Position numbers and translations under genes: made by a program. A stretch of 60,934 nucleotides of DNA, counting the filler, from Myxococcota bacterium (GTDB taxonomy: Bacteria > Myxococcota_C > UBA6777), in assembly GCA_023150835.1 (NCBI GenBank). It is 3 parts of 3 records of this genome, joined end to end, with 100 filler letters (N's around TTAATTAATTAA, not from the genome) between each part and the next. Parts side by side here need not be neighbours in the genome. Positions count along the whole stretch, not along the records: positions 1 to 30,856 come from JAKLKB010000131.1; 2 more parts are not named here. One strand, 5' to 3'. The notes under the pieces were generated by a model. That model ran no database searches. It saw only the letters and a list, made by a program, of their open reading frames with translations, and had not been told where the DNA came from. Positions 1-60,934 of the stretch are shown piece after piece; positions within the stretch are counted from its first letter, which is position 1; each line of letters starts with the position of its first letter.

Positions 1-228
1 TTGTTGGGGAAAGCAGGGCGTGAGGCCGGAATGGAGAAGTATCTGGGCGCGACACGCCAAGGTGAATTGTCTCTGTTTCGTATGGGTCTGATGTTGTTTG
101 ACTTGATTCCTCGTATGGAACAACGTCGCTTGCATACTCTCCTTCTCCACTTCGAGACACTTCTTCTCGGTCACTCATCGCTTTCAGAACTTCTCGGAGT
201 TTTATAATAAACTGAGGGGACGCCTCAG
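1..228 (+). mobile_element. C-terminal end of a probable IS4-family transposase plus right end of the IS
   Basis: ORF runs off the window start and ends ...ELSLFRMGLMLFDLIPRM...LLGVL* at 207, followed by CTGAGGGGACGCCTCAG (palindromic arms CTGAGG/CCTCAG); GC content drops sharply afterwards. Family call is from recalled resemblance only. Confidence 0.55.
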
Positions 229-340
229 GATAAAGAGCTTGTTTTTGATATCAAAGTGACATATACTGCGAAGGTTGGTGTGCGTGAGTATTTGGCAAGT
301 ATCCTTTACTTTGTAAAAACCAGAGGAGATATACAACACA

Positions 341-571
341 ATGGAAAAGACTGCCTTTGATGCAATTTATGAAAATGGAGTTTTCCGTCCACTATCTCCG
401 ATAGTTATAAAAGAAGGAGAACGTGTTCACATCGTAATTGAACCTCCCCAACATGGAAACGATATTCTGTCCTTGGCTTTTCAGGTTTATGAGGGACTTT
501 CCGAAGACGACATCAAACAGATTGAAAAAATTACTCTCGACCGTCGAGACTTTTTTGAGGAACATTCATGA
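341..571 (+). CDS. Antitoxin, DUF104/AF2212-like
   Basis: N-terminal AIYENGVFRPLSPIVIKEGERVHI motif, acidic C-terminus, GAGGAG RBS, ATGA overlap with the PIN toxin gene. Confidence 0.85.
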   Translation: MEKTAFDAIYENGVFRPLSPIVIKEGERVHIVIEPPQHGNDILSLAFQVYEGLSEDDIKQIEKITLDRRDFFEEHS

Positions 572-987
572 GTTCGCCTACAATTCTCGTAGATACTGAC
601 ATTTTATCAAAATTGCTTCGTGCTGAACCTATGATTGTTCGTAAAACACAATCATATCTACAAGAACATTCCTGTTTAACTTTTTCGATCATCACAAAAT
701 ATGAGATATTACGAGGATTAAAAGTAAAAACTGCTACATCTCAATTGCAAAAATTTGACCTATTTTGTCAGGCCAATGAAGTTGTTCCCATCACTGAACA
801 TATTGTTGAACTTGCTTCTGAAATTTATGCTGACTTATATCGAAGAGGGCTTTTGATTAGTGATGCTGACATTCTGATTGCTGCAACAGCCATACATTAC
901 AATTTTATTCTCTCCACTAACAATGAAGACCATTTCTCTAGAATTCAACCTCTCAAAATAGACAATTGGAATAAACAAAATGTATAA
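568..987 (+). CDS. vapC: Type II TA toxin, VapC/PIN-domain ribonuclease
   Basis: PIN acidic motifs LVDTDILS, YEILRG, DADILIAATA, TNNEDHF. Confidence 0.9.
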   Translation: MSSPTILVDTDILSKLLRAEPMIVRKTQSYLQEHSCLTFSIITKYEILRGLKVKTATSQLQKFDLFCQANEVVPITEHIVELASEIYADLYRRGLLISDADILIAATAIHYNFILSTNNEDHFSRIQPLKIDNWNKQNV

Positions 988-1005
988 TATTCAGATAGTT
1001 ATCAA

Positions 1006-1120
1006 GGCGAACAAATCACTGCACCAGACAGCCGAGAGTTTGATCAATCAACTTTCTCGATACACACAACGGATCTCCAATTACACATTTCCCGGCTGAC
1101 GGGTGAGTTCATCGTTGGTG
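1006..1120 (+). mobile_element. attC-like integron cassette recombination site
   Basis: Left arm AAC-AAATC-ACTGCACCAGACAGCCG matches the reverse complement of the right arm (AAC-GATGA-ACT-CACCCGTCAGCCG) with one extra unpaired base; ends in GTTGGTG; 115 bp; just downstream of the vapC stop. Confidence 0.7.
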
Positions 1121-1164
1121 CCGCACACCACTGAAGGGTTCAGGGCGGTTTCTTTACGTCGCCT

Positions 1165-1395
1165 CATCGAACAAAGAGAACAGACTTTCCAGTTTTCTAA
1201 TTTTGCGAACTTCACTTGCTACTCCATCACACGAGAACAACGAACAAACAGAACAGACCTTCCGATCTTCTAATTTTGCGAACTTCACTTGCTACCCCAT
1301 CCCACGAGAACATCGAACAGTCCGAACAAATCTTCCGCCATTCTAATTTTGCGAACTTCACTTGCTACTGTTCTTTCCGAACAGATCGAACAGAC
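1165..1395. repeat. 73-bp-period tandem repeat with an invariant 28-bp core (3 copies)
   Basis: TTCTAATTTTGCGAACTTCACTTGCTAC at 1195-1222, 1268-1295 and 1341-1368; the 45-bp spacers resemble each other and carry repeated GAACA motifs. Confidence 0.9.
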
Positions 1396-1445
1396 TTTTT
1401 TGGGAAACTCCCTTGCTGACTGGAGAGAAAACAGAAGAGAAGTGA

Positions 1446-1775
1446 TTACTTTTCCTCTGATAACAACTCTAATAACATTCTTCTGGCGGCTTGGTTTGGT
1501 GATTCACCATCTTCAGTTTTTTGCTCAAGAAGCTTGAGTTGTTCTTTTGTGAGGCGAAAGATCACTCTTTCTGAGGTGGGGGCTTCACCAATAAGAGGGC
1601 GCCCAGCACCTTCACGTTGTCCACCTCGTTTTGGTTGAAGACTTTCGAGTGCTTTGGAAATATTTTGGCCTCGTTGATGGATATTTTTTTGAAGTTCTCC
1701 AAGAACATCCAAAGCATTTTCTTTTCTTGTTTTGGTCTTGCTCATTTGCCTTGGACTCCCTTGCATTTTGTTCAT
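1446..1775 (-). CDS. Small putative DNA-binding protein (RHH/CopG-like)
   Basis: RGGQREGAGRP motif followed by a strand-helix-helix pattern (RVIFRLTKEQLKLLE...SPNQAARRML). Confidence 0.6.
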   Translation of the reverse strand: MNKMQGSPRQMSKTKTRKENALDVLGELQKNIHQRGQNISKALESLQPKRGGQREGAGRPLIGEAPTSERVIFRLTKEQLKLLEQKTEDGESPNQAARRMLLELLSEEK

Positions 1776-1795
1776 GTTTTTGGGGAAGCAAAAGC

Positions 1796-2047
1796 TTAGT
1801 GAAATTCTTTTCCTTCTAATCTTTCGAGTGCATGGTCGATATCGTCAGCAAGCTTTCGAATTCCCGAAGAGACCGTCCGTAAAGCAGCTTTGATCGCAAC
1901 GTTTTCGTTTTCAACACCTTCAAGAGCATCTTTCAATATGAGGTTTTCTTCCGCAAGGGCATCATTCGCAAGTTCAAGAGCTTCAATCTTTTTCAGTAGC
2001 TCTTTGTCTGTCACAATCTCTTCCTCTCTTCGTTTAGGATGACCCAC
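1796..2047 (-). CDS. Small coiled-coil hypothetical protein
   Basis: Heptad-rich 83-aa ORF, co-oriented 20 bp upstream of the RHH-like gene. Confidence 0.55.
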   Translation of the reverse strand: MGHPKRREEEIVTDKELLKKIEALELANDALAEENLILKDALEGVENENVAIKAALRTVSSGIRKLADDIDHALERLEGKEFH

Positions 2048-2072
2048 ATCATCCTATCTATACTCTAATTTG

Positions 2073-2088
2073 ATTTTGTCAACAAAAT
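2073..2088 (-). promoter_or_regulatory. Palindromic operator-like site containing a TTGACA -35 box
   Basis: ATTTTGT-CA-ACAAAAT on +, reading ATTTTGTTGACAAAAT on -, upstream of the two small minus-strand genes; no clean -10 at canonical spacing. Confidence 0.4.
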
Positions 2089-2157
2089 TTAAAAAAGCAG
2101 AACAAGCGCTCCGCGCTCTGATTTTTGTTGCGAGAACATGGAGATTGACAGAGAGGT

Positions 2158-2766
2158 GTGGGGGTAGATATGTATGAAGTGAAGGAACCTCTAGAAAGAG
2201 GGAGAGAAGTGATGCAACTTTCTTATGGTCAAATCGAGCGCCGAAGGGCAGGAACAATGGATATCAAAGAGGTTTTTGGGTTTGTGGACCCAAAAGTGCG
2301 GAATGCAGCGTTGCAAGTGGCAGAACAACTGGAAAAATTAGGGATTCGCTTTGCTCTTGCGGGCGGTTTGGCGGTAGGCGTTCACGGCTATGTAAGAGCA
2401 ACAAAAGATGTTGACTTCCTTGTTGGGGAAGAAGCTTTCGAACATCACGGGTTACTCGTGACTTTCAAGGCAGGAGTTCCCATTCAAGTGGGTGGAATCC
2501 AAGTCGATTATCTTTCGGCCCTTTCTTTGGGAAAACATCTTGTTCAAGATCTCGAACATCCTCCTGTTTGCGATGGCTTACCCGTTGTTTCCGTTGAAGC
2601 TTTGATTTACATGAAGCTGATCGCAAGAAGAAGACAAGACCAACTTGATGTGATCAAGCTCATCCAAGCGGGTATCAATGTTCGTTCCGTTCGGAAATAT
2701 CTTGAGGAATATGCCCCTGATCAACTTCCTTTCTTTGAAGAACTGCTCGAAGAAGCCGAAAAATAG
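2158..2766 (+). CDS. Nucleotidyltransferase-superfamily protein (true start may be 2212 or 2257)
   Basis: FALAGGLAV..HGYVRATKDVDFLV (GG...R.T.D.D) and MKLIARRRQDQLDV motifs. Confidence 0.8.
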   Translation: MGVDMYEVKEPLERGREVMQLSYGQIERRRAGTMDIKEVFGFVDPKVRNAALQVAEQLEKLGIRFALAGGLAVGVHGYVRATKDVDFLVGEEAFEHHGLLVTFKAGVPIQVGGIQVDYLSALSLGKHLVQDLEHPPVCDGLPVVSVEALIYMKLIARRRQDQLDVIKLIQAGINVRSVRKYLEEYAPDQLPFFEELLEEAEK

Positions 2767-2767
2767 G

Positions 2768-3133
2768 ATCGTCTTTGCTTTGAACCCACTCTACAAGCCG
2801 AAGACTTCGATGACGACACTCTCGGTCGCGCACTCGACGCTCTATTCGAGGAAAATCCCACGACGATCTTTGCTCAAGTTGCGTCTCACACCCTTCGTAC
2901 CGCAGGAATCGAGCATCACTTCTTTCACCTCGACACCACCTCGAAAGCTTTCACGGCGAAGACAAGCCCTCGAACGAACCAAACGAAGATGAACCCAAAG
3001 TAATCTCGTTGTGTCACGGGTTTCCAAGGACAACCATCCTGAACTCAAACAAGCGGTGGTCTCGTTGATTTGCTCGGGTCAAAGCTCCTTGCCGACGTGG
3101 TTTGAAGCGCTCGACGGCAATTATTCGGACAAA
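2768..3133 (+). pseudogene. IS1634-family transposase fragment, frameshifted
   Basis: FDDDTLGRALD, HLDTTS, SKDNHPELKQ and LDGNYSDK motifs spread over different frames; no intact ORF. Confidence 0.75.
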
Positions 3134-3268
3134 TTATCCGTTGATAGAGCTAAAAAAACGTGAGCCCGAGCAAGAAAAACGTTCCCCCCACCCCGCCGAT
3201 GCGAGTTCAACCGCGCCGCTCTCCTCTTGGGGGACGCAACGACGGCACCACATAGATGAAGTCGCGCC

Positions 3269-4135
3269 CTAGCGACGGATGATCGAGATGTTAAAGATCC
3301 CACGTTGCCGCGCCCGAAAGATCATGATCACGACGCGTTGAGCGCCTTTGCGAAAGTTGAACACAAACTCGAACTGTTCAAAGACCTTGCGGGAGCGGCC
3401 TTCTGCGAGATCGCGAAAGCGCCCCTCGAATTCTTGAACACGGGTACACGGAGCGACTTCTTGAAAGAAGTTTCGCCCGATAACCCGCTCTTTTGGCAGC
3501 CCGACCATCCGCGACTCGGTATCGTTGTAGCCCACCACACGGCCTCTTGCGTCAAGCTGGATCACTCCGTAAGGCAAATCATCCAATTGTTCGTTGCTCA
3601 ACTGATTCACAAAACCGATATCCACGTTCATCGAAGAGGGCATCCCCGCCATCGGAGCTTGAGCAGGCCCTTGGAACGCATAGCCGGGAGGCAAGCCCAC
3701 GCCCAAAGCACCTTCGATCGCCTCCGAAGAAAGCGGAACCGTCGCAACAGCGCGTGGCGTCTGTGACACCCAGCGCGTCTCGTTTCCTGAGGGTTCCGCA
3801 TAAGGCGGATAAGGCGAAGACGGGCGCAGGCTTGAAGAGACAGGAGACAAGGCATCACGTGCAAAGGCCGCACGATTGGGTGGATCCAGTTCAGAAACAC
3901 TTTGGAATGCCTTGCTGTCTAAGGATTCAAGCGGCATCAACGGTGCGCGGATATGATCGGGAAATTCTTGAAACAACGAAACCAACGCATCTTGCGCCGC
4001 AAGCGCATCATCGTCTTGGTTTTCGCGCAACGTCGCTTCGATCTGCCCCAATTGGCGCAAACGCTCTCGGACTTCTTCTTTGAGCTTTTGAACGATCTGC
4101 ATCGTCGGTGAAACAGAAGCCCCTGATGGCGGCAT
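3269..4135 (-). CDS. PYP-domain (PAS) protein with N-terminal helical domain and Pro/Ser-rich linker
   Basis: LDDLPYGVIQLDARGRVVGYNDTE...VIGRNFFQEVAPCT; Tyr42, Glu46 and Cys69 equivalents present; GAGGAG RBS before the ATG at 4135. Confidence 0.85.
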   Translation of the reverse strand: MPPSGASVSPTMQIVQKLKEEVRERLRQLGQIEATLRENQDDDALAAQDALVSLFQEFPDHIRAPLMPLESLDSKAFQSVSELDPPNRAAFARDALSPVSSSLRPSSPYPPYAEPSGNETRWVSQTPRAVATVPLSSEAIEGALGVGLPPGYAFQGPAQAPMAGMPSSMNVDIGFVNQLSNEQLDDLPYGVIQLDARGRVVGYNDTESRMVGLPKERVIGRNFFQEVAPCTRVQEFEGRFRDLAEGRSRKVFEQFEFVFNFRKGAQRVVIMIFRARQRGIFNISIIRR

Positions 4136-4256
4136 GCTCGACTCCTCAACAAAAACATCGCCCCCTCCGAAAGAAGGTGGCGATCGCGTGGATTCTTTTG
4201 ATTCACGACGGGACGCGGATTCTTTTGATTCACACAAAATCAAGAAGCGGCTTCTC

Positions 4257-5318
4257 TCACGATTGAGCAAGAGGTTGAAACGCCGAAGGCTGCGTATCCA
4301 GATGCCATCGAAGCGCCGAAGACAGCGCATCGACCGCACGGACTTCGTGGCTTGTTGCACCAACGAAACTCAACGGGCTTTGGGTGTCATTTCCCAAAGG
4401 ACGCACAAACATCGCCTTGCCATCGAGACTTTGTGCAGACAGCAAAAAGGTCTCTAACTCGATCCCTCGATTCCAAACCCGCTGCGCGATACACCGCACC
4501 AGCGGCATCAAAAACAGAAAATCAGGTAGATGTTTCGTGTACGTCCCCAACAGCAACACACCATCCGCATCATAAACGCCCATCTCTTGGACGGGATAGC
4601 GCTGTAGCCATGCTTGAATCTTCGATTGCAACGGCAAAGCGTAGGTTCCAATCAACGAGGACGCCTTGGCGCGGGAAGAGAGAGGCACCACACCCTGCAC
4701 CGCAGCCGGCGGAGCAACGAGCACTCCGCCATCTTTGGGAGAGATCTCACCACCAAGACGCAGGGCTGCCCGTCCTATCGCCATCCAAGGGATCTCCGCT
4801 CCACCACACACCAACACATACAACGGCGATCCATCCAAACGCAGTATGTGGATCCCTTGGCCTGCAAACTCTTGCGTTAGCACACGCACCGGCCCCTGAA
4901 ACACACGCTCCACCGCAGACCACCCACGATGCAAGATCGCCGCAAGCGCCGCACTTTGCTCACATAACCCGCGATCTCCCACAGCATCCAAAGGCGCGCC
5001 TTACGCATCGACCAACACCACCGCATCGGCTTGCGCTTCGAGTTGAAGTTGCACCAATGCTTGATGCGTCTGCGTACGTTGCGACCAAGCCAGCGGTGGC
5101 TGCGATGGCGGTTGCAGATCTAGCCCCACCCACCGCAAAAGACCTTGCGCTTCGAGTAGCTGCCCTTGAATGGCTTCGGCTTTTGCACGAAACACCGCAG
5201 CATCCGACTCCATGCGCTTTTTCTTCTGTTTGTGCTGCACCCAAAGAAAGGTGGTTGTCATCGCCCAAAACAACGCCAAGACCGCCAAGACGCTCCACAC
5301 CATTTCACTGCCGCTCAT
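4257..5318 (-). pseudogene. Membrane-anchored tandem Roadblock/LC7-like protein split by an in-frame TAA (5001-5003)
   Basis: ORFs 5001-5318 and 4257-4991 are in the same frame and read ...ADAVVLVDA*GAPLDAVG...; N-terminal TM helix; second similar motif MGVYDADGVLL. Confidence 0.6.
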
Positions 5319-5386
5319 CGCTATCTCCCAGAAATGCTACTCCCACGCAGGATATCTCTCTTTTGCGTGGTGCTTCTTCGATCGAT

Positions 5387-5615
5387 TACGATATCCGAGT
5401 GATACGAAGTCCGAATGATCTGTGATCGAAGGAGAGCGCCCAGACGCCCGATTGTTGGGCAGCCACACCTGGCTGCCCCTACATTTTTACGATCACACTA
5501 CGGGCGGATCTCGTATGATGCGTTTGCGTAGGATAGTACACAGACGCCCTATTCTTGGGCACCCGCACCTGTCTGCCCCTACGCTTTGCGATCACACTAC
5601 GGGCGGATCTCGTAT
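5387..5615. repeat. REP-containing MITE-like element, family A (two tandem units)
   Basis: Ends TACGATATCCG...CGGATCTCGTA; internal GGGCAGCCACACCTGGCTGCCCCTAC hairpin (GTAG-type REP on -); homologs near 8740-8812, 27055-27143, 32684-32794 and 49518-49815. Confidence 0.7.
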
Positions 5616-5635
5616 CACTTGTTCGCCAACAACCC

Positions 5636-5750
5636 CCGTGTTCGCGTCGGTTCAAGCGAGAGCGTCATCGTGTTGAAAAACAGAGATCGTCTCGCCAAAT
5701 ACGGAGGCATAGGGGCTGTGGCCCCTTGTGGGGTGTGGGGTGAAACCCCA
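5636..5750 (+). repeat. ~115-nt structured intergenic element, copy 1
   Basis: CCGTGTT...AATACGG long stem followed by two GC-rich hairpins ending GGGGTGAAACCCCA. Confidence 0.75.
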
Positions 5751-5796
5751 CCAAAACAAACCAACCGCGTCACTTCGAGAACAAGCCACGCCTCGA

Positions 5797-6168
5797 TCAC
5801 TCGCCTTTGAGTTGCTTTGCACACTCGCGCAGATCGTGAAGAATCAACCCCAACGCCGCCCGATCACGCGCAAGCGCCGCCAAGATCGTTCCATCCCCCA
5901 GATCTCGCCCAACCAGCACGCCTTGCGAAGCTTCGATCAAAAAGCTCTCCAACATACCGCGCCCCAACTCTTGGGCCGAACGATCCGCCACATCCGCCAC
6001 GCCAACCACCAACGGAGCGATCACATCCGACAACGCCGTCTCTCTAGGCGAGTGCGCACGGATCTGTCCGTCTCCTTCGATCAACGCCAACATCTCGATA
6101 TCTGGCGAGGCTTGGCATACCTGATCCAACAACAATTGAGCTTCGTATCGCTGCATAGACGCCACCAT
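5797..6168 (-). CDS. Roadblock/LC7 (MglB-like) domain protein
   Basis: LALIEGDGQIRA, ADRSAQELGRGMLESFLIEASQG, AALGLILHDLRECAKQL pattern; ~120 aa; start 6168 or 6156. Confidence 0.85.
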   Translation of the reverse strand: MVASMQRYEAQLLLDQVCQASPDIEMLALIEGDGQIRAHSPRETALSDVIAPLVVGVADVADRSAQELGRGMLESFLIEASQGVLVGRDLGDGTILAALARDRAALGLILHDLRECAKQLKGE

Positions 6169-6314
6169 CTTTTTGTCTCCCAACAAGGCCAACAAAACAT
6201 CGAAAGAAAAAGCCCTCTGGCATTTGGACTGTTGGCACGGCGCGCTTTCGTGCAACGCCGATAAGATGCAAGCCCACATCAAAACGTTGCGGGTGATGGA
6301 CTCCGAAAGTACGG

Positions 6315-6722
6315 TCAAGGGTTGGATTCTTCGGCGGGATCTTTAAAGTCGGGAGGGAGATCGCGGAGGGGAGAGGCTTTGGTGGTTTCAAACTGGAGCA
6401 GTTGAACTTGTCCAGCGGGCGCGCCACGGGCTTTTTGGACGTATTGGCGTTGCGTGTAATGAACGTCCACACGGCCACCCTCGCGACTGCGGCTAAAGAA
6501 AACGGCGAGCGCAGCGGCTTCTTTGAGGGTGGTTTTGGGCAAGCGGCTACATTGATCGGGGTTTTGAACGATCACATGCGAGCCAGAAGTAGGCGCGATA
6601 TGCAGCCAAAAATCGTGGGGTTTTGCGATCTTAAAGGTGAGCAGATCGTTGTCTCGGGCATTTTTCCCTACAAGGATCGTCCACCCATCCGAAGAAGTAT
6701 ACGAGCGGTAAGATTCAGCCAT
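6315..6722 (-). CDS. NFACT-R (DUF814) RNA-binding domain protein
   Basis: ILVGKNARDNDLLT, DFWLH...GSHV, AAALAVFFS, VHYTQRQYVQK motifs. Confidence 0.9.
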   Translation of the reverse strand: MAESYRSYTSSDGWTILVGKNARDNDLLTFKIAKPHDFWLHIAPTSGSHVIVQNPDQCSRLPKTTLKEAAALAVFFSRSREGGRVDVHYTQRQYVQKARGAPAGQVQLLQFETTKASPLRDLPPDFKDPAEESNP

Positions 6723-6806
6723 CGGGATCCTCATCGATATGACGGGGTGAGAGGAGTGACGCAATCGGCAAAAAAATCGATTTCTCGGAACTTATTGACA
6801 ACCCCC

Positions 6807-6921
6807 CCGTGTTCTCGGCCTTTCAGGCGACAGAGTCGTTGGCTTGAAAAACGACGCTCTCTTCGCCGACACGGGGTCAAGGGAGCCGCGCTCCCTTGCG
6901 GGGTTATGGGGCAGCGCCCCA
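6807..6921 (+). repeat. ~115-nt structured intergenic element, copy 2
   Basis: CCGTGTT...GACACGG stem, CAAGGGAGC..GCTCCCTTG and TGGGGCAGCGCCCCA hairpins. Confidence 0.75.
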
Positions 6922-6954
6922 CAAAAACCACTCAAAGCAAAAAGCGCTTTGGCA

Positions 6955-7875
6955 TCATCGAGAAGCGGGAGAGGAAGGCCCGCCCGCCATCTGTTCAAGC
7001 GCAAGGATCAAAGCGTGGGTGCCGCAGCGACCGTGTCCTTGGGCTTGGACGGCGGTATAGAGTTGATGGACCAAGGCCAGCCCGGGCAAAGGCAACCGCA
7101 TACGGCGTGCTTCATCCAACGCAAGCTGCATATCTTTGAGGAAATGCTCGACGAAAAATCCGGGATCGAAGTTGCGGCGCAAGATCCGAGGGGCGAGGTT
7201 TTCGAGGGTCCAACAGCCTGCGGCCCCTTTGGAGATCGAGGCCAGCATCACTTCGAGCTGGAGACCAGCGCGTGCGCCGTACAAAAGCGCTTCACACACA
7301 CCGATCATCGTCCCCGCGATGGTGATCTGGTTGCACATCTTGGTGTGCTGGCCGCATCCTGCGGGGCCTTGGTACATGATCGACTTGCCCATCAGCGAAA
7401 ACAGCGGAACTACCGTATCGACGGCATTTTTGTCTCCGCCGACCATGATCGCCAAACGCGCTTCCCGCGCTCCCACGTCGCCGCCCGAAACAGGTGCATC
7501 GATCGAAAAGACGCCTTTTTTCTGAGCGACTTCTGCGATCTCTTCGGCCAAGGATGGGGCGGTGGTCGTCATATCCACCAAGATCGTCCCCACTTCTGCC
7601 CCGACCAGCATCCCTTCGGGTCCAAAGAAGACTTGCCGCACATCTTCAGGGAATCCGACGATCGAAAAAGCGACCTGACTTTGTGCTGCGACTTGTGCCG
7701 GTGTATCGGCCCAGATCGCTCCTGCGGCAAGCAAGGGTTCGGCTTTGGCCTTGGTTCGGCTGTGGATGATCATCGAATAGCCCGCATCCAAAAGATGCTG
7801 GCACATCCAACGCCCCATCACACCCGTACCGATCCAACCGATGCGCGTCTTCTCGGGTTCAACCATCTGCAACAT
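6955..7875 (-). CDS. NAD(P)-dependent oxidoreductase, 3-hydroxyisobutyrate dehydrogenase/tartronate semialdehyde reductase family
   Basis: [35 protein letters not shown] motifs. Confidence 0.92.
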
Positions 7876-7877
7876 GC

Positions 7878-8684
7878 CTACGCTCCTTGGTGCTGAGGAC
7901 TTTTTGAAGGGACGCGCTCGTCTCGATACAAGCGCAAAACAAACCGACCCGCTGGATGTTCTTGAAGCGCCACCAGATCGGGGCGAAGATGTGCAGGGAC
8001 TTCTTGTGCAGGAGGAAGAAACGTCCCGTAGTTTGGGGCCAACACAGCGGGAGCCACCAAAGCAGCAAAAGTCAGATCCGCCGCGCTCAAACGATCACCC
8101 ACCAAATAACGCCGTCCATCCGAGAGTTTTTGTGCAACGTCGTCAAAGATCGCAAAAACACGCTCGCGATCTTTTTCGGCTTTGTCGCGACGGATATTCA
8201 TGGCTTTGCGCATCACAGCCCGCATCATCGGGAAAAACAAGCTCCATCGCAACTGCGACCACCGATCCTGCGAGATGCCAAACAACCGCCCCACCATCTG
8301 CCCGTCAGGCAGCAAATGGAAGTACAACCAACGGCGCACCGCAGGCCCCAAACGCTTGTCAAAGTCCGAGGCCAACGCGATCACTTCTTCCCGCTGTTCG
8401 GGAGCTTCGGGATACAAGCGCAGCGCAGGTTCGACATAGGGGTCCAAAAACAAGAGGATCGCCGCCGAATCATCGACGACTGCGTGGGGCGTCACCAACA
8501 CAGGCCGCGTGCGCCCTGCGCCAAATCTACGATTGACGATCGCGTGAAACGGCGGAAGATGCGCCTCTTCTTGAAATGACAGACCGCCGCGCTCCAAAGC
8601 CCACCGCGCTTTTTCGCAGTAGTGGCTTGGTCCGATGGTCAACAAACGCCAGCGTTCTCCTTGGGCTTGTTGCTTTTTTTCCAT
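7878..8684 (-). CDS. Glutathione S-transferase family protein
   Basis: [35 protein letters not shown]. Confidence 0.9.
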
Positions 8685-9063
8685 ATCATCACGCTCCTTG
8701 TACGATCGAAGTGACGCAGTATCCGTCCGTGAAGTAAAAAAGTAGGGGCAGCCCCCCGTGGCTGCCCAACCACAGGGCTCTTTTTTGTGTACACGTCCCT
8801 CGGATATCGTAGATTGGGCCGTTTTCGTGGCGTTTTGAGTGGGCGAACGGAAGTTGGCGGACGGAAGGAAAAAGCCACCATGAAGAGGAGGGATGGTTCG
8901 CCTCAGAGACAAGAGGCCGTCATGAAGCAGGAACATCGGGGATCATACGACATCCTGAAGTCACGTGAGCGAAGGTATCGGAGCAGCCGCCCTTAGATGC
9001 CCGAAGACAGGGCCGTCGCAGCAGATCGCACCGAGATGCCGCGCACTTCTCTCGGCTCTCGTA

Positions 9064-10890
9064 TCAATCGCCACCGCCGCCGGGTACATCGCCTTGATAG
9101 AGAGAGTCGAGCAGGTCTTGGTAGCGCTTCATCACGTTGTTGCGCTTGATGCTCATCTTGGGGGTCATCATATCGTTTTCGATCGTAAAGCCTTCGTCGA
9201 GCAAAGCCCATTTTTTGGGCCGTTCGTAGCCTTTGAATTCGGCGCTGTGCTTTTTCAACTCTTCGCCGATCAAAGCGTGTGTACGGGGATCTTTGTTGAT
9301 CTCAGCCAAGGTCTCGCCCGGGACACCGTTTTGCTTGGCCCATGATTTGATGGCTGCTTCGTCGGGGTACACCAACACGACGTTGTAGAGCTTGTTAAAG
9401 CCATACAGGAAGACTTGGTCGATATAACCGCTGAGTTTGAGCAGTTCTTCGAGCGGCGAAGGCACCACATACTTGCCGTTTTCGAGCTTGTATTGTTCTT
9501 TGACACGGCCTGTGATCTTGATAAAGCCCTCAGGATCGATCGAACCCATATCACCTGTGCGAAAAGCGCGTTTGCCGTCCATATCGAAGATCACTTTGGC
9601 CGTATCTTCGGGGTGGTTGTGGTAGCCTTGCATAATGTTCGGCCCGACCACCACGATCTCCCCTTCTTGGCCTTGGGGTAGCTTTTTGCCTTCATCGTTG
9701 CAGATGTAGATCTGCACGCCCGGGATCGGCTTTCCGATCGTGCCGATTTTACGGGCTTGTGGCGAGTTGGCCGACGCGATCGGCGATGTCTCGGTCAAAC
9801 CGTAGCCTTCAAACACCAAGATGCCCACGTTGTCGATGAACATCGCCACTTCACGAGAAAGTGCTGCGCCTCCCGAGAAAGCGTACTTGAGGCGGCCCCC
9901 AAAGCGCGCTTTGACCTTGGAAAACACCAGCTTGTCAAAAAACTTGTACTGTGCATCAAGGAATGCGCTTTTCTTGCCTTGTTCAGCCAATTGACGACGC
10001 TTTTCCGCAACCTTCAAACCTTTTGTAAACAGAAAACGTGCAACCGCCGAACCTGCCGCCATCTTCTTGTTGAGGCCATCGTAGATGCGGTTAAAGATGC
10101 GTGGGACCGCAAACAACAAGGTCGGTTTGACCTCGCCAAAGTTGTCCATCAACGTGGACACACTCTCGGCGATGCCCATCGATGCGCCGCAACTGAGAAG
10201 CACATGCAACTCCACCGTTTGACCAAACGAGTGCGCCCAAGGCAAAAAGCTCAAGCTGCGGTCGTTTTGATCCATCGGAAAGAAACCGTGTACTGCGTTG
10301 ACGTTGGAGATGATGTTGCCGTGTGAGAGGATCACGCCTTTGGGTTTGCCCGTGGTTCCCGATGTGTAGATCAATCCCGCCGTTTCTTCTTCGGTGGGAT
10401 AGATCGGTGGGACGGGAGAAGCCGCGCCTTTCTTCAAGTGCCCTGCGTACGAATAGGCCGCACTTTCGGGTGCTTCAAAGCTGACGATGTGCTGAAGACC
10501 CTTGATCTCTTGGAGAAAAGACTTGGTCTTTTCGTAGATCGCTTCTTTGGCCACGAGCAGCACCTTGGCCCCAGAGTCTTCGACGATATATTTCCAATCT
10601 TTCGGCAGTTGCGACTCATACATCGGTACATAGTGCGCAGCCAAACCATACGTTGCGTACGCTGCCACCGCCCATTCCACACGATTGTCCGCGATCACCG
10701 CAACCTTGTCACCGCGTTTCACCCCAAGCAAGGCCAACGCAGCACGAAATTTGTCCACATCTTGACCGAATTCTTCGTGGGTCATCCACTGATACGCGCC
10801 GTTTTTCTTGGTCCCAAACAACAAGTTCTTTGCGTACCGTTGGCGGGCTTTCACTTGCATATCCACAAGCGAAGAAAAATTCTCAGCCAT
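9064..10890 (-). CDS. Long-chain fatty acid--CoA ligase
   Basis: IYTSGTTGKPKGV, EGYGLTETSP, FRTGDMG, ITGRVKE. Confidence 0.93.
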   Translation of the reverse strand: MAENFSSLVDMQVKARQRYAKNLLFGTKKNGAYQWMTHEEFGQDVDKFRAALALLGVKRGDKVAVIADNRVEWAVAAYATYGLAAHYVPMYESQLPKDWKYIVEDSGAKVLLVAKEAIYEKTKSFLQEIKGLQHIVSFEAPESAAYSYAGHLKKGAASPVPPIYPTEEETAGLIYTSGTTGKPKGVILSHGNIISNVNAVHGFFPMDQNDRSLSFLPWAHSFGQTVELHVLLSCGASMGIAESVSTLMDNFGEVKPTLLFAVPRIFNRIYDGLNKKMAAGSAVARFLFTKGLKVAEKRRQLAEQGKKSAFLDAQYKFFDKLVFSKVKARFGGRLKYAFSGGAALSREVAMFIDNVGILVFEGYGLTETSPIASANSPQARKIGTIGKPIPGVQIYICNDEGKKLPQGQEGEIVVVGPNIMQGYHNHPEDTAKVIFDMDGKRAFRTGDMGSIDPEGFIKITGRVKEQYKLENGKYVVPSPLEELLKLSGYIDQVFLYGFNKLYNVVLVYPDEAAIKSWAKQNGVPGETLAEINKDPRTHALIGEELKKHSAEFKGYERPKKWALLDEGFTIENDMMTPKMSIKRNNVMKRYQDLLDSLYQGDVPGGGGD

Positions 10891-11475
10891 CGCTCTCTCC
10901 TCAAATGTAACGAAAGACTGCTTGTGCCGACGCGTACGCCCGCTCCTGCGCAGCGCACACCCCTCAAACAGCAAAAATGTTTCTTATCAGCGCTGCAACC
11001 ACCTAGGCAGCTATGCCCTCTCAAGCCCTTCTAGGGTCCCGAGATATCGCCCCTTTGTGGATGCGCATTGCAGGCTTAGCAGATGCCCATCCGAAAATCA
11101 AGCCATCGCCCTGCTTTTGTTTCAACGCCTACTGAAAATTCGCTTGACAACAGGAACCTCTGCGTTGTATCTCTGTCCCCCTAAAAATGCGTCGTTTGGA
11201 TCACACGATCCTTGCCATCCACGCAAACACCCTTTGCACAACGCACACGACGCACACCAAATCGAGATCAGACTCCACATCTTAGACCTGTGGCGTTCTC
11301 CTCGTCACAAGGCCCTTTCATGTTTCGCGCAGGTTTCTTCTCTGCGGCTGGAGAATCGACCTACCTCAATCGCGAGATCATCCGTCAAGCCTTGCTGCTT
11401 CACCTTGCAAACACAAACTATCCTTTTGACTTTCTTGCGCAACATCGCGCAAAACGATTCTTTGGAGGTTCCCTC

Positions 11476-12090
11476 ATGGCCCGTTATACCGGCCCCCGTG
11501 TAAAAAAGATGCGCAGCTTGGGCGTCAACCTGCCCGGCCTTTCTCGTAAATCCATGGACAAGCGTCCTTATCCCCCCGGTCAGCACGGCAAAGTCGGACG
11601 TCGTAAACTCACCGAATATGGCCGCCGTCTGCTCGAAAAGCAAAAACTCCGCGTCAACTATGGACTTACCGAACGCCAACTGCGCAACACCATGTCTGCC
11701 GCCAAAAGCAGCAAACTCGACACGGGTATCAAGCTGCTCGAACTCCTTGAGCGCCGCCTTGACAACGTCGTCTTCCGCGCTGGCTTCGCCGCCACCATCC
11801 CCGCTGCACGCCAGTTGATCAACCACGGGCACATCACCGTCAACGGACGTCGTGTGGATATCCCCTCTTACACCGTCAACCAAGGCGACCTTGTTCGCCC
11901 CCGCGAAAAGACCGCCAAAAAAGCCTTCGTCTTGGAAGCCGTCAAAAGCCCCTCGCTGATCCGCCCCAACTGGATGTCTTTCGATGAAGCCGAGATGACC
12001 GCCACCATCATGACCCTCCCCGACGGAGAAAGCGTGCCTTTCCCCATCGAGATCCAGTACGTCATCGAATTCTACGCCAAAAGCCTCTAA
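11476..12090 (+). CDS. rpsD: 30S ribosomal protein S4 (stand-alone, no Zn-ribbon cysteines)
   Basis: MARYTGP, PPGQHG, LLEKQKLR, LERRLDNVVFRAGF, ARQLINHGHITVNG; GGAGG RBS. Confidence 0.97.
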   Translation: MARYTGPRVKKMRSLGVNLPGLSRKSMDKRPYPPGQHGKVGRRKLTEYGRRLLEKQKLRVNYGLTERQLRNTMSAAKSSKLDTGIKLLELLERRLDNVVFRAGFAATIPAARQLINHGHITVNGRRVDIPSYTVNQGDLVRPREKTAKKAFVLEAVKSPSLIRPNWMSFDEAEMTATIMTLPDGESVPFPIEIQYVIEFYAKSL

Positions 12091-12159
12091 GCCCCTCCCA
12101 CACCTCCACTTCCCCCCACATCTCCAAGCACAAAGGGCGCTTTCGGTCCAAAACCCTCC

Positions 12160-14004
12160 ATGCCCCAAAACCACGCACACAACCCAAGCCTCTGGCTACG
12201 GCTCTTTCAAACACCCACCCTCTGGCTGTGGGGATTGGCCTTGTCTGTGGGCTACGTTGTTGGAGCCTACATCCCCGCAACGTGGACCGTTGAACAAGTC
12301 CCCTTGGATGTTCAACAAAAGCAGGAAAAGCTGTCTGACTCCGTCGAAGAAAAGTCGGTATCTCCGAGCGCAACTCGACCTACGCCCATAATGAAGCTAT
12401 TTTACACCGTCGAAGGAAAGTCCGCCGCTCTCGAAAAGATCTTCTCTTATGACACTTCACCGCTTCATCCGCAAACGATCCTCGCCCACAACAAAGCAGG
12501 CACTTCACCCACCCTTCGCCAAGCCGTTGTCAAAAAAGACATCCTCGGACAAGGCTCCCCCACATCAAGCTATCTCCTCCAAAAAGCCCGTCGCCACTGG
12601 GGTTGGTGGTCTCTGCTGCCCGCAATCATCGCGATCCTGTTGTGCTGGATCACCCGTGAACCCATAACCGCCCTCTTTGGTGGAGTGCTTGCGGGCGTAT
12701 GTTTGCTCGGTCGCCACAACATCACGGAGGCTGTGTCCGCGATGACGGCACAAAACACCGCTGGCGTGTTGCTGTTGTACTTGGTGCTGCTTGGTGGGTT
12801 GTTGGGACTGTGGTCTCGAACGGGTGCGGCACAGGCGTTTGCGGACTTGGTGGCACGAAGGTTTGTGCGTGGGCCGCGCAGCGCACGTTTGGTCGCGTGG
12901 GGTTTGGGCGTGCTGTTCTTTCAAGGCGGAACCATGAGCACCGTCTTGGTCGGAACCACCGTCAAACCCCTTGCGGATGCCCACAAGATCAGCCACGAAG
13001 AATTGTCCTACATCGTGGACTCAACCGCTTCTCCGATCGCCTGTTTACTGGCCTTTAACGCATGGCCGGGCTACGTCCAAGCCTTCCTTTTTGTACCCGG
13101 CATTGCTTGGCTTTCGACCGAAACCTTGCGCATCCAATTTTTCTTTCTGTGTATTCCTTTTTCTTTTTATGCGATCTTGGCCGTCATGGGGACCTTTTTA
13201 CTGTGTATCGATCGGGCTCCATTTTTGGGGCGTCGGATGCACGCAGCGATCCGCCGCGCCCGAGAAACAGGGCAACTTGACGCGCCCGATGCCCAACCTC
13301 TCGCCGCCAAAGAACTCCACGCCAACCATGTCCCTTCGGGCTATACTCCCCATGTGATCGAGTTCTTCCTTCCTTTCGGCGTCTTGATCGGCATCGCGGT
13401 TGGAACCTTTTTGTGGATGGGAACACCGCAGATCCGTTGGGCTTTTGGAGCCGCTGTCTTGATCGCTTTTGTGACCACGATGCTTCGCGGGATGTCTTTG
13501 CGTTGCTTGATCGAGGGCTTTGGTGACGGACTCAAGGGCGTTGTGATGGGTTCCGTCATTCTGGTCTTGGCGATCACCCTTGGCGGCATCAGCAGCGAAG
13601 CGGGTGGCGGTATCTTTCTCGTCGAGCTGCTCGGCAAGACCGTTCCTTTTTGGGCCTTGCCTGTGATGCTTCAACTGATCACCATCGTGATCTCCTTTTC
13701 GACAGGCACAAGCTGGGGAACGTATGCCGTCACCTTCCCGCTCGCGATGCCCCTTGCTTGGGCTGTTGCACAATCGCAAGGACTCGCACACCCCCAATTC
13801 TTCATGATCTTGTGTTTTGCTGCCGTCATGAACGGCAGCGTCTTTGGCGATCAATGTTCTCCCATCTCCGACACCACCATCCTTAGCTCGATGTGTACGG
13901 GCTGCGACTTGATGGATCACGTCCGCACACAACTCCCGCAAGCCTCGGTCGCTGCGCTGCTTGCGGGCATCGGGTGGACTGCGTGCGCTTTTTTGGCTGT
14001 CTAG
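12160..14004 (+). CDS. Na+/H+ antiporter NhaC-family membrane transporter
   Basis: Many TM helices; EELSYIVDSTASP, SFSTGTSWGT, VFGDQCSPISDTTILSS; start uncertain. Confidence 0.88.
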   Translation: MPQNHAHNPSLWLRLFQTPTLWLWGLALSVGYVVGAYIPATWTVEQVPLDVQQKQEKLSDSVEEKSVSPSATRPTPIMKLFYTVEGKSAALEKIFSYDTSPLHPQTILAHNKAGTSPTLRQAVVKKDILGQGSPTSSYLLQKARRHWGWWSLLPAIIAILLCWITREPITALFGGVLAGVCLLGRHNITEAVSAMTAQNTAGVLLLYLVLLGGLLGLWSRTGAAQAFADLVARRFVRGPRSARLVAWGLGVLFFQGGTMSTVLVGTTVKPLADAHKISHEELSYIVDSTASPIACLLAFNAWPGYVQAFLFVPGIAWLSTETLRIQFFFLCIPFSFYAILAVMGTFLLCIDRAPFLGRRMHAAIRRARETGQLDAPDAQPLAAKELHANHVPSGYTPHVIEFFLPFGVLIGIAVGTFLWMGTPQIRWAFGAAVLIAFVTTMLRGMSLRCLIEGFGDGLKGVVMGSVILVLAITLGGISSEAGGGIFLVELLGKTVPFWALPVMLQLITIVISFSTGTSWGTYAVTFPLAMPLAWAVAQSQGLAHPQFFMILCFAAVMNGSVFGDQCSPISDTTILSSMCTGCDLMDHVRTQLPQASVAALLAGIGWTACAFLAV

Positions 14005-14038
14005 TCCCGTTAGAACTTACGCGGTTGGGCTGATTTTG

Positions 14039-14151
14039 TGGGTTTCACCCCACACCCCACCCTAGACTGTCGCCCCTTGACCCCGTTTTGGCGAAGAGAT
14101 CGCAGGTTTTTCAAAACAACGACCCTCTCGCGAGAAGTGACCCGAACACGG
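14039..14151 (-). repeat. ~115-nt structured intergenic element, copy 3
   Basis: Minus strand CCGTGTTCGGGTC...CCAAAACGGGGTCAAGGGG...GGGGTGAAACCCA. Confidence 0.75.
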
Positions 14152-14202
14152 CTTTTTTTGGCTACTGCGCAAGTCCTATCCCATTCAAGGAGCCTAAGAG
14201 AT

Positions 14203-15555
14203 ATGGCAAACAAAACATACGATTATCTAGTGCTTGGAGCAGGAAGCGGAGGTTTGGCTTCCGCACGACGTGCGGCTTCTTATGGCGCAAAGGTCGCGCT
14301 GTTTGAGGCCGATCAGATCGGCGGAACCTGTGTCAATCGCGGGTGTGTCCCCAAAAAAGTGATGTTCCACGCAGCCAGTCTGGCCGAAGATCTCCAAGAT
14401 CTCCCCACCTACGGCTTTGAGATCGAACGCAAAGGCTTCGATTGGAAGGCGCTTGTCGAACGGCGCACTGCCTACATCCATCGCCTTCACGAGATCTACC
14501 ACCGCAATATCAAACGCGAAGGCATCGATTACATCCAAGGATGGGCGCGTTTAGTCGGCCCACACACGGTCGAAGCCAATGGCGAATCCTACGAGGCCCC
14601 GCACATCCTTCTTCCGATGGGCGGACGGCCCGATATCCCCCGTGGGATCAAAGGCTCCGAACATGGCATCACCTCCGACGAATTCTTCAAACTCGACCGA
14701 CTACCGCGTCGCGTGGCCGTCGTCGGTTCGGGCTATATCGCGGTCGAGATCGCTGGCATCCTACGCGCCCTTGGTTCCGACGTTTGCATATTTGTTCGCA
14801 GCGACCGCTTGCTGCGCTCGTTTGATGTCATGCTCCAAGAACGCCTACGCGACGAGATGATCGCCCAAGGTATCCACATCCACTTTAACTCCGCCATCGA
14901 ATCCATCGAAGGCAAAGACGGCGAAGAACTCCATTTTTATTGCAGCAACGGACTTGTTCACAAAGGTTACGACTGTCTGCTGTGGGCTGTTGGCCGCGTC
15001 CCACTCACCCGCGATATCGGCCTCGAAGCCGCAGGCATCGAGATCACTCGCGAAGGCCATATCGTTGTCGATGCTTTCCAAAATACCACTGCCCAAGGGA
15101 TCTATGCCCTCGGTGATGTGACTGAAAGCCCCGCCCTTACGCCACTTGCGATCGCTGCTGGACGTAAACTCGCTGACCGCCTCTTTGGTGGACACAACGA
15201 CGCACGCCAACTCTACGATCAGATCCCCAGCGCGGTCTTTTCTCATCCCCCCATCGGAACCGTCGGTCTCACCGAACGCGAAGCCCGCTCTCGCTACGAA
15301 GACGTCAAGATCTACACCGCCCAATTCACCAACATGTTCTACGCTCTCGGCGACCACAAACCCAAAACCGCCATGAAGCTGATCGTCCACGGCAAAGATG
15401 AACACATCCTCGGCATCCATCTCATCGGACGCAACGCCGACGAGATCATCCAAGGCTTCGCTGTGGCCCTTCGCATGGGCGCTTGCAAAGCCGACCTTGA
15501 CGCCACCCTCGCCATCCACCCCACCAGTGCCGAAGAACTCGTCACCTTGCGCTAA
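14203..15555 (+). CDS. gor: Glutathione-disulfide reductase
   Basis: GAGSGG, GGTCVNRGCVPKK, GSGYIAVE, IHPTSAEELVTLR. Confidence 0.95.
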   Translation: MANKTYDYLVLGAGSGGLASARRAASYGAKVALFEADQIGGTCVNRGCVPKKVMFHAASLAEDLQDLPTYGFEIERKGFDWKALVERRTAYIHRLHEIYHRNIKREGIDYIQGWARLVGPHTVEANGESYEAPHILLPMGGRPDIPRGIKGSEHGITSDEFFKLDRLPRRVAVVGSGYIAVEIAGILRALGSDVCIFVRSDRLLRSFDVMLQERLRDEMIAQGIHIHFNSAIESIEGKDGEELHFYCSNGLVHKGYDCLLWAVGRVPLTRDIGLEAAGIEITREGHIVVDAFQNTTAQGIYALGDVTESPALTPLAIAAGRKLADRLFGGHNDARQLYDQIPSAVFSHPPIGTVGLTEREARSRYEDVKIYTAQFTNMFYALGDHKPKTAMKLIVHGKDEHILGIHLIGRNADEIIQGFAVALRMGACKADLDATLAIHPTSAEELVTLR

Positions 15556-15878
15556 TACAAGTACATCCGTACCAACGGGAACACACGAAACACAAACGCG
15601 GTTCCTGCCGCCCCCAACACCAACATCCAACACATCATCGGATGCCCGGGAAAAGCACCTTGCAACCACACCGTCAGCACACTTAGCCTCGACGCGGTCG
15701 CCAACACCACCGCCACCGCCACCCACTCGATCCCCTCAAAAACATCCGCAAACAAGATCAGCCCGCAAAATGTACCCATCAGCGCAGCCGCTCCCATGAC
15801 CACCGCAAAGGTGAACCATCGGGATCGTTGATCCAAATGTTCTTGGTGCATCGCCTCTATATGCTCCTTTTCGTCCAA
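15552..15878 (-). CDS. Small membrane protein
   Basis: Three hydrophobic segments; start codon uncertain. Confidence 0.5.
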   Translation of the reverse strand: MDEKEHIEAMHQEHLDQRSRWFTFAVVMGAAALMGTFCGLILFADVFEGIEWVAVAVVLATASRLSVLTVWLQGAFPGHPMMCWMLVLGAAGTAFVFRVFPLVRMYLY

Positions 15879-16174
15879 ACCGCGCTGGGCCGAAAACCAT
15901 CAACCCACACAATCGGGCACTTTAACCCGCAAACAACACAGACGCTGTCTTTTTGTTTTGTCGCGTTGCCCCACGCAAGATCCGCTTCCGTGCATCCAGC
16001 CAGCTAAACAAATCTTCTCCGCCACGTCAACATTCCCCTTCCCAAACCTCACGCTCACGGCCACCTTTCACCCTTCCGCCATCTTTGCTGCTTGCAAGCC
16101 CCGCCGTGCTCGTGCTACCAAAAGCAGCGAAATCGGCCCAAATGCCCCATCCTATCGCCCAAGAGAGGCCACCG

Positions 16175-17803
16175 ATGACCACGCAGCGTTTTCTTTCCAC
16201 CTTATCTGACGCCTTACGGCTGCTGCCTGTACCCTTGCTCGAACAAGCCGAGCGGCTCCAAGAACAAGCTGCAAACGCCCTGTTGAAACACCCCGATGCC
16301 GCACGACAACCTGCGGCCCTCTTGCGGATGTTGCTTTGCGCTGCGCGGCGTTGGTCCGCCCTTCAACAGATCCAACAAAGCCAAGCCACCCTCGCCCTCT
16401 CTGACGACCTCCAAGCGCGCATCACAGAACGCGCTCATCTGGGATTGATCGAACGACTCCAACGCTACTTCGCCGCCTACCCTCAAACAGAGAGCGCCTC
16501 AGCTTGGGCGGCAGCGTTCGATCTTTGGGATGCTTGCAACAAGATCGCATGGCGCGATGCACAGCTTTCGGTCGAAGCCCGCGACACACAACATCCTCGA
16601 CTCGATCATTTTGCCGATCTGATCGGCGCTCAAGGCCCTTGCCATGAAGTCCCTGCTCACCGCTGGCTTGCGATCCGCCGAGGACAACAAGAAGGCGTCC
16701 TTGCGCTGCGATTCAAATGGCCCGAACCATCGCTACTTGAACAGATTCAGCTTTACCGCAAAGCCCTCAACGCCCCTGAAAGCCGCAGCGATGCCTCTTT
16801 GCTCCAAGAGCTTGTCTTGGATGCCCTTCCCATCGCCCTCGAACAGCAACTCCAAGAAAGCGCCCAACAACACACCTCCCTCCAATCCCAAAAAGAACTT
16901 CATCGATTGTTGACCGCTGCACCGCTCACCCAAGCACCCCTCGCCTCGCTTTCTCTCAGCCGTGAAGACCGACCCATCGCCCTGATCGTCCTCGATGGGC
17001 AATCTGCCCTTATCCACAGCGAAACCTTCCCGATCACCGCGCAAACTCCCCAACGCCTCAAGACGCTGCTCCAAGGCATCGCTCCTGCCGCCATCGCACT
17101 CCCCGTCCGCGCCCCCGCCATCCAAACCCTCAACGAGATCGCCAGTTCTCTCCACGGGATCGCCCCGATCCACCGCGTCCGTGAAGCCGCCCTTTCCACC
17201 GCACGCCAGCGCTGGATGGACCCCCCCCACCACCTACCCCGCGAGATCGCCAACGCACGCGCACAAGCCGAACGACTCCAAGATCCCTTCAAAGCATGGG
17301 ATCGCATCGAACCGCTCCAGATCGGTCTGGCCGAATACACCGAACAGATCGACACCGCACGCCTCGAACAAGCCCTGCTCGATGAAAAGCAACTCGCACG
17401 ACACGCCCTCACCTACAACACCGCCGAAGAAGAAACCCCTGAACGCGCCAGCTTCTCCCTCCAAGGCTCACTCAATCCCCTCGTTCGTTCCATCGCCGAT
17501 CTGCGGCCCGGAATGACCCTCCAAGGCGTCGTTTCCCACACCACCGACTTCGGCGCATTCGTCCAACTCGGACTGCCCGAAGAAGGCATGATCCATGTTT
17601 CGGAACTCGCCGACCGTTTCATCAAACACCCCAACGAAGTCGTCCAAAGCGGACAACAGCTCCGTGTCCGTGTGCTTTCCGTTGAACCCGACAAAGCCCG
17701 CATCAGTCTCACCCTCAAAACACCCAAACCCAACGCTCCCGCTCCCGCAAAACAACGCAAAGCCGATAGCCTCAAAAAGCTCGAACAACTCTTCAAAAAA
17801 TAG
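16175..17803 (+). CDS. Divergent Tex-like protein with C-terminal S1 domain
   Basis: HRWLAIRRGQQEGVL and AERLQDP..IGLAEY resemble Tex motifs; S1 domain LRPGMTLQGVVSHTTDFGAFVQLG...HVSEL...RISLTLK. Confidence 0.8.
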   Translation: MTTQRFLSTLSDALRLLPVPLLEQAERLQEQAANALLKHPDAARQPAALLRMLLCAARRWSALQQIQQSQATLALSDDLQARITERAHLGLIERLQRYFAAYPQTESASAWAAAFDLWDACNKIAWRDAQLSVEARDTQHPRLDHFADLIGAQGPCHEVPAHRWLAIRRGQQEGVLALRFKWPEPSLLEQIQLYRKALNAPESRSDASLLQELVLDALPIALEQQLQESAQQHTSLQSQKELHRLLTAAPLTQAPLASLSLSREDRPIALIVLDGQSALIHSETFPITAQTPQRLKTLLQGIAPAAIALPVRAPAIQTLNEIASSLHGIAPIHRVREAALSTARQRWMDPPHHLPREIANARAQAERLQDPFKAWDRIEPLQIGLAEYTEQIDTARLEQALLDEKQLARHALTYNTAEEETPERASFSLQGSLNPLVRSIADLRPGMTLQGVVSHTTDFGAFVQLGLPEEGMIHVSELADRFIKHPNEVVQSGQQLRVRVLSVEPDKARISLTLKTPKPNAPAPAKQRKADSLKKLEQLFKK

Positions 17804-17830
17804 CAGCTTGTTCTTTTGTTTTTGGTTTTG

Positions 17831-17945
17831 TGGGGCGAGGTACCAAACCCCGCCATAGACCGATGGCCCCTTGACCCCATATCGGCGAAGAGAGCATCGT
17901 TCTTTCACTCAAACGACTCTGTCGCTTGACATGACCCGAACACGA
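17831..17945 (-). repeat. ~115-nt structured intergenic element, copy 4
   Basis: Minus strand TCGTGTTCGGGTC...CGATATGGGGTCAAGGGG...CGCCCCA. Confidence 0.75.
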
Positions 17946-18018
17946 CTTTTTTGTTTAGACCGCAAATACGGCTTTTTTCTCTATCACGACATCTCTCAAA
18001 ACAAAGAAAAAATCTTCT

Positions 18019-19101
18019 ATGAAAACAAGGTATTTACTTGCCATCGAAAGCTCTTGTGACGAAACGGCGGCTGCTGTAATCGCCATCGCAGAAGACGGAG
18101 CTTTCGCCCTTCGCTCTAGTCTCGTCGCAAGCCAAGTCGATATACACGCCCGTTATGGCGGAGTGGTGCCTGAGATCGCAAGCCGCACCCATCTCGAAGT
18201 CGCCTTGCCCCTGATCCAAGATGCTTTGCGTGAAGCGCAGATCCAGCGCCAAGACCTCGCAGCCATCGCCGTGACACGCGGCCCCGGTCTGATCGGAGCT
18301 TTGCTCGTTGGACTCCAGATCGCCAAAGCCATCGCCTTTGCATGGAAACTCCCGCTAATCGGCGTCAATCACCTCGCAGGACACCTCGAAGCCGTCTTTC
18401 TCGAAGACCGCACCCCCACCTTTCCTTTTCTCGCCCTCTTGGTTTCGGGCGGACACACCACCCTTTATCGCGTCGATGAACACGGGCAATACAAACATCT
18501 CGGCGCAACCCGCGACGATGCCGCTGGCGAAGCCTTCGACAAAGCCGCCAAGATGCTCGGCCTCGGTTATCCGGGCGGTGTGCAGATCGATCGACTCGCG
18601 CAACAAGGCGATCCCTCCCGCTTCCCCTTCCCACGCTCCATGATGCGCCAAGATCAGGGCCTCGACTTTAGTTTCTCTGGACTCAAAACCGCCTGTCGCA
18701 ACACCCTCGAAAAACTTGCCCTCCCACTCGAACCCTCCATCCTGTCGGACTTTTGTGCGTCCTACCAAGAGGCCATCGTCGACGCACTCTGGCAAAAAAC
18801 CGCCCTCGCCCTTCAACTACAATCCCTCTCCTCCGTCGTCGTGACAGGTGGCGTTGCCGCCAACAGCCGCTTGCGCAGCCTCTTCCAAAACCAATGCCAA
18901 AAATACGGATACAGCTTGTTTTTGCCCTCTCGCCGCTTTTGCACCGACAACGCCGCCATGATCGCCGCTGCCGCTGTCCCTCCCTTCCTCCAAGCCCGAT
19001 TTGACGACCTTTCCCTCAACGCTACAGGCAAGCTCCCCCTCGATCCCAGCGCCCTCCCTCGCGGACCTCGCCGACCTCCCCGCTCCACCCAAAACACATA
19101 A
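18019..19101 (+). CDS. tsaD: tRNA N6-adenosine threonylcarbamoyltransferase
   Basis: AIESSCDET, GGVVPEIASR, VNHLAGH, VSGGHT, DDAAGEAFDK, TDNAAMIA. Confidence 0.97.
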   Translation: MKTRYLLAIESSCDETAAAVIAIAEDGAFALRSSLVASQVDIHARYGGVVPEIASRTHLEVALPLIQDALREAQIQRQDLAAIAVTRGPGLIGALLVGLQIAKAIAFAWKLPLIGVNHLAGHLEAVFLEDRTPTFPFLALLVSGGHTTLYRVDEHGQYKHLGATRDDAAGEAFDKAAKMLGLGYPGGVQIDRLAQQGDPSRFPFPRSMMRQDQGLDFSFSGLKTACRNTLEKLALPLEPSILSDFCASYQEAIVDALWQKTALALQLQSLSSVVVTGGVAANSRLRSLFQNQCQKYGYSLFLPSRRFCTDNAAMIAAAAVPPFLQARFDDLSLNATGKLPLDPSALPRGPRRPPRSTQNT

Positions 19102-19247
19102 CTTTCCTCTTCTTCCTCTTCTTCCTCTTCCTTCTTCCTCTTCTTCCTCTTCTTCCTCTTCTTCCTCTTCTTCCTCTTCTTCCTCTTCTTCCTCTTCTTC
19201 CTCTTCTTCCTCTTCTTCTTATTTCCGTGTTTTCCGTGCTTTCCGTG
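19102..19247. repeat. Pure-pyrimidine 9-bp microsatellite (TTCCTCTTC)n followed by three TTTCCGTG units
   Basis: About 119 nt of C/T only (19102-19220) immediately after the tsaD stop. Confidence 0.95.
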
Positions 19248-19437
19248 GACTCTTTTTGTGCGTACCTGTTTGAACCTTTTTCCTTTCGTTGCGTCCAAGG
19301 CCGCATCTTTCTCTTTTGCAAAGGATTTTCGCGCCATGCCTGTTTGTTTGCTCGTTTGAATGCCCACAGCCCTTTTCCCTCGATAGATCCGCGTATTTGC
19401 GGGCTTCTGTATTTCTCGCAGGAGAGAAGGTCTGTGT

Positions 19438-21162
19438 TTGTGCGATCGACCCAAGAGCCCATCGGACAGCCCGTCTATCGGCTCTCTACAAACGAGTCAA
19501 CACATGCCACGCCATCGCTGCCACGCCAAAAAACAGCATCACGCGCTTTCTTCGCTGCGCACCAAACAACCTGAAAGCACCCAAGCCCAGCGCTTTCCCG
19601 TCCCCGCACAATCCGCCAAGATCGCAGCCGAACCCAGCCCGTCACAACGCATCCAAGGTCTCCGTCAGACAGTCGCCGATCACACGCTGCACCTCGGAAC
19701 CCACGCTCGGCCCAATCCTCACAAACAAAAGCGTTCCCGCCATGCTTCTCGTGAAGCTGTCTTTGCGATGCTCCGCCAATCGAGCCTCCACGACACGAGC
19801 GAAGATGTCCGTGAGACGGCGATCTCGTTGATCGGTCGGCATTTTTCGCAAGATCGCGAGATCATCCCACTGTTGTTTTCAGCCCTCACGATCAACCGCC
19901 ACACTCCGCGCAATCACCCGATCTATCGCCTCTTAGAAGATGCCTTGACCGCGACTTCTGCCCAAGGCCCAGCGATGCGCCGCGAAGCCTTGCTCCAAAC
20001 CCACCTTCTCGCCAAACAACCGCCTTGGCACATCACACAGATCGATCTCCAACCCGCCGCAACACTACAAGCTGAAGAAGCCCTCGACGCTCTCGAACGC
20101 GACATCCCGACCGCATGGCTTTGGCGCATCCTTGAAGACGGACTCTGCGCCCCCACCGAAAACACCCTTGCTCATGCGATCCGTTTGCTTTGTGCGGCGA
20201 TGTCTCGTTCTTCTGCATGGCTCGATCTCGATGCAGTCCAACAACACATCCAACGCCTTACGGCTCCGCTGCGCGAACCCTACGCGCTGCCGATCACACA
20301 TTCATGGCAAGAACATCGCGCCCACCAACACCGCTATCTTTGCGCGTTGCTGTCGCTTGTGCTGCTACCCACAAGCTACACAACCCCTTTTGTCGGGGCT
20401 TTGCAAGCGATCTCCCGCTACAACCACAACACCGCAGAGCGCCCCTTCTACCTTTACGAACACGAACGCATCCAATTTTTCGCCATGCTCTGTTTGCTCC
20501 GCCTGCCCGAACAGATCGGCTTTGTCGAAACGTCTGTCGTCCAAAGCCTCCGAACCATCGGGCAAGGAGCCTCTCAAACACGCCACACCCACAACGTTCT
20601 TCAGCTTATCTCTCATCTTCCCCCTGAACATCCCGACATTGCGCGTTGGCTGCTTGCGCACCTGACCCACCCCTACGGGACTTTTGCGCTCCCCTCTCTG
20701 CCTCTTCTCGCACGCTACCCAACAGATACGCTCCAACGACTCACCGCCCCCTTGCAACAACACGAGAGCAAGCGCCTCGAAACGCTCTTACCGCACATCT
20801 TTTCACAAGACACCACAGACACGGGAAGCACAGCCTTTCGCTTGCTTTGCTGCTTGCCGACCCATCAAAACATCGAGTCTTGCTTGTCTTTGCTCTCGAA
20901 CGCAGGAATCTCCCATGCACCCGCGATCTTGCACCACCTCTGCCACACGCCACCAGTCCCGCTTCAAACGATCTATCTGTTTGAGCGTTGGCGTTCGGCT
21001 TGCCTTTTCTCCTTGCAACGCAATCCGCCCACCCACCTCCGTGCTCGCGCCCTTCTCGTTCAATTGGGCGGCCTTATTCGCCAACATCAACGCCAACAAA
21101 ACCTCACAACTCACCAACTTCTCCCTTGGCAACGCGATCTCGAAGAGGTACTTCTCACCTGA
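19438..21162 (+). CDS. Hypothetical alpha-helical (HEAT-like) protein; start uncertain
   Basis: 574-codon ORF, Leu/His-rich helices, one HEAT-like motif LHDTSEDVRETAISLIG. Confidence 0.6.
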   Translation: MCDRPKSPSDSPSIGSLQTSQHMPRHRCHAKKQHHALSSLRTKQPESTQAQRFPVPAQSAKIAAEPSPSQRIQGLRQTVADHTLHLGTHARPNPHKQKRSRHASREAVFAMLRQSSLHDTSEDVRETAISLIGRHFSQDREIIPLLFSALTINRHTPRNHPIYRLLEDALTATSAQGPAMRREALLQTHLLAKQPPWHITQIDLQPAATLQAEEALDALERDIPTAWLWRILEDGLCAPTENTLAHAIRLLCAAMSRSSAWLDLDAVQQHIQRLTAPLREPYALPITHSWQEHRAHQHRYLCALLSLVLLPTSYTTPFVGALQAISRYNHNTAERPFYLYEHERIQFFAMLCLLRLPEQIGFVETSVVQSLRTIGQGASQTRHTHNVLQLISHLPPEHPDIARWLLAHLTHPYGTFALPSLPLLARYPTDTLQRLTAPLQQHESKRLETLLPHIFSQDTTDTGSTAFRLLCCLPTHQNIESCLSLLSNAGISHAPAILHHLCHTPPVPLQTIYLFERWRSACLFSLQRNPPTHLRARALLVQLGGLIRQHQRQQNLTTHQLLPWQRDLEEVLLT

Positions 21163-21252
21163 TCCATCTGCAACGGATTTTTCGTGCTTGCCAAATCCGA
21201 GATCTCCGCTACACTTCGCTGCTTTTCAAGTCTTTTCACTGAGGTACAACGT

Positions 21253-22110
21253 ATGTTCCAAGACCCCCGCAAGACCCTCCGCCAACATCATCTCAAGCCC
21301 AAGTACGATTGGGGGCAAAACTTCCTGATCTCCGCCGACAAAGTCGAACGGATGATCTCGATGCTTGGCACACAACCCGGAGATCGCGTTCTCGAACTCG
21401 GCGCAGGGACGGGTGTTTTAACCTACGCTCTCGCAGAAGCCTCCCCCCAAGCCTCGATCTTTGCGCTCGAACGGGACCGCGATCTCGTCGCACTGCTCGA
21501 ACAGGAACTTGTCCCCGCATATCAACACGTTCAAGTGATCGCGGCGGATGCTGCAAGCTTTGCGCTCAGCGAACTCCCCGAAGGCGGACCCCTCCGCATC
21601 CTCGGCAACCTGCCCTACAACATCTCTTCTCCGATCCTCTTCCATCTCCTCGAACAGCGGCATCTTTGGACCCATGCCTTGCTCATGCTCCAAAAAGAAG
21701 TCGCCGAACGTCTCGCCGCCAAACCTGACAGCGGCAAAGATTACTCCGTTCTCTCCATCCGCTTTGGTATGTTTTGCGACGTCCTCAAAGTCCTCAACGT
21801 CCCCCGACGCTGCTTTCACCCACAGCCCCAAATCGACTCCGCCGTCGTCCGCATCCAAACCCTCCCACAACCGCGCTTTCCTCTCCACAGCGAAGACACC
21901 TTCGTCCGTACTGTCAAAGCCGTCTTCGCCAGTCGCCGTAAAACACTCCATAACACCCTACGTTCAGGCTTTTCTGAAATCTCCGTCGAAGCCATCGATG
22001 CCCTTCTCCACATCCTCCACATCGACCCCCAACGACGCGGCGAATCCCTCTCCCTCCAAGAATTCGCCCTCCTCAGCAACGCACTCCACGAACAACAGAC
22101 CACACCATAA
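21253..22110 (+). CDS. rsmA: 16S rRNA (adenine-N6)-dimethyltransferase RsmA/KsgA
   Basis: GQNFL, VLELGAGTG, GNLPYNISSP, MLQKEVAER, RRKTL. Confidence 0.96.
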   Translation: MFQDPRKTLRQHHLKPKYDWGQNFLISADKVERMISMLGTQPGDRVLELGAGTGVLTYALAEASPQASIFALERDRDLVALLEQELVPAYQHVQVIAADAASFALSELPEGGPLRILGNLPYNISSPILFHLLEQRHLWTHALLMLQKEVAERLAAKPDSGKDYSVLSIRFGMFCDVLKVLNVPRRCFHPQPQIDSAVVRIQTLPQPRFPLHSEDTFVRTVKAVFASRRKTLHNTLRSGFSEISVEAIDALLHILHIDPQRRGESLSLQEFALLSNALHEQQTTP

Positions 22111-22125
22111 CAACGGGAGACCCCG

Positions 22126-23568
22126 ATGCGCCGAATGAAATCGATCGTCTTTGTACTTTGTCTGATCCCGCTCTTGCTGTTTGTGTACATCGCCGTTCTC
22201 TCGCGTATCGATCCCGAAAAAGATCCCCGCTACAGCCACTTCGATCTGCATTTCTCTCCGCCCCAAGAATCCGCCCTTTTCAAGCGCCTTCTCTACGAAC
22301 AGCCACCTTTCCAATACCGACGCGATCTCCCCGAAGATCTCTCCTACGAACTCCGAACCACCAGCATCACCGACGGCAAGAAAGCACGCGATCCCAACGG
22401 CTGGTACGCCGATCTCGCAAAAGCCCACCGCATCTTATCCAAACACCGCCCCTACTACCCCACTGCCCTGCTTCTTCTCCAAGAAAAAGGCTGCTTTCCC
22501 CTCCCACCGCCCCAACCCCCACCCACACAAGGCACCGACAAACCCAAACCAAAAACCAACAAACCGAACCTACCGCGCCCCTCAATGCACCCCTTGCTCA
22601 CAGCCCTCAAGATGATCAGTTCTCAAGCCCTCGCAGACGCACAAAGCGGCCATCCTGACCGTTCCGCTTCCCACCTCGCAGCAGCTCTCTCTTTGGTACT
22701 GCGCATCGAACAACAATGCCCAAACACCCTTGTATACGAGATGAGCCTTCTGATCTCGATGCAGATCCTCAGCGAAACAACTCCTTTTCTACTCAGCCAA
22801 CCCACGCTTTCTCCCGCCTCACGCCAAATACTCCTACAAGCGATGAAACAACACGCCGTGCTTTCCCCACAAAGCCTTGCTCGCGTCTGGAAGGTCGAAA
22901 ACCACAGCATCCAACAAGAAATCAAGGCCCTCCCCGAATTCCAAACAAACGGCCTCTCGTGGCCCGCGTGGCCTTTCTTAGACAAAAAACAATTCTTTTC
23001 TTGGCAAGACGAATCTTCTCGCCACAAGATCTGGCTCTCACTCTTGCCCCTTCCCTTCGATCCCCCACGCACCAAGTGGGACGATTTCTCCGACAAGTTA
23101 CGCTCCTCCTCCAACGTCCGAACCGCCCTCAGCTACAACTCCGTTGGACGCATCCTTTTCTCCATCGCTTCGCCGTCCACCGTTCGATACGTCCACAAAT
23201 GGCACCAACATCGGTGCCTTGCCAACTTCCACTTGGCTCGTGCGCTCCATCATGGCGGACACAACGGCCCTCTCCCCACCAATCCTCTCACGCAAAAACC
23301 ATTCGACCTACAAAGCACCCGAATCTGCGGCGTCAAAACCACCGCCACCCCGAAAAACAACGCCCTACCCGCCGAAGACATCCTCCCTTCTCTGCCTGTG
23401 TACCCTTGGCCGACCTCGCCTCCCCCCATCCCACCAAAGACCACGACACCAACCCAAAAGCCCATCCTCCCAACACAAGCGCCCGCCCCCGCTGCCCCCC
23501 CCAAAAAAATCACAAACTTTTCTGATGCACACCGCGAACGGAACGCCCCGAAGGATCGGCCATTTTAG
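22126..23568 (+). CDS. Hypothetical membrane-anchored/secreted protein
   Basis: N-terminal hydrophobic helix, Pro-rich linkers, host-like codon usage. Confidence 0.65.
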   Translation: MRRMKSIVFVLCLIPLLLFVYIAVLSRIDPEKDPRYSHFDLHFSPPQESALFKRLLYEQPPFQYRRDLPEDLSYELRTTSITDGKKARDPNGWYADLAKAHRILSKHRPYYPTALLLLQEKGCFPLPPPQPPPTQGTDKPKPKTNKPNLPRPSMHPLLTALKMISSQALADAQSGHPDRSASHLAAALSLVLRIEQQCPNTLVYEMSLLISMQILSETTPFLLSQPTLSPASRQILLQAMKQHAVLSPQSLARVWKVENHSIQQEIKALPEFQTNGLSWPAWPFLDKKQFFSWQDESSRHKIWLSLLPLPFDPPRTKWDDFSDKLRSSSNVRTALSYNSVGRILFSIASPSTVRYVHKWHQHRCLANFHLARALHHGGHNGPLPTNPLTQKPFDLQSTRICGVKTTATPKNNALPAEDILPSLPVYPWPTSPPPIPPKTTTPTQKPILPTQAPAPAAPPKKITNFSDAHRERNAPKDRPF

Positions 23569-25168
23569 CGAAGGCTTCGTCCCAAGCGATGGCAACGGGG
23601 GTGCTACAAGCGATGCTTGGCCCTTCAGGGACGCAGCGGATCGCATCAGCGGTCGGATAATAGGCTTCAAACAAGCTGCGATAGAGATAGGCTTCTTTGG
23701 TTAGGGGGGTATTGAGCGGAAAGCGGAAGCGGGCATTTTCCATCATCTTGTCGGTGATCTCGCGTTCTGCATGAGCTTTGAGTCCATCGATCCAGCCGTA
23801 TCCAACGCCATCAGAGAACTGTTCTTTTTGCCGCCAGAGAACTTCTTCGGGGAGATAACCGGCGAAGGCCTCGCGCAAGATCTGTTTTTCCATTTTTCCA
23901 CCTGTCACCATCTTGGCGCTGGGATCGAGGTTCATGGCGATCTCAAGAAAGGCGAGATCCAAGAAGGGAACGCGGGTTTCGATGCCCCATGCAGCGGTGG
24001 ATTTGTTGGCGCGCAGACAATCGTATTTGTAAAGCAGCTTGATCTTACGGACAGTTTCTTCAAAGAAGGCTTGGGCGTGGGGGGCTTTGTGAAAGTACAG
24101 ATACCCACCAAATATCTCGTCCGCCCCTTCGCCGGAAAGCAACATCTTGATGCCCATGGATCGGATCTTTCGGGCCATCAGATACATGGGAGTCGAAGCG
24201 CGGATCGTGGTGACATCGAAGGTTTCGAGGTGATAGATCACATCGGCGATGGCGTCGATGCCTTCTTGAACGGTGAAATGGAAGGAGTGATGGATGGTCC
24301 CGATATGTGCGGCCACTTTGCGGGCGGCGGCAAGATCGGGCGAGCCTTCGAGTCCGATCGAAAAAGAGTGGATCTGTGGCCACCATGCAGGGCCTTGACC
24401 GTCATCTTCCACGCGATTCTTCGCAAAGCGCGAAGCGATGGCCGCGATCAACGAAGAGTCCAATCCGCCCGACAACAACACGCCATAAGGCACATCGCAC
24501 ATCAATTGCCGCCGCACCGCCTCTTCCAACCCTTCTCGCAAACGCACAAGATCCAGCGGCTGCTTCGGGGCTTCCACAGCATCCCACCACGGCGGTTGAT
24601 AAAATCGCTCCAAACGATCGGTCTGGCTCCAGTACACGTGACCGGGTGGAAAGTCTTCGATCTGATTACAGATCCCGATCAATGCCTTCATCTCGGAAGC
24701 CACATAACGATTGCCTTCGGCATCCAACCCCCAATACAACGGGATGATCCCCACAGGATCACGCGCCACAAGATACGCCTCTTGCGAAGCATCATACAGC
24801 GCAAAGGCATAGATCCCATTCAACTTATTCAGAAAACCCGTACCTTCGCGCTTAAACAAGGGCAAGATGATCTCGCAGTCTGACTCGGTGCGAAACGCAT
24901 AACTCGGATCCAACGCTCCACGCAGCAACTTGTGATTGTAGATCTCCCCATTGACGGCCAAGATCACTTGCTCGCTATCGTCCAGCAATGGCTGTGCGCC
25001 ATGATCGATATCCACGATCGACAGCCGTTCATGCGCCAAGATCGCTTGGTCGCACGCATACACCCCGCTCCAGTCCGGCCCACGATGCCGCAACATCCGC
25101 GCTTGCTGCAAGATCTGTTTCCGCATCTCCGACACATTCTTGCCAAACACACATACGATTCCGCACAT
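23510..25168 (-). CDS. asnB: Asparagine synthetase B (glutamine-hydrolysing)
   Basis: MCGI N-terminus, RHRGPDWSG, LSGGLDSS, SGEGADE, RQKEQFSDGVG. Confidence 0.97.
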   Translation of the reverse strand: MCGIVCVFGKNVSEMRKQILQQARMLRHRGPDWSGVYACDQAILAHERLSIVDIDHGAQPLLDDSEQVILAVNGEIYNHKLLRGALDPSYAFRTESDCEIILPLFKREGTGFLNKLNGIYAFALYDASQEAYLVARDPVGIIPLYWGLDAEGNRYVASEMKALIGICNQIEDFPPGHVYWSQTDRLERFYQPPWWDAVEAPKQPLDLVRLREGLEEAVRRQLMCDVPYGVLLSGGLDSSLIAAIASRFAKNRVEDDGQGPAWWPQIHSFSIGLEGSPDLAAARKVAAHIGTIHHSFHFTVQEGIDAIADVIYHLETFDVTTIRASTPMYLMARKIRSMGIKMLLSGEGADEIFGGYLYFHKAPHAQAFFEETVRKIKLLYKYDCLRANKSTAAWGIETRVPFLDLAFLEIAMNLDPSAKMVTGGKMEKQILREAFAGYLPEEVLWRQKEQFSDGVGYGWIDGLKAHAEREITDKMMENARFRFPLNTPLTKEAYLYRSLFEAYYPTADAIRCVPEGPSIACSTPVAIAWDEAFAKMADPSGRSVRGVHQKSL

Positions 25169-25312
25169 CCACAACAACCCTTTCTGCTCAAATGCGTGAG
25201 TCCTCAAACAAACAAGTCAATCCTACTTTGTTTCGCCTTTACAGCAAGGGGTTGTACGTGCAAAATAGCGCCGTCTGACCCCCGTTCACGCTGACCACAG
25301 AGGGAGCCAAGT

Positions 25313-26923
25313 ATGCGCAATGAGGATAGAGAACGAGCCATCGTCGAGATCACGGGACGGCTCGTGGATGCCAAGATGGAAGCGGCCAAACAAGGAGGCG
25401 TCCCCATTATCGAGGTGATCAACGATACGATCTACCACGAACAACAACGCTTGCGAACCGACCGTAGCTCGCCAAACTACGACGACGACAAATCGTTTTG
25501 GCGAAAGATCCAGCGCGCCCTTCCCCGCGCAAGCGAGCGCGAGATCAAGCAGATGCTTCATCGAACCGTCGATCACTTCATCCGCGAGATCGCAGGAAAC
25601 TTCAATCCTTATGTCTACCAAGCCTCTGTTCAACTCGTCCCTGTGGGCCTTGGCTTTTTGCTCAACGCGGTCTCTCCGTTTCGCCTGCTTCGACAACTCC
25701 CCCATCTGCCGTCGATCAACGATCACATGATGCTCACAGGGCGCATCGAATCCCTCCGAAAGCTCGACCGCAAGGGAACCATCGTCTTTGTTCCCACCCA
25801 CTCTTCCAACATGGACTCCCCCGTGATCGGTTGGAGTATCTACGCAATGGGCCTTCCTCCCGCCACTTACGGCGCTGGATTGAACCTCTTTACCAATCCC
25901 CTGCTCAGTTTCTTTATGCACAACCTCGGTGCTTATCGCGTCGACCGCCGCAAAACCGCCCCTCTCTACAAAGATATCCTCAAAGAATACGCTACCGTCT
26001 CGATGGAATACGGCTACAACAACCTGTTCTTTCCGGGCGGAACACGTAGCCGCTCCAATATGCTCGAACGCAAACTCAAAAAAGGGCTGATGGGAACGGG
26101 GCTTCGCGCCTACATCAACAACCTCCGCAACAAAAAATCCCAACCCCGTGTCTTTTTTGTCCCTTGCACCATCAACTACCAACTCGTCCTCGAAGCCGAA
26201 ACCCTGATCGACGACTTTCTCAAAGAGTCCGGAAAGTCCCGCTACATCATCGAAGACGACGAATCTTCCGACATCCGCAAGATCTACAACTTTGTCAGCA
26301 GCCTTGCGACGATGGACAGCCAGATCCGCCTTGTGGTCGGCCAAGCCCTCGATCCCTTCGGCAATCATGTGGACGATGAAGGCGAAAGCTACGACCGACG
26401 CGGACGACGCATCGAGATCGAACGCTACGTCATGCGCGACGGCGAACCCGTCGAAGACGCCCAACGCGACCACGAATACACCAACGAACTCGCCGAAAGC
26501 ATCGGCAAAGAATTCGCCCGCGACAACATGATCATGGTCACGCATCTTGTCGCTCGTGCCGCCTTCTCCCTCTTAAAGCAGAAAAATCCCGACATGGATC
26601 TCTATCGCCTCCTTCACACAGGCGGCGATATCGAACTGCTCACCCACAAAGAACTCATGGCCGAGATCGAAGACCTTCAAACCCAACTCCAAACCCTCGA
26701 ACAACGCGATGAACTCAAGATCGAACCCTCGATCAAAGAGCAAAGCGCCGAACGTCTCGCCGAACGCGCACTCAAACTCTTTCACAGCTACCACTCCGCC
26801 CCCGCGCTTACTCGACGTGGAGACCGCTACATCAGCGAAGATATGCGCTTGCTGTATTTTTACCAAAACCGCCTGCACGGTTATCCGCTCCAAAGCAAAG
26901 CCGCACACGCACGCGCTGCCTAA
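25313..26923 (+). CDS. Glycerol-3-phosphate acyltransferase (PlsB-like)
   Basis: PTHSSNMD (HX4D) and FFPGGTRSRS acyltransferase blocks; adjacent to gpsA. Confidence 0.85.
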   Translation: MRNEDRERAIVEITGRLVDAKMEAAKQGGVPIIEVINDTIYHEQQRLRTDRSSPNYDDDKSFWRKIQRALPRASEREIKQMLHRTVDHFIREIAGNFNPYVYQASVQLVPVGLGFLLNAVSPFRLLRQLPHLPSINDHMMLTGRIESLRKLDRKGTIVFVPTHSSNMDSPVIGWSIYAMGLPPATYGAGLNLFTNPLLSFFMHNLGAYRVDRRKTAPLYKDILKEYATVSMEYGYNNLFFPGGTRSRSNMLERKLKKGLMGTGLRAYINNLRNKKSQPRVFFVPCTINYQLVLEAETLIDDFLKESGKSRYIIEDDESSDIRKIYNFVSSLATMDSQIRLVVGQALDPFGNHVDDEGESYDRRGRRIEIERYVMRDGEPVEDAQRDHEYTNELAESIGKEFARDNMIMVTHLVARAAFSLLKQKNPDMDLYRLLHTGGDIELLTHKELMAEIEDLQTQLQTLEQRDELKIEPSIKEQSAERLAERALKLFHSYHSAPALTRRGDRYISEDMRLLYFYQNRLHGYPLQSKAAHARAA

Positions 26924-27060
26924 CCACTTCGATGCAGGGGCCGCGCACGCACGCGCTGCCTAACCACTTCGACGCAGGGGCCGCGCACGCACGCGCTGCC
27001 TAACCACTTCGACGCAGGGGCCGCGCACGCACGCGCTGCCTAACCACCTCGATGCAGGGG
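26901..27060. repeat. 4 x 40-bp tandem repeat containing the PlsB-like stop codon and the start of a REP
   Basis: CCGC(A/G)CACGCACGCGCTGCCTAACCAC(T/C)TCGA(T/C)GCAGGGG x4, running into the REP GGGGCTGCCCCTGTGGCTGCCC. Confidence 0.95.
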
Positions 27061-27201
27061 CTGCCCCTGTGGCTGCCCAAGAATCGGGCTGCTACAGCAA
27101 ATCGTGTCGCCCCTTACGATCACACATCTCTCAGATATCGTAGAACCACAGCCAACAAGGCGTCTTGCACGCCCAATTCATCTCGCGGAGAAAAAACCAA
27201 A

Positions 27202-28248
27202 ATGAGCGAACAGGTCGCAGTGATCGGAGGAGGAAGCTGGGGTTGCGCCCTCGCCCATGTGATCGGCAGCAACGGCTTCCCCGTCACTCTCTACGTTCGG
27301 CGTGCCGAACAAGCCGAGGAGATCCGTACCCTTCACACCAATCAACGCTATCTCAAGGATTATCCGCTCTCTCACAATATCACCCCCACCATCCGCCTCC
27401 AAGATGCCGCTCCTTGCGGGATCATCGTGATGGTGGTCCCTTCCAAAGGCTTCCGCGAAACCGCCCGTGAGATGGGCGACTTCCTCAAGCCCGATCAGAT
27501 CTTGCTCAGCGCCACCAAAGGCATTGAACCCGGAACCCACCTCCGCATGAGCGAGATCCTCAAAGCAGAAACCGCCTGCCTCAAAGTCGGTGCCATCTCC
27601 GGACCCAACCTCGCCCTCGAAGTCATGGCAGGCCATCCCACCGCCACCATCGTCGCCTCCCGCTACAACGAAGTCGTGGCCGCTGGAATGCAGATCCTCA
27701 ACTCCACCACCTTCCGCGCCTACGGAAGCCAAGATATCGTCGGCGTCGAACTCGCTGGCGCTCTCAAAAACGTCATGGCCCTTGCTGCGGGCATTGTCAC
27801 AGGCATCGGTTATGGGGCCAATACCCGCTCTTTCTTGATTAGTCGCGGTCTTTCCGAACTGATCCGCATGGGCAACCATTACAACGTCGATCCCATGACC
27901 CTCAGCGGTCTTGCGGGTGTCGGCGACTTGATCGTCACTTGCAATAGCGAGCAAAGTCGGAACTTTCAAGTCGGTAAACGCCTCGGCCAAGGCGAATCCC
28001 TCAACGATATCCTTGGCTCCATGCAACAAGTCGCCGAAGGCATCCGCACCACACAAAGCGCCTACGAACTCGCCAAAGCCTTCCGCGAACCCTTCCCCAT
28101 CATCGAGATCATGTACAAGCTGCTCTACCAAGGCATGAGCGTTCAAGAAGCCAAACTCTTACTACTTGGTCGTCCAATGCACTACGAACACGAACCCGAA
28201 CGCGTCGTCCCCAAACGCGAAACCCCAAAGTCCCTTCCATTCGCCTGA
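27202..28248 (+). CDS. gpsA: NAD(P)H-dependent glycerol-3-phosphate dehydrogenase
   Basis: IGGGSWG, SGPNLA, GALKNV, GLAGVGDLIVTC, SRN, VAEG. Confidence 0.96.
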   Translation: MSEQVAVIGGGSWGCALAHVIGSNGFPVTLYVRRAEQAEEIRTLHTNQRYLKDYPLSHNITPTIRLQDAAPCGIIVMVVPSKGFRETAREMGDFLKPDQILLSATKGIEPGTHLRMSEILKAETACLKVGAISGPNLALEVMAGHPTATIVASRYNEVVAAGMQILNSTTFRAYGSQDIVGVELAGALKNVMALAAGIVTGIGYGANTRSFLISRGLSELIRMGNHYNVDPMTLSGLAGVGDLIVTCNSEQSRNFQVGKRLGQGESLNDILGSMQQVAEGIRTTQSAYELAKAFREPFPIIEIMYKLLYQGMSVQEAKLLLLGRPMHYEHEPERVVPKRETPKSLPFA

Positions 28249-28346
28249 TCAGTCCCTTTTTTTCTCTCGGAGCTGATCGGTGGGGGAGCGTTTGTAGTCC
28301 TCAACCAACCCTGATCCATCCCTTTTTCCCCTCGGAGCCATCGACG

Positions 28347-29297
28347 ATGTTTCGCGAGCTTCTCCAACAGATCCTGACTTCGCGCAGAAAGCCCGGCTTT
28401 CCGCTGGTACGCTACGATCACCGCATCCTTCCCAACGAATTTCGCGGGATCATCGTCACCTCCGATATCGACAAAACTTATCTTGATACCCGCTTTCATT
28501 CCTTGCGCGACCTCGTCCGAACCGCCCTCGAACCCGCCGAATCCAAGCGCAGCCTCCCCGGCATGGGTCCGCTCTTGCGTGGCTTTCAACAAGGCCCTCA
28601 TCCCCACGCTCCCCCCACACCTCTCTATTTTATCTCCGCAAGCCCCCCCTTGATGCACGATGTCCTCCTCGAAAAAATGCAGATCGATGGCATCCAACCC
28701 GATGGCATCGTCCTCAAAGATCCTCTTCGCCTTGTCCGACGCGGTCGTTGGCAACACCTCCGCCACCACATCCTCTACAAACTCACCGCGCTTCTTCTCA
28801 ATCGCCACGCCCGACCCACCGAGGCCCACATCCAAGAGATCCTCATCGGTGACGACTCCGAAACCGATGCCGAAACCTACCTCCTCTACCAACGCCTGCT
28901 CCTCGATCAAGTGCCCGACGAAGAACTCCAACAACTCCTCCAACGCCTCGAAGCCACCCCCTCCGAAGCCGCTTTTTTGCGCGCACTCCTCGAACGCAAA
29001 GACCATAGCCGTGTCGCACGCATCTACATCCACCGCACCACACAACGCCCCCTTGATACACTCCCACCTCACCAACGCCACCAGATGATCGCCGCGCTCG
29101 ATAGCTTTCAAATCGCTGCCGATGCCTTCCTCGAAGGCTGGCTCGCCTCCTCCGCCCTTTGCGATGTCGCCCTTGCTTTCGGCCCGCTCTCCCTCCATGC
29201 CTCCGCCCAAGACGCCCAACAACGCGCCCTCTTTACCCCCGAACAATTCTCGCGCCTCAACGAAGCCCTCCCCCACGATAACCGCTTTCAACCCTGA
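28347..29297 (+). CDS. HAD-superfamily phosphatase, App1/DUF2183-like (possible phosphatidate phosphatase)
   Basis: SDIDKTYL (DxDxT), FISASP, IGDDSETD motifs. Confidence 0.75.
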   Translation: MFRELLQQILTSRRKPGFPLVRYDHRILPNEFRGIIVTSDIDKTYLDTRFHSLRDLVRTALEPAESKRSLPGMGPLLRGFQQGPHPHAPPTPLYFISASPPLMHDVLLEKMQIDGIQPDGIVLKDPLRLVRRGRWQHLRHHILYKLTALLLNRHARPTEAHIQEILIGDDSETDAETYLLYQRLLLDQVPDEELQQLLQRLEATPSEAAFLRALLERKDHSRVARIYIHRTTQRPLDTLPPHQRHQMIAALDSFQIAADAFLEGWLASSALCDVALAFGPLSLHASAQDAQQRALFTPEQFSRLNEALPHDNRFQP

Positions 29298-29420
29298 GCC
29301 ATCCGCCGCACAACATCTTTCCCTGATAACCCATCTTTTTGCCTAAAAGCTTGGTATCGGGGGGCGCTGCCCCATACGCGCTAGGGAGCCAGCCCTATCG
29401 ACCGATGTTTGGGTCGAGGG

Positions 29421-30718
29421 CGGTAGTTGTCAAGAAAGTTGTCGCCTAGACACTACGTTTGTTCAGACTCTTTTTTGGGGGGTGGGTTCAAAACCACCGA
29501 GCCAACAGGTTGAAAGTTCCTGATCGGTTTGGCCCATCGTTCGGGATGTTTCTCTCGTGCTGCTTCGTACACTTTCTTTCTATGAGCCAGTATTTCTCGA
29601 TCTTTTCCTTCGTGCCGCTGTTCGGGCGTCACGTAGCCTATTCCTGAATGCCGATGCTCCGTGTTGTACCAACGCACAAACCGCAACGCCCACTCTCGCG
29701 CCTCTTCTATCCGCGTGAATCCTTTCTCTGGATATTCCGGACGGTACTTGCATGTCCGAAACACCAACTCACTGAAAGCGTTGTCGTTGCTCACTCTGGG
29801 CCGACTATGCGAGCGTTCTACACCCAACGACTCCAACAGTCCGCTCAAATGCGACCCTTTTTGCGGACTCCCGTTGTCGGCGTGAAGTACGCGCAACGTT
29901 CCTGCGCATTTTTCCGACCAGACCGCTTTCCGCACCACGTCTTCCGCATACTCACTGCTCTCTCTGTCGTATACTTCCCAACCTACGATCTTTCGGCTGT
30001 AGAGGTCGAGCAACAGGTACAAGTAGAAGAACAAACCCCGCACGGGACCCGGAAGCCACGTGATATCCCACGTCCATACTTCGCATGGACCGCTCGCTTC
30101 GTGTGTTTTCGCCTCTCCTCGTTTTTGTGGCCACGCCGCCCGTCCTCGCGGATGCACTGCGTCTTCTTCTCGTAGGATTCGATAAAACGTCGCTTCTGAC
30201 GCCAAATACACCCCTTCGTCCGCTAGTCGTGGCACGATCTGACTCGGAGGCATCGAAGAATACGTTGGGCTGTTGCACACCGCAAGCACTTGTTCTCTTT
30301 CCTCTTCTCGCAATTTGTTCGCTGGCACCGGACGTTTCGCGTTGGGCCTTTTGTCTTCCTGCACTTCCTCTCCACGCACCCAGCGCGGCCACGTTCTCTT
30401 TGAGATACCCAACACTTCGCAACAAGGCTCCAAGCGCGCTCCGCTTTTTCGGGCTTCTTCTACCCATTCTGCCACTTGACGCCGCTTTTCCAAGGGAATC
30501 ATTCTTCCTCTCCGTCCCTCCAAAGCGTGTCCACTTTTTTTTTCAGCACCAACAAGGCCGCTGCTTCGCACTTTTTTTTTCAGCACCAACAAGGCCGCTG
30601 CTTCGGCCAATGCCTTCTCTTTTCGCGTCAACTCTTTTTGCAACCGTTGGGTTTCTTTCTGCTGTTCTTTGACTTGCTGTTTGAGTTGTCTCTCTTGGGC
30701 TTCTCGCCAATCATTGCT
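29421..30718 (-). mobile_element. IS3-family element, 5'-truncated; OrfA/OrfB fused by a 37-bp duplication
   Basis: WTWDIT, LHADNGS, SRPRVSNDNAFSE DDE core; AEAAALLVLKKK with an A9 slippery run; right end GCGACAACTTTCTTGACAACTACCG. Confidence 0.9.
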
Positions 30719-30856
30719 GACTCTAACGGATTTTGTGTAAGGTGACAAAAGTAGAAAGAGAGGGTACCCTAGACCCTGCATACCCAAACAATGGGAGGTC
30801 TAGGATGTACCCTCAAGTGCAAGGTAAAACAATCGTGCTTCCTTTGGCAAGCCCCG
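30719..30856. mobile_element. Probable terminus of a second IS (IS256-like end) interrupting the IS3
   Basis: IS3 OrfA similarity stops abruptly at GACTCTAACGGATTTTGTGTAA, which resembles IS256-family ends; the contig breaks ~140 bp later. Confidence 0.4.
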
Positions 30857-30956
30857 NNNNNNNNNNNNNNNNNNNNNNNNNNNNNNNNNNNNNNNNNNNN
30901 TTAATTAATTAANNNNNNNNNNNNNNNNNNNNNNNNNNNNNNNNNNNNNNNNNNNN
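30857..30956. other. Artificial contig linker (N44-TTAATTAATTAA-N44)
   Basis: All-frame stop linker inside an N run. Confidence 0.98.
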
Positions 30957-31460
30957 CATGAGCCCACGCACTTGCTTCTCCAACCGCTCCCTTAGCGCTT
31001 TCTCCAATCCTACGATTCGCCGCTCTCGCTCCGCATCTTTCTGCCGCATCTCCCCTTCCAAACGCGACATCCGACGGCTCAACGCTTGTCGCTCCTCCTC
31101 GGCTCGACCCTTGAGCTGTCCTTCCAAACGCAACATCCGACGGTTCAACGCTTGTCGCTCCTGCTCGACTCGACCCTTGAGCTGTCCTTCCAAACGCAAC
31201 ATCCGACGGTTCAATGCTTGCTCTTGCTTCTCTGCCGCCTCCTTTAGCGCCTTCGCGAGCTGCTTGAATCGCTCCTCTTGTCCTCGTTCCGCTCGCATCT
31301 GCCGCTCGTCTTGATCCACCTGACTACTTTTCAGACGCTCCACCTCGCCCTTTAGCTTCCGAATCTCCTTCACCAAGTCCGCATCCGCCTTACCTTCACA
31401 CACGCACCACTGCAAGCCCACCACCAAACCCACCAAGACACCCTGCCATCGTCGTTTCAT
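30957..31460 (-). CDS. Secreted coiled-coil protein, N-terminal part (truncated by gap); paralog of 60497-60934
   Basis: Signal peptide MKRRWQGVLVGLVVGLQWCVCEGKADA, 22-aa repeats, near-identical to the 60497 copy, AAGGAG RBS. Confidence 0.85.
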
Positions 31461-31483
31461 CGACATCATCTCCTTCTTTGTGG

Positions 31484-31600
31484 ATAGGAGTTACGCAGTT
31501 GAAAAGAGAAGCCTCGGAACATCACCCCGTTGTAGGGGCGGTTCGCGAACCGCCCAAGGCCACATACCGGTCTATTTCGTATCGAACTGCGTAAGCCCTC
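31484..31600. repeat. MITE-like element, family B, with internal REP
   Basis: Imperfect TIRs ATAGGAGTTACGCAGTT...AACTGCGTAAGCCCT and internal GTAGGGGCGGTTCGCGAACCGCCC; homologs at 51770-51932 and 52738-52998. Confidence 0.7.
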
Positions 31601-32045
31601 TATGGAATCACCAAGAAAAACATCCGCCAAATGTGTGTTTCCATCATGTAGGATCGGTTCGTGAACCGCCCGCATAAATCCGTCGAATATGTGTTCGCAT
31701 CGTGGGGCGATTTGTATATCCCCCCCACACATGGTGGTTTGTACACCACACACGGCGTTTTGTACATCGCCCACACAACATCGGGGATTTTCACAACGGG
31801 AGCACAACAACGGGAGCACATAGACCAAAACGGCATGAGTTGGATCAAATGTTCGCGAAACGCCCCTATGATGGGTTGATTTCTCTGCACACCCTCTGCG
31901 ATGGCATCCACCACCGACATCCTCAACCGTCCCCCTCTTACGCCCCTGCCCAACTCCAAAAATGTGGGGGATGGATGGTTTGCTGCGCAACACGCGCAAC
32001 ACTTCACTTTGTTTTCTTGCCGCCTTTTACGAAGCGTGAGACTCC

Positions 32046-32666
32046 CTATGGTCGTCTTCGGTGGGCATCTTTTACGGACGCTGCGTATTGATGGGAGCGA
32101 TGCTCAAGACAAACGGAGTTGATACAATAGCGGAGTCCGGTGGGTTTGGGGCCATCATCGAAGACGTGACCCAAGTGTGCGTTGCAGCGGGCGCAAACGA
32201 CTTCTTTACGGATCATGCCGTGGGAGGAATCGATATTTTCTCGGACAGCGTGTTTGTCGTACACATCATAAAAACTGGGCCATCCTGTGCCTGAATTAAA
32301 CTTGGTCTTGCTATCGAAGAGAAGATGTCCGCAGCTTGAGCAGACAAAGACGCCCTTTTCTTTGTTGTGGAGATGTTTTCCTGTGAAGGGTCGTTCGGTT
32401 CCGGCTTTTCGGCAAACATAGAACGGCAAGGGGCTCAAATGTTTTTTCCAATAATGATCAGGCTTTTTCTTCCACGGCGTACGAGCGATCTGTTGCGGTG
32501 TCATTCCTTTGAGATGTTCGAGTCCTTGGTTTGTAGGAGAGGGAGCTTTTGGATCGCCAGCCCACGACAAAGGACTGCGCCAACCGCTCCGAAGAGACCC
32601 GACAGATAGCAACAAAGCCACCACACCACACCACGAGACGAGACGCCACAAATTACGCGAATCCAT
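32046..32666 (-). CDS. msrB: Peptide-methionine (R)-S-oxide reductase with signal peptide
   Basis: [33 protein letters not shown]. Confidence 0.95.
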
Positions 32667-32863
32667 ACATCAACTCCTTCGTGATACGAAAATCGCCCGT
32701 TGTGTGATCAGATGGTGTAGGGGCGGTTGGCGAACCGCCCGTCTATCGGGATATTGGGGATCGAACGGACATCATCACACAACAGGATTTCGTATGAGAG
32801 AAACAAGAAAGGCCCTTTTGGGATGAACGGAAACAACATCGGGGTTCCGCGATGGAAAAAAAG

Positions 32864-32979
32864 CCGTGTTCGCGCCCGATCAAGCGGCATTGTGGTTTGT
32901 AAAAAAAACGCACGACCACGCCGTCGATACGGGGGCCAAGGGGGCTGCGCTCCCTTGCGGGGCATGGGGCAGAGCCCCA
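32864..32979 (+). repeat. ~115-nt structured intergenic element, copy 5 (most diverged)
   Basis: CCGTGTT...GATACGG outer stem with changed inner stems (GCGGC/GCCGT, GTGGT/ACCAC). Confidence 0.7.
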
Positions 32980-33037
32980 TACGCGCCTTGTTAAGGTGGA
33001 AACCTCGTAGAGTCGGTCTTGATCGCCTTTTTTTTTC

Positions 33038-33192
33038 TCCCCCCCCTCAATCCCCCCGTGAACGGGGGGAAGTTGGAACGGGCAGCGTCTGCGTCTCGTG
33101 CATACAGCGTGCGTCATGAAAAAACAAAATCCCCGATGCTTCCGACTTTCGCTCCCTCCCCCGTGAACAGGGGAGGGCGGGGTGGGGGGCTT
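33038..33192. repeat. Pair of REP-like GC hairpins
   Basis: CCCCCCGTGAACGGGGGG and CCCTCCCCCGTGAACAGGGGAGGG. Confidence 0.6.
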
Positions 33193-33285
33193 TCCTCCGC
33201 TTCACAAGGCGCGTATGGGGCAGAGCCCCACAAACACGAACCGCGAAACTCAGACAACAGACGTTGTGTGGCTTGATACATTACG

Positions 33286-34410
33286 CTAGGGATTTTTTTT
33301 GCGTTCGATGCGCAGGACATCTTGGATGGTGGCCCAAACAGCGCCAGCGTCGGAGTGGACGTCATCCCAACGCCCCGAAAAACGCCCACAAAAAGAAGAT
33401 TTCAGAACTTCGGCCAACACACGGGATTGGCGATCCTGAAACAACGGATGCTTGAGATAAATACACGCTTCTTCGGTGGCGCGAACCGAAAGGTTCATAC
33501 TGAGTTCTGCCGAGCGACGGACACGGTTGGCGATCTCGACGATCTGTCGGACGACTTCGGATTCGACTTCGGGATGCCGCTCAAACAAAAGTTTCTCTTC
33601 CTCTTGGGCGGGCATATAATCCATCTGTAGCGGAGCAAAACGATCAAGTTGCGCAGCGTCGATGCCGAAGGTACCGGAGAATTCGTTTCCTCGGTTGACG
33701 GCTGCGATGAACTGGACGTTGTCGGGGATCGAGAGGAAGGCATTGTTGATCGGGTGGTAGATGCGGCGAGTGGTGTCGAGGGCGGGCATCAGGGCGTTTC
33801 GTGCGCTTTCTTGGCAACGGTTGAATTCATCGAGAAAGATCAAGAAGCGCTGTTGGGGTTGTTCGTGGGCTTCCTCAAGGGCGCGTAAAAAGTCCGTTTT
33901 CAGAAAGTCTGTGACGGGTTGTCCTTGTTCGGTGGCGCGAACTTGGATCGTGGCCAAAAAGTCGGTCGCCTCGATCACAGCGCTGCAATTAAAGAACACA
34001 AAACGCATCCCGAGGGCTTTGGCGATCGCCCTTGCCACCGAGGTTTTCCCGCTCCCTTGTGGACCATCAAGCAAGATATTGAGTCCACTTTCGAGCAATA
34101 TCTGGAGTTTGGTCGAGATCACAGGGTCGAGGTAGACGCCCTCTAATTTGAACGAAAGCAAGCGAACAAATTCAACTTCGATGGTTCCGTGATTCGGATT
34201 TTTGTGCTTTTTGATCTGCTTGATCCGCACAAGACACGGTATCCCGGGGCGGATGCGCTCATCATCGCAAAGAATGACCTTGGGAGCGCGTTTGCCATCG
34301 AGATGCGTCGCCCGATAGCGAAACCCCGATTCTTCCACAGGATTGCTCCAAAACGTCGCTTCCATCGTGGCGTTCAGATGGATCTCTTCGATGGCCCATT
34401 TTTCGGACAT
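33286..34410 (-). CDS. MoxR/CbbQ-like AAA+ ATPase (AAA_5)
   Basis: Walker A GPQGSGKT, Walker B IFLDEFNR, AAVN, DAAQLDRF. Confidence 0.88.
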   Translation of the reverse strand: MSEKWAIEEIHLNATMEATFWSNPVEESGFRYRATHLDGKRAPKVILCDDERIRPGIPCLVRIKQIKKHKNPNHGTIEVEFVRLLSFKLEGVYLDPVISTKLQILLESGLNILLDGPQGSGKTSVARAIAKALGMRFVFFNCSAVIEATDFLATIQVRATEQGQPVTDFLKTDFLRALEEAHEQPQQRFLIFLDEFNRCQESARNALMPALDTTRRIYHPINNAFLSIPDNVQFIAAVNRGNEFSGTFGIDAAQLDRFAPLQMDYMPAQEEEKLLFERHPEVESEVVRQIVEIANRVRRSAELSMNLSVRATEEACIYLKHPLFQDRQSRVLAEVLKSSFCGRFSGRWDDVHSDAGAVWATIQDVLRIERKKNP

Positions 34411-34428
34411 CTCGATGCGCGTCCCCCC

Positions 34429-35403
34429 CTAACGCTTTTTGCCCAAACAATCCAACGCGATATCCTCCGCTTCTTGCAAGAACTCAGCGTCAGGAAGATG
34501 CGAAACAGCGGCCACCGCACTTTCGAGCTGCTGACGATCACGCACACCACAAAGCGCGGTCGAGACTTGGGCAAAACGCAGCACATATCCAAGGGCGATC
34601 TCAAGGCCGCTGTGTCCGTGTTTTTGGAGCAAAGGCCGCAAGGCAGCCATCGCCTTGTATTTGAGACTGCGATCGGCTTGTTTCCACCACGACGCATGCG
34701 AACGGATATCGCTTGAATCGAAACCACTCGTCTTTTCGCGCTCTGCGGTCACTCGCCCCGTCAAGACGCCTTTATCGAGTGTGCCGTAGCTCATAAAGCC
34801 CATCCCATGCTCATCCACGAGCGGAAACAGAACGTCTCGTGCGTATCCATCGAACAGATTGAACGAGCCTTGCAAGACATCTACGCGATCGATCTCCATC
34901 GCCCGAGCGATCTCTTCGGGAGAGGTGTTGGAAAGACCGATCGATCGGATCTTTTGCTCTTGACGGGCTTTGGCGAGAACTTCCATCGTTCGACGGATAT
35001 CGACGTTTGGATCAGGCCAATGCACAAAATACAAGTCGATGTAATCCGTTTGAAGATCGCGCAAAGATTGATGCAACATCTCTTGGGTTTTTTTGGGGCT
35101 GTTGTCGATCCCAACGCGCTGATCACGATCCCACGTAACGCCACACTTCGACACCAAAAAAACTTTTTCACGCTTCCCCACAAAGGCTTTTCCGATGCGT
35201 TGTTCAGAAAGACCGAAGCCGTAGATCGGAGCCGTATCAAAAAGATTGATCCCCAAATCAAGCGCTGCACGCAAAAGATCGAGTGCAGCTTGTTCTTGGA
35301 TCTCTCCAAAGCCGTAACCTTTGCCTTCACCGCTCACGGCTGCACCACCAAAGCCAAGAACGGATACTTCGGCATCCAAACCGCCCATCCGTCGGTATCG
35401 CAT
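34429..35403 (-). CDS. Aldo/keto reductase
   Basis: FDTAPIYG, SKCG, DYIDLYFVHWPD, IGLSN. Confidence 0.93.
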   Translation of the reverse strand: MRYRRMGGLDAEVSVLGFGGAAVSGEGKGYGFGEIQEQAALDLLRAALDLGINLFDTAPIYGFGLSEQRIGKAFVGKREKVFLVSKCGVTWDRDQRVGIDNSPKKTQEMLHQSLRDLQTDYIDLYFVHWPDPNVDIRRTMEVLAKARQEQKIRSIGLSNTSPEEIARAMEIDRVDVLQGSFNLFDGYARDVLFPLVDEHGMGFMSYGTLDKGVLTGRVTAEREKTSGFDSSDIRSHASWWKQADRSLKYKAMAALRPLLQKHGHSGLEIALGYVLRFAQVSTALCGVRDRQQLESAVAAVSHLPDAEFLQEAEDIALDCLGKKR

Positions 35404-35414
35404 GAGCACGTCCC

Positions 35415-36224
35415 TCAAGGTTGTTTGTTGTGTTGGGATTCGTAGAAGGCCATCGCTTCTTTGTAACGCTCGTTGATCGAAAGAGCAAACTTCCAAAAGT
35501 AGTCAAAGGCCGAGATCAACGAGAAGAACAAGCTCAAAAACAACAACACAAGGCCGACTTGGTGAAAGGAAACCTCGATCGAAGCAAGGCCAAGAAAATC
35601 AATGCGATAGGTGTAGTGGATCAACAAACCAAAGATGGCGAGCATCTGAAAAGCTGTTTTGTGTTTACCAAGAGAAGACGCAGCGATCACCAAGCCTTCG
35701 CTTGCAGCGATGCCTCGTAGTCCCGTGATCGCAAACTCCCGTGAAAGTAGGACGATCACCACCCAACTCGGCACGCGGCCCATCGGAACCATGATGATCA
35801 AGGTGGCGGCCACGATCAGTTTGTCTGCGAGCGGATCGATCAACTTGCCGAGGATGGTGATCTGGTTGAGTTTTCGGGCAAGGTAGCCGTCCAAGAAGTC
35901 GGTCACACAAGCCGCAGCAAAGATACAAGCCGCATAAAAGCTATACAGGCGGCTGTCACGTTCCAAAACAAACAACACCAAGGGGATCATCAGGATGCGG
36001 ATGTAAGTCAGGACATTGGGGATCGCGTACAGCTCGCGACGAAAGTTCGTGGGCGGAGTCAGCGGTTTTCGCTTGCGGCGTTCGCGTTTTTCTCGACGAG
36101 CGCGTGTCCACCAACGCTTTTTGACTTTCCCAACCACGACAGCGAGGTCCGAAGGCGTTGGGTTGGAAGCAGTCGCAGAAGTCGCCGACGTGTCGCCCTT
36201 TGTTGGAGGGATAGCCGTAGACAT
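35415..36224 (-). CDS. pgsA: CDP-diacylglycerol--glycerol-3-phosphate 3-phosphatidyltransferase
   Basis: IPNVLTYIR, TDFLDGYLARK, GKLIDPLADK, REFAITGLR. Confidence 0.93.
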   Translation of the reverse strand: MSTAIPPTKGDTSATSATASNPTPSDLAVVVGKVKKRWWTRARREKRERRKRKPLTPPTNFRRELYAIPNVLTYIRILMIPLVLFVLERDSRLYSFYAACIFAAACVTDFLDGYLARKLNQITILGKLIDPLADKLIVAATLIIMVPMGRVPSWVVIVLLSREFAITGLRGIAASEGLVIAASSLGKHKTAFQMLAIFGLLIHYTYRIDFLGLASIEVSFHQVGLVLLFLSLFFSLISAFDYFWKFALSINERYKEAMAFYESQHNKQP

Positions 36225-36235
36225 ACGAGATCTCC

Positions 36236-37852
36236 TTAGCACTTGCGAACGAGGATGCCGCCCTCGCCTTCAAACTCGACAAACGCCACGGTCGGTCGAT
36301 CAGGCAACGCAAGGGCTTTTTCGTGGACGATGCGAGGCACCAACGCCCCAACCCACCCGACCAGTCGATCATAGGCCACGCGCACACGTTGCCCTGCTTT
36401 GATATGAAAGCCGCGCAGCGGGGCTTTGCTCACGACCAAAACCGTCCCTTCGCCCCACAGATTATCGAGAGGCATATCGGGAACTTCGTTGGAGGGCGAG
36501 GGCACACGGCCATTTTCCCACGAGATCTGCGGGCCAAAAGCAAGGACACTGCCTTCGCAAAAGTAGGCAGCCAAGGGATCGGCGATCTGCATCATCGTCA
36601 GATGTTTTGCCTTCTCCACAAAAAGCCGCAACGTGCCGCGTCCTTCGATGCAAGCCATCGGATCTTCGGGCGGACCAAAGATCTGCTCGATCGGTTTGCC
36701 TTGGAAACGCTTTGATTCCCACCGTGTCTCCAGCGAACCTGTGATCGAGATCAGCCCTGAAAGGCGGCTAAACACCTGACTTTCGCAATGGATCTCCAAG
36801 ACATCGGCTTCCCGAGACCAAAAGGTCGGTGGTTCGGCCTCGTCGTCCACTTCCCACCACGTATCCGCAAGCCCCAAGACTTCGTCGATCGCGCTGTAGT
36901 CATAATCCGCCAAATCCGCAGGTGCAGGCGGAGGGGTGGGTTGTTGTGGAGAAAAGATATCGCCCAGATCGCCCATCGAAGCGTCTTCTTGGAGCAAGAA
37001 AGGCACATCTTCGGAAGGTGGTGGCTCGGTGTCCCGACGGCCACGACCGTTTTGCTCGGGCGGCAACACCACCACAGGCCACGACTCGTCTTGCACTTCG
37101 ATCACAGAGGCCACAGGGAACGTTTTGACGGGTTCGGTCGGACGGGCGCTGTGTTCGGGTTCGTGGTTCGACAACAACAACAACGGAGCCGCACCGTCAC
37201 TCTCGCTTGCCGAGAAAGCATCCGAAGACGAGATCGCCCGTTGTTCGGGGCTGGTCATGGCTCCCTGCAAGGGCAAGATCGAACCATCCAACCCCACAGC
37301 AAGCTCATCTTCGACTACAGAAGCAGGAGCCGCAACAGGCTTGGAAAGCTCGATCGGAGCCAACAACACGGGTTGTTCTTCGATCTTGCGCGCCATTCGT
37401 GCGGCCATCTCGGTCTGTCCTGCCGTCTCAAAGTGCTCGTGCGCCTTGCGGTAGTCTTCCAAGCGTGCGTACACCAACCCCAAGGAGCTATGGACTTTTT
37501 TGTCTGCGGGGCTAAACTCCAATGCCTTTTCGAGTAGCTTACGCGCTGCTTGCACCCGTTGTTGTTGAAGGTACAACATCGAAAGATTGACATACAGTGC
37601 CGATTCCATCGGGACTTCATCGATCAATTCACCATATAAATTCTCGGATTCTTCAAGGCGTCCTGTTTTGTAGTATGTCAGCGCCAAAAGAGTCCGCACA
37701 GCGACGTGTTCCTCGTCCAATGCGCGGGCCTTTTCCAACACGCCCCGCGCCTCTTCCGCTTTTTGCTGCTCCAACAGGTTCTTGGCTTGGATCAGTAAGT
37801 CGACGACTTGGGATTCTTGTTGCGTTCCCAATGCTCCTTGTCCGCTCGCCAT
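36236..37852 (-). CDS. TPR-repeat protein with acidic linker and C-terminal AIM24-like domain
   Basis: N-terminal TPR helices, P/D/E-rich linker, WENGRVP...GEG..L..S and FEGEG motifs. Confidence 0.75.
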   Translation of the reverse strand: MASGQGALGTQQESQVVDLLIQAKNLLEQQKAEEARGVLEKARALDEEHVAVRTLLALTYYKTGRLEESENLYGELIDEVPMESALYVNLSMLYLQQQRVQAARKLLEKALEFSPADKKVHSSLGLVYARLEDYRKAHEHFETAGQTEMAARMARKIEEQPVLLAPIELSKPVAAPASVVEDELAVGLDGSILPLQGAMTSPEQRAISSSDAFSASESDGAAPLLLLSNHEPEHSARPTEPVKTFPVASVIEVQDESWPVVVLPPEQNGRGRRDTEPPPSEDVPFLLQEDASMGDLGDIFSPQQPTPPPAPADLADYDYSAIDEVLGLADTWWEVDDEAEPPTFWSREADVLEIHCESQVFSRLSGLISITGSLETRWESKRFQGKPIEQIFGPPEDPMACIEGRGTLRLFVEKAKHLTMMQIADPLAAYFCEGSVLAFGPQISWENGRVPSPSNEVPDMPLDNLWGEGTVLVVSKAPLRGFHIKAGQRVRVAYDRLVGWVGALVPRIVHEKALALPDRPTVAFVEFEGEGGILVRKC

Positions 37853-38128
37853 CTTCGCTCCTACATCGTCAGACCCTGTACGGGTCTGTTCTACACATCC
37901 TTCACGCGCTTTTGTACCGGCGTCATTTGTCCAACCGCATCGTGCTGGCGTCTTTGTCCAACTGCACTCGCCAAAGGCTGCGAAGTCAAAAAGATTCTAC
38001 CTCTTAGCGAAAACAGGCCCCCTTGTCAACGCCACGCCTCCCAACACCCCACAAACAAACGCCCCACAAGACCTGCCTCACCTCTCCCCACAAAACGCCC
38101 CCCAAATCGCGATGAATCCAAATTCATC

Positions 38129-38158
38129 TTGACGTGTGCTTCGGTGTGCCGTTATGAT
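38129..38158 (+). promoter_or_regulatory. Putative sigma70 promoter for the acyl-CoA dehydrogenase gene
   Basis: TTGACG-N18-TATGAT, 80 bp upstream of the ATG. Confidence 0.45.
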
Positions 38159-38238
38159 GGCGCACGCAAAGGAACAAAAACATCCTTCTTTACAGCAACT
38201 TAGGGATTATTCCTCGCAACCAGACACAGGAGCCAACG

Positions 38239-40110
38239 ATGCCATCGATCGAATTTAGCGCAGACAAACGCGATATCTTTTTTACGCTCTTTGAACAGAT
38301 CGGCGTCAAAGAAGTGCTTTCCGCAGAAGCCTTCCAACATCTCGACGAAGAAACCCTCCAGATGACCCTCGAAGAAGGAATCCGCTTTGCCACGGAAGTT
38401 CTCGGCCCGCACAACCGCGTGTGGGATGTGGATGGCGCACACCACAAAGAAGGTCGTGTTCGCCTGCCTGCTTCTTTTCACAAGGTGTACAAGCAATACA
38501 TCGAAAATGGCTGGAATGGTCTGATCGCCAACCCAGAATATGGAGGACAAGGATTTCCCGAACTGTTCGGCGTCGCCGTCAAAGAAGTCCACACAGGGGC
38601 CAACACCTCGTTTTCTCTGTTGCCGATGCTCACCAACGGAACAAGCCATCTGATCGAAGCCTTCGGCACCGAAGAGATGAAGAAGACCTACTGCGAAAAG
38701 ATGTACACGGGTGTCTGGGGTGGAACGATGTGCTTGACCGAGCCGCAAGCAGGAAGCGATGTTGGCGCACTCAAGACCACCGCTGTCCCCCAAGGCGATC
38801 ACTACTTGATTAAAGGCACCAAGATATTCATCACTTGCGGCGATCAAGACGCCACCGAAAATATCGTCCACGCGGTGCTTGCGCGGCTTCCCAACGCCCC
38901 CCAAGGCAGCAAGGGCATCAGCCTTTTTCTTGTGCCCACCCGCTTCGTCAACCCTGACGGCAGTCTAGGCGCACACAATGATCTTGAATGCGCACGCATC
39001 GAAGAAAAGATGGGCATACACGGCTCGCCGACGTGCGTGATGAATTTTGGCGAAAATGACCAATGCAAGGGCTGGTTGCTTGGTGAAGCCAACCAAGGCA
39101 TGGCTTGTATGTTTCAGATGATGAACGAAGCCCGCCTTGGTGTCGGTGTCCAAGGGCTTGCAAGCGGTGCAGCCGCCTATTTGAGCGCTCTTGGTTATGC
39201 GATCCAACGCCGCCAAGGGGCCGATCCCAAGAACTTCAAAGATCCAAACGCCCCTCGCGCCGAGATCATCAAACACCCAGATATCCGCCGAATGCTGTTG
39301 ACCATGAAAGCCTACGTCGAAGGCATCCGCAGCACGATCTACCACACGGGCCTTTACATCGACCTGTCCAAAAATCACAAAGACCCCGAACAACGGAAGT
39401 TTTATCATCTGCTCGTCGAGCTGTTGACCCCGATCTGCAAAGCCTACGGCAGCGACATGGGCTTCAAAGTCTGCGATATGGCTGTCCAAACATACGGTGG
39501 CTACGGCTACACCCAAGACTACCCTGTCGAACAATACTTGCGCGACGTAAAGATCGCCGCCATCTACGAAGGAACCAACGGGATCCAAGCCATCGACCTG
39601 CTTTCTCGAAAGCTCGGAACGCTCGATGGTTTGCGCTTTACCACATGGATGACTCTGGTGGATAAAACGCTTGCTCCGCTCTCCAACCATCCGCTGCAAG
39701 GGCTTGTTGCACAAGTCAAAGCAGCCCAAAAGCAATTGCAAGAAAGCACGCTCGTGCTTCAACAACAGATGCGCAAAGGCAACCTTAACCACGGCCTGCT
39801 TAACGCGACCACTTATCTTGAGATGTTTGGGAACTTCTGCGCGGCGTTTTACCTGACCCATGCAGCGACGATCGCGCACGACCAACTTCAAAAACACATC
39901 GAAAAAGCCCACGCCACCACCCCCGAAGCCCTTCAAGATCTCTTGCGCAAAAACAACGAAGCGGCCTTTTATCACGCCAAGATCTGCACAGCCCGCTTCT
40001 TTAACGACCGTCTGCTCACCAACAACCACGCGATCGCCGCAACTATCCTATCCACCGACGACTCCGCCATCGACATCCTGTTCGCCGATGAGCAAGAGAT
40101 CCATTCCTGA
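38239..40110 (+). CDS. Acyl-CoA dehydrogenase (long ~600-aa class)
   Basis: GTMCLTEPQAGSD, GTKIFIT, EEKMGIHGSPT, GGYGY, IYEGTNGIQAIDL. Confidence 0.95.
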   Translation: MPSIEFSADKRDIFFTLFEQIGVKEVLSAEAFQHLDEETLQMTLEEGIRFATEVLGPHNRVWDVDGAHHKEGRVRLPASFHKVYKQYIENGWNGLIANPEYGGQGFPELFGVAVKEVHTGANTSFSLLPMLTNGTSHLIEAFGTEEMKKTYCEKMYTGVWGGTMCLTEPQAGSDVGALKTTAVPQGDHYLIKGTKIFITCGDQDATENIVHAVLARLPNAPQGSKGISLFLVPTRFVNPDGSLGAHNDLECARIEEKMGIHGSPTCVMNFGENDQCKGWLLGEANQGMACMFQMMNEARLGVGVQGLASGAAAYLSALGYAIQRRQGADPKNFKDPNAPRAEIIKHPDIRRMLLTMKAYVEGIRSTIYHTGLYIDLSKNHKDPEQRKFYHLLVELLTPICKAYGSDMGFKVCDMAVQTYGGYGYTQDYPVEQYLRDVKIAAIYEGTNGIQAIDLLSRKLGTLDGLRFTTWMTLVDKTLAPLSNHPLQGLVAQVKAAQKQLQESTLVLQQQMRKGNLNHGLLNATTYLEMFGNFCAAFYLTHAATIAHDQLQKHIEKAHATTPEALQDLLRKNNEAAFYHAKICTARFFNDRLLTNNHAIAATILSTDDSAIDILFADEQEIHS

Positions 40111-40139
40111 TCAGACTCCGTATGCGTGGAGGAACGGAC

Positions 40140-41171
40140 ATGCGGCTACCCGCTCTCGAAGCTTATCCCATCGGCGAAGTGCTTGAATGCAAGCCGATCG
40201 TGGTGGGTTTGATTCATCAAACGTATCGGATCGCTTGTAGAGAAGGTGCTTATAGCTTGCAGGGACTTCACCCCAAACTTGCAAGTGACGGGATCATGGC
40301 CGATTACGAGGTCGTGAATCGTGCGCTGATCGAGCGCGGCTTGCCTGTTCCTCGGCTGGTGTGGACACGCGAGAACCAAAGCTTCTACCAAGACGAGACG
40401 GGGAAACGCTGGCGATTGACCACTTGGCTTGAAGGACGATGTGTCGAAGCTCCTCAGCACGACGAGATGGTACGTAGTGCCGCTGCTTTGTTGGGCCGAT
40501 TTCACGCAAAGATGGCTGACTTCGACTACACCTTCCGATCCACCCACCCGCTTCACAAGACCGAACACCACCTTGCACGCCTCCAAGAAGCAGCCCACAC
40601 GTTTCAAGGTTCGCCGCTGTGGTCGGATATCGCAGAGATCGCCACACAAGTCCAAGCCGATATCCCCTCCTTGCTGTTGCCCCCTGAACTCCCACGTGGC
40701 GTTGTTCACGGTGATCCCAAGATCTCCAACCTGCTCTTTGATGCGGACGATCACGCCATCGCCTTGATCGATCTTGATACATGCAACCGCCACAGCGTCC
40801 TTGTCGATGTCGGTGATGCGGTGCGTTCGTGGTGTCGCCAAGGCAGCGAAGATCGCGTTCAGCCTTTTTCACTCGAACGCTTCCAAGCGCTGATCGAAGG
40901 ATACGCTTCGACCTATTCTTCGCTGTCTTCGGCAGAACGGGACTTTTTGCCGCACGCAGGCCGCCTGATCACCCTCGAACTGACCGCTCGCTTTGCTACG
41001 GATTATCTCGAAGATAGCTATTTTGGTTGGGACAACCAGCGTTATCCGACCCGCCGCGCCCACAACCTCGCCCGCGCCCAAGCCATGCTCGCCCTCGCCC
41101 AAGAGATGAAAGCCCACACCGAGACCTTGGCGGCGATCGTCATCAAGGCTTTTTCTCGGAAAATCGCTTGA
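40140..41171 (+). CDS. Aminoglycoside phosphotransferase/choline kinase-like protein
   Basis: GLIHQTY, HGDPKISNLLF, IDLDT, GDAVRS. Confidence 0.88.
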   Translation: MRLPALEAYPIGEVLECKPIVVGLIHQTYRIACREGAYSLQGLHPKLASDGIMADYEVVNRALIERGLPVPRLVWTRENQSFYQDETGKRWRLTTWLEGRCVEAPQHDEMVRSAAALLGRFHAKMADFDYTFRSTHPLHKTEHHLARLQEAAHTFQGSPLWSDIAEIATQVQADIPSLLLPPELPRGVVHGDPKISNLLFDADDHAIALIDLDTCNRHSVLVDVGDAVRSWCRQGSEDRVQPFSLERFQALIEGYASTYSSLSSAERDFLPHAGRLITLELTARFATDYLEDSYFGWDNQRYPTRRAHNLARAQAMLALAQEMKAHTETLAAIVIKAFSRKIA

Positions 41172-41329
41172 CAATGCGCTGCATAAGAGGCATCTCTTCT
41201 GCCGCAAATGAGGCATACTTCACCGACCGATCCACAAGCGCGATCTGTGTGTTGTTCTCGAACCATGCAAGCATGTGATCTTTTCAAGCCCACGCGGCGG
41301 CGCGGGCGATATGAGGGAGCGTTGGCGTT

Positions 41330-42868
41330 ATGGCGAAAAAGAAAAAGCTCGAAGAGACCGAAGTCACCACCCACACAAAACAGACCAAAGTTAAATCCAC
41401 CGAAACCACCGAAGACACCGAAGACACCGTCGATGCGAAAGAGGCTTCTTCGCAAGAAGAACAGCCCGGATCTGCCGCTCATTTGAAATCCCCCCATGAA
41501 CACGCCCAAGAGCACGCCCAAGAGCACGCCCATGAACACGCCCAAGAGCACGCCCATGAACACGCCCACAAACACACACAAAAACACACACAAAAACACA
41601 CACAGACGAGCGCCGAAGACGCGCCGAAAAAGCACACACGCAGCAAAAAAGCCGATCATCCGACAGATCTGATCGCAGCGGTGGTTCAAAAGGGCGAAAG
41701 CCATCTCCAACACGCCACCCAAGCCGCAGAAAAAGCCGTCAAAGCCACACAAAAAGCCTCCAAAACCATCGTAGAAGCCGCAAGCGAGGCAGGCCACCTG
41801 ATCGTGGAAGCTGCAACACAAACCACAGACGCCGCACGCCACGCGCTTGAAGACGCCGCACAAGTGACGGGGGAAGCCTTGGGTGGGGCCGTCGAGGAAG
41901 CCACAAAAACCGTACGCCAAGTCGCCAACGAAGTCGTTGACAGCGCAAGCCACGCCGCACACAAAGCCAGCGAAGATCTCTCTCATGCCGCACAAGATGT
42001 CGTCAAAGCCGCACAAAAGGCCGCCAAACAACTCCAACGCAGCGCCGAAGAGATCCTCCACGAAGCCCAAGCCGCCTTGCGCGAATCCACACACAACAAC
42101 CCCCCCGTGTCGCACGATCAATCCCTTGTATCGAGCAGTATCAACCCTGATCCTCGCGCTCCCGAGGTCTCGATCGTGATCCCTGTTTACAACGAAGAAG
42201 GCATCATCACTTCTTCGGTCGAGGATCTGGTTCGCCGCCTCACCGAGATGGGTTGGTCCTACGAACTGATCCTTGCGGAAAACGGTAGCCGTGACGCCAC
42301 CACCGCACTTGCCAACAACCTTGCGTCTCGTTTCCCTTCGGTTCGCGTGATCCATGCAGGCGAACCCAACTACGGAAAAGCGATGCGCCTTGGAATCCTC
42401 GAATCACGCGGAACATACGTCATCTGTGACGAGATCGATCTGTGTGACACGCGCTTTTATCGCGATGCGATGGCGCTCTTGCGCAGTGATGCCGCAGACA
42501 TGGTGGTGGGGAGCAAGCTGTTGTCGGGTTCGTTGGACAATCGCGGATGGCTGCGCAATACCGCAAGCCAAGTCCTCAACAATATGCTGCGCGTTGCTGT
42601 GGGCTTTGAAGGCACCGATACACACGGACTCAAAGCCTTCCGTCGCGACCGTATCCTTCGGCTTGTCGAAGCCTGCCAAGTGGACAAAGATCTGTTTGCC
42701 TCCGAACTGGTGATCCGCGTGTGGCGCTCGACTGCCCGCATCAAAGAGATCCCCCTTCAGATCGAAGAAAAACGCAAACCCAGCATCAACTTGTTCCGTC
42801 GTGTGCCAAACGTCCTCAAAAACATGGGGAAACTGGTGTGGCTTTTCCGTGTACGCGGTGATATGTGA
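41330..42868 (+). CDS. Family 2 glycosyltransferase with long low-complexity N-terminus
   Basis: VSIVIPVYNEE, ENGSRD, NYGKA, DEIDL, TDTHGLKAF; N-terminal His-rich tetrapeptide and Ala-rich amphipathic repeats. Confidence 0.88.
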   Translation: MAKKKKLEETEVTTHTKQTKVKSTETTEDTEDTVDAKEASSQEEQPGSAAHLKSPHEHAQEHAQEHAHEHAQEHAHEHAHKHTQKHTQKHTQTSAEDAPKKHTRSKKADHPTDLIAAVVQKGESHLQHATQAAEKAVKATQKASKTIVEAASEAGHLIVEAATQTTDAARHALEDAAQVTGEALGGAVEEATKTVRQVANEVVDSASHAAHKASEDLSHAAQDVVKAAQKAAKQLQRSAEEILHEAQAALRESTHNNPPVSHDQSLVSSSINPDPRAPEVSIVIPVYNEEGIITSSVEDLVRRLTEMGWSYELILAENGSRDATTALANNLASRFPSVRVIHAGEPNYGKAMRLGILESRGTYVICDEIDLCDTRFYRDAMALLRSDAADMVVGSKLLSGSLDNRGWLRNTASQVLNNMLRVAVGFEGTDTHGLKAFRRDRILRLVEACQVDKDLFASELVIRVWRSTARIKEIPLQIEEKRKPSINLFRRVPNVLKNMGKLVWLFRVRGDM

Positions 42869-42990
42869 TCTTCCCCGTCATCCCGACGTTTGCGCGTTCT
42901 TCGCTGCGTCAACACCTCTCTGCCCGCCTTCTCCAGACCTTGCCAAAATGCTCTCCATGTCCGACGTTCCTCGCAAACGATTGAGGGTTT

Positions 42991-44037
42991 GTGTTGTGTG
43001 CAGTAACTCCCACCACACGTACCCTCGCCATCTTGGAGATCTTGCTCTTGGAACTGGCCAGTTATTTGTGCCAACGCGCACGACTCCCTTTCCCCCCCCA
43101 ACTCCAGACGCTTGCGGCCACAGAACGCCTTGCGATCGCAGCGCGCAGCGTCTACCTGCACCGACTCTTTCAGATGGGGGGCGTGCTTGCTCAATCCATC
43201 CCACAAAACGGGCATCTCCACAGCCAACGCTTGTGGGATCTCCCCCCCAAAGCCCTCGCTCTCGGACCCGATGCTTCGGCCCTTCTGCAATCCCTTGAAC
43301 AGATCCTACGCAACAGACAGACCGACACGATCCCCCCACCCTCGCAAGGGGGGGATGTCTTGTTCTACCATGCGATCACCCTGCTCTTCCTCGATCATCC
43401 TCACCCCACGCTCTCCCAACAATTGTCTCGTGTCTCTCCGTTGACTCGCCTTTGCCGCTTTCCCATTATTCCCGAACACCCGCCACTTCGGCTTCTCGAT
43501 CAAGAAAGCGGCCACCCTGCCCTCACTCACGAAGAAGCCGAAGCCTTGCAACAACACCCTGCCGTCCACTTCTTTTCGGCTTATCTCGCCGATCAGTGGT
43601 CGCTCTTCCCCCCCCCAACGCCCCAAGTCCCGCCCGAAGAACAGATCGCCCACTTGAGAACTCGGTTGGCGACGCTTTTGTTGTGGATGGAGACCGCCCC
43701 ACGCACAGGCCGTTTTTCGCTTCTCAGCGTTTTTCCTTTGTGGTGGAAACGCTTACTTTCCGAGCACTTTGTCGAAAAAGTCACGGAGATCCAAAACTTT
43801 CGTACCTACCGCTTATCCCAGCGCGAAGCGCTGGTCTTTTGCTATGCCGAATTCTTGCGCCTTGGCGAGCGCCTTACAACGATCATCGAACAATACATCA
43901 CACGCCCCGGCCCTTATGGTTGGGAAGATCCCGCCGAAGTGCGTGTATTTCTAAGCGTCGCAGGTCGCCAATGGACCAGCGGTGGACTCCAACAACGCGT
44001 TCAAGAAGCCCAACACCAACTGCGCCGCAGCCTTTGA
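42991..44037 (+). CDS. FtsH-ternary-system accessory protein (fvmX6-like)
   Basis: First gene of the MoxR/vWA operon; GG...RLWD..L.L segment recalled as resembling fvmX6; assigned by recall plus context. Confidence 0.55.
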   Translation: MLCAVTPTTRTLAILEILLLELASYLCQRARLPFPPQLQTLAATERLAIAARSVYLHRLFQMGGVLAQSIPQNGHLHSQRLWDLPPKALALGPDASALLQSLEQILRNRQTDTIPPPSQGGDVLFYHAITLLFLDHPHPTLSQQLSRVSPLTRLCRFPIIPEHPPLRLLDQESGHPALTHEEAEALQQHPAVHFFSAYLADQWSLFPPPTPQVPPEEQIAHLRTRLATLLLWMETAPRTGRFSLLSVFPLWWKRLLSEHFVEKVTEIQNFRTYRLSQREALVFCYAEFLRLGERLTTIIEQYITRPGPYGWEDPAEVRVFLSVAGRQWTSGGLQQRVQEAQHQLRRSL

Positions 44038-44109
44038 GGACGCCAAGGTACCCAACACCACACCCAAAACAGCCACTTCCCCCCGCCACCACCGCATAAA
44101 GGGTTTGTT

Positions 44110-46116
44110 ATGTCGCCCAAAGCTCATTGGTATCTTTTCCCCCGCGAACCTGATCTGCGTGCCGCTTTGTCCCAAGAATCCACCGCACTTTTGCATCCCT
44201 ACCAACTTTGGCGCATCCACACACCCCCTCATGCCAACTCTGCCTTGCTTTTGCGCACCGAACAACCGCTGTCTTCAACTCCTTTCGCGACAGCGGTCTC
44301 TGTCCTCCCCCCAACGCCCGCTCCCAACGAAACCCTGCTCACCCTCACACACACCACCCCTCCCTCCCCACCTCGAACAGTTGAGGCGGCCTTGTGGCGA
44401 CAAGGCTCCTGTCTTCTTGCTGCCCTTGGAATGCAAGAGGCACGATCCACAGATCAACTCCAAACCCTCGCATGGATCCTGTATGATCTTCCTGCACAGA
44501 TGCTCCAAGAACTCGTCTCGGATCACCTCGCACTCGACAACCACGACCTGCGATGCACCTACACCCCAACACAACGGGCTTGGCTATGGAGTCGCCGTGC
44601 CGAAAGCTTCCTGACCCTGAAATACAGCGCACGCCCCAACGTCCGCCTTTATCAGTCCTTCCAAGACGCACCACATATCTTGACTCCCCTCGGACAACGC
44701 GGCCCCTTCGCCCCCTCCCTCCCACAGGGCGAACACCTGCTTGTGCTTGAGGCGGATGGAACGACGCGATCCCTCCAAACCTCCGAATGGTGGGCCGCAA
44801 GCGAGCACTTGCACATCCAAGATCTCCCCACACCACAGCCCACCTCTGCATTCGATCCTCCCCCGCCCATCCGTCTCGCCCTACGTTACATCCACGCCGA
44901 ACCACGCGATATCCCGCTGCTTTGGCTGCTCGAAGGCGAACCAGCCCACCCAGCCATCGAAAGCCTCTTTTTTGAGCTAGGTATCGAAGAGCGCCGCGCC
45001 ATCAGCCTCGCGATCACGCACCTCCCCGAAACGACACAGCCGCTGTTTTTCTTGCGCGATGATCGACCCACGCCCACTTCTCCGCTATTTCATGCTGATC
45101 AAGCGATCGGTTTCGTTCCTTTTCTTCCTCAAGAAGGATTCTACATCCAACACGCTTTTCGTCTGTATCCCTCTCTCCCTCCCAACGTCCTCAAAAACAC
45201 CTTCCGCTTGCATTACGGGCGCTATACGATACTTCAGCCCAAAGCACACACGCCACAACCAAGGTTATTGTGTGTGCCTCGCGAGAGCTTCCAACCCATC
45301 GAGACGTATCTCCATTACCAGATCGGCGCACACCCCGAAGAAGTTCGCCAACTCGCCCAACACACCGCCCTCGATATCCTTTTTGAACCCACTTCGCTCC
45401 CCGCCCCCTCCGCAGCACACACCCCCACCGCTGCGCCCCCGCCTCACCCCGAAGCGCCCAACGCTCCTTCACGCGCACAAGCCTCCGTAGACCTCGATCC
45501 TGCTCCGCTCGCCCCCACACGCCGCAGCGAGCAAGAAAACGCTCTTCAAAAACTCGAACAACGCTTGCGCGAACGCACGCGGCGCGGCGAACACCCCACC
45601 ACCCACGAATGGATCGAACTCGCCCGCCTTTACTACCGAGAATACATTCAAAAACAAAATCAACTCGCCCTTCAAGAAGCCCTCAAAGCCATCGATCAAG
45701 TCCTCTATCTCGACCGTTGCGCGCCTGACGCCGTCCAACTCGAACGCGCCATCCTCGAAGAAACTCTCCGAACGATCGGCCTCTCTTTCTCCGAACAGAT
45801 GCGATCTCTCGATGCGCACCTCCAAAGCAAAGAACCCTTGCGTATGCGTCTGGCCTTCCGACTCCGCGCACGTTTACTCCTCGAACAATACGACGGTCCA
45901 GAAGATCAACGCATCGCTTTGCGCTTGCATTTTTACCGCGACTTCGCCGCCATCGAAGACTCCTTGATGATCCGCGAACATTACATCTACGCCGAAGGAG
46001 TCGCTCTGACCCTTCAAGACGACGAACTCTACGAACGCGCACGCTTGCGATACCGCCAAGCGCTCCAAGATCAAGCACGACTCCAGCACGAGCTGCCCCT
46101 TGTCCTCTTGCCCTAA
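44110..46116 (+). CDS. FtsH-ternary-system accessory protein (fvmX7-like) with helical C-terminus
   Basis: 668-aa ORF directly upstream of the MoxR ATPase; LALR...LWLL and FYI...RLYPSL segments. Confidence 0.5.
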   Translation: MSPKAHWYLFPREPDLRAALSQESTALLHPYQLWRIHTPPHANSALLLRTEQPLSSTPFATAVSVLPPTPAPNETLLTLTHTTPPSPPRTVEAALWRQGSCLLAALGMQEARSTDQLQTLAWILYDLPAQMLQELVSDHLALDNHDLRCTYTPTQRAWLWSRRAESFLTLKYSARPNVRLYQSFQDAPHILTPLGQRGPFAPSLPQGEHLLVLEADGTTRSLQTSEWWAASEHLHIQDLPTPQPTSAFDPPPPIRLALRYIHAEPRDIPLLWLLEGEPAHPAIESLFFELGIEERRAISLAITHLPETTQPLFFLRDDRPTPTSPLFHADQAIGFVPFLPQEGFYIQHAFRLYPSLPPNVLKNTFRLHYGRYTILQPKAHTPQPRLLCVPRESFQPIETYLHYQIGAHPEEVRQLAQHTALDILFEPTSLPAPSAAHTPTAAPPPHPEAPNAPSRAQASVDLDPAPLAPTRRSEQENALQKLEQRLRERTRRGEHPTTHEWIELARLYYREYIQKQNQLALQEALKAIDQVLYLDRCAPDAVQLERAILEETLRTIGLSFSEQMRSLDAHLQSKEPLRMRLAFRLRARLLLEQYDGPEDQRIALRLHFYRDFAAIEDSLMIREHYIYAEGVALTLQDDELYERARLRYRQALQDQARLQHELPLVLLP

Positions 46117-46200
46117 ACACACCACCATACCCCGCGCAACCATGCCTAGCAGAAAGGAGACGCGACGTGAAAGAATTTTTGCAAACGTCGCATACACCGC

Positions 46201-47163
46201 ATGAATCCAACGATCTCCATCTCTGAAGCCCGCCACCAACTCCGTCTGCTCGCTCGCAGCCTACAACGCGAGTTTGTAGGCCGCGAAGAAACCATCGATC
46301 TGCTCGTCCTTTGCGCCGTCGCAGGCGAACCGCTGCTCCTGATCGGCCCACCCGGCGTCGGCAAAACCGCTCTGATCAAAACCTTTGCCAAACGCATCGG
46401 ACTCAAAGATCACGAACTCTTCGATTACTTAATCACCCGATTCACCGAGCCTAGCGAACTGATCGGCCCGATCGATATCCACGCCCTCCGCGAAGGTCAT
46501 TACCGCAGACGCGTCCAAGGCAAACTCCCCACCTCCAAGCTCGCCTTTATCGACGAGATCTTTAAAGCCAACAGCGCCATCCTCAACACCCTCCTGAGCG
46601 TCCTCAACGAACGCTGCTATTACCAAGACGGACGCGCAGAACCCGTAGACACCGAGATCTTTCTCGCTGCCTCCAACCGCATCGCCGACGACCCCGAACT
46701 CGAAGCCCTTCGCGACCGCTTTTTGCTCAAGGTCGAACTCCGCGAAGTAAAACGCGAACACTTTGATCCCCTGCTCCGTCAAGGCATGCTCCAAGAACTC
46801 GAACGACGGCTCCAACGCAACACTCCCCCGCTGATCCAACTCGAAACCTTTCTTCAACTTCGGCAACACCTTGACGAAGGATTGCTCGCCACCGTCGAGC
46901 AAGATCGCGATGATCCACTCTTTCCCTCCGAGATGCGACGCTTGTTTGAGCGACTGGTGATCTCCCTCGATACCGAAGGATACGCTCGCATCAGCGATCG
47001 CGCTTTGATCAAACTCTACCGCATCATCCGCTTTCATGCGTTCCTTCTCGGTCGTGGCGAAGTCCAACACGAAGACCTGTTTTTGCTCGCCTACACCGCC
47101 AACCGACAAGACTATCTCACCCCCCTTCGCCAACGCGTCACCACGCTACTCGATCTGGCCTAA
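46201..47163 (+). CDS. MoxR/RavA-like AAA+ ATPase
   Basis: GPPGVGKT, YLITRFTEPSELIGP, FIDEIFKANSAILNTLL, ASN, ALRDRF. Confidence 0.92.
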   Translation: MNPTISISEARHQLRLLARSLQREFVGREETIDLLVLCAVAGEPLLLIGPPGVGKTALIKTFAKRIGLKDHELFDYLITRFTEPSELIGPIDIHALREGHYRRRVQGKLPTSKLAFIDEIFKANSAILNTLLSVLNERCYYQDGRAEPVDTEIFLAASNRIADDPELEALRDRFLLKVELREVKREHFDPLLRQGMLQELERRLQRNTPPLIQLETFLQLRQHLDEGLLATVEQDRDDPLFPSEMRRLFERLVISLDTEGYARISDRALIKLYRIIRFHAFLLGRGEVQHEDLFLLAYTANRQDYLTPLRQRVTTLLDLA

Positions 47164-47221
47164 ACTCTTGTCCTCTCTCGGTTTTGAGGCTTCACCCTCC
47201 CTCACATCAACAAGGTTTCAG

Positions 47222-48919
47222 ATGACCCACGCCACCCCACCCCACCTCTCCGTCCCCAAGATCACCATCCCGATCGCCGAAAAGCGCAACAGCCCGCACC
47301 AACGCAACTACTACGAAGAACGCGAACGCATGTACCAATGGGGCAGTCTTGCCCTGTCTTTGCGCCAAGATCGCCACGATCTCCCCACCCTCCGACGCGC
47401 TTTGCTTCTCCATCGAGAAACCATTCTACAACTACGCAAAACCCCGCCCCTTGGACTTTTCCTCGATCTTCTTGGCATCCTCCAACGCGGCGAACAGATC
47501 TCCTTGCGCACCATCGATCACGAAGATCCTTCTCTCCAACGCGCTCTTCGCCGACAACAAAACGATCTGCTCTGGCGCATCCTCCGATGCCACCGCTTCT
47601 TTCGCATCCAACACCTCCTCCAACAACTCCCCACAACTCCCACCACCAAAAAAACCAGCGAGATATCCGATCCCCTCTCTTTACGCGAACAAGCCCATGT
47701 CTACTTGCTTGCCCAATGGCTCCATCTGATCCAAGATCTGCTCTTTGAAACCTTTCCGCCTCACACTCTCCCTGACGCCTTTCCGCCCTATCCTCCGCCA
47801 CTTTGGTGGCAACACCCCGAAGAAGCCCTACAGATCTTCGACCTCGCCCTCGCAGAACCCGGATGGAGTCTCAAACAAGCTCACGCCATCTTCGATCGCT
47901 TTGTCCAAATCCCCGAAGAGATCCTCTTTCCCGATAGCGTCTTTTTGATCCTTCAACACATCGAACTCATGCCCTCCAAACTCGAACGCGTCCGCTGGCA
48001 ACAACTCTCCGAGATCTACACCGCTCTTCCTCCTCTTCAAACCCACCAACAGCTAATCCGCATCCGCGATCTGGGCTACGCACAGATGCTCCTGCCTTCT
48101 CCTAGCGAGATCCCCGAAGGCGGAATCAACGGCTTGACCCACCAAGGCAAGATCGAAAGCCTCCTCCCCTCCGAACTCCTCTATTGGGAAGACTCCCCTT
48201 CAGCCCAACACATCGACCTTTTCGCGCTCCGATGGGTCGAACAAGAGCTACTGTTCTTCCAAAGAGAACAAGAATTCACCTTTACCAAACACCGCACCCT
48301 CTCGATCTGTCTCGACCTTGACCTCGGAGATGCCCGATACAAGGCCCCGAACGCACCCGTCCCCGTCCATGCGCTGATCTTTGGCTTCCTCGCTCGCCTC
48401 TCCAACGATCTGCGCCGCCTCTGCCCCCAAGAAGTCCTCTCCCTGCGTTACCGCCTCGGCCCTGATACATGGGCCGAGGATATCGCCCTTTGGAAGCTCT
48501 TTCTCACCAGCATCGATGGCGTGGGCAGCCAAACCCACCTCTCCCTCCAACCCAACATCCAACACACCATCCTCCACCAACGACCATCCAGCGGAGAGTT
48601 TCGACTCCTTGTCGTCACCCCAACCACCTTGCCTCCTTACCTTCACTCCACGCTCGAACCCCCGTTCCATGCGCTTCTTTGCTTTGCACCAGCCCCCCTC
48701 CACGAACCCTCACTCTCTCCCGTCCCCCACCATCGGCTCCCTCCAACCTCCCTCCAACCTCCTCTCCACCCCCCACGATGGCTCCTTGGCTTCTCCGAGC
48801 AGCAAGACATACAACACACCCTTGCCAACCTCCGTGATCTTCTCTTAGCTTCTATCCTACGGATCTCCCCAACTCGGGGAGCAGCATACACCCCCATGCA
48901 CAGGGAGTCCCCACCATGA
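47222..48919 (+). CDS. vWA/ViaA-like partner of the MoxR ATPase
   Basis: GGINGLTHQGKIESLLPSELL...DLFALRWVEQELLFFQR motif typical of ViaA-like proteins; start uncertain. Confidence 0.75.
   Translation: MTHATPPHLSVPKITIPIAEKRNSPHQRNYYEERERMYQWGSLALSLRQDRHDLPTLRRALLLHRETILQLRKTPPLGLFLDLLGILQRGEQISLRTIDHEDPSLQRALRRQQNDLLWRILRCHRFFRIQHLLQQLPTTPTTKKTSEISDPLSLREQAHVYLLAQWLHLIQDLLFETFPPHTLPDAFPPYPPPLWWQHPEEALQIFDLALAEPGWSLKQAHAIFDRFVQIPEEILFPDSVFLILQHIELMPSKLERVRWQQLSEIYTALPPLQTHQQLIRIRDLGYAQMLLPSPSEIPEGGINGLTHQGKIESLLPSELLYWEDSPSAQHIDLFALRWVEQELLFFQREQEFTFTKHRTLSICLDLDLGDARYKAPNAPVPVHALIFGFLARLSNDLRRLCPQEVLSLRYRLGPDTWAEDIALWKLFLTSIDGVGSQTHLSLQPNIQHTILHQRPSSGEFRLLVVTPTTLPPYLHSTLEPPFHALLCFAPAPLHEPSLSPVPHHRLPPTSLQPPLHPPRWLLGFSEQQDIQHTLANLRDLLLASILRISPTRGAAYTPMHRESPP

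Positions 48920-60934: not shown

Follow-up and report, generated by a model that had tools for sequence, protein, structure and literature searches.

A conserved three-gene cassette with a PYP-type PAS protein and two Roadblock proteins, carried mostly by Myxococcota

The window analysed is a stretch of 60,934 nucleotides from a Myxococcota bacterium (assembly GCA_023150835.1), and the locus described here lies at positions 3269 to 6168. It comprises three co-oriented genes on the minus strand, coding for a 123-aa Roadblock protein (gene 1), a membrane-anchored tandem-Roadblock protein (gene 2) and a 288-aa PYP-like protein (gene 3). This layout had been described in an earlier note made from the sequence alone, and all three genes proved to be real and on that strand. 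The features are as follows:

5797..6168, minus strand: gene 1, single Roadblock/LC7 protein of 123 aa (ATG at 6168-6166; PF03259)
5332..5796, no strand: dispersed repeat elements filling the gap between genes 1 and 2 (families D1-D3 and I1)
4257..5318, minus strand: gene 2, N-terminal membrane helix, coiled coil and two Roadblock-like domains, 353 codons (translation, homologues, AlphaFold2)
5001..5003, minus strand: premature TAA, codon 106 of gene 2 (translation; polymorphic, CAA (Gln) in another run)
4187..4233, no strand: two 20-nt direct repeats 27 nt apart (family D4, 95% identical), in the 121-nt gap between genes 2 and 3
3269..4135, minus strand: gene 3, 288 aa, N-terminal helix followed by a Pro/Ser-rich disordered linker and, at the C-terminus, the PYP-type PAS domain (TIGR02373, PDB alignments, AlphaFold2)
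3446..3448, minus strand: TGT codon of Cys230, equivalent to Cys69 of PYP (alignment to PYP chains)

Gene 1 was assigned by profile score and belongs to the Robl_LC7 family (PF03259, 24.3 bits against a cut-off of 23; 23.1 bits for the 173-aa ORF version), which is also matched by 39 of 44 aligned members of the gene 1 family. The invariant columns of the alignment form the motif R63-x3-E67-x-G69-x-G71. The best PDB matches to the gene 1 profile were 7f8m (E 1.1e-15), 9jue, 9hef (Rv3364c) and 3leq (CvnB5); Asgard Roadblock, Rv3364c and CvnB5 were found at E 1e-15 to 6e-7, and MglB far weaker, at E about 0.007. The genes had been labelled Roadblock/MglB-like, and for gene 1 the first half of that label is the better supported. 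Its product has no match to the NCBIfam MglB model NF052242, against which the MglB of the same genome scores 82.7 bits, and BLASTP between the two proteins gave 18 bits. Judged by these comparisons, the gene 1 protein is nearer to generic Robl/CvnB proteins than to MglB.

Gene 2 begins with a hydrophobic helix followed by KQKKKR. It matches no Pfam or NCBIfam family above cut-off, and none of 14 members of its family carries a Pfam domain above cut-off, while hhalign of the Robl profile with domain 1 gave 68.5% probability and E 4.6e-5. Intact homologues are P0123 (92% identity), P0124 and P0125, and the Roadblock fold was examined in the AlphaFold2 model of P0123 (mean pLDDT 87.9). This model comprises a long helix at residues 3-63 and two alpha-beta-beta-alpha-beta-beta-beta-alpha domains, at 78-187 and 225-347, both with the Roadblock fold. 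The best PDB match in Foldseek was MglB of M. xanthus (6hjm, E 3.7e-6, TM 0.71-0.77 on target). The two-domain model and the MglB match together therefore uphold the reading of gene 2 as a transmembrane segment plus tandem Roadblock-like domains. Weaker matches (E about 1e-4) were Ragulator LAMTOR2/3, Mon1-Ccz1, CPLANE and BLOC-3, which may be compared with gene 2 in carrying several Roadblock/longin domains on a membrane-tethered platform; whole-chain TM-scores are low, 0.12-0.25, and the likeness is one of analogy. With 91 cluster representatives at E <= 1e-30, the relatives of gene 2 constitute a newly defined, Pfam-less family of membrane-anchored tandem-Roadblock proteins.

Gene 3 has GAGGAG 6 nt before its ATG. 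Its AlphaFold2 model contains a helix at residues 10-56 (positions 4108-3968), a low-confidence stretch at 57-170 and a PAS domain at 171-288 (3625-3272) with block-mean pLDDT of 82-95. The best NCBIfam match is TIGR02373 (89.9 bits, E 1.3e-25), under its equivalog cut-off of 143.05, and among solved structures it comes nearest to 1mzu, the PYP domain of Ppr (E 2.3e-20), and to Halorhodospira PYP. The predicted fold is that of a PYP-type PAS domain: the top 40 listed Foldseek matches in the PDB consist throughout of PYP, the Ppr domain and FAST proteins derived from PYP, with E about 1e-10 and TM 0.70-0.79 on target for the best of them, whereas other PAS domains start at E 5e-6, 10,000-fold worse. 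PYP binds p-coumaric acid as a thioester at Cys69, and its Tyr42 and Glu46 hydrogen-bond to the chromophore phenolate. By gap-free alignment these three residues are kept in gene 3 as C230 (in VAPCT), Y203 and E207, and the canonical pocket residues Thr50 and Arg52 are replaced by V211 and L213, in agreement with what the earlier note had read from the sequence.

Dozens of soil and sludge bacteria carry the three genes side by side. Sixty related loci (L005-L064), mostly Myxococcota by record title, were compared, those with enough flank being counted as assessable. Of 55 assessable loci, 53 have a Roadblock gene next to the PYP-like gene (51 upstream, 2 downstream; absent in L017 and L047), and gene 2 adjoins the PYP-like gene in 55 of 56, including 15 loci outside the profile build. 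The proposal of a module had been made to depend on conservation of the arrangement in relatives, and conserved it is. When the Roadblock protein of the window was the only phmmer query, 53 of 80 fetched loci showed a same-strand homologue adjoining the PYP-like gene. No Roadblock gene was identified in the 19 loci L065-L082 and L084, mostly of other PYP architectures and three of them with little upstream flank; L083 contains one. Two loci have a permuted gene order and still retain all three genes. All-against-all clustering of the neighbour genes gave three shared families and no fourth conserved gene around the cassette. Roadblock, tandem-Roadblock and PYP-like genes thus form a conserved cassette.

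The junctions between these genes in relatives are tight, usually overlapping by 4-7 nt: with starts placed heuristically, the junction of the Roadblock gene with gene 2 has a median of -7 nt (51 loci) and that of gene 2 with the PYP-like gene is -4 nt in 34 of 51 loci. In one permuted locus the sensor begins with a weak Robl_LC7 match in place of the helix (17.2 bits, below cut-off), and hhalign of the Roadblock profile with the putative fusion P0095 left the N-terminus unaligned (3.5% probability). A search for longer proteins (505-2000 aa) in which the PYP-like domain is fused to other parts yielded two Ppr-type phytochrome kinases alone, and no Roadblock fusion. In a quick tree of the PYP domain, with weak support and no starred branch, the window groups with metagenomic relatives and then with an Archangium MAG, the rows being mostly Myxococcota. 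A profile search for gene 2 in 151 genomes of the class of one carrier gave only 5 matches, the scoring being limited to 12 candidates in each genome; either the cassette is patchy in that class or the search was insensitive. A metagenome scan for close relatives gave 4 loci, all distant and uninformative.

The residues around the putative chromophore site are strongly conserved. The Tyr, Glu and Cys triad is invariant in 37 aligned homologues of gene 3 and is kept in 59 of the 60 loci; Y42, E46, F62, A67, C69 and F96 are each kept in 59 and P68 in all 60. Position 50 is Ala in 32 loci, Val in 22, Thr in 3, Ser in 2 and Gly in 1, and position 52 is Leu in 49, Val in 5, Phe in 4, Met in 1 and Tyr in 1, never Arg. 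Compared with PYP of Halorhodospira halophila and of Rhodocista centenaria Ppr (1mzu), gene 3 shares the PAS fold, PYP being its best match in sequence and structure, and keeps Tyr42, Glu46, Cys69, Phe62, Ala67, Pro68 and Phe96. It differs in having the PAS domain at the C-terminus, behind the helix and a linker of about 110 residues, in the Val/Ala and Leu that its clade carries for Thr50 and Arg52, in lacking Met100, in its score under the TIGR02373 cut-off and in having no tal or pcl genes as neighbours or found in the genome. Clade A PYP of Xing, Gumerov & Zhulin 2022 (PMC9664959) is among the closest known systems, and members of the 200-290-aa gene 3 type appear in Data Set S3 of that paper, flagged Y/E/C. 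The searched literature contains no report of chromophore binding by any member of this type.

The source of a chromophore was sought in this genome and in other carriers. The earlier note had recognised no tyrosine ammonia-lyase (TAL), coumarate-CoA ligase or MglA in the window, which is confirmed, and had proposed a search of the whole genome for tal, pcl and mglA; mglA was found, together with mglB on another contig, and tal and pcl were not. The only PF00221 protein of this genome, which is 93% complete (the limit within which its gene absences stand), is HutH (632.9 bits, cut-off 539), and the best match to the TIGR02372-type ligase reaches 37 bits against a cut-off of 334.7. Among five other carriers TIGR02372 is above cut-off in none, three contain ammonia-lyase paralogues that could be TALs, and two complete genomes contain HutH only; no tal or pcl gene is a conserved neighbour of the cassette. 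These results lend no support to a p-coumaroyl chromophore of the classical kind, made by the cell itself. A 636-aa AMP-ligase at 9064-10974 was considered as a chromophore ligase and rejected: it stays below the cut-off of every long-chain fatty-acid CoA ligase model that it matches, and it is not conserved beside the cassette in relatives.

These absences could mean that the PAS domain is no photoreceptor in this clade and that the cassette reports a chemical, the Cys/Tyr/Glu pocket sensing an exogenous phenolic acid or redox state, or being loaded only with plant-derived p-coumarate. The complete absence of Arg52 and the rarity of Thr50 point the same way, as do the runs holding this DNA, which are labelled sludge or bioreactor metagenomes, habitats taken as largely dark. 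Against this, the full set of p-coumaroyl-binding residues is strongly conserved, and PYP carrying T50V or R52Q keeps its chromophore. Entries for both variants exist in the PDB, by their titles. According to Xing et al. 2022 (PMC9664959), moreover, the share of Cys69-bearing PYP genes with TAL encoded nearby is only at least 10%, and the share with pCL encoded nearby at least 30%, so that absence from the neighbourhood is common even for accepted PYPs. A purely chemical sensor is regarded as rather improbable; the cassette is probably a sensor complex for light or hydroxycinnamates, built on a Roadblock scaffold.

A second question is whether the Roadblock proteins belong to the MglA system. 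They have the Roadblock fold in common with MglB, MglC and RomY, the MglA regulators of Myxococcus xanthus, MglB being the top structural match of gene 2, and the carriers are likewise mostly Myxococcota by record title. They differ in that the cassette lies away from mglA, its sequence similarity to MglB is weak, gene 2 is membrane-anchored with two domains in one chain, and a sensor gene is present where the mgl module has none. The pair could be an MglB-like GAP/GEF module for MglA, so that light sensed by the cassette would act on the polarity switch controlling gliding reversals. In keeping with this, the genome contains one canonical mglB-mglA pair (contig C42) and MglA-family genes were identified in four of five further carriers. 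However, the fifth has no MglA match at E 1e-10, and no GTPase gene travels with the cassette among the shared neighbour families. Gene 1, nearer in profile to Asgard, Rv3364c and CvnB Roadblocks, also falls outside MglB as defined by an NF052242 match plus adjacency to mglA. Direct service to MglA is held to be unlikely.

The actinobacterial conservons offer another comparison. A conservon consists of CvnA (sensor kinase-like), CvnB (Roadblock), CvnC (DUF742) and CvnD (GTPase). Both systems combine a membrane-associated sensor part with a Roadblock protein in one operon, and gene 1 has CvnB5 and Rv3364c among its nearest relatives of solved structure. The cassette, in contrast, has a PYP-type PAS domain as its sensor, lacks CvnC- and CvnD-like genes as well as any kinase-like protein, and is not a conservon. 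By Pfam scan, the other cassette neighbours in the window are an NFACT-R protein, a dehydrogenase and a GST, none of them CvnC-like, CvnD-like or kinase-like.

The interpretation somewhat favoured is that of a self-contained, conserved signalling cassette in which a PYP-type sensor acts on a membrane-anchored Roadblock platform. Gene 2 would anchor two Roadblock-like domains at the cytoplasmic face of the membrane and gene 1 would supply a free Roadblock protein, of a type that usually forms dimers with further Roadblock domains. Gene 3 would bring the PYP-type PAS sensor on its long flexible linker, and its N-terminal helix may dock the sensor on the platform to form a physical complex. A change in the sensor, presumably photoisomerisation of a Cys-bound hydroxycinnamate as in PYP, would then alter what the platform binds. 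The output partner would be encoded outside the cassette, a small GTPase being the candidate that analogy alone suggests.

Few photoreceptors have been studied in as much biophysical detail as PYP, and the protein has reportedly been proposed to have arisen in the phylum Myxococcota. A bolder version of the cassette model, which we consider doubtful, is that the cassette is a native and perhaps ancestral PYP pathway, giving input to a membrane-tethered, Ragulator-like Roadblock platform that controls a Ras-like GTPase such as MglA, and so light-regulated polarity or motility. If true, bacteria would have their first known pathway leading from a photoreceptor to a small GTPase, and PYP a named partner. 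According to the latest family-wide survey (PMC9664959), how single-domain PYP signals to downstream partners is still unknown. The cassette connects Roadblock scaffolds with sensory input, and a large, mostly Myxococcota subgroup of PYP tied to two Roadblock proteins provides concrete candidate signalling partners, a cloneable set and a testable model. The ties are the conserved gene order, junctions that are often translationally coupled, the permuted loci from which none of the three genes is missing, and a single weak fusion. The earlier note did not recognise such a module as described, which agrees with the searched literature, where the Roadblock-PYP link is undiscussed; its sole trace, by term search, is one row of a supplementary table listing a roadblock neighbour, and more rows of this type may stand in Data Set S3 of PMC9664959 as 'hypothetical protein'.

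The copy in this genome departs from the tight arrangement of its relatives. As first reported, only repeat elements separate genes 1 and 2: the 478-nt gap, against the median of -7 nt in 51 relatives, holds direct and inverted repeats, with two direct copies of roughly 100 nt and a second repeat type that recurs at 6804-6867. The repeat family gives 1528 blastn matches on 215 of the 239 contigs of the genome, and contig depth at these repeats is hundreds to thousands in four runs. By comparison with the relatives the repeats are best read as an insertion, and a sister genome has one repeat unit fewer. The direct repeats at 4187..4233 may be an operator or promoter element; a promoter and terminator scan of 3000-6900 gave counts near those in shuffled sequence. 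Contigs from RNA libraries agree letter for letter with the window over parts of each of the three genes (one spans 3959-4226) and bridge no gene junction, DNA carry-over being possible.

Gene 2 is moreover interrupted by the in-frame TAA at 5003-5001, which had been overlooked. The reading is VVLVDA*GAPLD, leaving two ORFs of 105 and 244 aa, and the column holds Gln in P0123, P0124 and P0125. The stop is polymorphic: the single contig of run X2 over this region (3100-5439, one other differing letter) has G for A at 5003, restoring CAA, while the TAA allele recurs in two further studies, in runs X8 (DNA contig 4582-5433) and X16 (RNA-library contig 4976-5223). This recurrence, once in an RNA library, could suggest that the allele is harmless, with readthrough or a restart at the TTG three codons later (4991), where an ORF opens in the same frame, and with pieces that reassemble into a working cassette; the cut does fall in the beta1-beta2 hairpin turn of the first Roadblock-like domain, between strands 99-103 and 109-114 of the model. 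No ribosome-binding site is visible before 4991, however, the relatives keep Gln at this column, and 1251 nt of the cassette are deleted in the sister genome, which fits relaxed selection. Harmlessness is therefore judged quite improbable. With the repeat insertion, the 121-nt gap before gene 3 and the polymorphic nonsense allele, the cassette of this genome is loosened and probably failing, and the nonsense allele and the deletion in sludge-dwelling relatives show on a small scale, as a natural experiment, how the system can be lost.

The cassette spans positions 3269-6168, bounded by the stop codon of the PYP-like gene and the Roadblock start codon, both genes lying on the minus strand. The co-oriented Roadblock, tandem-Roadblock-like and PYP-domain genes described in the earlier note are all present; that observation holds, although an in-frame TAA within gene 2 had gone unreported there. 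The features are:

6168-5797, minus strand: gene 1, Roadblock, 123 aa, narrowly passing the Pfam Robl_LC7 cut-off (24.3 bits against 23)
5318-4257: gene 2, with an N-terminal hydrophobic helix followed by KQKKKR
5003-5001: in-frame TAA, a premature stop interrupting gene 2
4187-4233: two direct repeats of 20 nt (CGTGGATTCTTTTGATTCAC-like), 27 nt apart, within the 121-nt gap just upstream of gene 3
4135-3269, minus strand: gene 3, PYP-like, 288 aa, with GAGGAG 6 nt 5' of the ATG

No family passed its cut-off for gene 2 in the Pfam and NCBIfam scans, and the best NCBIfam match of gene 3 is the PYP equivalog model TIGR02373 (89.9 bits, below the equivalog cut-off of 143). The direct repeats may be a regulator binding site. 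The 478-nt gap between genes 1 and 2 is formed by repeats, as first noticed, and these belong to a dispersed family: the 400-nt stretch 5400-5800 gave 1528 blastn matches on 215 of the 239 contigs of this genome. The family, found at 5332-5827 and also at 6804-6867, is highly abundant and comprises short dispersed repeats with hairpin-forming cores; at 5332-5827 contig depth reaches thousands in four metagenome runs.

The fold of gene 2 was modelled with AlphaFold2 on P0123, a homologue of 353 aa that is intact and shares 92% identity with it (44 sequences in; mean pLDDT 87.9, pTM 0.78). The model comprises a 60-residue helix and then two alpha-beta-beta-alpha-beta-beta-beta-alpha domains, so that the membrane-anchored tandem-Roadblock reading is borne out as a prediction, with a hydrophobic N-terminal helix and two Roadblock-type domains. 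Among solved structures it is closest to M. xanthus MglB chains (E 3.7e-6, TM 0.70-0.77 on target); other Roadblock proteins come next and multi-longin GEF complexes, more weakly, after them. The gene 1 profile aligns with the first domain of the middle protein at 68.5% probability. The gene 3 model contains a helix (10-56), a low-confidence stretch (57-170) and a PAS domain (171-288), and the best 40 PDB matches listed are all PYP, the Ppr PYP domain or PYP-derived FAST proteins; in sequence, 1mzu, the PYP domain of Ppr, is the closest solved relative (E 2.3e-20). This model and a gap-free alignment with PYP agree with the helical N-terminus, the C-terminal PYP domain and the residues given in the earlier note: Y203, E207 and C230 correspond to Tyr42, Glu46 and Cys69, the departures being V211 at Thr50 and L213 at Arg52.

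The three-gene module is real and conserved. A word-indexed protein search returned 157 gene 3 homologues; among the 120 listed, lengths range over 183-326 aa and the named ones are mostly from Myxococcota. Scanning a single genome for each species gave 417 loci encoding a gene 3 relative, and among the best 80 taken for analysis 60 (L005-L064) share the architecture of the window, L083 is similar and the other 19 are mostly different PYP types. The window Roadblock protein as lone query found a same-strand homologue at 53 of the 80 loci, and a profile built from those matches added one further locus, L045. The arrangement is conserved in relatives, against the refuting condition named in the earlier note. 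The Roadblock gene was identified in 53 of the 60 loci (51 at 1.3-2.3 kb upstream and 2 just downstream), with L038, L040, L044, L059 and L064 too short to judge and L017 and L047 lacking it within 6 kb; the middle gene is present in 55 of 56 assessable loci, 15 of them outside the profile-building set. In L047 it has one domain only, and a profile search of L017 found none. The Roadblock gene was identified in none of L065-L082 and L084, where L067, L078 and L084 have little upstream flank.

The order in L041 and L048 is PYP, Roadblock, middle gene, and the sensor N-terminus of L048 gives a sub-threshold Robl_LC7 match. Gene junctions are tight among 51 relatives: that between Roadblock and middle gene has a median of -7 nt and that between middle gene and PYP is -4 nt in 34. 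These figures are approximate, since gene starts were assigned by a simple rule. All-against-all clustering of the loci gave no fourth conserved gene family. The middle-protein family comprises 91 representatives (E <= 1e-30) among 1.84 billion cluster representatives, and none of 14 members scanned has a Pfam domain over cut-off. The Sorangium loci L068-L074, L077 and L079-L081 encode a second, different PYP-type protein, in which about 200-215 more residues follow the PAS domain; its neighbourhood is a separate one, conserved across ten genomes and free of Roadblock genes.

As far as our literature searches show, a conserved Roadblock-PYP module is undiscussed in print. Full-text queries (PYP with roadblock, MglA, MglB or LC7; Roadblock with photoreceptor and Myxococcota) found no paper linking the two among those listed. 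A term search of the article by Xing, Gumerov & Zhulin 2022 (PMC9664959) gave no occurrence of roadblock, MglB or Robl in its main text; in one row of its Data Set S3, a 267-aa Bradymonadales PYP homologue has a 'roadblock/LC7 domain-containing protein' encoded two genes upstream. A passage of PMC11832031 mentions putative PYP genes in some myxobacteria.

The proposed likeness to MglB stands in part. The predicted fold of the middle protein is nearest MglB, but the gene 1 profile is much closer to Asgard Roadblocks (7f8m, 1.1e-15), Rv3364c and CvnB5 than to MglB (about 0.007), and BLASTP of gene 1 with the MglB of this genome gives 18 bits. One canonical mglB-mglA pair was identified, on contig C42, with no paralogues by tblastn of the genome (E 1e-3). 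MglA-family genes occur in four of five further carriers and were not found in the fifth; a GTPase output of the cassette is therefore possible but unsupported.

The evidence for a photoreceptor is the pocket: of the 60 loci, all retain Pro68, and 59 retain each of Tyr42, Glu46, Phe62, Ala67, Cys69 and Phe96. Against it, these loci mostly have Ala or Val at position 50 and never have Arg at position 52 or Met at position 100, and HutH is the only aromatic ammonia-lyase identified in this genome. The best match here to the PYP-activation ligase model (TIGR02372) is 37 bits against a cut-off of 334.7, which none of five carriers reaches. Two complete carrier genomes have HutH as sole ammonia-lyase, and three other carriers have sub-threshold paralogues, possible TALs. 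Chromophore genes are usually absent nearby, since Xing et al. 2022 (PMC9664959) put the share of Cys69-bearing PYPs that have a TAL neighbour at 10% or more and the share with a pCL neighbour at 30% or more; even so, their genome-wide absence is a real gap. The simplest way out would be for a generic ligase to load the sensor with exogenous hydroxycinnamate.

The window copy is a degraded example of the cassette. Run X2, from a separate study, has one contig over 3100-5439 whose sole difference is A>G at 5003, giving CAA (Gln). The nonsense allele of gene 2 is real and polymorphic, because TAA is read in run X8 (DNA contig) and run X16 (RNA-library contig), CAA in X2, and Gln in the intact homologues P0123, P0124 and P0125. 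In the genome of the other species of the genus holding the locus (L086 on contig C406), a 1251-nt deletion, whose junction shows an overlap of about 6 nt, removes window positions 3363-4613, taking out Roadblock-like domain 2 and most of the sensor gene; the middle gene, after its first two thirds, now runs into the last 30 codons of the PYP-like gene. The Roadblock protein there matches that of the window. The stretch occurs in 20 runs, every one labelled as a sludge or bioreactor metagenome, habitats where, speculatively, loss of a light sensor would make sense.

Directly upstream of the Roadblock gene, 6315-6764 (minus strand) encodes a stand-alone 149-aa protein made up solely of an RNA-binding NFACT-R domain (PF05670, 58 bits), the domain that forms the C-terminal part of ribosome-rescue proteins of the RqcH/FbpA type; all-against-all clustering found no conservation of it beside the cassette in other loci. 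Downstream of the cassette are a small two-gene pair (341-987, plus strand), whose second product reads by eye as a PIN/VapC toxin, and a nucleotidyltransferase (2158-2766, plus strand) with a weak AbiEii/DUF2204 match (21.8 bits, below cut-off). The window is formed by three pieces, with N runs at 30857-30956 and 50014-50113, and contig C72 of the genome corresponds to 1-30856 only. The GTDB phylum of the organism comprises six species genomes only, from one family and three genera, yet this member has the cassette, which elsewhere was seen mainly in Myxococcota, as well as a canonical mglB-mglA pair.
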